Under the pieces are notes generated by a model. The model did not search any database and was not told the origin of the DNA. It saw only the letters and a program-made list of their open reading frames with translations. A stretch of DNA of 63,602 nt, filler included, from Chrysochromulina tobinii (Eukaryota): assembly GCA_001275005.1 (NCBI GenBank). It is 6 parts of 6 records of this genome, joined end to end, with 100 filler letters (N's around TTAATTAATTAA, not from the genome) between each part and the next. Parts side by side here need not be neighbours in the genome. Positions count along the whole stretch, not along the records: positions 33,931 to 46,062 come from JWZX01000700.1; 5 more parts are not named here. One strand, written 5' to 3'. A program made the translations under genes and the position numbers. This document shows, in pieces, positions 1 through 63,602 of the stretch. Positions within the stretch are counted from its first letter, which is position 1; each line of letters opens with the position of its first letter.

Positions 1-1
1 G

Positions 2-3000
2 GGGGGAGGGGCGAGGAGTGACATACGGCATCGGCGGCATCGGCGGCCTTGAAGGTGGAGGAGACGGAGGCGGAGGTGACGGCGGCGAACGTGGCGGAGG
101 TGACGGCGGCGGCGGCGGCCGGAGTTCCGGCACTGGCGGCAAAGGCGGCGGAGGCGGAGTCCACGGAGGCCGCGGGGGCGGCGGGGTCCGCGGCGGTGAT
201 GGCCGAGGTGGCTGTGGCGGTGGGCTGGGCGATGGCGGCGGCGCCTGTGGCATGTCAGCTGGTATATCAGGCGGGTAAGCAGGGGGTGGCGGAAGAGGAG
301 GTGGTGGCGGGCTTGGGCTCGGGGGGGGGGGTGAAGGCGATGGTGGTGGTGGTGAAGGCGAAGGCGGCGGTGGTGATGGTGGGGGAGGAGATGGTGGGGG
401 AGGGGAGGGCGCACTGTCAAGCCGCATCATGCTGACAGCAGAGACGCTCTGGACGGTCACACCGAGGGCCGTCGAGAGGCTGCCAAGGTCGGCCATGTTG
501 AGAGTGCTCGACGCGGCGCCGGTAGCTGCGGCCGAGCTCATGGCTATTTCCGCGACCACGCTCAGTGATGCCGCCGTGACGTACAGGGTGATCTGATTAG
601 CAGTGACACCGGTGAAAAGCGATGCCAGGTTCGTACGAAAGGCGAGGCGCGCCGTCAGATCGAAAGAGGAAATGTCACCCGCGATCGTGAACGACGCGCG
701 CACGATGTGCTGGTAAGAGCCGCCAGGGGACAGAGGCGGCGGAAATGCAGGGGGGCACGGCAACGGTGCTCCCCCGGGAGGGTATGGAGGAGGCTTTGGT
801 GGCGGCCGGGGTGGAGGTGTTGGGGGAGGCCGAGGCAGGAAGGATTGAATCGCAAATGTGAGCCGCGGTAGTGCTCGGAATGCGTATCCACTGCTGGCGT
901 AGCGAGGTGCCGCCGAGCCCAGGAATGGGAATGCGCGCGCATCGTCCGTGCCGCCAAGAGCGTCCTCCGTCTCAACCATGACTGCGATGCCGACGCTATC
1001 ACGAGCCTGCCAACCGGCCGAAGGATGCACGGCCACCTCATAACGGCCGCCGCCCCGGTGTGATGCACGCGCCAGCCAGTTGCCCGAGCCAGCGACCACG
1101 CCTTCTGAAGAGCCGACAGTATAGTTGGCAACACCCTGGTACGCAATCTCCATGCGCACCGCTGTCCGGCTTGTCGCCGGCTCACTTTGGCCGTCGAGAA
1201 GCCACACGTTCACCACGAGGTTGGCCCGCGAGCCCTCTTGCACACCAACGAACGACGATGTCGCGTTGAGCACGAAGCGCAGCTTGTTTCCGACGACGAG
1301 CTGCAGGAAGCGCACATCGGTGCCTCCTGCCCGCTCACCGTCGAGCGTCGGATCGAGCTGCTGCTGCGCCCACGGGCACTGGTCCGCTAGGTTCTGAACG
1401 CCAATGTTGATCAGCATCGCAGTGAGCACGTCAATCGCAGTCAGGTCACAGTCCGAGTTGATGTCGCCCCATCTGCCCACCAGGCAGCCGTTCGCGTCTG
1501 TTGTACACACAGGCGCCAGTCGACGTGGCCGTCGAGATGTCTCCAGCGCAGCCGGTGGCACAAGCAGCCGCTCGTCCATTCGCCGCCCACCCGTGCCGAA
1601 GACAGCGGCATAGCCGTGGCCGGCAGCGATCGGTACCATAGACACGCGGCTCAGCTGCGTTGAGCTGCCCGTCGCGTGCCGCACTAGCTCGACGATCTCG
1701 CCAGACAGCAGCGTGACTGCCGACATGCGCACTGAAAGCGACACCGTGCCGAGCAGCACGTAGCTGCCCTGGAGCGTTGAGCTCACGTCGACGCCAACCA
1801 GCTGAGCGCGGTCGATCGGATCGTTAATGGTGCACGTGAAGCCGCCCATATCACCGCCAGTGCACTGCGTCGCCGCGAGAACTGCCGCATCGAAGTGTAT
1901 CTCCACCTGGTAGGCCACCAGTCGGCCGCTCGCTGCATTGGCACGTACCTGCACAGAGAGCCCGCCGCCTGCCTGCAGAAACTGCAACCCGCTGCTGCGG
2001 CCGAGATCGACATCGTCGAGCGCCGGCCGCAAATTGGCGGCCACCCGCTGCAAGCCTGCAGGGGCGGGCGATTGCGTGCCAGAGCACACCGCGCTCCTTG
2101 CTGCGAGCTCGATAGCCTCGTAGTGGTTTGCACGCAGCGAGAAGCCACCCAAAGCGTCAGGCACCACTGAAGAAGGCACGCTGCTCGTAAAGTTGAGAAG
2201 CGCAGGGATCGGGATCCAATCGAGCACCGCCGCAAGTGGGAATTGGCTGCCGTCATCGAAGCCCATCGCTGTCACGGCCTGCGCGCGCGTGCCATTGATG
2301 CCACCAAAAGACAGCTCACCGGCCGAACCAAGGCTCGGAAGGCTGAGTGTCACGGATGTCACATTCGCAGGAGCTGATATCACCAGCAGTGATGACGTCG
2401 CATTCTGCACACCAAAGGCGCCCCGGACCACGACGAGGCCCGCGCTGCTCGGGCGCACGATGTAGCTCACGCCTTGCCGGCTGACCAGCTGCACGCTCGA
2501 TGCACCATTTGCGGGCGCCACGAGCGTGATCGAGCCGTGGTCGGTCACTGTGTACACTGACCCATCGCTTAGGGTCGCACGGAGGCCGACTCGCGCGTTC
2601 TGGAAGTAGTTCGAGCAGCCTACACGGCGAAGAGTCGACAGCTGCGTCGCGCCGGGGTAGCTCGGGAAGGCCAGCATCGTGATGCTGAGCTGTGCAAGCC
2701 GCACAATCGGCACGCTCGCATTCCTCACGAGACCAAACACGCCCACCGTCGCCACCACCACGATCTCGGAGCACGCCGCACCATCGAGCATGGCTATTAA
2801 ATTGCCATCAATTGCCGCACACCCTGCCGACGCGCTGGTAAGAGCATAGCTCGTGCGGTCATCCTTAGAGAAGTCACGTGTTGACCCATCACTGAAAGTC
2901 ACCAAGAGTAGTAGCGCTGTCGAGTGTGCAACCGCGATGGGCATTACGGCGGCCGAGTCGTCTGGACTGGTCAGCCGCATCACACCAAGATCTAAGCTCA

Positions 3001-6000
3001 TCGAGACTGCGTCCGGAAGCTGCAGGCGGATAGGTGCATACCCACTCGCTACGACTGCGTTACACCTCTGCCACGACACCTGTACGAAGCCGCCGCAAAC
3101 GGCGGTCGCTCCGACCGCCACCTGCACGCCCCACGGGCCCATCGCACCGTTGAGCTGCGCCGTGAGCCCGCTCGAGAGCGAGAACACGAGCATCTCGCTC
3201 GCGCGAAGCTGCAGCTGCTGCCCATCGGTGAAGCGCGCCACAGCTTGTACCTCGCCAGTTGCCCCTTCGACGACAAGCTGTTGCTGCAGCCGCAAGCTTG
3301 CTGGCATCTGAGCGCTCACCGGCTGCCAGGGCACAGATGACGACAGCGATTGGTTCCAGGAGATGCCAGTCACAACCAGTGCGAGGATGCTGACCACGCT
3401 CACGCTCGCATTACTCACCCGCACCACCGCGGCTCCAGCCAGCGTGAACGCACTCGAGCCGCTCAGTATGATGCGCGCCTCGCCAGGAGCCGCGGCTGTC
3501 ACCTCGCGGCCGCTCACTACCACGGCTGAGCCAATGGCGCCAAAGCTCACAAGTCGAGAAACGTCGACGCCCGCCACGCTCGGCAGCCCGGCGCCACCAA
3601 ATGTTGCCACCGCAGAGACCCGCGTCGACTGATACGCGGGGCGGCTACAGTCGCTGCTCGCGCTCACACCCGCGATGCGATGAAGCTCCGCGTCCTCGGC
3701 ATTGACTACTAACTGAAGTGGGTACCACACACGAACGGCAACAACGGCTTGCAAGTCGCCCAAGCTGACCAGCACTTCGACGCTAGACTTGCCGGCAGTA
3801 TTGGTTGAGGCCACGACAACCCTGCACCCGTCGAGCTCAAATACTGCAAAGCTGTCTGCCTGTGAACAACTGTACGAGGACGCCGGCGCACTCGTCAGCC
3901 CAGACTGCGGCCGGTCGAACCACATGAGCGCCGTGATCCTAGTGTCCACCTCCACGCCATCGAGGACAGCGGTATTGGTGAGCTCGGTCGTAGGAGCGTA
4001 CGCGAGCACACCCACTGCGCGAATAGGCACGACTGTGAGCTGCCCCTCAGATTGCAACCCATTACGTTCATCGCTCACGCCCGCAGGCCGCGCGCTCACA
4101 TACTCGAATGTGCCCTGATTGATCATGGAATCGGCGGTCGCACGGATCACTCCACCGAATTTTATTTCTTCGCTTACCGTCATGATCACCTTGAATGTGA
4201 ATGTTGCGAGGGTCAGGCTCGATCGATTGGTCACGGTGCTGGGATCGACTCCCGAAGCCAGCCCGCTAGCAAGTGCGATGAATGTGCCCGCCGACTCAAG
4301 GTGCGAGTCTAACGGCTGCTGATACGCGGATGAGTAGCTCCAAGACATCAATCGCAGCACTGTCACATCATACTGCATCGTGAACCTCCACAGCATCAGT
4401 GCAAACGCCGGCGCGCCTGTGTGCGCTGACACTGTCACCCTGAACGTATCGTTAGTAAAGAGCGGAGCACGCACAGACGATACCAGCATGCCAGCCGACG
4501 ACAACGCGGGATGCAACGGCGCCCCTGCCAGCTGTACTTCGCCCGCGTCCGTCCTCATGATCTCAGTGCCGTCGTAGGAAAGTATAACGATTGCAGACGC
4601 CGTCGCCTCGGAGCTGAACCAGCTGGCTGGCAACGTATCTGTGCACTCGCCAGCGCCGCCAGCTGGTAGCTGGACCGAGCACAAAGAGCTTGTACGCACC
4701 AGCTGCCCGTTGGAGTGGGTCAGCTCGAGCACCACTGCAAGGCCTGCAAGGCGAACTTGTGTGTTTCCTGCTGGGTCGCGCAGCTGGAAGCCAATCGCAA
4801 CCGAGCTCCGGTCGATATACAAGCTCGTGGTACGTGCGCTAGCGACCAAGGTGGCCGCGTGGGGCAACGACACTGAGTAGTTTGACTGAATGGTGAATGA
4901 CGTACCATTCGCAATGCCCCGAACGGAGCCAGAGGCGCCGGCAGGTTGCCCGCGGAAGAAACCAAAGTGCGCGCCTCTCACGTCGCGTGCTGACACTGAG
5001 GTGGTCGCTAGCGCATACCCAGGGCTGTTCCCGACTAGCGACACCGTGCCGATGCCGTCAGAGACCAGCAGTGCGTCATCTTCGCAGTACAAAGGTGGAA
5101 GTGATGAAGGTGGTGGCGGAGACGGTGGCGGTGGCAGCGGAGGCGGCGGTGACGGCCCAGGTGGAGGAGAAGGTGGCGGAGGTGTCATGGAGATTCCAAA
5201 CGAAGTGATCACACTCAAAGAAGGAGACGAAATGATATCTATCGGGTTGAAGAAAGAGCTCGGCGTCGAAGTTATGTCGAGTAGCGACATGCCTGCTGGA
5301 TGACTAGTCACATCGGTGGGCAGCCAAAGGGGTGGAACTTGCAGCCCGCGGAGCGGATGGTGTGTAGGCAATGTCACGGCGGGCATGAGCGCAAAATCAC
5401 CTTTCTCTTGTAAAGTCAGGACGCCCTCTTGGTGAATAGGTGTACGACCTGGCTCGTAAAGTTGGTCGAAGCGCAACAAGCTATCCGGTGGAAGGGAGCT
5501 GAACGACGCAAAGCTGCTTGCCACGAGGGAGGTGGGAATAGCCAGGTCCATGTGGTGCATTACTTCCATGTCTTCCACGATCGCTCTGTCGAAGGCCTCT
5601 TGCAGCTGCTGCGCAGCCTCGGCAAAATGGAAATGCAAAGGCGGTACTGGGCCAAGCGAGCTGAAGGATGTAAAGCTGCTTGCAAGAAGTGATGTGACGG
5701 CATTCATGTTTAGCACGGCGTCGCCGTCAAAAGCGGGCACCGCAGGTAGATTGATGATGTCGAAGGCCTCTTGCAGCTGCTGTGCAGCCTCGGCAAAATG
5801 GAAATGCAAAGGCGGTACTGGGCCAAGCGAGCTGAAGGATGTAAAGCTGCTTGCAAGAAGTGATGTGACGGTATCCATGTTGAGCACTGCGCCGTCGTCA
5901 AAAGCGGGCGCCAGTATATCCATGTTGAGCAAGGCGTCTTCGTCAAAAGCGGGCGCCGATATATCCATGTTGAGCAGCACGGCGTCCTCGTCAAAAGCGG

Positions 6001-8167
6001 GAGCCTCAGTGAGATGTGCTGGAAAAATATCATTCGCCATTTTCGTGAATGAGTTCGTGCACGACGTCACCGCCATGAAGCTGCTTGCAAACGAGATTGC
6101 GGTGCCCCACGCTACATTGCCGTCCAAGTTTTGTGGCCCCGCCACGTCATTGTTGGCAGTACCGGCGGTAGCACCTAAGCCAACCAACCAATCATCCATG
6201 CGGAGCATCAGATCACGATGGTCGGCACCTTGGCTGCTGCGATCATCGTGTAACCACGCTGGCAATGCTAAGATGGTCTTATCGACTGCAGGGAGAGCAG
6301 CGACCAGATTGTGAGCACCTTGATCGTCCCCGAACTTCTCCATGCCGTCAAAGTGAATGAACGCCGCCGTGAGATCGGGTGGAAGTGCCCCTGCGTAGGG
6401 TGCGGTCACACCGATGAGTGAGTCACCTTCGTCAACCTCGACGGCGACGAGGTCAGGGAGGGAGAAGATCTCGAGCCTCGACGGGATGTATGCTGCAGCC
6501 ATGTCAACAAGAAGCTCAGGCGTTGCGACGTCCTGTGCCTGTCCCTCGTTGAGGTCCACGAGGAACGGGGCTGAAAGAAGCTGCTCATTGTCTGAGAGCG
6601 CGTGCACATGATTGAGCATCTCCTCATCTTCTGAGACAAGCAAGGGTTTGACGAAATGCCCCTCATCAGCCCCATGGCGGCGTGATCGCCCACCATCGAG
6701 ATAATGCTCAAGGCGTTGTGAAAAGGAGGAAAGCGACGAGAGGGAGGCGACGGCCATAGGAAGGCGAATGCCATCTACGTAATCATCGATCGGGTCGAAG
6801 GCAAACGCCATGAGCTCATCGTCATCATCTGCCCGCTTCCACGACCCAGGCACAGGCGCGTCGTCCACGTTCGTGAACAGCCACGACTCGCTCTCGCTGA
6901 GCAACAGCTCGTCATCGATGTCGAGCGATGGGCCATTCACGGTGTGGGCTTGTCGCCGCGGGCTTCCATTCTTTTCCACGGCGCGTTCGATTTCATCTGA
7001 GAGCATGTTTGTATCCAAAGCATCCAGCCAAGAATCGCTCCCATCGACGCTGGGCACGTCTCCATACAATGCGGTCATTCCACCAGTGTGCACCTCTTCG
7101 TTTGCGTCGATTTCGCTGATGCTGCCGAGGAACACCGCCAAGTCATCAAGGTCCATGGTCTCCAGATCGGGTGTGTTTGAATCGCTGCTGCCACCATCAA
7201 TGCTCGATGCTTCCAGCGCGGCTGGCTCCGTGGTAAGCTCCGTGGCGACCGACCGTTGCACGGCTACCTCGGCGGGCTTCGTAATTGCGAGAGGAAGTGA
7301 GTTGAAGAAGACATCGCCCTGGGCGCCCCCCAGAATGCCACTTCTACCGAAAAACAGTAGCGGATGGAGCGGAAGTGCTCCCGGTGGCACTGGTTTGTCA
7401 GCCACATCACGAAGAAGGTCGATGTTTGCATCCAGCCATGACTCTGTCTCCGTGATCACCTCCAATTCATCACTTTGGGGAGCCACTGCCATAAGCTCCT
7501 CGTCCGCTGCCATGAGCTCCTCGTCCGTCGGTCTTCGCTGGGGGCTTTCGAGGTTGGCTCCTCGGACAAAGGCATTCGGCGCAGGCCCATTGCCATGGAG
7601 ATCTATCGACGTTGCGAAGAGCGTACCGTCGGGCAGTGACATCATTTCCAAGAGGTTGGCCGGCGTGAAAGTAGGCAGGTGCATCGGCGCGACAAGCCCT
7701 AGGTTCTCTACGTTATGGCGTGCAGGCTCGTACACCGGCGGGCCGGCGCCGTCGCTATCGACAAGGCCAGTCGTGGGGCGCAAGAAGGATATTGTCAAAG
7801 GGAGCCACCCTTTGGCATCTGGTGCAGCTGCAGGTGCAGCGGCGCCTAAGGTGTTGACAGGGCCTGACGTGATCTGTAGTGGAACATCTGCAGTGCCGGG
7901 GATCTCAGCGGGCGCATCATGGACCGGCATCGACACGATGCGGTCGAGGGGATCGAAAGTGTCGATCATCTCGAATGGCGCATCATGGATTGGCATGGAC
8001 AAGAGATCCTCGACCTCTGCAAGCATCAGTCTGATCTCATCCTCGTCAAAGTTGAGGGCGGCATTGCTGTGCGCGAGGTTCGATGTGATGCTGAAGGCAA
8101 CAGCAGCTTTGGCGCACGACAACAGCATCAGGGCCGAGGCTGCTCGCAAAGAAGCAGATGGCGGCAT
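2..8167 (-). CDS. Giant secreted protein, 3'-partial (>2720 aa): signal peptide, ~990 aa acidic low-complexity region, poly-Pro linker, TMEM132-like cohesin + Ig-like region, second cohesin-like domain, dockerin-like module, SEA-like domain, poly-Pro
   Basis: Manual translation from ATG at 8167 (MPPSASLRAASALMLLSCAKAAVAF) stays open to the window edge. It is absent from the ORF track because it has no stop; the + strand shadow ORFs all share one phase. VRVWYPLQLVVNAEDAELHRIAG...AYQSTRV resembles TMEM132; WGDINSDCDLTAIDVL...LDPTLDGE..GTDVRFLQ resembles a dockerin. Confidence 0.85.
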   Translation of the reverse strand, partial: MPPSASLRAASALMLLSCAKAAVAFSITSNLAHSNAALNFDEDEIRLMLAEVEDLLSMPIHDAPFEMIDTFDPLDRIVSMPVHDAPAEIPGTADVPLQITSGPVNTLGAAAPAAAPDAKGWLPLTISFLRPTTGLVDSDGAGPPVYEPARHNVENLGLVAPMHLPTFTPANLLEMMSLPDGTLFATSIDLHGNGPAPNAFVRGANLESPQRRPTDEELMAADEELMAVAPQSDELEVITETESWLDANIDLLRDVADKPVPPGALPLHPLLFFGRSGILGGAQGDVFFNSLPLAITKPAEVAVQRSVATELTTEPAALEASSIDGGSSDSNTPDLETMDLDDLAVFLGSISEIDANEEVHTGGMTALYGDVPSVDGSDSWLDALDTNMLSDEIERAVEKNGSPRRQAHTVNGPSLDIDDELLLSESESWLFTNVDDAPVPGSWKRADDDDELMAFAFDPIDDYVDGIRLPMAVASLSSLSSFSQRLEHYLDGGRSRRHGADEGHFVKPLLVSEDEEMLNHVHALSDNEQLLSAPFLVDLNEGQAQDVATPELLVDMAAAYIPSRLEIFSLPDLVAVEVDEGDSLIGVTAPYAGALPPDLTAAFIHFDGMEKFGDDQGAHNLVAALPAVDKTILALPAWLHDDRSSQGADHRDLMLRMDDWLVGLGATAGTANNDVAGPQNLDGNVAWGTAISFASSFMAVTSCTNSFTKMANDIFPAHLTEAPAFDEDAVLLNMDISAPAFDEDALLNMDILAPAFDDGAVLNMDTVTSLLASSFTSFSSLGPVPPLHFHFAEAAQQLQEAFDIINLPAVPAFDGDAVLNMNAVTSLLASSFTSFSSLGPVPPLHFHFAEAAQQLQEAFDRAIVEDMEVMHHMDLAIPTSLVASSFASFSSLPPDSLLRFDQLYEPGRTPIHQEGVLTLQEKGDFALMPAVTLPTHHPLRGLQVPPLWLPTDVTSHPAGMSLLDITSTPSSFFNPIDIISSPSLSVITSFGISMTPPPPSPPPGPSPPPPLPPPPSPPPPSSLPPLYCEDDALLVSDGIGTVSLVGNSPGYALATTSVSARDVRGAHFGFFRGQPAGASGSVRGIANGTSFTIQSNYSVSLPHAATLVASARTTSLYIDRSSVAIGFQLRDPAGNTQVRLAGLAVVLELTHSNGQLVRTSSLCSVQLPAGGAGECTDTLPASWFSSEATASAIVILSYDGTEIMRTDAGEVQLAGAPLHPALSSAGMLVSSVRAPLFTNDTFRVTVSAHTGAPAFALMLWRFTMQYDVTVLRLMSWSYSSAYQQPLDSHLESAGTFIALASGLASGVDPSTVTNRSSLTLATFTFKVIMTVSEEIKFGGVIRATADSMINQGTFEYVSARPAGVSDERNGLQSEGQLTVVPIRAVGVLAYAPTTELTNTAVLDGVEVDTRITALMWFDRPQSGLTSAPASSYSCSQADSFAVFELDGCRVVVASTNTAGKSSVEVLVSLGDLQAVVAVRVWYPLQLVVNAEDAELHRIAGVSASSDCSRPAYQSTRVSAVATFGGAGLPSVAGVDVSRLVSFGAIGSAVVVSGREVTAAAPGEARIILSGSSAFTLAGAAVVRVSNASVSVVSILALVVTGISWNQSLSSSVPWQPVSAQMPASLRLQQQLVVEGATGEVQAVARFTDGQQLQLRASEMLVFSLSSGLTAQLNGAMGPWGVQVAVGATAVCGGFVQVSWQRCNAVVASGYAPIRLQLPDAVSMSLDLGVMRLTSPDDSAAVMPIAVAHSTALLLLVTFSDGSTRDFSKDDRTSYALTSASAGCAAIDGNLIAMLDGAACSEIVVVATVGVFGLVRNASVPIVRLAQLSITMLAFPSYPGATQLSTLRRVGCSNYFQNARVGLRATLSDGSVYTVTDHGSITLVAPANGASSVQLVSRQGVSYIVRPSSAGLVVVRGAFGVQNATSSLLVISAPANVTSVTLSLPSLGSAGELSFGGINGTRAQAVTAMGFDDGSQFPLAAVLDWIPIPALLNFTSSVPSSVVPDALGGFSLRANHYEAIELAARSAVCSGTQSPAPAGLQRVAANLRPALDDVDLGRSSGLQFLQAGGGLSVQVRANAASGRLVAYQVEIHFDAAVLAATQCTGGDMGGFTCTINDPIDRAQLVGVDVSSTLQGSYVLLGTVSLSVRMSAVTLLSGEIVELVRHATGSSTQLSRVSMVPIAAGHGYAAVFGTGGRRMDERLLVPPAALETSRRPRRLAPVCTTDANGCLVGRWGDINSDCDLTAIDVLTAMLINIGVQNLADQCPWAQQQLDPTLDGERAGGTDVRFLQLVVGNKLRFVLNATSSFVGVQEGSRANLVVNVWLLDGQSEPATSRTAVRMEIAYQGVANYTVGSSEGVVAGSGNWLARASHRGGGRYEVAVHPSAGWQARDSVGIAVMVETEDALGGTDDARAFPFLGSAAPRYASSGYAFRALPRLTFAIQSFLPRPPPTPPPRPPPKPPPYPPGGAPLPCPPAFPPPLSPGGSYQHIVRASFTIAGDISSFDLTARLAFRTNLASLFTGVTANQITLYVTAASLSVVAEIAMSSAAATGAASSTLNMADLGSLSTALGVTVQSVSAVSMMRLDSAPSPPPPSPPPPSPPPPSPSPPPPSPSPPPPSPSPPPPPLPPPPAYPPDIPADMPQAPPPSPSPPPQPPRPSPPRTPPPPRPPWTPPPPPLPPVPELRPPPPPSPPPRSPPSPPPPSPPPSRPPMPPMPYVTPRPSP
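5588..5872. repeat. Internal direct duplication (period 171 bp) within the giant gene, encoding VTSLLASSFTSFSSLGPVPPLHFHFAEAAQQLQEAFD twice
   Basis: gtcgaaggcctcttgcagctgctg...gatgtgacgg occurs at ~5588 and ~5759. Confidence 0.9.
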
Positions 8168-8428
8168 GACCTGCGTGGCCAAGTGATGCCCACACGCCCA
8201 CCGATGGGCCTATTTTTGCTAGGGCGGGCGGCGCCACAGATTGCGACGGGCACTTGCCCATTTTAGGTTAAGAAACGAACGGTTGCATGCACGCCCCTTT
8301 GGGCCCGAGCCCCCCGCACCTTTGAGCCCAAGCCGCCCAATCAGCCACAGTCTGTTCAGCCAAACTTCGAGGCGCTGCGACCAAACTTGCGCTCGCGTCC
8401 GGTGAAAAAACTTCGCGGCGAGCGAGAG

Positions 8429-9061
8429 ATGAGCCCTCCTATGGGCGTCGTGCGAACGATCTTGTTTTTGCTGTTCGCGCCGCTAGCACTCGCGTGCGCA
8501 TCCACGCGACTGTTGACGCTCAAATGGCTGGATGATTTCATCATCGGCCACAAGCTGTGTCCCTTTGCAGCAGCAGCTAGGAGATCGACCAGGGTTGTCG
8601 TTGAGCAAGGAGATGAGCGAGCAGCTTTGTTGACGATTGAGTCCGAACTTCATTCGCTGCGAGCCGTGCCAACAGATAAGGCCGCCACCACCCTCGTCGT
8701 GCTGCCGCGCCTGCAATCTTTCGAGGCACTCATGCAATTTCGTGGTTCAGCAGAAGGCATTGCCGAAGCGGACGTCCAGGCGGCGCGCGTGCAAGTGCTT
8801 GCCTTTCATCCCGACGCTGCGTTCGGTTACGACGACGATGACCCGGCGGACTGGAGTATGCGCTCCCCCTTCCCTATGCTGCATCTGCTGAGAGATACCG
8901 ACGTGGAGGCTGCTGACAAAGTATGGGCTGCACAGCACGCACCAAACGACCCGCCAGGCATCCAGGAGCGCAACGCCGCGTATCTGCGCGGGCTCGGGCG
9001 CGAGGCAGCGGCTTCCGCCGCACGGGCTTGTATACGGACTTTCTCAGACACTATAGATTGA
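8429..9061 (+). CDS. DUF1415 family protein with N-terminal signal peptide
   Basis: WLDDFIIGHKLCPFA, AFHPD and RSPFPMLHLLR motifs typical of DUF1415; start may be 8429 or 8441. Confidence 0.85.
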   Translation: MSPPMGVVRTILFLLFAPLALACASTRLLTLKWLDDFIIGHKLCPFAAAARRSTRVVVEQGDERAALLTIESELHSLRAVPTDKAATTLVVLPRLQSFEALMQFRGSAEGIAEADVQAARVQVLAFHPDAAFGYDDDDPADWSMRSPFPMLHLLRDTDVEAADKVWAAQHAPNDPPGIQERNAAYLRGLGREAAASAARACIRTFSDTID

Positions 9062-9472
9062 GTCACCACCTTACTCCTGTCACTGTGGCTTCGTAGAGAG
9101 CGAGTCCTCAGTACATTGTACTGAACTTGTGTTGACCGAGGGGCGAGGGGTGTACGAGGGGTGCTGAGCCGTCCTTTGAGACGTGGTGAGCGCGGGGGAC
9201 CGTGCGAAGGCGCCGTTCCGGTATCGTCGCGAGACTTCTCGTGCTTGGGGGTCCGGAGGTTGTGCGCGTGTGTGTTTCACAGTTGCAGCAGACTTCTTCG
9301 GGGTCCGCTCGCGACGCTCGCCACATGTGCGCGCTCCAAACTCACCGGAACCGTCGCGACGTGGTAGTCGCCATCCGCGTGGCACACTCACTCACCCACC
9401 CTCGTGCCCTGTGATCGCTGAACGCTGTGCAGGAACAGCGGATGGGGGCAACAGCAGCACCAGCAGCAGCAC

Positions 9473-9743
9473 ATGCTACCAGGTGCACAGCTTCCCGGCA
9501 TGCAGCTTCCCGGCGCGCAGCTGCCTATCGCTCAACTTCCCGACATTAGCTGTGACGGCGATTCTACCGGCGGCCTGCTGCCGGCAAGGCCCGGTGCGCT
9601 CGGGCTGCCATCGGCGCAAGACTTTGGCGGCTTCGAGCAGGAGCAGCACGGCAGCGGCATGGGTGGCTTTTCGGGTGGCCAGCCGCTCTTTCCCGGGCAG
9701 CAGCAGCAGCACCACCAGCTGAAGCCGCCGCCGCCGCCGCCGC
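9473..9743 (+). CDS. Low-complexity Gln/Pro/Gly-rich coding fragment truncated at contig end
   Basis: MLPGAQLPGMQLPG... runs into a (ccg)n tract and the gap. Confidence 0.35.
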
Positions 9744-9843
9744 NNNNNNNNNNNNNNNNNNNNNNNNNNNNNNNNNNNNNNNNNNNNTTAATTAATTAAN
9801 NNNNNNNNNNNNNNNNNNNNNNNNNNNNNNNNNNNNNNNNNNN
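9744..9843. other. Artificial contig spacer (N run + TTAATTAATTAA)
   Basis: Six-frame stop linker flanked by Ns. Confidence 0.99.
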
Positions 9844-10751
9844 CATCTTTGTCCCCCATGTCCCGGCGCCTTGCAAAACGTTCGGAGTTCGAGGTGTCGT
9901 TTCACAAAAATGATCAAAAAATAATAATCAAATCCCACGCTATCTTGTTGGCGCTCGCCCCCCGCACCGGTAATGCTAATGCCTCGAGAATCCCAAATCG
10001 CGAATCGCGGGACCGGGAGACCGCCCGGGTCACCTATGTAATCCAAATTCCCCACCGCCCGCCGCCCGGCCGCGAGCGGCCGTGCAGCGACCATAACCGA
10101 CCCAACCCGTTCACGATCGGATCAGCACGTCCGGACAGTCACACGCTGCCTCGGCGCTCGCGGGCTCGGGCGCGGCTTTGACGCGCCTCCTGAATCTGTC
10201 CACGCCTCTACGGTCACGCCTCAGGTTCTCGCGAAACCGGCCGGCACCCGCTGCGCTCCGACCGCCGTCGACGGTCTCTCGTCCAGTTCTCCAGGGCCGG
10301 GCTGATGACTTTCGAAAGTGACCCTTTGAGTGTGAGCTGTGAGAGTGTCCTGAGTGCTCCTCTAACGCCGCGCGGAATCAAACCGCGCCGTGGTCCGCGT
10401 GTGCGGAGCCGCACTGCGGTAAGCCGCGTGCGGAAAAACAAAAAGTCACGCGGCCGGACGCTGACCCCGTCGTAACCCCGTCGCTACCCCGTCGCGTGCT
10501 CCCTGTTGCTTCCCTGTTGCCCGTCACGAGACCTCGAGAGAGTTCCGACGGCGATGCCGAACGAGGAGGTGTGCTGCCACAGAGCACGCGACGCGCGAGC
10601 GCGTCCCCCGCTGAGATTTAGCAGCGTGCCAAGTGCACTGTCTCTACCCCGAGCGTCGACCCGACCCGTCACCCGAGAGTGTGAGAGACCGCGCCACGCA
10701 CTTACACGCACTCGTATCATGTGGGAGAGCAAGCACTGCTTGATCGAAGCC

Positions 10752-13700
10752 TCAGCCGAAAGCGATGCGCTTGCGCGCCATCGCGTTGTCAGCCTCGAGG
10801 ATGCGCTTCCCCATGCGGCCCTGCCACTCGGTGCTGCGTCGGCTGCCCGCGCCGTGCTGATGCAGCTGCTTGAGGCACACCTGGTACTGCTCATCGAGCT
10901 CCTCCCGGCTGCCGGCGAGCGCGGCCGAGAAGGTCGAGAAGCTAAAGGCGAGCGCCATCCAACGCTCGGCTTCCTCGAGCTGTTCCTCCTGAAAGCATGC
11001 AACGCCTGATGAAAGTGGTCAAATGAAAGAGGTCGATGAAAGAGGTCGATGAAAAAGTAAAAGAGGCGCTCAGAATGGCACTCATATGGAACGCAGAGGG
11101 GCACCCATAAAGGCACTCAGAGTGGCCATAAGGCACTCAGAGTGGCCATAAGGCACTCAATTAGCCTTGTACCCTTGTTCCAGCTCTCGCTTAGTAGCCA
11201 TCCGAGGTCATCTGGGCTGATCGGGCAGTTGGCGTCTGAGAAGCCCTCAAGAAGTTCCTTTGCAACCTCGAGGTACGGCCATGCGAGCGCGCGCCGCTCG
11301 GCGAGCTTGATGAGCCGCTTGAGCACGTACACGATTTGCGCGTAGTGCTTCGGCTCGGCCATCTGCATGCAATCGTTCGAACACATTTGGCACCCAGTGA
11401 TCATCAGTGGCCATCACGAGCAATCAATAGCCATCAGTCGAGCACTCGCCTGTAACCGCGCGAGCGCCTTCTCGAGTGCGAGCACGCCGAGCTCTCGCTG
11501 GCGCGCGCGCAGGCAGTCGTCGGCGAGACCCTCGAGCTGTGCCGCCGAGACGCTCTTGAGCGCAGCGACGCGCTCGAGCACCGCGCGGGCGCTCGGGTCG
11601 CGACGGAGCAAGGCAACCTCGAAATTAAGGAGCTGGAGTGTTGGAACGAGGTCGGCTGCCAGCTCGGGCGCCGCCGGTGGTGCCGTGGGGGGCGGCGGCG
11701 CTGCACCACCCGCCGCCGGGCCAACGCAGCCATCGCCGGCGCTCGCGGCGGACGAGGCGTAGACAGTGGCGGTGGCAGTGGCCGTGGCAGTGGCCGTGGC
11801 GGCATGAGCCTCGCTCGCAGCGAGACCGACGGCAGCAGCCTGGCTCCACCGGTGGTGGAGGCGGAAGGCAGCGGCGATGGCAGAGGAAGCGTGCGAGAGG
11901 TTCTCATGCTCCTCCGGCTCCGCGGCGCACAGAGCGCTCAGCCGCAGCCGGCAGCGACAGACGACCGCTTGGCAACGGATCATTGCATGCAGACGGGCCT
12001 CGGTGGATGGCAGCGCATTGGTCAGCTCGCACGACGCCTCAGCGAGCTCGGCGCACAGTGCGAATGACGCTTTCGACCGGCGCGCCAGCCCCGCGTCCTC
12101 GCCACCGCTGCCGCTGCCGACGACGACGACCGTGCCATCAGCGGTGCCGTCGCCGTGACCGCGACCGCCATCACCGCCTTGCGCGTTGTTGTGTGTCGCG
12201 TCGCGAAGGGAGGCCTGGGCGACAGCGAGGTTCCATGCGGTGTCAGAGAGCCACTCGATGTACGAAGGATCATCACACACGCCAGCGCCGTCGTGGCCAG
12301 CTCGCGTCGCGATGCACTGCAGGTCGGCGAGCACTGCGCGATGGAGCGTGAGCAATCGCTCCCAATCGGTTGCACTGCCCGCGCCTAAGCCCGCGCCAGC
12401 CGCACCGGCAACCAGCTCGGTGCCATCACCATCCTGCCCGAGGCGTGCGGCCGCGCGCGCCTCAGCCGCCTCGCTCGCGCCAGCCTTGAGCCGCATCTCG
12501 ACGAGCGCACGCACCGCGGCGGCGAGCCTCTCGGGGCGAAGGCAGGAGGCGCCCCCCACTGATGCAGGGCCCACGGAAGAGGCAGGCTCGGCGCTGGCGG
12601 GGAGGACGCGGCTGCCGGCACCGCCCGCCTTCCGACCTGCCGACGACGCGCCGCCCCCGCATCGTGCACTGCCCGTGCCTGCGCCCGTCGCGGCTGCGGC
12701 GGGCAGCGCGACAATCTGTTGGACGATGTGCTCAAGGATCCGCACGCACGGCGCGTGGAACTTGGTCCCTTGGGCGGCGAGCTCTTCGCACACAGAGGCG
12801 AGGAGCAGCGTGTCTTTGGGCTTGGTCTGCAGCAGTGTCTCCACTTGCGCGCGCGCGCCCGTGGTGTCGCCTTGCTTGAGACGCGCCTTGACGAGGACGA
12901 TGAGTGCGAGGCTACGCAGGTCTCCGCCGCTCTCGCTGCCAACGACGCTAAGGCCGTCCCCGACGACGGCACGCGCGTGCACATCGTCAGCCGACTCGGG
13001 TGTGCACTCGCCGTAGAGCCGCATTGCGACGGACGCGCGGTCGATGGCCTGATCGGTGCGCTCCTGCAGCAGGTAGCAGTGCGCGATCGTCGCCTGTACG
13101 CGGTGCTGCCGCCGCCGGTCGCGCGTGTGCTCCAGAAAACGGTAGGCGTCCTCGAAGCTTGAGGTGGTGCGGAAGAGGTCGCCCATCTGGTAGTGGCTCA
13201 CACCCGCGGCCCAGAGCTTCGAGGCGAGCGCGAAGAGGGTTGCCTCTTCGAGCAGTCGGCGGCCCGAGCAGTGGCCGTCGAGAATCGTCTCGAGGTGCTC
13301 GGCGGCTGCCGCCGAGTCAGGTGCTCGTTCGGTAAGCAGCCGAAACTTGATCTCCTGCAGCTCGGCGTACTCCAACCCCTCGTCGCTGCCCGCGGCCCAC
13401 TCGCCGCGCTGCGCGAGCCGCTCCGTGAGTACGCCGATCGCGCTGAGCGCTGCCGAAATCGCATCGTTAGCGACGAAGAGGTCGATGAGTGTCGTGGCGG
13501 TCGCCCCGGGCATGTGCTCACTCGAGCGCAGCCAGTCGAGAGCGTGCGCCTGTGCCTCGGCCGGCTGATTGCAGCGGAAGAGGAGAAGAGTATTCAGCAG
13601 CGAAAAGGCGTCAGTCTTGCTCGCCGAGTGTTGGCGCAGCGCGTGCGCAGCGAGGTCGATCTCGTTCTCCTGGATGCACAGCAGCGCACGCAGCCGGAGC

Positions 13701-14557
13701 GCCGAGTCGCGCAGCCGGCGCACGTCGTCGATCTCGCTGCCCAGATCGCCAAGCAGCGCGAGGCCGAGATCGAGCAGGCGGATGAGGTCATGCCGCTCAA
13801 AGGGCGTCGTGCGCTCGACAGCGCTCGACCCGCCGGCGGCGGCGCCCCCACCGCCCCCACCGCTGCCGAGGCTGCCGAGCGGGTTGCTGAGTCCGCCGCT
13901 GTTACCGTCATCGAGGAGCTCGAAACCGCGATGAGCGAGGATGAAGGCAACGTGCTCGGCGAGATAGCGCCGCGGGCCGACCAGAAGGAACGAGCACGAG
14001 CCACCGCGCCGCTCCACGAGAGCGTGGGCGTCCTCGAGGTGGCGCTTGACCTGCCGCATCTGGCCACGGCTCCATCCAAGGTGCGCGCGGAAGCCCAGAA
14101 GCTGCAGCTCGATCTCAAGGACTTCGATGCTCTCCGGCTCGGTAGTTGCACGTAGGAGACGCGCTGCTTCGTCGAGTGCGCCCTCGGCCTCGAGAGCGTT
14201 GTTGCACATGACCCACTGCAGGCCGACGCGCGACCAGTGCCGTGCACGTTGCGTCAACTCGAGGTCGTTGAGCACGCGCACGTCCGGGGTGCTCGCTGAG
14301 ATGACGGAGAGGCAGAAGGTACGTACGTGCGTGGCGACGGTCAGGCGCTTCACCTCATCGGCGTCACCGCCCTCACGCTTCTGGAGGGAAGCATTGAACG
14401 CAGCGTGCGCCTCGGAGGCCAGCAGCTCGATGTCGGAGGTCTTGAGCACGGAAGGATCATCGTGCAGCGCTCGCCGCGCCGCGTAGAGGCGGTCTGGATC
14501 GATGGGCACGGCCGGATCGCAGATGAGCTCGCGCAGGACGTCGAGGACGACCGACAT
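10752..14557 (-). CDS. ZIP4: Meiotic TPR protein ZIP4/SPO22/TEX11-like; 3 exons (introns 11363-11449 GC-AG and 11006-11172 GT-AG)
   Basis: TPR-like helices and IEWLSDTAWNLA; splicing restores DDLGWLLSESWNKGVACFQEEQLEEAERWMALAF, which matches the TEX11/ZIP4 C-terminal pattern. Confidence 0.8.
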
Positions 14558-15145
14558 GGCCGAGTCCCTCCCACGTGCGACCAGAGAGAGGTGTCGTCGA
14601 CCCAGTGAGGACGTGTGCGCATCTTCACTGGTCCTACTTATATTTGATGGCGTGCATGCAGCGGGAAGGCGTTCAGTTCAACGGGAAGGCGTTTGCATGC
14701 CCCCGAACACGTCATGAAAACGCCATCCAGTATCATTAGTTACATGTAACGTGAACAGTGAACTTTAATCCCACTGCACCCAAACGTGCACCCCAGCATA
14801 TTTGATATTAGATTTAGAACGACGGGAACGACGCGCCACTCGTCGAGCCACTCGGACTCGGGCCCGTCAATTCTTCCGCTCACCCAAAAGTGCGCCTTTT
14901 CTGCTGCGGGATGCGGGGTAACTTGCAGTACAGTACAGCCCCGTAGCTTGTCAGCTTCCGGGCCTCTCGCACACAAGACAAGTACTGCCGCTGTGCACCA
15001 CACCGAAAGGTCAAAGGACGCCGCTCGCCGGTTTTACCCCAAGCTTTCCGACGCCTCCCCCCGCCCCCCCCCACCCTCTTTCTGGTATCTCGCCAGCGCT
15101 CAAGCGCTCACCCGTTGCCCCACACTCAGACGGACGTGCCACACG

Positions 15146-16453
15146 TCAGCGGTAGGGCTGTTGCTTGTGCTCTGCTTTGAGCTTGAGCCGTTGCTCGAAC
15201 CAGCTCTTCACACCGATGGTGACGTGAGCGTCGTCGGCAAGGATACTGAGCTCGCATGCCTTCGTGGCCTCGACCGTTGCGCCGCCGAGTAAAAACGTCT
15301 CGCATCCCCTACGCGCGGCCGCGTCGGCGCTGCTCGACCAAGCATTCCGCGCCTCGGCCGTCCACCACGGCGTTAAAGACGTGCTCGAGCCGGAGTCGTA
15401 ACCTGCAAACGTCTTCGTGCCACTCGTCGAGAGTGGAGGCGCCGGCTTGATGAAGCCCTCAACTGAAGGCACGCCCACTACACCCCCCCTCGCCTCGGCG
15501 GCTCCCATCGCCGGCCGCTCGACCCGCTCCGCCTGGAGCTTCGCATCGAGGACGAGCTCCTTGGCACGCACCTCCGCCCGAGCCGCCATCCCCGAGGGCA
15601 AATATAGGGTCACCAGGGCTGCACTCGGTGCGACATCCGTGCCTGCGGCCCCGCCGCCGGGTGCACCCGAAATGGCGCGGCTGACGCTCAGCGACCGAAG
15701 TGTCTCCCCGGCTTGCACAGTAATCGAGCCACGGCCCGAGTGCGTCAACTTCAAGACGCCCTCTGTGGAAGACAGGGTCGAGTCGCCGCGCAAAGACATG
15801 AGCCCTTCGTTGGCGCTGAGCACCCCGACGTTCATACCCGCCGCTGCCTCCACGTCCAGCCGCTTCGCGTAGAGTGCGCGCGCCTTGAGCGTACCGCTCG
15901 TGAGCACACGCAGATCCTCGCCCATGATCTTTCCCAGCGTCACCGAGCCCTCGTCGCCATTCTGCACGTGCAGGTTGCCCTCGACATGCTCAACCTTGAC
16001 GTCGCCGCGGCCGGTCGAGATGGACGTCAGCAAGCCGCGCACCGTGTTCACGGACACATCGCCTTGGCCCACCTCGACGTGCACGGTTCCCTCGAGCCAG
16101 CCCTGCACATCGACCGACGAGTTGCCCTCGAATGCGACGTGCACATTGAACGAGGCAGGCACGCTGATCACCAGGCCGGCAGAAGATGTGCCTGCGGCCA
16201 CCACGTGCAGGTCTCCTCCGTCTTCGGTGCGCACCCACGATGCCGCATCGAGCTCGGTGCCGGTCTCATCTTTCGCCTCGAGCTCGGCAACATAAGTCTC
16301 CATGTTAGTGCGCACGACAAGTCGCGCAGCCTTGCCAGTCACACGAAGTGTGGCACCTGGTGTGGTGCTCAGTGTAGTGACAGCTCTCGAGAACAACTTA
16401 TCGATATTTGGTGCCACATGGCGGACATGCGGAAGCTGCCGCAGGAGCGACAT
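15146..16453 (-). CDS. DUF4097 beta-strand repeat protein, FAM185A-like
   Basis: ISVPASFNV followed by G-D-V beta repeats (VGQGDVSV, TGRGDVKV, GDEGSVTL); probable ATG at 16453 with an organelle-targeting-like N-terminus. Confidence 0.7.
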   Translation of the reverse strand: MSLLRQLPHVRHVAPNIDKLFSRAVTTLSTTPGATLRVTGKAARLVVRTNMETYVAELEAKDETGTELDAASWVRTEDGGDLHVVAAGTSSAGLVISVPASFNVHVAFEGNSSVDVQGWLEGTVHVEVGQGDVSVNTVRGLLTSISTGRGDVKVEHVEGNLHVQNGDEGSVTLGKIMGEDLRVLTSGTLKARALYAKRLDVEAAAGMNVGVLSANEGLMSLRGDSTLSSTEGVLKLTHSGRGSITVQAGETLRSLSVSRAISGAPGGGAAGTDVAPSAALVTLYLPSGMAARAEVRAKELVLDAKLQAERVERPAMGAAEARGGVVGVPSVEGFIKPAPPLSTSGTKTFAGYDSGSSTSLTPWWTAEARNAWSSSADAAARRGCETFLLGGATVEATKACELSILADDAHVTIGVKSWFEQRLKLKAEHKQQPYR

Positions 16454-16779
16454 GACGTCGTGCGCACGAGCCCCGAAGGAAGTGAAGTTGGTCAAGGTTT
16501 CGTTCTCATCGTAAATGTGTACGCTGTGAATTGCCAAACAAAAAGTCTTGGGTACGGGGTGTGAACGTTCGGAGGTGGAGCCCGCGCGATTCCTCGGCGC
16601 GCGCCGAAAGCCTCGCGACGTGCGCAGCCGCGCGCGCCGCGCGCGCAGCTGATTGGTCTCGGCGGAGCGCGAGCTAGACGGGGCCATAGCACACCCACAC
16701 GCACGTGCTTATCGTGTTCTCACCTGCCTGGCCCCACCCTTCTTCGCGCTCCTTCATTACAGATCCATCTCAAGCAACC

Positions 16780-17329
16780 ATGTCATGGCAGGCATATGTC
16801 GATGCTAATCTCGTCGGCACTGGTGCGGTTACGCAGGCGGGTATCTACGACCTCCAGGGCAACCCCTGGGCGTACACGCAGAGCCCGCCGTTTGCCGCGC
16901 AAATCGCTGAGGTCGCCGCTGTTTCTGCGCACTTTGCGGCCCCCTCTGGTTTGGCGGCAACGGGTGTGACCATCGCCGGCGTCAAGTACATGTATGTGAG
17001 TGGTGAAGAGAACACGGAGATCTACGCGAAGAAGGGCAACGAGGGCGTTGCCTTCTACCGCTGCAATACGTGCATCCTCGTCGCCTACCACAACGACAAG
17101 ATCCAGCCTGGCCAGTGCCGTACGGTGCTTGCTAAGCTTGGCGACTTCCTCAAGGAATCGGTCCGTGCCATATGCCTCCGGCTCGCGTCGAATGCCCCCC
17201 CGCCCCCCCCGCGCGCGCATCGCCCTACTCGTCTATGCCTTGCAAGCCTTCCACAGGCTCGTTCTCGGCTATTGTCTTCGCTTACCGCCAACCCCCCTTG
17301 CGCTGTTCCTCTTTCGGCAGGGCATTTGA
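16780..17329 (+). CDS. PFN: Profilin; intron 17161-17320
   Basis: MSWQAYVDANLVGTGAVTQAGI...GVTIAGVKYM...LGDFLKES|GI*; GT...CAG intron before the last two codons. Confidence 0.95.
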
Positions 17330-17996
17330 GTGCCTCGCCATGCTGTTGTGCATGTCACGCGACAAGCAGGCAAACGGGGTTGAGGGGCCCTGGCTGCGTC
17401 TCGATCGCAGGAGTTAGTGCGGGTCTGTAAAGGTACATGGATGGTGTGTCGAGGCCGCGTCCTGCGCGGTGAGGCGCGCGTTCTGGAACGGCTTAGGCGG
17501 TTCGAGCGTTCGACCGGCGATCCTACTTCGGCCTAGATCGCTCTCGGCGCCGTCGGAGTCGGCGTGGCGATGTGACCCGGACGACGGTCATTCGGGGCGC
17601 GCACTGCGCGTCGCTTGTAATTGAAGAAAGAAGAATATACACGTCCTAAAGAACTGATGAACAAAACCGTTGAAATCACGGTCGTCCAGCATCTAGACAT
17701 ACGCTTTTCACCCCCGACCCCCGTGCGGGCCTTACCCGTGCCGCGATGCGCGGCCGTGTCGTGCGCGGGGCGCCTCTTGTGCGGCGCGCCGGGTTGCGCC
17801 GGCCCAACGCGTGTATACTGCCCGGTGCCCGCTTGTGCCAGAGTCAGCGGCGCTGTGCAAACCGTCTCACGCGGCTCGCCTCAGATGCCTCGATGCCGCG
17901 CGGGCGAGACCTCGCATTGGGGTGTTGAGAGCGCCCCGTGGACGAGAGCGTCCTCGCGGACTCCGCGCGAGCACGAACGCGGCTGCAAGGACTGTG

Positions 17997-19522
17997 CTAC
18001 AAGGCGATCGGAGCGCTGCCGAGCGCCTGCAGTGCGACGTCGCAAGTCCGAATGGTCCGGAGTAATATGCGCTTCTCGTTGCGGCGCAGCTTGACGGCCA
18101 TGCGCTGGTTGCGGCTGAGTGCGGCGAATAGGCGGCCATTCTCCATCAGCGCGGCATCCTCTGCCTCTGTCTGCGGATAGAGCGCGAGCACGCGCTCACA
18201 GCCCTCGCTCAGGGCGCGCTGTGCTGCGGCCTCATTCGCCACCGAGATGCGCTCGTTGTATTTGAAACTGTCGAGTGGGCCGTCCGACGGCGTCAGGCAG
18301 CATAGGCGAAGATACCTGAGAAGGCGGGGTACGCGGGGTGGCTGGTAAGTCTGCGCCGATATGAGGTAGCTCGCGGCTCTCACGCGACGATGTTTCAGGT
18401 TCAGCGGGGCGGGCTGCGTGCAAGCGGGTGGCGAGCGCGCGCGCACTGCAGCAGCTCAGAGGAGTAGCGATCGATGAGGAGCGGGAAGGCCATCGTGGGG
18501 GTGAGGCCCTGCTGTTGCAGGAACGCGGCCTTCTCGTCGTAGCGCGGGTCGGTCGGGTCGAGCGAGATCGTCACCTCTACCTCGTCGAACAGGTTGCGGT
18601 CCACCACGAAGCCGTAGAGCAGCAACAGCTCCGCATTCGATTTCTGGCCGTAGGAGATGAGCACCTGGTCGTTCTTGGCATAGGAGCGGTCGGCGTACAG
18701 GACGACCTCGCGCTCCTTGGAAAAGGGGACCTCGTTGTAGAAGAAGTAGGCCGAGCAGTACGGTGAGTGGTTGAGCAGATCGGCGTACGGCACGAGCGCA
18801 AGCTCACCGGTCTCGCGTAGGTCAATCGCGCGCGAAAGCAGCATCGACATCGCCCACTGGAAGGCCTCGAGCGAGAAGACGCTCTCATCGAGCCCATTGG
18901 GCTGCAAGATATCGGTCAGCAGCGCCGCATACTCCCGCTCGATTTTGGCGCGCAGCGACGCCGTCGACGCGAGAATGCCCGAGCCCTCGAGTAGAGCCAA
19001 GTCGTCCTCATTCCACAACCACGTCTGGCCGACCTCCTCGGCCGTCGGCAGGATGCGGATGTACGAGGCCCAGAAGGATTGCTGGCCGAGCGAGCGCTCG
19101 TGTATTAGCAACAGCGCGAGCGCCAGGTACTCGTTCAGGCTGTCCGGCACGATGCTCGAGCCGAGCTCGCGCTGCGCCGTCTTGCGAGTGAGGAGGAGCT
19201 TTGATGGCACCTTGACTATCTCTTGGCCTTGCGTGAGCTCCTTGCGCGCAATCAGCCCGCGGCCTGAGAGCTCAAAATCTTCGACGGTCTCCGCCTCGAC
19301 GCGCAGCGGATGTGCTGCGCGTCCCCAGCCCGCCTCGGGAGACAGGCAGACGCCGTTGGACTCGAGCCAAGTCACTAGCGCCTTCTCGCGAGTGCGACGG
19401 TCGTCGGTCGGTGCGTCGAGCAGAGCCAGGCGCGGTGCATGCGCTCGTGCTTGACACGGTATCCGAGTTGGGTCGCGTGCAGAGAACGAGCCCGCCGCAA
19501 CGAGGAGGGCCTCGAGAATCAT
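17997..19522 (-). CDS. Rubisco LSMT-like SET-domain lysine methyltransferase, probably plastid-targeted; intron 18316-18446
   Basis: GRGLIARK, LVPYADLLNHSP, QVLISYGQKSNAELLLLYGF, spliced LLQYLRL; hydrophobic N-terminus. Confidence 0.9.
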
Positions 19523-19656
19523 CGCTTCGATGAATTCCGCACCACGAAACCGAGAAATGAAAGACGAGCGGAAGCATTGAACTTTTGCGTCGAGTTGGCG
19601 ATAGGACCATTTTAGGAGAATGTCTCGAAACTCTCGCTGCCGTCCGGACGCCGCAG

Positions 19657-21339
19657 ATGCCGCCGCCCACTGCATGGTCCTGTTCAGCGTGCACGTATGA
19701 AAACGTCGACGGTGCACGCGTTTGCGAGATGTGCGGGACGCCACGGCCGGGCGGCGGCGGTCCGCCGCCGCCGACAACCGCCGATCCGTTTCCATCGACC
19801 GCTGCTCGAACTCAACCTCCTCCCCAGCTGCACCCTCCTCAACAACGCCCGGCTGTGGCCACGCAGCAGATGATGCCCTTCCAGCAGGCGATGCCAATGC
19901 AGCAGGCAATGCCGTTCCAGCAGCCGTCGGAGCTTTTACGCGTGATAATTCCGCAGGGGTGTGTTGCGGGCCGTCAGTTCCGCGTGGCGGCCCCCGATGG
20001 CACGCAGCTCGACTGCGTGGTGCCTCCCGGCTACGGACCGGGAATGGAGATCCACGTGGCCTTGCCTCCGCGGCTGAGTGCGCCAACGGTGCAAGTGGCA
20101 GGGCCTCACTACGCCCATCGCCCTGCCGCACCGCCCCCCCCCAGAGCCCCGAGAGTGCCGTGGATGTGTTCGCAATGCACCCTCGAGAATGTAGCCGGCG
20201 CCTCGGTGTGCGCTGCATGCGAGGGGCCAGGCCCGGCACCACCGCGAGCACCGCGTGTTGAGGCGCCACCAGCCTGGGACGCGCGCGCCCCTCGGGACGG
20301 CGCGAGGGCACCGCCTCCGTCTCAATACGACCACGATGAGGACGAGCTCGAGCAGCAGATGCTGGCGCTCGCCCTCGCGGAGAGTGCGCGGATGGCTGGT
20401 TTGCCGGTGCCGGCGGGTCCGGCGCCGCTTGGGCGCCACCCCAGCCACCCAGATGCCTCTGACCGGATGCTCTCGATGGCGCAGACGAGCCAGGCCGTGG
20501 TGACGGCGCCCGCGCTGCGCGTGGCAGGCGACTCGCGCGGCACCGCCTCGACGCTCGTCGGGCTCACTCCCGAGGAAGAGCTCGAGCTGGCCATGCTACG
20601 CTCAAAGTACAATACGTTCGACGAACCGCCACCCCCGGGCACAAAGTTTCCGCCCGCTCCGCCGCCCGCGCCACCCACGGCACCGATGTCACGCAGCGAT
20701 CTCGCAGCGCCGGCGATGACCAAGTCGCTGCTGCCGAACATGCCGAAGATGTTCAAGTCCGGCGCATCGCACGCCGTTTCCAACGGCAGCTACGCGGCCT
20801 TCGACGACAGTGATGCGGTGAGTCGGCCCCTGTCGATAGCTCCGCTCAGCGCCATGTCGCGCCAGCCGCCGCCACCGGGTGCCGACGCGTCCGCAGCGGC
20901 GACGGCCCCGATGAGCTCGCTCAATCTCGCCCCGATGAGCTCGCTCAATCTCGCCCCGATGAGCTCGCTCAATCTCGCCCAATCGTTGAGTTCGGCCGCG
21001 GCGATGGGCGTCACGGCGCCGCTGCCGCCCGCGCCCAAGCCGACGCCGAGCTTCAAGCCTAACAAGGTCGGCAGCGGCAGCCTCAGTGCGAGCTTGCTCG
21101 ATGGCGACGAGCTCGGCGAGATGCATCTCGCGCCTCTCGTCGCGCCGCTCGTCATGCCGCCGATGTCCACATACGTTGCGCCGGCACACATGGCGCCGGC
21201 ACACGCGGCGCCGGAGCTCCCGACTGCGAAATTGATTTCGGTGGAAGAGACATGGGACGACGCCGACCGACCCCTGCGCCTCAGCACGGTGCCCGAAGTG
21301 AAAGGCGTTGGCGGATCAGGCTATGCGCGGTTGGAATGA
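19657..21339 (+). CDS. Protein with two RanBP2/NZF zinc fingers and two UIM-like motifs (putative ubiquitin-binding adaptor)
   Basis: WSCSACTYEN...CEMC, WMCSQCTLEN...CAAC, EQQMLALALAES, EEELELAMLRS. Confidence 0.8.
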   Translation: MPPPTAWSCSACTYENVDGARVCEMCGTPRPGGGGPPPPTTADPFPSTAARTQPPPQLHPPQQRPAVATQQMMPFQQAMPMQQAMPFQQPSELLRVIIPQGCVAGRQFRVAAPDGTQLDCVVPPGYGPGMEIHVALPPRLSAPTVQVAGPHYAHRPAAPPPPRAPRVPWMCSQCTLENVAGASVCAACEGPGPAPPRAPRVEAPPAWDARAPRDGARAPPPSQYDHDEDELEQQMLALALAESARMAGLPVPAGPAPLGRHPSHPDASDRMLSMAQTSQAVVTAPALRVAGDSRGTASTLVGLTPEEELELAMLRSKYNTFDEPPPPGTKFPPAPPPAPPTAPMSRSDLAAPAMTKSLLPNMPKMFKSGASHAVSNGSYAAFDDSDAVSRPLSIAPLSAMSRQPPPPGADASAAATAPMSSLNLAPMSSLNLAPMSSLNLAQSLSSAAAMGVTAPLPPAPKPTPSFKPNKVGSGSLSASLLDGDELGEMHLAPLVAPLVMPPMSTYVAPAHMAPAHAAPELPTAKLISVEETWDDADRPLRLSTVPEVKGVGGSGYARLE

Positions 21340-21721
21340 GAGACGATGAGGCGACGCGGTGCACGCGTGCACCCACGGCCCGCACGATACATGAGAGCTG
21401 AGAGACCGACACGCATGAGATACGCCGTGGGCCCTTTGGCCGCGCTGCCGATGAGCGACTTTGGGGGGGGGTGCCACGGCCCACGGGCAACGGTCCCTCT
21501 GCCCGTGCCACACTCTGTCAGCTCGTACCTACATTTGCAATGTACAACATACATGTGCTGGGTGACCGCGCCGTAGAGTGTGGTGCGTGTGGTTTCATCG
21601 ATTACCTCTTCATTTGCTTGGGGAATTCCGCGGACGCAAACATCGTTGATTAGGAAACCTCGTACGGGTCGCTCACCAGAACCCGCTCCGGTCCTGCTCC
21701 CTCCTATCCGTCGTGAACGGC

Positions 21722-33930: not shown

Positions 33931-34749
33931 TGCCGGATCCGTTTGAGGTGTCAGCTCTCTCTATGTCACCATCCCCTACCTACCGTCCGCCACTGGCGCG
34001 TCGTCCTGAGCAGCTCGCACCACCCTCGCGTCGTCCCGAGCAGCTCGCTCCAGCCCTGCCCCCCAAGGGGGGTGACAAGGGGGGTGACGAGGGGGGTGAC
34101 AAGGGAGGCTCCGCCACACCCACGTACCGGGGGTTTCGTCGCTCAACGGCCGCCGCTGCCTTATTGGCCGCGGCAGAGGAGGAGGAGGAGGAGGAGGAGC
34201 CCTGGCTTGTCTTGGCCGCCGCAGCCGCAGCTGCGGAGGAGGGGGAGCGGCAGCCTTCACAGCAGCTTTCACAGCAAGCCAGCGGCGGCCAAGCCGGGCC
34301 AGAGGAGTTCGCGGGGGTCGCAGCTCCGCTCGAGATGATGATCTCCGAGATGATGCTCCTGGGTCTGCAGGAGGAGCAGCAAGAGGCTCTCGAGCTCAGC
34401 GAGGCGGCACGCGAGGAGGAGCGCCTGCTCAACCTGCTTGCCGGCGGCCACCTCTGAGTCTGCGAGCTGCGTGGCGCGGTGGCGGCCGCGTACTGCGTGG
34501 AGATACTGGAACGTCGTAGGAGATACGGAACGTCGTAGAGATTACTGTAGCTCAGACACAGCGTTCTTCACGTCTTTTCCAGAGAAAGCACCATTATTAG
34601 TCATTCCTATTTAGGAAGTCTTCCAGTTGTCTTCCTCGCAGGGTAAAGTCATTCTATTTTTGGGGTTTGGAGAAACAAAGACGTCTCAGTTCACGAATCG
34701 GGAGAAATCCGCCGACGTCCCTCTCGGAGACGCTCGAAGCCCAGGGTCC

Positions 34750-36589
34750 ATGGTTGACGGTGGCCGCTGCAGCAGCCTACGTTCTGGAACCTGTAACGTA
34801 TACATGATGCGCCGCGCCGGAGTGACGGACCTCACGCTGCCAAAAGACCTCATCTGGACGGTGCCCGTCACTCCTCTCGAGGAGCAGTTGCCGCCGCCAA
34901 CAAGGGCACCTCCGCAACCCATTGCAATCCTCAAGTGCGCATACCGCGCACGCGCCTCGTATCGAATCCGTCAGCGGCCCGAGTGCCTGACACGCGTGGT
35001 CTGGATGTGCGCAGTCGCGTGATCGTTAGCAACCACGCGGCAAAGGCGGCGTTGCGCGAACGCCGAGGCGAACATGGGGCCGCTCATCGTGTAGTGTCGC
35101 ACGTGTCCTCGGCTCCGCCGGAGCTCCGCGTGATGATGTCGATCCCGACCATCTTCAATCCAAACTTGAACGGCATGGAGCCCATTCCCGACTTCCTTCC
35201 CCGCCCAAACGAGACGGTCGGCTTCAAGTGCGCTCCTCGCCTGCCTCGCCCTGATTGCCCGATGCACCGCGCAAACTACCTCGCAACGATGCCCGCGCTC
35301 CCTCTCCCCCCCCGCCCTGCCTCGACGCCACGTGGCTTCGTCCCGTCTGCTTGCCGCCACCCTTATGAACTCGCAGCTACAAGGTCGACGGGGTCCTCGG
35401 CTCGGGCTCCTTCGCCACCGTCTTCCGAGCCGTGCACGAAGGCGCCCAGAACCGGCCCGTAGCACTCAAGTGCCTAAAGAACGCAAAAGAGACGGTGGAT
35501 GCCGGGCTGGGCGAGGCCCGGGTTCAATCTATGATCCGGCTGCATGACCCACTCGGCCGCCGGCACATTGTGCGGCTGCTCGACTGCTTCTACTACCGCG
35601 AGCACCTCTTTCTCGTGTACGAGTGCCTCAACGCGTCCATCTTGGCGCACTACATGCACCTCGAGACACTTGGCCCGCGCGCGCGCGCTGAGTACTGGCA
35701 CGCAGGCTCGATCGGGGCTCTCACCATCCAGATGCTTGATGCGCTCGCCTTCCTCGCCTGCCTCGGCATCACGCACTGTGACGTCAAGACGACCAACATC
35801 TGCATCGTCAACGCGGAGCGTCGCATCTTCAAGCTCATCGACTTCGGCTCGGCCGTCCTCACGCACGACGCCCACATGTCCTACCTGCAGGTGAGTGCCA
35901 CTACTAGTGCCCCCCGATTCCCCCCGACAGCCTTGGCCTGGTGGGCCTCAAGTGTACGGCGCCCACCATGGCGCCCATCCACCCCTACCCTGGCGCCCAC
36001 CATGGCGCCCATCCACCCCCTACCCTGCGCCCACCATGGCGCCCATCCACACCCTTCCCTGCAGAGCCGCTGGTACCGCGCGCCCGAGGTGATCCTCGGC
36101 CTCAACTGGACGCCCAAGATCGACGTGTGGTCCCTCGGCTGCGTGGCCATCGAAGCCGCGCTCGGCTTCTTGCCCTTCCAGTTCGCGTCGACTGAGCTCG
36201 TCCTCGCGGCCCAAATGGCTACCCGCGGGCCCTTCCCGCCATGGATGATGGAAGGGCCACTCGGATCCATCTACTTCTCCGGCTCCGGCTGCGTGTACGA
36301 GGTCGACCCCAGCGCCGCCGCCCCGGGCGCCTACCTGCTGCGCGCCGAGCCCAACACGACGCTGCCCGAGCTGCTCGCCCAACAGCTCGATCCCGCCATA
36401 TTCGGCGACGTGCTCTCCTTCAGTCACTTCGCCGAGACGCTTCTGACCCTCGACCCCGACGTACGCCCTACTGCGGCGGAGGCGCTGCAGCACCCGTGGA
36501 TGGCCTCGTATGGTCTTCCCCCTATCGATCCCCCGATCGTGCCTGCAACGCCCACGTTGTCGGACGAGGTCCCTCTGACGGCGAGATAG
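34750..36589 (+). CDS. CMGC/DYRK-like protein kinase; introns ~34935-35014, ~35228-35376, 35891-36064
   Basis: Spliced GSGSFATV, VALK, HCDVKTTN, DFG, SYLQ|SRWYRAPE, IDVWSLGC. Confidence 0.88.
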
Positions 36590-36689
36590 CACCGAGATAC
36601 CCGACGGCAACCGAGATCTGGAGCCTTACGGAGTAGGCTGCAGGGTGATAAAGTTAGTGACACAGCGCGCGGCACACGCGCACTCTTCG

Positions 36690-36785
36690 GATTAGGTTTG
36701 GGTCAGCGCTAGGGTTAGCGTTAGGTTGGACTTGGAGAACCTGGGGATCTCGGTCGTGTCCGTTAGGCTTTGGTTTGGGTTTGGT
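36690..36785. repeat. Degenerate telomere-like (TTAGGG/TTTGGG) interstitial tract
   Basis: attaggtttgggtcagcgctagggttagcgttagg...ttaggctttggtttgggtttgg. Confidence 0.5.
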
Positions 36786-37051
36786 AGCATCCGATCTGCT
36801 TTGGATTCGATGGCTCGCGGCACCGCCCCTTGGCGCCTTCGCGGGGACCCGTCCCGAGACCTGTGCCCCATCAGCATAGGCATACAGGAGTACTGGGAGC
36901 AACAGCACTGGACCTGCACATCACGTTTTCACGATCACCCTAGTCCCTACATCCTCTACTTCTTTGGAACTGTCATCTACGGCAATGCATGCAACCTCGC
37001 GTAAGCATGGCCAGGCTCCCCTCGTCAAGACCTATGGCCGGACTCCCCTCT

Positions 37052-37624
37052 TCAAGACTGCCTCGCCTCGTCATAGCCAAGCGTGGGCAGCCCCCTTCCA
37101 GTCGCCAGGCACAGGACGACGTAGAGGAGCAATCCAGGCGGGCCAATGCCGTTGCACAGAAGCAGCGCCGACCACGTAAAGGGCGTCTCGCGCTCAAGAC
37201 TATCGAGCCAGATCGCGCGCCCCACAAAGAGGTCCCAGATGAGCACGTGCGGCCACTCCTCGGCAACAAAGTCACGGACCGCAAAGAGGCGCTCCATGCC
37301 TTCCAGCTGGTTTTTCGCCGGATCGAAGACGTCGGCGAAGATGGCAATGGGCTCCGTGCCGCCGGGCGCCGAGGCTGCCGTTATCACGACGGCGAGGTGC
37401 ACCAGGGAGAGCGCGAGGATGGGGCCGATGGAGCCCATGACAGAGCGCGTGAGTGTTGAGCGCGGAGCGGCCACGATCAGAAGCCACAGGAATTGAGGCG
37501 CAAAGGTGTCGATGGAGACGCACGTGTCGATGAGCTCAGGGCCCGTGAGCATCGTGGGCACACACGCTCGCGAAGCGACCGCGGCCATGGGCGGCGGCCG
37601 AAGCATCGGCACGAGATGCAGCAT
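37052..37624 (-). CDS. ABA4: ABA4 / DUF4281 family membrane protein, probably plastid
   Basis: LLIVAAPRSTLT...EEWPHVLIWDLFVGRAIWLDS...LLCNGIGPPGLLLY. Confidence 0.8.
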   Translation of the reverse strand: MLHLVPMLRPPPMAAVASRACVPTMLTGPELIDTCVSIDTFAPQFLWLLIVAAPRSTLTRSVMGSIGPILALSLVHLAVVITAASAPGGTEPIAIFADVFDPAKNQLEGMERLFAVRDFVAEEWPHVLIWDLFVGRAIWLDSLERETPFTWSALLLCNGIGPPGLLLYVVLCLATGRGLPTLGYDEARQS

Positions 37625-37740
37625 CTTTTCCCTTCACAGGCGTGTGATCTGCACGTGTGAACGACGTGGCGCTCGAAATCGAACGAGAGACGCGCATTGC
37701 CTAGACTCGACACAACGCTTTAGAGAACTGTCTCGCACTT

Positions 37741-39366
37741 TCAACCCAGACGAGTCACTAGGCGAGGCTGTGGCAGTATCGAGGTTGTGATGGTGGCGTG
37801 GTTGAGGGCGTAGGTCCGGAGGGCGGCCTTGACGGAGGGCGTAGCTCCAGTAGAGGCTGAGTGTGGCCTTGATGAAGCGCCGTAATGGGCGCCACCACCA
37901 GTCATCTGGGCTCCGGCAGGCATCAGCTTGGGCACAGACTGGTGCTGCGGCTCTGACTTTAGCCGTGCGCGGGGCTGACCCGTGTGAATGGACCCCAGGC
38001 TGTGGTTGATGGTCGTGCCGGCCCTGGGGTTCGTCACCCGGCTCGGGTGCGGGGGTTGGCGGGGGGGGCTCTGGGTAAAGCTCTGGGACTGGGTCTCACT
38101 CGGGGACCACCGAATCAGGTGCGACGGTGCACTCGAAGGCAGCGTGCCACCTGCCGTCACGAGGGCATGGGCGCGCGACACATAGGACAATGGCGAGGGG
38201 AGGAGCGCTCGGGACGGCGCTGGAGCGCGGTTCGTCAACGACAACGTCCATGGCGGCCCGTCGGTCAAGGGGCGGGCCCCACTCACTGCCCCACTCCCCC
38301 TGCTGCAGGGCCGCAAGCTGGAGGGCATGAAGTCGGGCATGACGATATGCATGGCGGCAGGTGAGGCGGCAGGTGAGGCGGCAGGTGAGGGATGAGACAT
38401 AGAGAGCGGACTCGCGTCGTCGTGGGCGTCCTCGAGGAGGCAGGTGCCGTTACGGTTGAGGGATGAGTTGCTGGATGGGTTAGATGCCAAATTCGGTGCA
38501 CTGGTGGGCCTCGCTGATCCCTTGCTTGCCTTCTTCGGAACGATCTTCGCGGCTGGATCGACCTGAGCCACAGCCGTCGGCGATCCTGACGGGTCGAGGC
38601 TGATTGCATGCTGATTGCGTCCCTCATTGGCGGACGTCGATCCTGACGGGTCGAGGGGTCGAGGGACGCTCGTTGCGACGCTCGTGTGAACGCTCGTTGC
38701 GACGCTCGTGTGAACGCTCGTTGCGACGCTCGAGAAGGAGCCGATCGAGGAGGTCACGCACAGGCCGGGCTGCATGGTGCGGTCGTTGAGGGCCGTGCCG
38801 GAACTGCTCCAAGTCCGTGCTGCTTGCATGCTGATTGCATGCTGATTGCGTCCCTCATTGCCGGAACTGCTCCAAGTCCGTGCTGCTCTAAGTGCTTCTC
38901 TGGCAACATGGCTACTCGGGCCGGCGGAGGACGTGAAGGAGGGTGCCGATTGAGGTGCCGTTGCGCTCACTGTTTGATTAACTGTTTGACGAAGCTGCCA
39001 TCGATGCTGCTGCCATATCGACGATGCTCGTGCGATCGGAGCACGTGCTGGGTGAGCTGCAGGGCCCTGATCGCCGGTCATGGCCAAAAGGCCAGGGGCG
39101 CTTGGCATGGCGCTTGGCACGAGAGGGGAGTCCAGTCTCTTCGAGAGTCCCATCTCATAGAGTAGCCATGCCGCTTGCGTGGAGGTGGAAGGCACGGCGG
39201 TGTCCGCGCCGGTGGCGATGGTTAGGCGCGCCGCGTGCCTCGCATCGATCTCCCGGTCCACATGGAAGAAGAGCTGCAGCGCCTCATCGGTGCCCTCTTG
39301 AACGTGCGTGCTGCGCCCGGCGCGGAAGGTCGCGAACGGCGTCGGTGTTTCCTGTTGGAAGCACAT
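37741..39366 (-). CDS. Hypothetical Ser/Pro-rich protein carrying two in-frame NEGRNQHAIS insertions
   Basis: Long open frame (track 651 aa); probable ATG at 39366; low complexity. Confidence 0.55.
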   Translation of the reverse strand: MCFQQETPTPFATFRAGRSTHVQEGTDEALQLFFHVDREIDARHAARLTIATGADTAVPSTSTQAAWLLYEMGLSKRLDSPLVPSAMPSAPGLLAMTGDQGPAAHPARAPIARASSIWQQHRWQLRQTVNQTVSATAPQSAPSFTSSAGPSSHVAREALRAARTWSSSGNEGRNQHAISMQAARTWSSSGTALNDRTMQPGLCVTSSIGSFSSVATSVHTSVATSVHTSVATSVPRPLDPSGSTSANEGRNQHAISLDPSGSPTAVAQVDPAAKIVPKKASKGSARPTSAPNLASNPSSNSSLNRNGTCLLEDAHDDASPLSMSHPSPAASPAASPAAMHIVMPDFMPSSLRPCSRGSGAVSGARPLTDGPPWTLSLTNRAPAPSRALLPSPLSYVSRAHALVTAGGTLPSSAPSHLIRWSPSETQSQSFTQSPPRQPPHPSRVTNPRAGTTINHSLGSIHTGQPRARLKSEPQHQSVPKLMPAGAQMTGGGAHYGASSRPHSASTGATPSVKAALRTYALNHATITTSILPQPRLVTRLG

Positions 39367-39901
39367 TGAAACTGGGGCCACCATTTGATATTTGACGTTG
39401 CATGCAGATGCACGCGGGATCGAACCGTTTTGGACCCTATCCGGATATCCGGATAAATAATGGCATTTAGTTAATTTAGAGGCTTCGTTTGTACTCTCCG
39501 GTTCGTCCAAAACATGTACGGGCGCGGTGTTCGCATACATTTTACTTCTATTCGAACCGACACAGATTACACACGTCGCTCTGGCTCCGCGAGACCGGAA
39601 CCGACTATTAAACGTAGCGAATCCCGCACTGTCGCTGTAAACACCTCTCTTCCCCCACGGCCCTCTTTGCCTGAAGTCTGTGCCACACCTATACATGAGC
39701 GCGTGCTGGCCGAGCCGCCGCGTCGTCGTCCTCGGTTGAAAGCGCTTCCCCGAGGGCTTGTCCCCGCCTCACATCTCTACTCCTCGGAGATCACATCTCT
39801 ACTCCTCGGAGAACAGTTGATCCCTCCCACCACCCCTCGCCCATGGAGGCTGCCCTAAACGCTCAAGCTGAGGGCACCATGCTCCTAGTTCCCATGCACG
39901 T

Positions 39902-42360
39902 TCACTCGACGGGTGCGAAACGGCTTGAGAGCGGCAGGGCGAGCTCGGCCGCTGTGAAGACCCTTGCTCCGAGCTCTGCCTGTCGGCTCGTCTCCGCCTG
40001 CATGTATGGGCGGGAAGCAACCGGAAGTCGATCGGCGGTCAATCGGAGGCAATCAATCGGAGGTCAATCAGTCGGAGGTCAATCAGTCGGAGGTCAATCA
40101 ATCGGAGGTCAATCAATCGGAGGTCAATCAATCGGAGGTCAATCAATCGGAGGTCAATCAATCGGAGATGAATCGGAGGCGCGGCGCACACCTGCATGCG
40201 GCGAGTCTGGTGGAGCTCCGCGTGCTTCATCACCACCTGGCGGAGGGCCTCGCGCCGCGACCGCGTCGCGGACTGGCGCACCGCCACGACGCCCTTCTTC
40301 GCGCGCCGGCGCAGCACGGCCGCATGCCACTCGGTTGCCGCCTCCTGCTTCATCAAGTCCATCATCTTCTTCTCGGCCAGCTCCTCTTCGGCCGCGAGCC
40401 GGTTGGCATGCACCTGTGTACAATTCGCGCATGCAATTAATGAGGCAATCACGCTCCTCTTCGGCCGCGAGCCGGTTGGCATGCACCTGTACCCACAATT
40501 GGCGCATGCAATTAAGGAGGCAATCCGTGGCAATCAGTGGCATGCACCATGTCCGCGAGCGCCGCCTCTTTGGCCAAGATGCTCAGCTGCGACGTCTCCT
40601 TCTTGGCGAGCAAGATCTCGGACCGAATCTCGCGACCTTTGAGCTCTGCCGCCTTGAGCGCCTCACGCAGCGCGCGACGCTTCGCGGCGGAGGCCACGCG
40701 CTCGATACGGCGCATCGCGCTCATGTGTACCTACAACTCCCAATCGAGCGCCATTCAGCATGCAATCAGCATGCAATCAGCATGCAATCAGCATGCAATC
40801 AGCATGCAATCAGCATGCAATCAGCTGGCTGCCGTGGCATGGTCCCTGCAAATCCCAATCAGCATGCAATCAGCATGCAATCAGCTGGCAGCCGGGGCTT
40901 GATTACCTTCGCTTCCCTCGTCTCCCGACGCGCATGTGCTCCCAGTTGACGAGCGGGCGCCGAGACGAGCAGGGACGTCGAGACCGTCGTCAGCCGCTTG
41001 AGGAGTGTAGCTGAGGGCGTCGCGCGCGCCTTCTTAATGGCCTCCGGCTTGATGGTGATCACCTCCGGGTGGAAGCGCTGCGCCATGCACAACACCTTGC
41101 TCGGTGCTTTGGCACGTAGCGCCATGCCGCGCGCCACCTCTGCCGAAACCATCTTCTCGTAGTGCTCGGCTTTGGCCATCTTTGTCACGTCGTCCGTCCC
41201 CATTGCATGCGCGCGCACGGCCTCCGCCACGTCCTTGGCATGCATGTTGAACATCTGAGCCGCGTCGCTGATGATGCTCATGAACGCTTCACGCTTCGCT
41301 ACCGCGCGCTCCATTGCCGCCGTGTCGGCCATCCGCTTGGCTTCCAGTTCGAAATCCTGAGGAGGCCAGAATTGCGGCCATCAGACGTCATCAGGCAGGC
41401 GGCCATCGGCCCATCATCAGGGGCCATCAGACGTCATCAGGGGCCATCAGACGTCATCAGGCAGGCGGCCATCGGCCCATCATCAGGGGCCATCAGACGT
41501 CATCGGGCGGCTCATCAGAGGGGCTCATCAGAGGGGCTCCTTAGAGGGGCTCATCAGAGGGGCTCATCAGAGGGGCTCCTCAGAGGGGCTCATCAGAGGG
41601 GCTCCTCAGAGGGGCTCCTGGGTGCTCAATGAGCGCAGGCTGGCTAAGGGGTGCAACAAACCTGTGCCGAGCGTGCCTTCGCCACCGCCTTCTGGCGCTG
41701 CGCCTCGTGCTCGAGGAAGGCCTGTTTGGCCTCATCGAGGCGGCGCGACTCGGCGGCTGCGAAGCGCTGCTGCAGCTGCTCCATGGCGAGCGCGGCCTCC
41801 TCTTGCTCCTTCGCCTTGCGCGCCGCCACCACCTCGAGAGCGTGCTTCACGGTCGACGAGCCTTTCTCGGCGACCTCGGCGATCAGCTGCTCGCGCTTCG
41901 CGACGGCCTGCTCGCCGCGCTCGGCGGCGGCAACGCCCTTCTTGAGCGCCTGCATGTGTGCCTGGCTGCGCGCACGTGCCACCTCCTCAGCCAGCGCCAT
42001 CCGCTTCTCCTTGTCCGCCTCGCGCTTCTCGTCCTGGCTCGCCTTGCGCGCCTCCGCCTTGCTGGCCGACGCGGCCATCTTCTCGACGATGCGAGCGGCC
42101 TCAGCCGCCTCGGTAGCCTGCTTGCGCTCGGCCGCAGCGGTCGCGCGCTGAAGATCACGAGTCGCCTTCTGCTTCACTTCTTCCAGGTACGCCCCGCGCA
42201 GGGCGCCGCGCCGCTCCTTGTCCGCCGCAATGTCGTCGAGCGACTTGGGCTCGGCCTGGATGTTGATGCGGTCGCGCAAGGCCCCACGGATGGTGCGAAC
42301 CTCGTGATTGACCGGGATCTCGATACTCACTGGGAGGCGAACCTCGTGCACAGTCGACAT
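39902..42360 (-). CDS. Coiled-coil protein, 5 exons (introns 41357-41661, 40731-40906, 40414-40547, 39998-40191)
   Basis: All four GT-AG introns are phase 0 and join helical A/E/K/R-rich exons in frame; function unknown. Confidence 0.7.
40030..40180. repeat. Intronic 15-bp tandem repeat (aatcaatcggaggtc)n
   Basis: About 9 copies within intron 39998-40191. Confidence 0.95.
40755..40885. repeat. Intronic 11-bp tandem repeat (catgcaatcag)n = CTGATTGCATG on the gene strand
   Basis: Multiple perfect copies within intron 40731-40906. Confidence 0.95.
41375..41625. repeat. Intronic tandem repeats (ggccatcagacgtcatcag) and (ggggctcatcaga)
   Basis: Within intron 41357-41661. Confidence 0.9.
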
Positions 42361-42843
42361 GATGGTCCTTGTGGTGGCTGCTTTCTTGGACGGGCCGTAG
42401 GGCCGAATTTCGGCGAGCCGAAAACCAAACCGGGAAACGCGAGCGCCCGAGGTCGTGTCTTGCGTGTTGGGTGTGATCCAGGGCGGATGTTAATACTCGT
42501 CGTGCGGGTAACAGTAGCATGCAGTAGAAGAACGAGGGACCGTAAACTCTGAGCACTGAGTGTTGAGTTAGCTCTCACAACCCCTCAGCATCGAGGCTCT
42601 CTGACGGGACGGCAACCACCTAGAAGCCAGGGCCTGGCACCTGTGGACGTGCGGACCTGCTGCTGTAATGTGCCTAGCATCAGTCAGCATCAGTCAGCAA
42701 CAGTCAGCACTAGTGACTTGAAGTGACTTGACTTGACAGTCAGCACGCTTCGTGACTTCGTGCTGCTGACAAGGCGTCCGATCTCGTTCAATCTCGTCCA
42801 ATCTCGTCCAATCTCGTCCAATCTCGTGCAGCTGCCGCCGCTC

Positions 42844-43563
42844 TCAGGTGCTGACGGCGAATGCGCGATGAGCCTCGCGCTGCCGCATGACGGTGAGGAC
42901 GCCGGTGATTACGATTCCAATCAATCTGCCGGAGCGTGATTGCACCGTCTGCACCCAGTGATAGGCGCAGTAGCAGGCGAGCAGGTTCGAGATGGTCATG
43001 CCCGCGAAATAGAGGTAGGTGGTCAGCGGGTACCAGGGCCAACCGAAGCAGAAGATATTGCACACGCCGGAGCCAAACTCGAGCGAGATGACGCCAAGGA
43101 AGTACCATCCGAAGCCGGCGGCGAGTGGGAAGCACGCGATCATGTGAGCCACGATGCAGGTCACGTGATGCAGGAGCATGATCGGCCGCATGTCCTCGAG
43201 GATCAAGAAGTCGAGGAGCAGCCATGTGGGGAAGAGAAGGACAAAGCACCAAGCCTTCGGTCCTCGCCGCTCGCGGGCCCACTGCAGCCCCCATGCGCGC
43301 GGCCCCTGGCTCCCGAGTGCGCGGTGTCCGAGCACAAAGAGCACGGGCATGAGTATCATCTGCGTCGGCAACGCCCACGCAGCGCGCCAGCGCGGCGGCC
43401 CATTGGAAAAGAAGCCTTGCACGCCACCGGTGACGAGGTTCGTGGGCGGACCAAGGCAGAAGGCAAGGGCCAAGACGGAGATGAGCCAGAGCGTCATCGG
43501 CACCGCCACCGCGCGATCGGTCAGCGCTTGCGCGATCGGCTGCTGCTTGCCATTCTTCGCCAT
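42844..43563 (-). CDS. TLC (TRAM/LAG1/CLN8)-like multi-pass membrane protein
   Basis: Several TM segments; MLLHHVTC and SLEFGSGVCN motifs. Confidence 0.65.
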   Translation of the reverse strand: MAKNGKQQPIAQALTDRAVAVPMTLWLISVLALAFCLGPPTNLVTGGVQGFFSNGPPRWRAAWALPTQMILMPVLFVLGHRALGSQGPRAWGLQWARERRGPKAWCFVLLFPTWLLLDFLILEDMRPIMLLHHVTCIVAHMIACFPLAAGFGWYFLGVISLEFGSGVCNIFCFGWPWYPLTTYLYFAGMTISNLLACYCAYHWVQTVQSRSGRLIGIVITGVLTVMRQREAHRAFAVST

Positions 43564-43751
43564 AGCATCGCCAATAGGAAACCCTTTCAAGGAAAGGGCT
43601 CTGTGAATGCGATCAAAGCGTAAACCCCACATCAACTCGCGTTCAAACCACACGACCAAAGCAGCTCACTATAGGGCTACGTATGTGATATAATGTGATA
43701 TATTGCGTTCATACCCCCCCGGGCGCGTGTGGACGCTGCTCGTGCGTTTCG

Positions 43752-44843
43752 ATGATCACGTCGATGCAAGCGGGCACCATGCGTGGCGCTTCAGACATAT
43801 CAGTGCAGGGCGCACCGCTTCCGCGTGCAAAGTCGGAGCTGCAGCTCCTTCCACCCACCGCACTGACTCGCTGCGTGTGGAACCTTGAGCACCAGCATCG
43901 TCAATCGCAGCGCCGCGCGGGTGTGCCCGTCCGTCCTTCTTCGGCTGCAACGCTGCAGCCGGCGCCGCCGACGCATGCATCCCTCACAGCATGCGGCGCG
44001 CTTCCATCGTCTCCGAAATCGGGGAATAGCTGGCCCAAGTTTGATGGCGAGCGACCGGGCTCAGCATCAGCAGCGTCAATCATTTCCTCACGGCTGGCGG
44101 CGCGCCGCTATCATCAACCGGTGTACAGGGACGAGCAGGCCAAGAAACCCGACCTTTGGTCTCGTTACGCTGCAATCTCTCCCCGCTCCGCTGCAGATCG
44201 CCAGTGGGGTCTCGCACAGCACGAGGAGGTGTGCCGATTGATGTCGCGCACGGCGCACCAACTCGATGATGAGAATCACGCCCTGCAACGAAGGATGGCA
44301 GACCAGGCAGCTGAATTTTTGGCGCAGATTGATGAGCTCAACCTCAAGCTGGACGCAACATGTGCAGACCACCGGGAAGTCATGCAGTCTTTGGGCACTG
44401 AGCTCGAGGCGATGCGGAACACGCTTGCCATCGCGATGCGCAGCAACCACGATTTTGAGACCAAGCTGGCCTCCTCGGAGGCGGGGCGTAAGGAGCTTCG
44501 CATGGAGCTTGGGACGTTGCGCGACACGAATGCGCAGCTGGACGCCAAGCGTCGTCGCTTGGAAGAGCAGATGGGCGCGCTCGCTCGTGCTCACGAGGAG
44601 GAGCTGAGGAAAGAGCGAGAAGAGTGGGCTCTCGAGCGCTCTCGAGCGGCTCGGGCCATCGAGGACGCTGAGCTCTTGGCGCAATCGCAGGAGCAGGCGC
44701 TCCAAGCTGCGACAGAGCAGCGTGCACTGCTGGAGACGGAGCTTGTACGCATTGCGGATGCACTCCTCAAATGTCAAAAGGCACTCGAAGAGCAGACTGC
44801 CCGAGGCGCGCTCGAGAGCCATATTCAAGAGAGGTGCGACTAG
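43752..44843 (+). CDS. Hypothetical coiled-coil protein
   Basis: Long heptad-rich C-terminal half; start uncertain. Confidence 0.6.
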   Translation: MITSMQAGTMRGASDISVQGAPLPRAKSELQLLPPTALTRCVWNLEHQHRQSQRRAGVPVRPSSAATLQPAPPTHASLTACGALPSSPKSGNSWPKFDGERPGSASAASIISSRLAARRYHQPVYRDEQAKKPDLWSRYAAISPRSAADRQWGLAQHEEVCRLMSRTAHQLDDENHALQRRMADQAAEFLAQIDELNLKLDATCADHREVMQSLGTELEAMRNTLAIAMRSNHDFETKLASSEAGRKELRMELGTLRDTNAQLDAKRRRLEEQMGALARAHEEELRKEREEWALERSRAARAIEDAELLAQSQEQALQAATEQRALLETELVRIADALLKCQKALEEQTARGALESHIQERCD

Positions 44844-45086
44844 CGACTTCAACGCGATGGGAAGAGAGTGAGAGAGCATATGTTCAAGGTCCCGTCTGAG
44901 GGTCATCGCGGTCCGTGGAGTGGGCGGATTGGGCACACAAACAAGGGTTTAAAGCGCGGTTTACGAAGTCTCCCCAAAAAGATGACAGAATTTCGTTCTG
45001 GAACCACCGGCTTCTAAGTTTCGGTCTCGCGTTGCAACGATACTGCTGGATTGTTCTGAAGGAGAACACGTGCCGATTTGCTCGCG

Positions 45087-46062
45087 ATGGGATCGCTGAA
45101 AGCCACGCTCTTCCTCGCGTTGGTCGCCTCGGTCACGGGCGTGATCATCAGAGGCCCGAGCGTCACCTCTGATACATACATCAGGGCCGGCAGTTCCACT
45201 ACCGCTCCTATCATCAACTACGCTACGACAAACTTCAACGCCCAAACTTCCGGGTGGTGGGACGGCCCATTGACGGTCTCGGCCACACAGGTCATCTCAG
45301 GCGTCACTTCTGATACGTCCGCCCTCCTGATCAAGTTCGACTTGAGCTCTTTCGTCGGTGCCACGCTCGTGCCGACCAAACCCGCCTGGCTCAACTACTA
45401 TGTGACCGACGCGGGCGACAACGCCTCGCTCCGCGAGCTCCTCGTTCCATGGAATGAGGTGTGCTCGCCGACCGCGAAGACGCGCACTCTTCCCTGATAA
45501 CTGCGTGCGGCGCCCTGGCTGAGACCCCTTCGCGCCGACGCGTCCCTCTCTGCCCCTCCCTGCTTTCGACAGTCCACAGTCACGTGGACCAACCTCCCAT
45601 TCGCATCGTCATCGTGGAGCTCCACCAACGTCGGCGGCGTCGGATTGCCGGGTGCCTTCCCAGGTGTCGTCACTGGCTGGAATAGGTTTGACGTGACCTC
45701 CTCGGTTGCCGCGTGGCTCGCGGGTAGCCGTGCAAACCATGGCTGGATCGTGTTGCCCACTGGCGGCACCAACGGAGTCCAGGTTGAGCTGTCTACCTCC
45801 GGGGTAGGAACGATCGCCGTGTTCTCCCCGTTCCTCGACTTTACAACGCTGTTCGCCTCGGCCAAGAGCGGAATCCTAAGCGACCCAAGCATCGGCCAGG
45901 ATGCCGCCCCGGCATCCATTGAGCGGGCTGCTCACAAGCACGTCCCAGGAGAGCGCCGGAGACTTTTCTTGCATAGGCATCACCCCCATCACCCCCATCA
46001 CCCGCATCACCCCCATACCCCTCACACGCATTATCCGCCGCCCTCGCCGCTCGCGCCGCCCG
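45087..46062 (+). CDS. Secreted DNRLRE/CBM96-like domain protein with His-Pro tract, 3'-partial; intron 45459-45572
   Basis: Signal peptide, SDTYIRA, LLIKFDLS, PWNE|STVTWTN, FDVTSSVAAWLAGSRANHGWIV. Confidence 0.75.
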
Positions 46063-46162
46063 NNNNNNNNNNNNNNNNNNNNNNNNNNNNNNNNNNNNNN
46101 NNNNNNTTAATTAATTAANNNNNNNNNNNNNNNNNNNNNNNNNNNNNNNNNNNNNNNNNNNN
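46063..46162. other. Artificial contig spacer
   Basis: N run + TTAATTAATTAA. Confidence 0.99.
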
Positions 46163-48201
46163 GGGCACTTGGATTGGTAGAATATGTCCTCCTTGAATGG
46201 CTGACCGCCTCCCTCAAGGTACTGAGAGTACTCGTGACCGGCGAAAAAGAGCTTGGCCATCGCCTCGTTCGTCTCATACTGAATATGCCGCCAGTGCTCC
46301 TTGTACTTATTGCGGCCGAGGCGAATGCGCTTCTTCTTCCGTGGGTTGGTGTCAAAGCGGCAGTTGGCGTGCCAGAACCGATCGCAAACGACGCGCCCTT
46401 CGTCGATGGCAGTCTTGCGTCGCTTGCGCCCCGCATGCAGCGCCTCGACAAACTCAAAAGCGTTGCCGCCCGCTGCCCGCTTGCGATTCACGCCACGCGC
46501 AGCCTGTTCGGGGTTGATGCCAAGGATACACTGGATGGTGCGCAGCATGCCCTCTTCGGTCGCGTTGTCCGGGATTAGCGCCGTCAAGAGCGTCTCGAAG
46601 GCAAGGTGGGCGTGAGCGCTTCGCGTGCCGCGGTGATCATTTCGGCGACCATGCGGATCGAACTCGTCCTGCTTGCCGTGAGATGAGAGCTGCGCGAGCG
46701 TCTCACGCGCGCTCGCCAGCAACGCCCTCGATACTTCAATTGCTCTGAGCGTCTGCGGCGCCCCAGCTCCGAGGAGCCGCTGCACGACGGGTCGATCGAG
46801 GACGGCGGCGAGCAGCAGCTGCGTGCGCTCCAGATCGCCACGCCCCGCACCAAAGAGCACAGCCTCGATGTGCTGCGCAAGCTGGTTGACCCGCCGGAGG
46901 GTGAGCTCCGTCTGCGGCACAGCCGACGCACCTGCAAGTGTCTTGCGCGCCGCCGCCTTGGTCGTGAGCTGCTCTCGCAGGCACTCGCCCTCGTCGATCA
47001 TAACGTCGGTCACGACTTCCGACGCGTGGCGCCCCTCGAACCGTTCGCGCTCGCGCTCCTTGAGCAGCTCCTCAATGCGTTCGGTCGCGCGCTGCAGCTG
47101 CTCCTTGAGCAAATCGTTGTTGACCTGACGAGCAAGTCGCTCATGTTCGAGATCCTTTTCTAAATTCATTGCTCTGCAAAAGTTCTTGACGTTGGCTGAC
47201 TGCTTCTTCATCATCTCAATCTGGGAGTGCGACTCGTCGAGCAGCTCGCGTAGGTGCTGCGACTCGTCCTCGACTGTGCATGATCGCTCGCGCAGCGACT
47301 CGTTCTCTCGGCGCTGGCACTCGCTGTGCTCATGCTGCCGCGCGATCTCCTCGCGCAGGGACTCGGTCTCTCGGCGCTGGCACTCGCTGTGCTCATGCTG
47401 CCGCGCAATCTCCTCTCGCAGCGACTCAGTCTCCTGGCGCTGGCGCTCGCTGTGCTCATGCTGCCGCGCGATCTCCTCGCGCAGCGACTCAGTCTCCTGG
47501 CGCTGGCGCTCGCTGTGCTCATGCTGCCGCGCGATCTCCTCGCGCAGCGACTCGGTCTCCTGGCGCTGGCGCTCGCTGTGCTCATGCTGCCGCGCGATCT
47601 CCTCGCGCAGCGACTCGGTCTCCTGGCGCTGGCGCTCGCTGTGCTCAAGCATCACTGCATCGTCCGTGACGGCAGCGGTGGCGGCGGGTGCAGTGATGGC
47701 AACGGGTGGCGCGTCTGGCAGCACGGTGCCTGCCGCCCCATGATTCCGCACAGCGGCGAGTCCAATGACACTAGCACCATCAGGTAGCGTGGCTAGCGCT
47801 GGGGGCGGCTGACCACAAAACCATCCTTCTTTGGAAGAGCGCTTGCCTTCAACGACCCTCTTGAACACGTCAACACCATCTGTGATGCCATGCTGGTGCT
47901 GAAGCTGTCTGTGCTTCGCAGCAGCCGTGCCGAAGAGCGGGATCGCCTCTCGAATGTCTGCGTGATAAAACCACGAGACGTCTGCCAGGTTGTAGAATGT
48001 GCCGCGTGTCCCATCTGTAGCTTCCCATCTTTTCTTTCGATCATTTCCAACCTGGTCAAAACCCAGCAGCTGCGACAGATTCGCCTTGAGGTGTTTGTCC
48101 ACGCTAGCCCCGGCAGCTGTGCGAGCCGTGGCGTACTCGTTCAGCGCCTCCTTATCAGCAACGCGAACGAGTGTGAGCTCAGGCGTGACGAGCTCCGGCA
48201 T
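46163..48201 (-). CDS. Intronless coiled-coil ORF with 21-aa repeats, 3'-partial; possibly DNA-transposon-derived
   Basis: >680 aa; EHSERQRQETESLREEIARQH repeats; basic C-terminal region KKKRIRLGRNKYKEHWRHIQY...FYQSKC. Confidence 0.6.
47290..47647. repeat. 63-bp coding tandem repeat, ~5.5 copies
   Basis: gcgctggcgctcgctgtgctcatgctgccgcgcgatctcctcgcgcagcgactc repeated. Confidence 0.95.
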
Positions 48202-48620
48202 GACGGCCTTCGTTCCACGATCCGCATATTTACGAAGCGCCTTCGTTCCACGATCGCGTCGTTTTGAACACGTGATTTGTTTTCGCCCCCCCGCGCCTCC
48301 GGGGGCCCCGTACTAACCCCAGGGAGTCTCGAAAACCCTCTGGACACCTCCTGGGCAAAAAAAAGCGTCATTTCCTCTGCGATATGGCAGGTGCTAGACC
48401 TGACCTAAGAACCGCTCTGCATGTCCGGTCGGTGACTCGTGGCGCCGCGCCGGCGCGCGCCGAAATTTAATTTGAAATTACGTGTCGAACGAGCTCGACG
48501 ATCTCGGATCTGCAATGAAGAATGATTCCAGTTTCGTATTTTTCGCAACTTACCGGCCACGGGCATAGCCGCCCGACGGGCCGCCGCCTGACCGCCGCAC
48601 CCGCGCGGCCACGCATCGCG

Positions 48621-49658
48621 TCACGCCTCACCCGCCAGGTAAGCCTGATGAGTCTCAGGCGCCCGAACGAGCTCAGCCAGCCGTGATGCCTCTTCGCACA
48701 CAGTCTCACGCCCAACAAGCAGCAGCTGATTCTCCCAGGCAAGTTGGATGTACTTGCGCGCCTGCGCTAGCGTCGTCCGTCGCGTCACGCCCAGCTGGAA
48801 AAGCAAGTGGTACGTTCGAACATAGTGGGCGGGGGAGACGCCGAGCTCGTCATAGAGAGAGATCAACTCGGCACCTTGGCACAAAGCCTCATCGAAGCGG
48901 CGAGGTCCTTCGGGCTCGCGCACGTCGGACGCGGTGCACGCGACAATGGCGCTGTCCAGTTCGCACATGCGTGTGAGCTCGGCTCGCAAGGCGGGCGTCT
49001 TGCATGCTACGCACTCGCACTCAAAGCCCCACCACTCGCGAAAGACGGAGCCGATCGGTTGGCCACGCTGTGCGAGCTTCGCCTCACCCTCAACGCTCAC
49101 GTACTGAATGCACACCTCTTCGTCAGGCTCAATCGCACGGCTTGCCACAAGGATCTTGAGCCCTATTGGAGAAGTGATGCTGTGGTGCGACGCATTAGGC
49201 ATGCAGGAGTGGTTGGCATACGCAAAGTGAATGTAAAGGCCCTCGGATCCGTCGGGCGTTTCAAAGGCATTGAGCTTGAATTTGGATGCCACATCGCTCG
49301 TCTCACGCGGCATCAGCTTGACTGCGGCCTGCCGCATGCCCTCCGATATGTCCGAATCGGAGAGGCTCGTCCCTTTCTTGGTGGCAGCCCAACGCTCGAC
49401 CAAGAGCTTCGCACCACGGGCAAAGTGGCGTGTCGCAAACATGCCAAATTGGCCGTCAATCGTTGACCGGGCCACAACATCGTGTCCGAACTCACCAGAG
49501 TTACCGCACCATTGTTTGTGAAGTCCGAGCTTCCAGTCGTTGAGCTGGCAGGCTTTGGAGCAGTACGAACGCTTCTTACACTTACCGCAGCGCAGCATCT
49601 TCTCGACCTGCGCATAGCACCAGCCACACTCTTGAGCGAGTTCGTGCAACGTGTTCAT
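48621..49658 (-). CDS. MYND zinc finger + SET domain protein (SMYD-like)
   Basis: CGWC..CGKCKKRSYCSKACQLNDW..HKQWC; ANHSCMPNA, EEVCIQY, WGFECECVAC. Confidence 0.9.
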   Translation of the reverse strand: MNTLHELAQECGWCYAQVEKMLRCGKCKKRSYCSKACQLNDWKLGLHKQWCGNSGEFGHDVVARSTIDGQFGMFATRHFARGAKLLVERWAATKKGTSLSDSDISEGMRQAAVKLMPRETSDVASKFKLNAFETPDGSEGLYIHFAYANHSCMPNASHHSITSPIGLKILVASRAIEPDEEVCIQYVSVEGEAKLAQRGQPIGSVFREWWGFECECVACKTPALRAELTRMCELDSAIVACTASDVREPEGPRRFDEALCQGAELISLYDELGVSPAHYVRTYHLLFQLGVTRRTTLAQARKYIQLAWENQLLLVGRETVCEEASRLAELVRAPETHQAYLAGEA

Positions 49659-49924
49659 CCGCACGCCGCCACACACGAGCGGGGGTCAGGCGCCTTCTCG
49701 GCTGCGGAGTAGGAACCTACGCTACGCCGCCTCCTCTCGCCAAGGCTGGGCGACCGTATGGGCCGTATGCTCATGGGTGCTCATATGGGAGGGAGACCGA
49801 AACGGCGCCTTCTGTGAGCAGGACAGGTTTATTTCGCCAAACAGCCTATTACGGAAACAGGTGGGGTAGTGTACAGTATTGCATCTCCGCCGAATCCTGC
49901 GCGAATCTCTCGCGGGGGTGAAGA

Positions 49925-51376
49925 ATGCTAAAGCACTCGGTGTCTGTCGCGCTCTTCTCGCTCGGTTTCGCCGATGCTTGGAGCGGCACACGTTATTCAG
50001 CGCTGCACTTCATCAATGCCCCGACCATCGCCACTCTTAGAACATCGCCAGCCAAATTCTCTGCCGCCGCCGACGACGATAAGGTGGGCACAGAGATCGC
50101 CTTGACTAAGGAGAAGGCGCCCATTCGATGGCGTGGGCTGATCGGAGTCGCTGCCGGCGCAGGCATGCACCTATCGTGCGGTTCTATGTACTGCTGGGGC
50201 AACTTGTTGTCGTACATGCCGCCTGAGCTCAAATACTGGGCTGGCGCTGCTGCTGCCACCGGCGTGCCCGATGCCCAGTTCGTGCTGGCCTACACTATCA
50301 TGGCGCAGACGATCGGCATGCCGATCGGCCCGTACCTGTATCCGATTTTGGGCGCGCGCAAGACTGCACTGCTGGGCTCCGTCCTCATGGGCTCTGGCGT
50401 CATCCTCGCCTCATATGCCACCTCGCTCGCCACCTTCGTACCCTTCTTCTGCGTCATGTTCGGCCTGGGTGTCGGCATTGCCTACCAGATGCCCATCCTG
50501 ACGGGCACAAAGTGGTTCCCCAAGTCAAAAGGCGGCGTGTCGGGCGCGGTCATCTTCGGCATGGGTGCCTCCGCCTTCTTCTTCAACAAGCTCGCAACTG
50601 CCATCGTCAACCCTACCGGGATCAACCCGGTGGGCGGCCTCTTTCCGGCGTCCATCTACGCATCCTGGCCAAAGCTGCTGCGCACGCTCGGGAGCATCTA
50701 CCTCGCGTGCGGCTTGATCGGCGCGTCGTTCCAGGTGCCGCCGCCGGCGGCGGCCGAGCCGGAGAAGGGAGCGGCAGTGGTTGTATCGGCCGCTCCGGCC
50801 AGCGGCGGTAACTCGCTCCTTGCCGACATCACCTCGAAGCCGTTCGTCACGATGTGGCTCATGATCATCTCCGCGGCGATCGCGGGGCTGAACATTGCCT
50901 CCTCGTACAAGCTCTTCGGCGTGCGCCGTGCGCATCTCAACGGCGACGCGTACCTGTCCCTCATCGGCGGTCTCGCCTCCCTGCTCGGCAACGCGGCGGG
51001 TCGGATCTTCTGGGGGACTCGCAGCGACAAGCTGGGCTTCAAGCGAACAATCCTCGAGCTCACGGCGCTGCAGGCGGCATGCATGGCCTCGTATCTCACC
51101 CTCTCCGCCACGCGCCTCGGCTTCGGCTTCGTCACCGTTACGATGCTCTTCTGCATGGGAGGCGCCTTTGCCATGTTCCCTGGCGAGGCGCTGCGACGCA
51201 AGTGGAAGTCGCCTGCCGCCAACGTGTACGGGTTCATGTTCTCGGCGTTCGCCCTGGCCGCGCTCGGAGGGCCGTACGTCACCAAATTCCTCATGACCAT
51301 GGGCGGCGAGAAGCTCGTCTTTGGCGTGCTCTCATGCGCGCCGCTCGTCGCGATGGCCCTCTCTAGGACCCTCTAG
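49925..51376 (+). CDS. MFS transporter, oxalate:formate antiporter (OFA)-like, with signal/transit presequence
   Basis: GSMYCWGNLLSY, KWFPKSKGGVSG, GNAAGRIFWG..SDKLG; ~12 TM segments. Confidence 0.88.
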   Translation: MLKHSVSVALFSLGFADAWSGTRYSALHFINAPTIATLRTSPAKFSAAADDDKVGTEIALTKEKAPIRWRGLIGVAAGAGMHLSCGSMYCWGNLLSYMPPELKYWAGAAAATGVPDAQFVLAYTIMAQTIGMPIGPYLYPILGARKTALLGSVLMGSGVILASYATSLATFVPFFCVMFGLGVGIAYQMPILTGTKWFPKSKGGVSGAVIFGMGASAFFFNKLATAIVNPTGINPVGGLFPASIYASWPKLLRTLGSIYLACGLIGASFQVPPPAAAEPEKGAAVVVSAAPASGGNSLLADITSKPFVTMWLMIISAAIAGLNIASSYKLFGVRRAHLNGDAYLSLIGGLASLLGNAAGRIFWGTRSDKLGFKRTILELTALQAACMASYLTLSATRLGFGFVTVTMLFCMGGAFAMFPGEALRRKWKSPAANVYGFMFSAFALAALGGPYVTKFLMTMGGEKLVFGVLSCAPLVAMALSRTL

Positions 51377-53334
51377 AGGATGACGAGCATGATTTGTGGG
51401 CTTATACCCTTCGCGGGCTGCGGGGTGGTCAGCTGAAGAGTGGGCGGGGCATCTGCTCGGATGCCGCTTGGGTAAACTCGGCGGTGGGCCGCGATGCCAT
51501 GCGCATGCGCAACACATAGCTCATAGGAAGTGCACAGGGTCGAAGGGACATGAGGGCTTGTTCGGCTATAGTCCCCGGTGCGCTCTGCGCTGCGGCCCTT
51601 TCGGCGTTTATCAGCACGTCGTTGGCCCTACATGGCCACGACATGGGCTAAACTCGGATCGGTGTGGTCTGTGGGATGTGAGAGCGCGTGTGTGACACGA
51701 CCGGCGCGGGCGGCGGGCGTGGAACAGGCCGATCCGTCGCGCCCGCGGGGCGGTCCGTGCCGCCCGCCCGACGCGGCCCGACGTGCATGCCGGTTGCCGC
51801 CACGTGTCCCAGTCCGCATCTGAGTGAGTTTCGTCGCGGTCCCCCCGCGCTCACCACACCCCAACGTCTCAAGGGAGGAAGGGACGGCTCCGCTCCCCTA
51901 CCCCTTGCACCCCTCGCCCCCGGCGGACGACGCGGCACGCGCGTGACAGCTGACACGTGTGCACGCGTGCGCTGCGTGCGCGGGGCGCGGGCGCGGGGCC
52001 GGCGGAGCGGCGGTCTCGGCGAACCGGTCTCGTGCGGGCGGGGACCGCGAGCTCGGCCTCGAGTGTGGCCGTGCCCGCTCCGTGAGCAAGAGGCCAAAAC
52101 GCAAGAGCCGATGTCCGTGAGCCGCCCCGGAGCTACGGTAAAACGAATCATGTATCATCCGCAACGCTTCGCTTTCGAGTTTCGTTTTTAGAGATTTAGA
52201 CTCGTTTCCTAGAAGGTGGGTTCTAGCGCTTGCGCTAGATTGGTTGTCTTCCAGAGCGAACAACGCCTTGGAACAACGTTAAGGGCGGCAGGCGCAACAC
52301 CTCGACCCGTACTGTCGAGCCCGGAGCGCCGGCGGGCGGAAGACCGTAAACGTTTACTTTCGGAGCAACGGTCTTATCTGTGCTTCACACTTCCAAGGGA
52401 TGTTAAATAAGAAACAGCCTCGAGAGCTGGCCCTGTGGGGCCGAGTTCTGAGTCCCAGCTGTGGTGTGTGAGGTGCCGAGAGACGGCGGTTAAGGCGGTC
52501 GGGCGGGTGTCGTGTGGTCACTGGTTTGAATCGACCCAAATTCCCACAATGCTCAATGGGTGGGAGAGGGTGGGTGTTGATGGCAGCTTTGAGGGCTCCA
52601 CGCGTTTGCAAGCGCTTCATGAAAGCTGCCTTGTTCGGTAAGGGGTCGGTGAAACTGTGACGAGTTCGAGTTTAGTTCGAGTGAGAGTGTGAGAGAGGAA
52701 ATACATGTAGAAGGCAGGAAGGCACCAACTCACAGTTAAAAACTAGGTCGTGCCTGTGCGCGAGGGATTTCGTGAACAAAGTTGGAAGCGGGCTCTTCAC
52801 GGCCTTCGCTTTGCCGATGCAAACCGAATTTCCGCGGCAAGGGGGATCGGGGTCTACGTTCCGAGATCTGAGTCGATTGGCACCCTTCGATTACATGGGA
52901 TTATTTCGCTACTACTGCGTACACTACTGAACGGTAAATATCAAGTTGCCGGTGTTCTTGCCCCGCTGAGCGCTGGCGCGAGTCGCGAGAGCACCCCCGT
53001 CGCCGTCACACCCCAGTCGACACCCCTTGCAGGTACCTAAATCTTGAAGCATCTGGCTTTCTGGGGCAGGAAATCTGGCGCAAAGATCAAAGTGCTGACG
53101 CCCCACTACATGTATACGATAACTATACGACGGGGGCCCGGGCGCGAGGTCAATTGAGGTCAGGTTCGCCCAAAAAGTGTTTTTTCACAAAAAACGCGAA
53201 ATCGCGAAGGAATCCTTTTCGTCACAAATCTCTCTGCTCGAGAATTAACTATACATGTATAGGTCGCAGCGGCTGCAACGGTCTGCAGCCCAAAGCTCCC
53301 TCGTGTTGCCGACGAGACATCCATCGCCCGATTC

Positions 53335-54421
53335 ATGATGCGCGCGTTCGTGCTCCTGCTGGCCGTCTCGGTTGAGGCTCGGCCCGCCCTGCTCAGATTC
53401 CGCGGCGGGGGCGCCGTCACCGATGTGTCGTCGGTCAAGACCCCCAAGGACGCGTACCATTTCATGGCCGGCAAGGGCCGCGACAACGCCAAGATGCCTG
53501 TGTCCAAGGTTCTGCACCAATCAATCATGGGCGGAGGCTACGTCGGGTTGGCCGGGCTACTCGCGACGGTCGTAGCCGGCAACATCCCAGGCATCGCCTC
53601 ATCCAATCCTGGCATGCAAAGAATGATCTTCGCGGCGCTCATCCCAGTCAACCTCCTGTTGGTCCTCTCGTCGGGTGGCCAGCTCTTCACTGGCAACAGC
53701 GCTTCCGTGGCGGCAGCGCTGTACGAGGGGCTAATCTCGATTGATGAGTTAGTCAAGACCTGGTCCGTCTCATTTTTCGGAAACGTCATTGGCTGCGGAC
53801 TCCTCGCACTCGCGGCGAAGTACACTGGAATCCTGTCCGGCGGCGCTCAGGATCTCGCCGTCGCCACCGCCATCAAAAAGTGCTCTAGCGCATTTATGCC
53901 GACCGTCGTCAAGGCGATCATGTGCAACTGGTGCTCCGTCATGGCCGTGTTCATGGCAGGCGCTGCCAGCGACCTCGCAGGCAAGATGGTCGGCATTTGG
54001 TTTCCGACCTCGATGTTTGTGGCCAGTACGCAGTCTGCCCGCTCGCACGCACCGCATGAGCACCTCATACACGTCCACCCCATGCTCCCTTTCTTTCCAA
54101 AGGTTCCGTGCCCGCCTGGAAACTGTTCCTGATTTCGACTCGGGACCATCGCCCTCTCGCATATGTTCGCCTCCCGCCTGCCCGTAACGTTGCTGTGCCT
54201 GCTGTGCGCGTCTCGTGCCCGCAGTTGGCCTCGAGCACGTCGTCGCCAACATGTTCCTGTTGCCGCTTGGGCTGCTCGGCGGCGCCGACCTGTCCATCGC
54301 TGACACGATCGTGAAAAATTTTGTCCCCACGACTATTGGCAACGCCATTGCCGGTGCAGTCGTGGTGGCAGCAAGCTACTCGTACCAGTTCGGCAAGCTC
54401 GGCAACACCACCAAGTTCTAG
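53335..54421 (+). CDS. Formate/nitrite transporter (NAR1-like); intron 54026-54224
   Basis: GQLFTGN, FFGNVIG, AIMCNW, FVA|IGLEHVVANMF, VPTTIGNAIAG. Confidence 0.93.
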
Positions 54422-54723
54422 AGCGCCCAGACGTAAAACTTGATCCCCGTGGCGTATACTTGAGTCCCCTCCTCAGTCAGAAACCACAGGGCGTATCGAG
54501 ACCACATGCATCCCCAAGGACGAAAATCATCATAAGCACGGGGCCGCCCGCGTGTGAGGGTTCGCGTGCGCGCGCGCCGTGCATATTCGTGCATTTGTGC
54601 ATATGAATGCACACGCTTAGCACACGCTGGGCGGGGGGTTGTAGGGGCGGGTGATGTCTCAATCTGCCAGGGGTGGGGAAGGCGCGGTGTCGAAGGCGGG
54701 TGGGGGGCAGGGTCTCATCTATC

Positions 54724-54823
54724 NNNNNNNNNNNNNNNNNNNNNNNNNNNNNNNNNNNNNNNNNNNNTTAATTAATTAANNNNNNNNNNNNNNNNNNNNN
54801 NNNNNNNNNNNNNNNNNNNNNNN
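54724..54823. other. Artificial contig spacer
   Basis: N run + TTAATTAATTAA. Confidence 0.99.
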
Positions 54824-54824
54824 T

Positions 54825-57380
54825 GTGCACCGGGGCCAAACGCGAGCAAGCGTGCTGAGCACTCGCCTTCGCAATTACAAGTACCCGCGCAACACAGACC
54901 TGCCCTCCCAGATAGCGAAAACGGACGCCAAGGGCTTCGGAATCTTCAACGACACCCTTGAGGTCATCGAGGTCATCGAGGAGCCCAGCCTGCCCGTCGT
55001 GACGGCGCGGATGACGCCCATCAAGAAGCAACCACGTGTCCTAGCCCACTCGCGCGCCGATGAGGCTGAGAGACGCCACATCGCTGAGCTAGGGGTCTGG
55101 CGAGGCTTTGGTGCGCCAGAGCCGTGGCGCCAGCGGCTCAATGTTTCCGCGGGGGGGCAGGGCGACGAGTGGGAGCGCATACGGTCCGAGGTGCTGAGAG
55201 AGGTGCGTCGGAAAACCAAGGGCAAGGGGGGGTGCGCATGTGGGGGGTACTCGAGGCGATGGTTCTGCCCTACATGCTGCCACAAGCAGCCGTACGCATG
55301 CGACCACGACGGCTGCGGCAAGACCTTTGCACATGTCGGCCCATTCGAAGTGCACAAGCGCTCGCACACGGGCGAGAAGCCGTTCGCCTGCGACTATGTG
55401 GGCTGCACGTATGCATGCACCACGACGAGCGACCTCACGGTGCACAAGCGCTCGCACACGGGCGAGAAGCCGTTCGCCTGCGACTACGTGGGCTGCAGCG
55501 CGCGCTGCACCACGTCGAGCGCCCTCACGGCGCACAAGCGCTCGCACACGGGCGAGAAGCCGTTCGCCTGCGACTACGTGGGCTGCACGTATGCATGCAC
55601 CACGATGGGCCCCCTCACGGTGCACAAGCGCTCGCACACGGGCGAGAAGCCGTTCGCCTGCGACTACGTGGGCTGCACGTATGCATGCACCACGTCGAGC
55701 GCCCTCACGGTGCACAAGCGCTCGCACACGGGCGAGAAGCCGTTCGCCTGCGACTACGTGGGCTGCAGCGCGCGCTGCACCACGTCGAGCGTCCTCACGG
55801 CGCACAAGCGCTCGCACATGGGCGAGAAGCCGTTCGCCTGCGACTACGTGGGCTGTGGTAAAGGCTTCAAGAGCGCGCGAGCCCTCACGGGGCACAAGCG
55901 CGCACACACGGTCGAGCAGCCGTTCGCCGGCGACCACGAGGGCTCCGGCAAGCCCTCCGAGATCGAGCAGGCGGAGGCGCTCCGCTGCTGGCACGTGCTG
56001 CTCACGGCGATGCGCGACGACCGCGTGCGCGAGCAGCAACTAGGCTCGACCTCCTCGGCGGCGCGGTCGAGCGACCTCACCCCGCGAAAGCGCCCGCGCC
56101 CGGGCGACCGGGCGCGCGCCGGCGTTTACGAGGGCTGCGGTATGGCGCTTGCCGGCGTCACGATGTCGGTGCGCCCGCCGGGAGATGCGCTGGCGGGCTT
56201 GGTGCAGCTCCATCTAGGTCCGTGGCGGCAGACTTGTCTGTCCGAGATGGGCTTATGCGACGAGGCGGTGGAGTGGTGGGCGCGGTCGCTCGGCCACGCG
56301 CTCGGCCAACGTCTGGCGCGCCGATCGAACGCCGCCGCGCTGCCGCCCTGGGGCCTGCGATCCGTGCACACGCCGGGCGATGGCAACTGCCTGCTGCACG
56401 CGCTGCTCCAAGCGACCCTCGGCGTGTGCGACATGAGATTGCCCGCTTCCGACGAGCCCGGCGCCTCGACCCTCGCGGAGCTCCATGGTGGCGCGCGCCC
56501 GCGCCGCTCCCTGCGCGCGGCGCTGCACCACTGCATCGTGCACTGCGAGCCGTTGCGCGCGCTGCTCGCGCACCACGGTGCGGTGCTCCACGAAGTCGAG
56601 AGCGGCTCCGTCCGAGACGGATACTCGTGCGAGCCCGCCCACGTGCTCGCGCTCGCTCACATCTTCCGCCGGCCGATTGTGTGCTACGCGGGCGCCGAGG
56701 TGGACGAGATTCGCACCGGTCGTGACGATCACCTTCTTCCGGCCCTGGGGGTCACCACGATGAGCCAGCTCGCGGCTCGCGGCTCGAGGATGAGCGGCAT
56801 CTACTTGCCGTGCCTGCTGCGACCGGACGAGTGCGCCTCGCGCGACCCCATTCTGATCGTGTACAGCCCGGGCCATTTCTCGGCCCTCTGTTCCACGGAG
56901 TGCGCGGGCGAGGAACGAGTGTGGCGCGCGCTCGGTCTCGACGTGCCGCCCCCCGATGATCCCGTCGCCCCGGGCGCGCCCTGCTCGGCCACGGGCTCGA
57001 TCCCCGTGCCATTGGTCGACGATACCCTCACGCCGTTGCCGGTGCTCTTCCCGCCCGTCCCGGCGCCCGCCGACCACGGCTCGATGGAGGGGCTACTGCG
57101 CTCGTACCTCGACCTGTACGTCACGACGACGTCAGTCTTCGGCGCTGCACCGGGCACGAGCCCCCAGCCGATCACCGTCGCGCGCCAGCGCATCCCAGCG
57201 CCAGCGGACGGGCCAGCGGACGGGTCGCTCGGTGCGCCGCCCGCGGATGCGTACTCCTCGGCGGCGGCGTTCCTTGGGTTTTGGGATTGGAGCTCGGGTG
57301 GGGAACAGAATGCTGAGCAGAGCACGTCCGTGCAGCGCCCCAAGCGAGCCCGTGCCCCTCTTCAGCGCGCGCCTCCTTAG
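54825..57380 (+). CDS. Seven C2H2 zinc fingers fused to an A20/TRABID-type OTU deubiquitinase domain, 5'-partial
   Basis: HTGEKPFAC linkers; TPGDGNCLLHA, HVLALAHIFRRPIV, GIYLP, PILIVYSPGHFSAL. Confidence 0.85.
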   Translation: MHRGQTRASVLSTRLRNYKYPRNTDLPSQIAKTDAKGFGIFNDTLEVIEVIEEPSLPVVTARMTPIKKQPRVLAHSRADEAERRHIAELGVWRGFGAPEPWRQRLNVSAGGQGDEWERIRSEVLREVRRKTKGKGGCACGGYSRRWFCPTCCHKQPYACDHDGCGKTFAHVGPFEVHKRSHTGEKPFACDYVGCTYACTTTSDLTVHKRSHTGEKPFACDYVGCSARCTTSSALTAHKRSHTGEKPFACDYVGCTYACTTMGPLTVHKRSHTGEKPFACDYVGCTYACTTSSALTVHKRSHTGEKPFACDYVGCSARCTTSSVLTAHKRSHMGEKPFACDYVGCGKGFKSARALTGHKRAHTVEQPFAGDHEGSGKPSEIEQAEALRCWHVLLTAMRDDRVREQQLGSTSSAARSSDLTPRKRPRPGDRARAGVYEGCGMALAGVTMSVRPPGDALAGLVQLHLGPWRQTCLSEMGLCDEAVEWWARSLGHALGQRLARRSNAAALPPWGLRSVHTPGDGNCLLHALLQATLGVCDMRLPASDEPGASTLAELHGGARPRRSLRAALHHCIVHCEPLRALLAHHGAVLHEVESGSVRDGYSCEPAHVLALAHIFRRPIVCYAGAEVDEIRTGRDDHLLPALGVTTMSQLAARGSRMSGIYLPCLLRPDECASRDPILIVYSPGHFSALCSTECAGEERVWRALGLDVPPPDDPVAPGAPCSATGSIPVPLVDDTLTPLPVLFPPVPAPADHGSMEGLLRSYLDLYVTTTSVFGAAPGTSPQPITVARQRIPAPADGPADGSLGAPPADAYSSAAAFLGFWDWSSGGEQNAEQSTSVQRPKRARAPLQRAPP
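55288..55935. repeat. 90-bp zinc-finger-coding minisatellite
   Basis: Near-identical cacaagcgctcgcacacgggcgagaagccgttcgcctgcgactacgtgggctgc units. Confidence 0.95.
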
Positions 57381-58813
57381 CCTCTGCTCGCGCAGACTTG
57401 GCAGACGGCGACTTTTATATGCCGCCGACCATGCCACACCATCACAAACCACGCCATACGTAAACGATAATATGCCGCCTCTCCAGCTGGCATATGTGGT
57501 GGCCTTTGTGGCGATACGGGTTAGATACGGGATGGCGGTGGTGGCATGTGGGTGGTGGACAATGCATCGGCGTGTAGTTAGGCGCGACGATGTGTGTGCG
57601 CCGGTTCGAGGTGCGGGGGGCGGCTGACCGTCGTGCGGTCGGAGATGACGGGCGTCGGTGTCGAGGTCTGGTGGGTGGCCAGGGAGTCGGCTGGCGGCGG
57701 GTACAGGGCTTTGACCCCGAGTTCGGTTTATTTCAGTTACTACGTAAACAACAGACAACCTAACGGAAGCCGCTATCGAAACGTGCTCTCCTCAGGCCTG
57801 CAGCAGTGGGGGTGAGCGAGTCGTCGGAGATGGTGAGACACAATGGAAGGAGCACGAGCGGGAAGGAGACCAGAAGGAGGCACGCCACAGGGTACTAGCC
57901 TGCGTGCCCTCAGAGTACAGATAGAGATCAAAGAGCTTGCCGGGAAAAGCTCGACGTCGTGTGGTGCCGACGGCACCGAAGACGACTCGGGATCGCGATT
58001 CAGCGCCTGTGGTGGTGATTGGGATCAACCGAGGTCGGGGTGGCAGGCAGATGCGGCAGCGGCAGCCACGCTGGGCAGAGGCGGTGGCGTGCACGTGTCG
58101 AAGCGCTCGGTCCGAAAGACCACCGCGCTCTCCAGCAAGACCACCGCGTACGGCAGCTTGATGGTCTCCCCATTTTGGGAGCTCGAAGGTCGCCAGGTCA
58201 ACCTGCAGAGCGCGCGCGGCGCCGCCTCGTAGATATGTGGGGCCGAGCTTGGCGCACTTTGAGAGCGCACCTATCGAGAGGAGCTCGGCCGTCGTCTCCG
58301 CGTGCTGCCGCTCCTAGCCGACGCTGCTCCTGGCGCTCTTGCGAGACGCAGATGAACGGGCGGCATCGGGGGCGATCCTTGCCAACACGAGCCCGAGAGG
58401 ATGCGCGTCGGCTTCGAGAGCATGCGCGTCGGCTTCGAGTCCCGCAGCAGAAGGGCAGCGACTTGCGACTTGCCCACGCGCGCCGTGGCGCCCAGAGAGG
58501 CCCCACCACGCTCGCATGTGGTACCACACACACTGGTGACATTCACACACTCTCTCTCATACTCCGCCCGTGTGCCCCTCCGCCGTGCTGGCGCAGACGC
58601 ACGCCACGCGCGCAGCGGCCCTCGAGCGATCGATAAACTCCTGTCCCTCTCTTTGTGTGCGACGCGCAGCGTTTCGTGGTTGGCCATGCCAGCATCGTGG
58701 TTGGCCACGCCAGCAGCGCGTCGCGAGTTACGTATCTGATCGTCGAGTCCCACAACAGGAATCCCACGACAGTAGCGTGAGTGCCCGGGCAGCAAGTGTA
58801 GCGCAAGTGCCCG

Positions 58814-59401
58814 GGCATTTTGGGGTTTGTGGCATTGGGTCATTTGTCATCCACCGCCTATCTTGGAATCGGTCTTGCGGCATTTTGGGGTTTGCGGCAT
58901 TGGGTCATTTGTCATCCACCGCCTATTTTGGAATCGGTCCTGCGGCATGTTGGGGTTTGCGGGATTGGGTCTTTTGTCGTCCACCGCCTATTTTGGAATC
59001 GGTCCTGCGGCATTTTGGAGTTTGTGGGATTGGGTCTTTTGTTGTCCATCGCCTATTTTGGAATCGGTCCTGCGGCATTTTGGGTCCTGCGGGATTGGGT
59101 CTCTTGTCGTCCATCGCCTATTTTGGAATCGGTCCTGCGGCATTTTGGGTACTGCGGGATTGGGTCTTTTGTCGTCCACCGCCTATTTTGGAATCGGTCC
59201 TGCGGCATTTTGGGGTTTGCGGGATTGGGTCTTTTGTCGTCCACCGCCTATTTTGGAATGGGTCCTGCGGCATTTTGGGGTTTGCGGCATTGGGTCTTTT
59301 GTCATCCATCGCCTATTTTGGAATCGGTCCTGCGGCATTTTGGGGTTTGCGGGATTGGGTCATTTGTCATCTTCCGCCTATTTTGGAATCGGTCCTGCGG
59401 C
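58814..59401. repeat. 65-bp tandem minisatellite, ~9 copies
   Basis: Unit ggcattttggggtttgcgggattgggtcttttgtcgtccaccgcctattttggaatcggtcctgc. Confidence 0.95.
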
Positions 59402-59443
59402 GTAAAAAGGTCTCCGCTCAGTCTTTCTTCAAGACACGGAGAA

Positions 59444-60262
59444 ATGGCAACAATGTGCGTGTACTGCCATATTTTTGAGCGGCAAGATGCCCAACACGCG
59501 ACGAAGTCGTTGCCAACGAGTCACAAAGCATCGCGGCTAGGACCCCACTGTGATGGGTGCCACAGCAAGTTGATGTCTTGGCGGGTGTCCCCCGAGCAGA
59601 TCGCTCGGCTGCAGAACCTCGGTGTCGGGCCGCCGCGGAGACAGCAACAGCGGCAGCCGAAGCATCAGCATCAGCTTCAGCACGAGCAGCCGCAGCATCC
59701 GCAGCAGCAGCATGTGCAGCACCAGCCTCAGCATGCGCCGCCGCAGCCGCCGCCGCCGCCGCAGCAGCAGCAGCAGCATCCGCAGCAGCATCCGCAGCAG
59801 CAGCAGCAGCCGCCGCCGCTGCAGCAGTGGCAGCAGCTCCAAAGAGGCAAGCTACCCATAGGTGGCGGCCGCATGGCATCGCCATGTGAGCCATACCGGG
59901 CCAATCCGTATGGCATTTTCTTGCCGAACCTCAGCGGTATGGGCGGCGGCATGGGTAGTGGAGAAGGTTTGAGCGAGTACCTCGACGCGGCGACCGGGAT
60001 GGCCGCGAGATGGGTGGCTCCCTCCACCAACCCCAAAAGGCTTCGTGGGGCCTGTGCCGCGGACACCGTGGTAGCGTCCGCCGTGGTGGCGTCGTCCGAC
60101 GCCGTCGCTCCCGAGATCGGTATGGCAATGGTTCCGTCGTCGGTGAGCAGCGCGGCGCATGCGGACATGCAGGAGGAGCTCGCGCGCTCCCAACGGCAGC
60201 TGCAGGAGACGGAGGCCAAGCTGCAGGAGGTGGAACGAAGTGCGGCCGAGGCGGCTAAGGAG
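59444..60262 (+). CDS. Hypothetical protein with CxxC...CxxC motifs, poly-Gln and coiled coil, 3'-partial
   Basis: MATMCVYCH...HCDGCH, Q/H/P tract; runs into the gap. Confidence 0.5.
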
Positions 60263-60362
60263 NNNNNNNNNNNNNNNNNNNNNNNNNNNNNNNNNNNNNN
60301 NNNNNNTTAATTAATTAANNNNNNNNNNNNNNNNNNNNNNNNNNNNNNNNNNNNNNNNNNNN
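60263..60362. other. Artificial contig spacer
   Basis: N run + TTAATTAATTAA. Confidence 0.99.
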
Positions 60363-63300
60363 ATCGGAGACGACGTGATGATGAGCCAATCCAATGTGTG
60401 GTCCTACTTCTATCCCTACGTCCCTGCCATTCCCAAGGAGCACCAGCCCAGCAATCCCGCTGCCAACATTTCGCCGAACCCCCAGCTCGACGTAGAGGCT
60501 GCAAAGGCCGTGGTCAAGGACATGCGAGATCAGGAGCACAGAGCTGCGGTAGCCCAAGCAGAGGCGTTGCGAGCCGAGGCTGCCAGGGCGAAGGCGGCGG
60601 CTGAAGGGAAGGCAGCAGCCGAGGCAAAGGCGGCGGATGACAAGCTATGGATCTTCACCGACAAGTGGTTCAACCTACGGTTTGTCCTGCAGTACCACAA
60701 GCAAGGCGTGTACGCCTTTGCAGCAGCTGGCCTCATCGAGATCGGGGCTCGAGGTTCATCGTTTGGTTTCCGGTCGCTGGTGCTCACGGTCAAGAATCTT
60801 GCATCTTGTCCTCTTAAGGTGCTCGTGCCGAGGGGCACCTGGTTTCACAACAGGACGCCATTCTATCAGCCACTCGTCACCATTCGTGATTATTGGATTG
60901 AGATTGAGCCTGGAGCCCTTGCGACCGTTGAGCTCGACGCGTTCTGCGGAAGCGTAACGTACGGCTGCCCACGTCGCGACGACATGGAGCTGTCTCCGTA
61001 TGTGTTTGTCGGAGAGATGAACCAGTCCAAAGTGTGGGACTACTTCTATCCCTACGTCCCTGCCATTCCCAAGGAGCACCAGCCCAGCAATCCCGCTGCC
61101 AGTACTTCGCCGAACCCCCAGCTCGACGAAAAGGCTGCAAAGGCCGAGGTCGAGGACGTGCGAGATCAGGAGCACAGAGCTGCGGTAGCCCAAGCAGAGG
61201 CGTTTCGAGCCGAGGCTGCCAGGGTGGCGGCTGCGGAGGAGGCGGCGCAGGCTGAGGCAGCCAGGGAAGCTGCGGAGGCGGCGGCGCAGGCTGAGGCTGT
61301 CGCGGTGCGGCAGCAACAGATCGCTGTACGCAAGGTTGATGGGCTTCGAAGATCTAGCTTCCGGTTCCCTCGGAAATCTAGCTTCCGGTTCCCGCGGATG
61401 AGGCCGGCACCGATTCCTGTCGCGGATCACATGGGCGACGATGGCGATGAGGCGCGCAAGCGCATGCAGGTGAAGTCGTTCACCACGTGGGTGAACCTGC
61501 ACTTGTCGAAAGAGAGCATGGAGGTGAAGGACCTGACCAAGGACTTTGAGGACGGCATCAGGCTAATCAAGCTGATCGAGGTCATCTCGGAGGAGACACT
61601 CGGCAATTACAATCCTGCGCCGAAAAACAAGTTCGAGAAGGTGGCCAACCTGAATGCGCCGATCGAGTACATCAACAATTTCCTCAAGTCGTCCGGCATC
61701 AAGAACCAGTACTCCGTCGAGAACATCCTAGAAGAGAACGAGGTACTCATCCTCGGCATGATCTTCTCACTGATCATGCGCTTCGCCGTGCAGCACGTGT
61801 CCGAGGGCGACCGCACGGCTAAAGAGGGCCTACTGCTCTGGGCGCAGAGAAAGGTCGAGAACGGCTCCAAGGGCATCTTCTCGGCGCATCTGTGCACCGT
61901 CCAAAACTTCCACTCGTCATGGCAGGATGGCACGGCCTTCTGTTGCCTGATCCATGCTTTCCGGCCAGACCTGATCCCGGCGGAGAAGGTGTTCAAGAGC
62001 GCCGATCCGGCCAAGATGCAGGAGGTGCTCAACCTCGCCTTCGACGTCGCCGATAGCAAGCTCGGCATCCCCAAGATGCTCGATGCGGCCGACATGGCCT
62101 CGCACCGTCCGGACGAGAAGTCGGTCATGACGTACGTGCGACCCCGATTGCGTCTGGAGTGCGCCTGGAGTGCGCCTGGAGTGCGCCTGGAGTGCGCCTG
62201 GATTGCGTATGTCCTGATGGACTCCGATGATAACCGTGGCTGGTCGCTCCCTGCTCAGGTACATCTCCTTCTTTTGGAAGGAGTTCGCGTCGAACAAGAA
62301 GAAGCAGACGGCCGCCGAGCGGATCACCAAGGTGGTCGTGCGTGAGGTCCACTATAAGGAGCTGCAGGCGCAGTACGTCGAGCGCGCCACGACCCTCGCC
62401 ACATGGCTGCAGCAGACGCGGGAGAAGCTCAGCGCGCCGCCGCAGTCGAGCGACACGGAGCAGCTGCACCGCTCACTCGACCTGTACGCGGACTTCGGGC
62501 GTACTGAGCGGCCGTCCAAGCTCCAGGAGCTGCTCGACGTCGAGGCTCTCTATGAGTCGATTCAGAGCCGGCTGCAGGCGCTCGGAGGCCGCTCCTGGGA
62601 GCCGCCCGAGGGGTGCGCGCTGATGGCCCCTGATTGTCTCTGATGAGACCTGTGATGGCTTCTGATGGCCACGGATTGCCTCCCTCATCAGCTGCGCGCT
62701 GCCCAAGCTCAAGCGGTGGTGGGAGGAGCTCACATCGGCCGAGCAGACGTACGAGATTGCGATCAAGGACGCGCTCACAAACCTGAAGCGCGTGGGTGGC
62801 CTCATCAAGATGTACCACGCGCGTGCAAGTAAGCTCGATAATTGGCTTGGGCAGAAGGCCGCGTGGGTCCAGGCGTCGCATGACCACGTGCTCGCCGCGC
62901 TCGGAAAGGAACCTGCGCCTGTGACCGAGCTCGGCTTAGACAAACTCCAAGCGAACGAGGCTGTCGCCCCCGTCGAAGAGCAGCAATTCTTGCCCATGTC
63001 GCGCTCGCCCATGTCGCCCGTCAAGGCGAACCTCCCGTCGCCTGCGCCGCCACCGACCGCGCCCAAAACGCGCGCGCAGACCGCGCCGCCGCCGCCCACG
63101 CGCTTCAATACCGTCGAGGGCGCCCGGCCCGAGTCGGCGAACGCGGAGCCGCTCACGCCCAGGAGCAAATCGCTGCTCGACAGCCTCTTCGACGCGCTCA
63201 AGGAGAACTTCGGAATCAGATCGCCAGGCGAGGCCGAGCCCGCCGCCGCCGCCACTGCCGCCAACAGCATCGAGGATGTGGAGGCGGCGGCGGCGGCGGC

Positions 63301-63602
63301 ATGGGCGCCGGCACCGGCGCCATCGGCGGCGCCCACGGCGGCGCCAATGGACGAGCGCCCTCAGACGCCGATGGCGCCTGTGGCCCCACAGTCGCCGAGC
63401 GTGCGCTCGGCCGCCGTCCTGCGCACGCGCAACGCGTACGACGTCTTCAGCGCCGCTATGGCGCAGCACAAGATGCGCTTTGCTCGCGAAGCGTCGCTCG
63501 ACTCGATCTCTGCGGCGATGGCGCGCCTCAACCTGCTCAAGGCGTACGAAGAGGAGCAGGCGAGCCGCGACGAGTCCTGATTGCCTCTGATTGCCTCTGA
63601 TG
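60363..63602 (+). CDS. Alpha-actinin-like protein (tandem CH domains + spectrin-like repeat) with repeated N-terminal domain; partial at both ends; introns 62132-62258, 62613-62691 and a probable one from ~63560
   Basis: MQVKSFTTWVNLHL, DFEDGIRLIKLIEVIS, AKEGLLLWAQ, NFHSSWQDGTAFCCLIH, PDEKSVMT|YIS. Confidence 0.88.

What the first reader, a model, noticed from the sequence alone, without database searches (positions are those of the whole stretch)
38581..38887. Intron-family sequence inserted antisense into an exon with target-site-like duplications
Seen: two inserts with core ctgattgcatgctgattgcgtccctcat. One is flanked by a 19-bp direct repeat (38581-38599 / 38638-38656, period 57), the other by a 29-bp direct repeat (38796-38824 / 38859-38887, period 63). 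Both periods are multiples of 3, so the minus-strand ORF stays open and gains NEGRNQHAIS peptides. The insert is the same 11-mer as intron 40731-40906, and its end nearly matches the 3' end of intron 62613-62691 (GATTGCCTCCCTCATCAG). Inference: the repeat is an insertional element. Sense insertions are spliced out as new introns; antisense ones persist only when in frame.
Basis: partly seen in the sequence, partly recalled or inferred. Interest (0 to 1): 0.85.

Follow-up and report, generated by a model that had tools for sequence, protein, structure and literature searches.

The report
Backwards intron scraps inside an exon
Two short pieces of this alga's common intron repeat sit backwards and in frame inside a likely protein-coding exon, each between duplicated flanks, while forward copies of the same build are spliced out as introns, so they are likely scars of a break-repair process that probably also makes new introns.

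Summary
Both repeats are exact (19 and 29 bp, periods 57 and 63), the minus-strand frame stays open, and five metagenome assemblies carry both inserts. Nine of nine full orthologous proteins lack insert 2 (empty site) but carry insert 1. Elsewhere, eight duplication-plus-filler events of the same build lie in sense orientation in introns: five RNA-supported, three predicted, none in frame. One 86-nt spliced intron is exactly one duplicate plus filler. A discrete transposon is not: duplications vary from 19 to 50 bp, fillers are truncated with microhomology at junctions, and there are no terminal inverted repeats. Insert 2 is probably a local copy of insert 1, leaving one antisense capture rather than two. 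Best reading: staggered-break repair with a filler copied from the intron family, as in Daphnia neointrons but with longer duplications and a self-similar filler. An excised-intron RNA template is not excluded. No RNA covered the host gene, so retention is untested. The scan had noted the sense form in this genome (e1-2577349) and a reversed exonic fragment in another (e1-9988986).

The parts
37741..39381 (-). Host ORF, 546 aa, Ser/Pro/Thr/Ala-rich, no Pfam family, likely disordered; start codon not established
   Evidence: (85-86% identical orthologues, 14-15 indel runs with the frame kept)
38581..38599 (+). Direct repeat 1, first copy (extends to 38573 with 3 mismatches)
38600..38629 (+). 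Filler 1: one 11-mer plus the CCCTCATTG end, antisense to the host ORF; with the AGG before it identical over 33 of 33 bp to L003:3011-3043
38638..38656 (+). Direct repeat 1, second copy (extends to 38630 with mismatches); period 57; this event is shared with all 9 full orthologues
38796..38824 (+). Direct repeat 2, first copy
38825..38858 (+). Filler 2, 34 bp, about half an 11-mer longer than filler 1; absent from 9 of 9 full orthologues; probably copied from filler 1 with a slip
38859..38887 (+). Direct repeat 2, second copy; period 63
40414..40547 (-). 134-nt GT-AG intron holding a 38-bp copy of its downstream exon plus filler (period 73); sense counterpart of the same build
   Evidence: RNA record coordinates fit only this acceptor (860 against 933)
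40731..40906 (-). 176-nt GT-AG intron with arrays of the same 11-mer
   Evidence: (joint 40727-40904 in 2 RNA runs)
62613..62691 (+). Predicted 79-nt GT-AG intron ending in the CCCTCATCAG subfamily end
   Evidence: frame restored; not RNA-tested

Best explanation
The two inserts are tandem duplications of exon DNA with a short piece of the genome's intron repeat family between the copies, likely left by repair of staggered DNA breaks in which the broken end copied that repeat through a few matching bases. Shown: the duplication-plus-filler structure, the empty site for insert 2, the same build in spliced introns, and junction microhomologies. Inferred steps: (1) offset nicks 20-50 bp apart; (2) the free end anneals to an intron-family copy and copies part of it; (3) fill-in and rejoining duplicate the target; (4) orientation is not fixed. 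In sense, the filler brings branch-like and AG signals and the duplicated target brings the GT, so splicing restores the mRNA or the event is absorbed in an existing intron. In antisense it cannot be spliced and would survive only in frame, stop-free, and in a tolerant low-complexity protein. Insert 1 is the older capture from a distant family member; insert 2 was probably copied later from insert 1 (168 bp away before the gain) with a one-unit slip (about 60:40 against a second distant capture).
For: Empty site for insert 2 in 9 of 9 full orthologues; removing one period in silico gives the orthologue-like peptide. All 4 distinct sites holding the exact 22-mer not followed by xA have a flanking repeat: 19, 29, 36 and 50 bp. 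L003:3257-3342 is a spliced 86-nt intron equal to one 49-bp duplicate plus filler, in 4 of 4 RNA runs. 5 of 11 RNA-supported introns hold a copy of their own flanking exon (score 21-43); 0 of 98 mismatched controls exceed 12. Microhomology to family ends: AGG left of insert 1, TGC right of insert 2, 8 bp right of the L003 filler, CTGATTGCAT in L003:3257. Inserts 1 and 2 agree over 36 bp with 1 mismatch, including 6 of 7 flank bases beyond the filler; 112 of 4078 TG-starting 7-mers of the window do as well. Precedent: staggered-break neointrons in Daphnia (PMC4202315, passages); rice non-tandem duplications with inserts from within 200 bp (review PMC7407515, passage); paired nicks give tandem duplications and templated insertions (PMC11081867, passages).
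Against: No filler examined runs past an intron-family end into foreign exon sequence, and two begin at the family's GTAGG start, which fits an RNA or discrete template as well. All sites were found by searching for the motif, so the share of breaks that use this filler is unknown. Only one antisense locus is known. No empty site for insert 1. The host gene had no RNA cover in 2 runs. No whole genome was held; about 90 kb was surveyed. The flank match is only a 1 in 37 event. The repair enzyme is not identified.
Confidence: 0.6

Rival explanations
1. Excised intron RNA is the template: it is reverse-transcribed into a staggered break (RNA-templated repair or LINE-type target-primed reverse transcription in trans), so introns of this family seed new introns in either orientation.
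For: Variable-length duplications; right ends cluster 0-8 nt before the family's terminal AG while left ends vary; two fillers start at the family's GTAGG 5' end and are identical over 33 bp at unlinked loci; no filler seen carries foreign exon sequence.
Against: Right-end clustering is partly forced by searching for the CCCTCAT motif; selection would also remove sense fillers that run into foreign exon; no poly(A) tail; unit sequences differ widely between introns (9-13-mers); insert 2 is explained by a local DNA template; no reverse transcriptase was looked for (no genome).
Confidence: 0.22
2. [quoted passage not shown]
Against: Duplications of 19-50 bp against 3-9 bp and family-fixed 3-8 nt; ends truncated at different points; no stable terminal hairpin (z 0.23, 1.08 and -1.83 for three fillers).
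Confidence: 0.08
3. The inserts are not retained in protein: they are spliced, or the ORF is not expressed, so the in-frame periods are chance.
For: No RNA contig covers the ORF in 2 runs. Insert 1 could be removed exactly as a 57-nt GA-AG intron on minus or GC-AG on plus; GC donors are common in Emiliania (PMC4028052, passages). Two in-frame events have a 1 in 9 chance.
Against: Frame kept across 14-15 indel runs to each of 3 orthologue representatives, against 1 of 5 in-frame indels outside the ORF in L006; plus frames closed; insert 2 has no exact-removal splice pair on either strand.
Confidence: 0.08
4. The duplications are assembly artefacts.
For: Short-read contigs break at these repeats (table 8).
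Against: Same structure in 5 assemblies including a 96.9%-identical strain with a 3-bp change inside one arm; insert 1 peptide in 9 orthologues.
Confidence: 0.01

Closest known systems
Daphnia pulex neointrons from repair of staggered double-strand breaks (PMC4202315, passages read)
   Same: Insertion between direct repeats of the adjacent exon end; repeated rounds build up internal repeats; new introns without a transposon.
   Different: Exon-derived repeats there are 4-12 bp and the source of most fillers is unknown; here 19-50 bp and the filler is a recognisable intron family with ready-made acceptor, and an antisense exonic copy survives.
Introners / introner-like elements (PMC9860276 passages; bioRxiv 10.1101/2020.10.14.339549 parts 1-2 of 4; PMC12130899 passages)
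   Same: Family of similar introns; 3' splice site carried, 5' site recruited from the duplicated target; insertion in both orientations known for some classes.
   Different: Their TSDs are 3-9 bp and fixed per class, often with TIRs and end-to-end identity; here length varies, ends are truncated, no TIR, unit number and unit sequence vary.
Microhomology-mediated templated insertions (MMB-TI, PMC8421209 passages; Pol theta end joining, PMC7407515 and PMC11081867 passages)
   Same: Short copied filler, 2-12 bp microhomology or microhomeology at junctions, nearby templates, serial switches, tandem duplications at staggered breaks.
   Different: Described as one-off scars; here the scar recurs with one repeat family and doubles as a functional intron when sense.

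Membership tests
Introner (DNA-transposon type) | Short target-site duplication of fixed length per family (3-9 bp) | tested here: not met
   19-27, 29, 36, 49, 24, 24, 38, 24, 50 and 24 bp arms
Introner (DNA-transposon type) | Terminal inverted repeats or fixed ends | tested here: not met
   No stable terminal fold; left ends and right ends differ between fillers. TIRs are absent from many Introner families, so this alone is weak
Introner (broad sense: family of similar introns at unrelated sites) | Sequence-similar introns at non-homologous loci | tested here: met
   33 of 33 bp identity window/L003; 16 motif hits in 90 kb against 0-4 in 8 shuffles; RNA-supported introns
Introner (broad sense) | End-to-end similarity of many copies, genome-wide | not testable with these tools
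   No genome held; the few copies seen differ in unit number and unit
Staggered-break neointrons (Daphnia type) | Insertion flanked by a direct repeat of adjacent exon, variable length | tested here: met
Staggered-break neointrons (Daphnia type) | Empty allele or orthologue | tested here: met
   Insert 2 only, at protein level, 9 of 9; not found for insert 1; not tested for the sense introns
Templated insertion (TMEJ / MMB-TI) | Microhomology at junctions and an identifiable template | tested here: inconclusive
   3-10 bp matches at 4 junctions named, none evident at the left junction of L005:8024; candidate local template for insert 2 at 2.7% chance; no junction null computed
Non-LTR retroposition (TPRT) | Variable TSD, fixed 3' end, 5' truncation | tested here: inconclusive
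   Variable duplication and left truncation met; right ends vary over 0-8 nt and were partly fixed by the search; no poly(A)
Non-LTR retroposition (TPRT) | Partner reverse transcriptase / endonuclease | not testable with these tools
   No genome held

The most novel reading that the evidence does not exclude
This haptophyte makes most of its new introns by copying its own excised intron RNA into staggered DNA breaks: a self-propagating intron family with no transposase, no inverted repeats and no fixed target duplication, where the duplicated target supplies the donor and the copied intron end supplies branch point and acceptor. The antisense exonic copies are the unspliced fossils that show insertion happens at the DNA level in either orientation, which rules out simple reverse splicing into the mRNA.
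Probability: 0.22. Interest if true: 0.82.

Novelty: new variant of a known kind. Interest (0 to 1): 0.5.

Why it matters
The source of the DNA in break-repair introns is mostly unknown (PMC4202315, passage). Here the filler is recognisable as a piece of existing introns, the duplication is long enough to read, and both outcomes are visible: spliced when sense, kept in frame when antisense. That makes two open points testable with one genome and its sister: whether insertion is strand-blind with the sense bias due to selection, and whether the template is DNA or excised intron RNA. It would also explain why haptophyte introns are repeat-filled and why end-to-end Introner searches could miss the family. 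The locus by itself is modest: probably one antisense capture and one local copy in an orphan low-complexity protein.

Tried and rejected
No whole genome was available. RNA over the host ORF: depth 0 at 37929-38309 and 39072-39452 in both RNA runs laid; the depth over the inserts comes from other repeat copies, so nothing on strand or retention. Viral contig scans: 0, 2, 0 and 0 stretches; the 2 (L009, L010, 41% GC, no array, no repeat) were dropped as chance. Prokaryote genomes: 0. More distant orthologues for an empty site of insert 1: none (5 hits, all close or partial). Host protein function: no Pfam family, no usable Atlas hit. Hairpin or TIR model: not supported. Syn/nonsyn between window and L006 in the ORF: 2 and 3, too few to use. 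Summed contig depth (about 100,000 at 40780 against about 44) was not used as a copy number, as the tool warns. P0004 was left out of orthologue counts because only 12% of the query aligns. A first splice model had the acceptor off by 2 and was corrected. Intron 40731-40906 was rejected as the direct template: opposite orientation and no CCCTCAT end.

Full report
Setting. The window is GC-rich eukaryotic DNA with repeat-filled introns. The neighbouring ABA4-like protein (PF14108) has Emiliania huxleyi (76%) and Prymnesium parvum (63%) as its best named relatives among the 120 listed, so the host is a haptophyte by inference; Chrysochromulina is my guess and comes from no call. No whole genome was held.

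Observation. The two repeats are exact at the stated coordinates, with periods 57 and 63; 3 of 3 Markov shuffles gave no such repeat. The minus frame is open over 37741-39768 and the three plus frames are closed. A scan of metagenome contigs for the 22-base core not followed by xA gave 8 loci: 5 are this locus (four 99.99% identical to the window, L006 96.9%), 1 is a second site (L003), and 2 are a third site (L005, L008). An artefact is unlikely.

Host gene. A protein search gave 4 hits; three align end to end at 85-86% identity, and their clusters add six members. All 9 lack insert 2 and all 9 carry insert 1; the fourth hit, P0004, aligns over 12% only and is left out. Removing one 63-bp period in silico gives the orthologue-like peptide. 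The frame survives 14-15 indel runs against each of the three representatives, whereas 1 of 5 indels outside the ORF in L006 is a multiple of 3; gene callers select open frames, so this is good but not unbiased evidence of minus-strand coding. The protein has no family and the Atlas model of P0002 has pLDDT 0.36, consistent with disorder. No more distant relative turned up, so insert 1 has no known empty site and the polarity of insert 2 (gain, not loss) rests on its perfect arms. RNA contigs of 2 runs did not cover the ORF: strand and retention are untested.

The same build in introns. All 4 distinct sites with the exact core have a flanking repeat (19, 29, 36, 50 bp). A repeat-with-spacer survey of the window, L003 and L005 listed 89 rows, 20 with the motif in the spacer; a looser motif search gave 16 hits against 0-4 in 8 shuffles, 8 of them with a flanking repeat. 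From these I picked by hand, dropping tandem arrays, overlapping rows and chance motif hits, 8 sense events with periods 65, 86, 112, 173 (L003), 73 (window 40380) and 94, 79, 89 (L005). RNA contigs skip the four L003 events in 4 of 4 runs and the window event (record coordinates fit only the distal acceptor); the L005 ones are predicted. L003:3257-3342 is the clean case: the intron is one 49-bp copy of the downstream exon start, beginning with GT, plus filler ending in AG. Among 11 RNA-supported introns, 5 hold a copy of their own flanking exon against 0 of 98 mismatched pairs; 7 of the 11 are in one gene chosen because it held the motif, so this is not a genome rate. None of the 8 sense periods is a multiple of 3; both antisense ones are (p 0.022, or 0.11 as one event). 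In frame, the sense reading of filler 2 has a stop in 2 of 3 frames and the antisense in 1 of 3.

Anatomy of the filler. Family introns in L003 start GTAGG, run through 11-mers and end CCCTCAT then TGCATGCAG or a close variant; another subfamily ends CCCTCATCAG. Insert 1 with the AGG before it is identical over 33 bp to the L003 filler: a one-unit member lacking its last seven bases. Insert 2 starts inside the array. Junctions share bases with the family ends: AGG, TGC, an 8-base match in L003:2975 and a 10-base match in L003:3257; the left junction in L005 shows none. No terminal hairpin.

One capture or two. Inserts 1 and 2 lie 231 bp apart in the same orientation and agree over 36 bp with one mismatch, including 6 of 7 bases past the filler, which 112 of 4078 TG-starting 7-mers match. 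No other antisense exonic copy was seen in about 90 kb. Copying from insert 1 needs a slip of one unit to explain five extra bases. I put local copying at about 60%. A review passage describes the same pattern in rice: non-tandem duplications with inserts from within 200 bp (PMC7407515, second-hand).

Mechanism. Best reading (0.6): staggered break, microhomology-primed copying of an intron-family piece, fill-in that duplicates the target, then selection by orientation and frame. Main rival (0.22): the template is excised intron RNA, because fillers stay within intron termini; ascertainment and selection weaken this. A classical Introner (0.08) fails on duplication length: 3-9 bp in PMC9860276 (passages) and fixed per class in bioRxiv 10.1101/2020.10.14.339549 (parts 1-2 of 4). 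That the inserts are spliced or unexpressed (0.08) is not excluded for insert 1, which has exact GA-AG (minus) and GC-AG (plus) removals.

Literature. Read as passages: PMC9860276, PMC4028052, PMC8379373 (one passage calling haptophyte intron gain and loss an open question), PMC4202315, PMC12130899 (no mention of haptophytes in the main text), PMC7407515, PMC11081867, PMC8421209. Searches listed no paper on haptophyte introns built from an exon duplicate plus repeat filler; I saw listings only, the library is partial, and the supplements and repository of the Introner papers, which I did not see, may list this family under Chrysochromulina. Earlier notes of this scan report the sense form in this genome (e1-2577349), similar scars in other protists (e1-7377162, e1-7376849) and a reversed exonic fragment (e1-9988986); they are unchecked leads and pointed me to three papers.

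Verdict. Real, and a new variant of a known route to introns. The added value is the pairing of spliced sense copies with an in-frame antisense copy and an empty site; the limits are one antisense locus, no RNA over it and no genome-wide count. Interest 0.5.

Noticed in passing
P0004 (protein): Unrelated N-terminal part joined to the host protein exactly at the insert-1 peptide; likely an assembly chimera through the repeat, or a real rearrangement at it.
   Followed up: no
L003:1889-2263: Array of about 4.5 units of 82 bp, each an exon copy plus repeat filler: repeated rounds of the same event, or unequal exchange.
   Followed up: partly
L003:2975-3075: Duplication across an existing donor site: the new upstream GT is used and the whole insertion is absorbed in intron 3009-3166 (RNA).
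   Followed up: yes
RNA-supported introns in window and L003: Intron start or end repeats the adjacent exon by 1-12 bases (median 6), suggesting a continuum from short to long duplications; 9 of these 11 introns have lengths not divisible by 3 or were not checked for it, most L003 ones being 3n+2.
   Followed up: partly
table 5c: RNA contigs from another locus show two similar 30-base spacers between family repeats, probably a further duplicate-plus-filler site, seen unspliced in RNA libraries.
   Followed up: no
window:58814-59401: Nine copies of a 65-bp unit, 93% matches, between genes or in an intron.
   Followed up: no
window:9744-9843, 33831-33930, 46063-46162, 54724-54823, 60263-60362: Five scaffold gaps, each two 44-N runs around 12 bases; the window is joined from several contigs.
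   Followed up: no
window:35372-36589: Protein kinase gene (PF00069) with RNA-supported introns; the RNA contigs laid differ at about 5% of sites, so they come from a paralogue.
   Followed up: partly
window:55350-55944: 6.6 copies of a 90-bp unit encoding C2H2 zinc-finger-like repeats (label from the sequence pattern, recalled).
   Followed up: no

What the first reader, a model, noticed from the sequence alone, without database searches (positions are those of the whole stretch)
62132..62691. Intron 5' ends duplicate the start of the next exon (actinin-like gene)
Seen: intron 62613-62691 begins GTGCGCGCTG and the next exon begins CTGCGCGCTG (9-nt repeat); CTGATGGC/CTGATTG units follow and the intron ends CCTCATCAG. 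Intron 62132-62258 and its downstream exon both begin GTAC, and it carries (ctggagtgcgc)n. Known: short direct repeats at intron boundaries are a hallmark of intron gain by introner transposons or break repair. Inference: the donor GT is recruited from duplicated target sequence, while the insert supplies branch point (CTGAT) and acceptor.
Basis: partly seen in the sequence, partly recalled or inferred. Interest (0 to 1): 0.8.

Follow-up and report, generated by a model that had tools for sequence, protein, structure and literature searches.

The report
Introns that copy themselves into genes
In a freshwater haptophyte alga this spliced intron starts with a copy of the next exon's first bases, as do a third to a half of its many related introns (copies of 9-55 bases), which is likely the scar of a copying step that plants the tail of an existing intron at a new place and so makes new introns without a conventional transposon.

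Summary
Both introns are real: RNA contigs join 62131/62259 and 62611/62691. The gene is an alpha-actinin of Chrysochromulina tobinii/parva or a very close relative. Intron 62613-62691 belongs to a high-copy family built of CTGATTGCC-type units and ending GATTGCCTCCCTCATCAG. In 134 metagenome loci, 52 of 105 such acceptors carry a boundary duplication (about 2% in two nulls); the copies are 9-55 nt and start with G in 50 of 52. A 97%-identical lineage lacks one such intron, and relatives read through all three actinin sites, so these are gains. The duplications are too long and variable for a cut-and-paste transposon. Junctions show microhomology, tails resemble introns less than 1 kb away, units re-duplicate, and a mirror class takes its AG from the duplicate. 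Best reading: microhomology-guided copying of an intron tail into a staggered break, with selection keeping spliceable products. DNA versus RNA template is unresolved. The 4-nt GTAC repeat of intron 62132 is weak alone. Closest known: Daphnia break-repair introns and introners.

The parts
61464..62131 (+). Exon 1 of the alpha-actinin gene (two CH domains; start ATG inferred)
   Evidence: Pfam CH E 9e-34; RNA contig X13 covers 61463-62131; homologues
62132..62258 (+). Intron 1, phase 2, GT..AG; first 4 nt equal the first 4 nt of exon 2; 11-nt repeat at 62149-62207; does not end in the family acceptor
   Evidence: RNA joins in X12 and X13
62259..62612 (+). Exon 2
   Evidence: RNA contigs X12, X13
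62613..62622 (+). Upstream copy of the duplicated target; supplies the GT donor; its last 3 nt (CTG) also begin the first repeat unit
   Evidence: RNA join
62623..62691 (+). Insert of intron 2: CTGATGGC/CTGATTG-type units and the family tail (18-mer at 62674-62691) with the AG acceptor
   Evidence: summed DNA contig depth 17,320 in bin 62662-62740 against 100-230 in most exon bins; 143 scan rows hold the 18-mer
62692..62701 (+). Downstream copy of the duplicate = start of exon 3; first base C instead of G at a silent third codon position
   Evidence: RNA contig has no other letters here
62692..63573 (+). Exon 3
   Evidence: RNA contigs
63574..63602 (+). Start of intron 3 (GTC, then CTGATTGCCT units); runs off the window; the next exon also begins GTC
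   Evidence: RNA contigs X12 and X13 match to 63576; X12's loose end reads on as ESRRALGALY.., as in homologue P0001
27822..27966 (+). Family-type intron of the UFD2 gene, phase 2; 6-nt boundary repeat from position 2 (first base G in the intron, A in the exon)
   Evidence: boundaries match the spliced C. tobinii protein KOO35937.1; relatives read through
40414..40547 (-). Family-type intron with a 10-nt boundary repeat and a second stacked unit (73-nt tandem)
   Evidence: frame restored; not RNA-checked
39998..40191 (-). Repeat-bearing intron whose last 7 nt equal the upstream exon end (possible mirror type; a repeat-free intron at 35891 shows the same length, so weak)
   Evidence: not RNA-checked
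38796..38887 (+). Repeat insert between two copies of a 27-29 nt target, without an AG at its end (decayed or never spliceable); a sister insert at about 38581-38655 shares 24 nt of tail
   Evidence: read from the sequence printed

Best explanation
These are young spliceosomal introns, likely made when a broken or slipped gene strand copies the tail of an existing intron and then rejoins a few to 55 bases upstream, so the target is duplicated and its first copy supplies the GT donor. Shown: the splicing of the window's introns, the duplications, their lengths, an empty site in a sister lineage. Inferred steps: (1) a 3' end in an exon pairs by 2-5 nt (CTG, TGAT) with a CTGATTGCC-type unit of another intron, often one less than 1 kb away in the same gene, read from DNA or from unspliced RNA; (2) synthesis runs to the AG and returns through a short G|GT match; (3) units amplify by slippage and the tail-plus-exon-head unit re-duplicates; (4) selection keeps products with a usable GT/GC, an in-register AG and a length of about 65 nt or more. 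No dedicated transposase is needed; the enzyme (a polymerase-theta-type repair polymerase, fork template switching, or a borrowed reverse transcriptase) is not identified.
For: Duplication excess: 52 of 105 against 1.9% of 2077 swaps and 2.2% of 630 offsets; 97 of 307 against 0.26%. Lengths 10-55, median 23. Upstream copy starts with G in 50 of 52 with no G demanded; 103 of 105 exons start with G. Gain: SCOT intron of L065 present in six listed ORFs at 99-100% identity, absent in three at 97% that still run into the next intron, and absent in outgroups; actinin and UFD2 sites read through in relatives. Junction microhomology mean 2.5 against 1.4 nt at 75 of 97 scorable junctions, p 6e-8. Tail similarity to same-strand neighbours under 1 kb: 12 of 191 pairs against 578 of 45,857 elsewhere; best hit is a near neighbour 21.5 times of 238 against 2.8 (maximum 10.5 in 2000 permutations). 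Such pairs share more exon head (3.2 against 1.9 nt, 17 pairs), as a return by homology past the AG predicts. Duplicate and insert lengths trade off (rho -0.55, 43 introns, none under 65 nt). Motifs lie on the intron's strand 425 to 4. Mirror and two-sided types exist (5 and 7 of 44), so the constant part is the repeat array, not a fixed element end.
Against: Most best matches lie in other loci (275 of 306 shares); only 751 kb was sampled. A rare-13-mer test is weaker (10 of 424 against 1.0%; permutation mean 4.5, maximum 14) and shows no fall with distance. Opposite-strand neighbours also exceed expectation in best-hit share (7.6 against 1.6). Similar neighbours could come from later gene conversion. 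The 17 exon-head pairs are not independent and include one internal gene duplication. 16 of 43 stacked units follow an older repeat tail, so some long duplicates arose at existing introns. The pattern scan selects one tail. Splicing was seen in RNA only for the window's three introns. The empty site is known from protein calls, not from DNA.
Confidence: 0.55

Rival explanations
1. Target-primed reverse transcription: a non-LTR reverse transcriptase/endonuclease acting in trans copies the 3' tail of excised intron RNA (or a short repeat-tailed RNA) into a nick, giving variable-length target duplications and 5'-truncated inserts.
For: Variable long duplications, a constant 3' end exactly at the AG, a ragged 5' end with microhomology and a fixed orientation are all typical of this route (established knowledge of L1/RTE-type elements). 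One insert (L006) is only 15 nt beyond the microhomology, about the distance to the putative branch A. RNA from the same gene would also explain the neighbour bias.
Against: An excised lariat ends at the AG and would not give extra sharing of exon heads between similar neighbours (small sample). Mirror-type introns lack the tail. No poly(A) and no longer element body was seen; a crude YxDD screen of long ORFs showed nothing that looked like a reverse transcriptase (not a profile search).
Confidence: 0.25
2. Turnover at old intron positions: a tandem duplication across an existing acceptor is followed by loss of the older upstream part, leaving exon-duplicate-tail-exon at an ancient site, with no net gain.
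For: 43 of 97 strong duplicates follow a repeat tail directly, 33 of them with 80% or more tail identity; 16 of the 43 trace back to an older tail; some upstream acceptors have decayed.
Against: All five sites tested (three actinin, UFD2, SCOT) are read through by relatives, and SCOT also by a 97% sister lineage. In 26 of the 43 stacks the first copy follows exon-like sequence. Two sibling filamin repeats lack the intron of L012.
Confidence: 0.1
3. A classical non-autonomous DNA-transposon introner (MITE-like) with terminal inverted repeats and a fixed-length target duplication.
For: High copy number; introners with 4-bp duplications are reported in marine Chrysochromulina MAGs (Gozashti 2022); CTGATGA and TCATCAG are reverse complements and can form a 7-bp hairpin at the tail.
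Against: Duplications spread from 9 to 55 nt. Inserts are mosaics of 28-161 nt with no shared 5' end. Four introns fold no better than shuffles (z -0.02 to -1.2). Orientation is 425 to 4.
Confidence: 0.07
4. Chance matches between a GC-rich donor consensus (GTGCGC) and exon starts, or assembly errors at repeats.
For: 23 of 306 exon heads match the first 5 bases after G of intron 2; GTAC is common at both ends.
Against: Nulls of 0.3-2% against 32-50% observed. Duplicate copies carry substitutions (about 4-6%), which mis-assembly would not give. DNA contigs of two runs cover both boundaries of intron 2 and RNA removes exactly one copy.
Confidence: 0.03

Closest known systems
Daphnia pulex neointrons from staggered double-strand-break repair (Li et al. 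2014, PMC4202315; passages read)
   Same: New, polymorphic introns with a direct repeat shared with the adjacent exon; repeated rounds at the same site; break repair proposed.
   Different: Daphnia repeats are 4-12 bp (33 cases) and the source of most inserts is unknown; here duplicates reach 55 nt and the insert is a recurring branch-point/acceptor module that resembles other introns, often near ones.
Introners, including Chrysochromulina MAG families (Gozashti et al. 2022, PMC9860276 / bioRxiv 10.1101/2022.06.06.494994; passages, parts 2-3 of 5 and supplement rows read)
   Same: Many related introns per genome; one splice site taken from a target duplication (Symbiodinium example: 5' site from the duplication, 3' site carried).
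   Different: Their examples have 4-8 bp duplications; the Chrysochromulina example carries its 5' site and co-opts the 3' site. Their pipeline needs similarity starting within 10 intronic bases of both ends and removes repeat-rich families, so this family would likely be missed. Their family sequences were not seen.
Intron gain by tandem genomic duplication and by intron transposition/transfer (listed in Yenerall et al. 2011, PMC3296678; passages read)
   Same: A duplicated gene segment supplies splice sites (two-sided and mirror types here); intron sequence is copied to a new position.
   Different: Here the two are combined: a short duplication plus a copied intron tail, at the scale of a family rather than single cases.
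R-loop reverse-splicing model for Micromonas introners (Simmons et al. 2015, PMC4540971; passages read)
   Same: Enzyme-free spread of introns tied to transcription, with gains near each other.
   Different: That model inserts a whole intron cleanly; here only the tail moves and the target is duplicated.

Membership tests
Spliceosomal (U2-type) intron | Removed from RNA at GT..AG, restoring the frame | tested here: met
   RNA contig joins for introns 62132 and 62613; start of 63574; alignment
Spliceosomal (U2-type) intron | Branch point at CTGAT | not testable with these tools
   Position 17 nt from the end in 150 of 306 tails; no lariat data
Introner (Gozashti 2022 definition) | Many introns of one genome similar at both ends up to the boundaries | tested here: not met
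   3' ends shared (173 of 307 end CTCATCAG); 5' ends are site-specific target copies
Introner (Gozashti 2022 definition) | Recent gain: site empty in close relatives | tested here: met
   SCOT site empty at 97% identity; actinin and UFD2 sites read through at 57-85%; indirect, from protein calls
MITE-type (cut-and-paste) introner | Fixed-length target-site duplication | tested here: not met
   9-55 nt, broad spread
MITE-type (cut-and-paste) introner | Terminal inverted repeats closing the element | tested here: not met
   Only a 5-7 bp complement between the unit and the tail; folding z -0.02 to -1.2 in 4 introns
MITE-type (cut-and-paste) introner | Autonomous partner with transposase | not testable with these tools
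   No whole genome held
Non-LTR retro-copy (TPRT) | Variable-length duplication, constant 3' end, truncated 5' end with microhomology | tested here: met
Non-LTR retro-copy (TPRT) | RNA template and a cognate reverse transcriptase | tested here: inconclusive
   Exon-head sharing leans against a lariat template; crude motif screen only
Break-repair neointron (Daphnia type) | Direct repeat shared with the adjacent exon around filler DNA; presence/absence among close lineages | tested here: met
Break-repair neointron (Daphnia type) | Dependence on an end-joining pathway | not testable with these tools
   Needs genetics or induced breaks

The most novel reading that the evidence does not exclude
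Chrysochromulina has an ongoing, genome-wide route of intron birth with no transposon: a ~20-nt branch-point/acceptor module spreads from intron to intron within a gene by microhomology-guided copying, duplicating 10-55 nt of exon that becomes the donor, so introns seed their own neighbours and the source of each new intron can be traced.
Probability: 0.45. Interest if true: 0.85.

Novelty: new variant of a known kind. Interest (0 to 1): 0.72.

Why it matters
Where new spliceosomal introns come from is a long-standing open question: break-repair gains usually have no known source sequence, and introners are usually read as transposons. Here donor sequence, target duplication, empty sites and re-duplicated stacks are all visible in a cultured alga with sequenced genomes and many lake metagenomes, so the mechanism can be tested directly. 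The family would also slip through the published introner screen, which suggests that repeat-rich introns of other haptophytes deserve the same test.

Tried and rejected
No whole genome is held; two metagenome loci could not be opened as records. The tail pattern is absent from viral contigs; 15 hits in prokaryote genomes are about what chance gives and were not used. All-against-all BLAST and pairwise alignments of overlapping loci showed repeat-number differences but no empty site; a spliced-junction BLAST found none in the part of its output shown. Laying two RNA and two DNA runs on L028:18200-19700 was inconclusive: no RNA contig of the gene, no joined DNA form, no second allele seen. No unusual fold; no Rfam match near threshold at 61900-63602. 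Mismatches are not clearly enriched at donor positions 2-6 (29 of 485 against 66 of 1601, p 0.11). Short duplicates: excess at 5 nt or more (9 of 94 against 0.6) but the overall shift is not significant (p 0.09), and donors there are predicted. Window controls are few: 5' repeats of 6 nt or more in 3 of 10 repeat-bearing introns and 0 of 5 repeat-free ones, mostly called by frame only (intron 3; one of the ten, near 11,000, has an uncertain 3' end). Likeness of CTGATGAG to hammerhead or C/D-box motifs is recalled only and was set aside. A dinoflagellate introner preprint (identifier recalled) was not held; Huff et al. 2016 is recalled, not read. Hovde 2015 (PMC4580454, passages) gives about one intron per gene and says nothing on these repeats; Fekete 2021 (PMC8469720, abstract and outline) describes introns without duplications. 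Ten searches showed no paper describing this family; the Gozashti supplementary PDF, most of its 214 Chrysochromulina table places, its two 'tobin' rows and its sequence files were not seen and may bear on novelty.

Full report
Observation. The letters are as stated. RNA contigs from mixed-culture runs confirm both introns: X13 joins 62131 to 62259 and 62611 to 62691, X12 joins 62131 to 62259. A third intron starts at 63574; RNA runs through GTC and continues in frame, so the next exon also starts GTC. The spliced product has CH domains and aligns without gaps at the splice sites to haptophyte alpha-actinins. The window's UFD2 protein clusters at 90% or more with Chrysochromulina tobinii KOO35937.1 and a C. 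parva model, so the organism is of that group.

A family, not a single case. The end of intron 62613 draws a summed DNA depth of 17,320 against 100-230 for most exon bins, and the consensus of 29 and 27 contigs that continue after it begins GT. A scan for its last 18 bases gave 143 rows from 3 of 64 parts of the metagenome collection, stored as 134 loci, 751 kb, 259 matches. After dropping matches with short flanks (173 left) and those followed by more repeats within 100 nt, 105 terminal acceptors remained. In 52 the exon head is repeated 38-202 nt upstream with score 8 or more, against 1.9% of 2077 swapped and 2.2% of 630 offset controls; copies are 9-55 nt; the upstream copy starts with G in 50 of 52 though this was not required; 103 of 105 exons start with G. 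A broader rule gave 307 acceptors in 108 loci; 97 have a duplicate of score 9 or more against 0.26% (median 23 nt). These loci are not RNA-checked, but removing one copy plus insert restores conserved proteins such as SCOT, an RRM and a J domain. The window's 9-nt case is at the short end; its exon copy has C for G at a silent position, and the UFD2 intron shows the same with A. The 4-nt repeat of intron 62132 is weak alone.

Gain or old positions. ENA/JGI/Logan protein calls ignore splicing: P0158 equals the window's unspliced 730-aa UFD2 frame. That turns protein clusters into a presence/absence test. At the SCOT intron of L065 (20-nt perfect duplicate), six listed proteins at 229-231 of 231 identity run into the intron, while three at 223 of 230 (P0252, P0290 on 20 contigs up to 15 kb, P0291) read straight through and then run into the next intron, which shows they are genomic. 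Three more members end four residues after the site and say nothing; only 15 of 87 members were listed. Outgroups at 57-81% also read through, except P0253, which stops two residues on, on a 944-nt contig. At UFD2 all ten same-species calls examined enter the intron, and relatives at 78-85% on contigs of 5-11 kb do not. A direct look for an empty allele in DNA contigs was inconclusive.

Anatomy. Inserts are mosaics of 10-nt units (CTGATTGCCT 133, CTGATGACCT 87, CTGATGGCCT 72 counts), 28-161 nt long in the 43 exon-preceded cases, with no shared 5' end; duplicate and insert lengths trade off (rho -0.55) and no such intron is under 65 nt. The duplicate's end overlaps the first unit more than chance (2.5 against 1.4 nt, 75 of 97 junctions scored); in the window this is CTG. 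Motifs lie on the intron's strand 425 to 4. Of 97, 43 follow another tail directly, 10 lie within 60 nt of one and 44 do not; of the 43 stacks, 26 start at exon-like sequence, often with a shorter first copy, 16 at an older tail, 1 at a contig end. A test not tied to the acceptor found direct repeats around 44 of 126 isolated arrays (0.2% in swaps): 20 duplicate the exon head, 5 the upstream exon end (AG from the duplicate), 7 both sides, 12 have no in-register GT..AG. The SCOT gene holds both types side by side.

Source of the insert. Tails match same-strand neighbours under 1 kb more often than others (12 of 191 against 578 of 45,857 pairs; 2 of 209 at 1-4 kb; 1 of 121 beyond; 3 of 241 on the opposite strand). 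The best match is a near neighbour 21.5 times of 238 against 2.8 in permutations, one internal gene duplication removed. The 17 best near pairs share 3.2 nt of exon head against 1.9. Against this: most best matches are elsewhere, opposite-strand neighbours are also above expectation in best-hit share, a rare-13-mer test is weaker and flat with distance, and later gene conversion could do the same.

Mechanism. The simplest model for all of this is two microhomology junctions: a 3' end in the exon pairs with a repeat unit of an existing intron, copies to the AG, and returns at G|GT some bases upstream. With the adjacent intron as template one slip is enough, which gives the stacks. Selection then keeps what splices. 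Shown: splicing, duplication, gain at five sites (indirectly). Inferred: branch use, template, enzyme. Target-primed reverse transcription of intron RNA predicts much the same product and stays the main rival; a cut-and-paste element fits poorly.

Comparison. It works like Daphnia break-repair gains (4-12 bp repeats, source mostly unknown; PMC4202315, passages) and like introners that take the donor from a duplication (Gozashti 2022; passages and two of five parts). It fails the introner test of similarity at both ends and the fixed-length test. That study reports marine Chrysochromulina introners with 4-bp duplications and the opposite geometry, and filtered repeat-rich families; its sequences were not seen. 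Ten library searches showed no description of this family.

Verdict. Real, spliced, young introns; a new variant of intron gain with target duplication; interest 0.72.

Noticed in passing
window 9744-9843, 33831-33930, 46063-46162, 54724-54823, 60263-60362: Five 100-nt scaffold gaps, each with the same 12-letter TTAA spacer in the middle: an assembly convention; neighbours across gaps may not be contiguous.
   Followed up: partly
window 60364-61463: An open frame of 366 codons runs in frame into the actinin start; it holds a roughly 200-nt internal duplication and no Pfam match. Long RNA contigs begin at 61461-61463, so it may be a separate or silent piece.
   Followed up: partly
window 61460-61890 and 62824-63185: Two haplotypes at about equal depth differ at many sites (up to 15 in 185 nt) in both DNA runs: a strongly heterozygous or mixed culture.
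   Followed up: no
window 27822-27966: Same-species protein calls read into this intron with different lengths (730, 737, 744, 749, 751 aa), so its repeat part varies between strains.
   Followed up: partly
window 38581-38655 and 38796-38887 (+): Two duplicate-flanked repeat inserts without an AG, sharing 24 nt of tail: possibly raw or decayed events outside a working gene.
   Followed up: partly
window 11363-11449 (-): A GC-AG intron with repeat units and no boundary duplicate, called by frame only.
   Followed up: no
window 58814-59401: 65-nt minisatellite, 9 copies, 93% alike, upstream of a glutamine-rich frame.
   Followed up: no
window 55350-55944 and about 56370-56400: A 90-nt array that reads like C2H2 zinc fingers, followed by a GDGNCLLHA stretch that recalls OTU proteases (label recalled, not tested).
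   Followed up: no
L028 18930-19160 (-): A patchwork intron in a WW-domain-like gene holding copies of both the upstream exon end and the downstream exon head between repeat arrays; its repeat draws summed depth 159,247 against about 80.
   Followed up: partly
L131, L047:3577, L019:10282, L068:7541 and others: Duplicates that begin GA or GG, mostly after an older acceptor; whether such starts ever act as donors is untested.
   Followed up: no
L066:4868, L019:11711, L073:301, L040:13971: New duplicates begin 9-28 nt after an older acceptor, which would create micro-exons.
   Followed up: no
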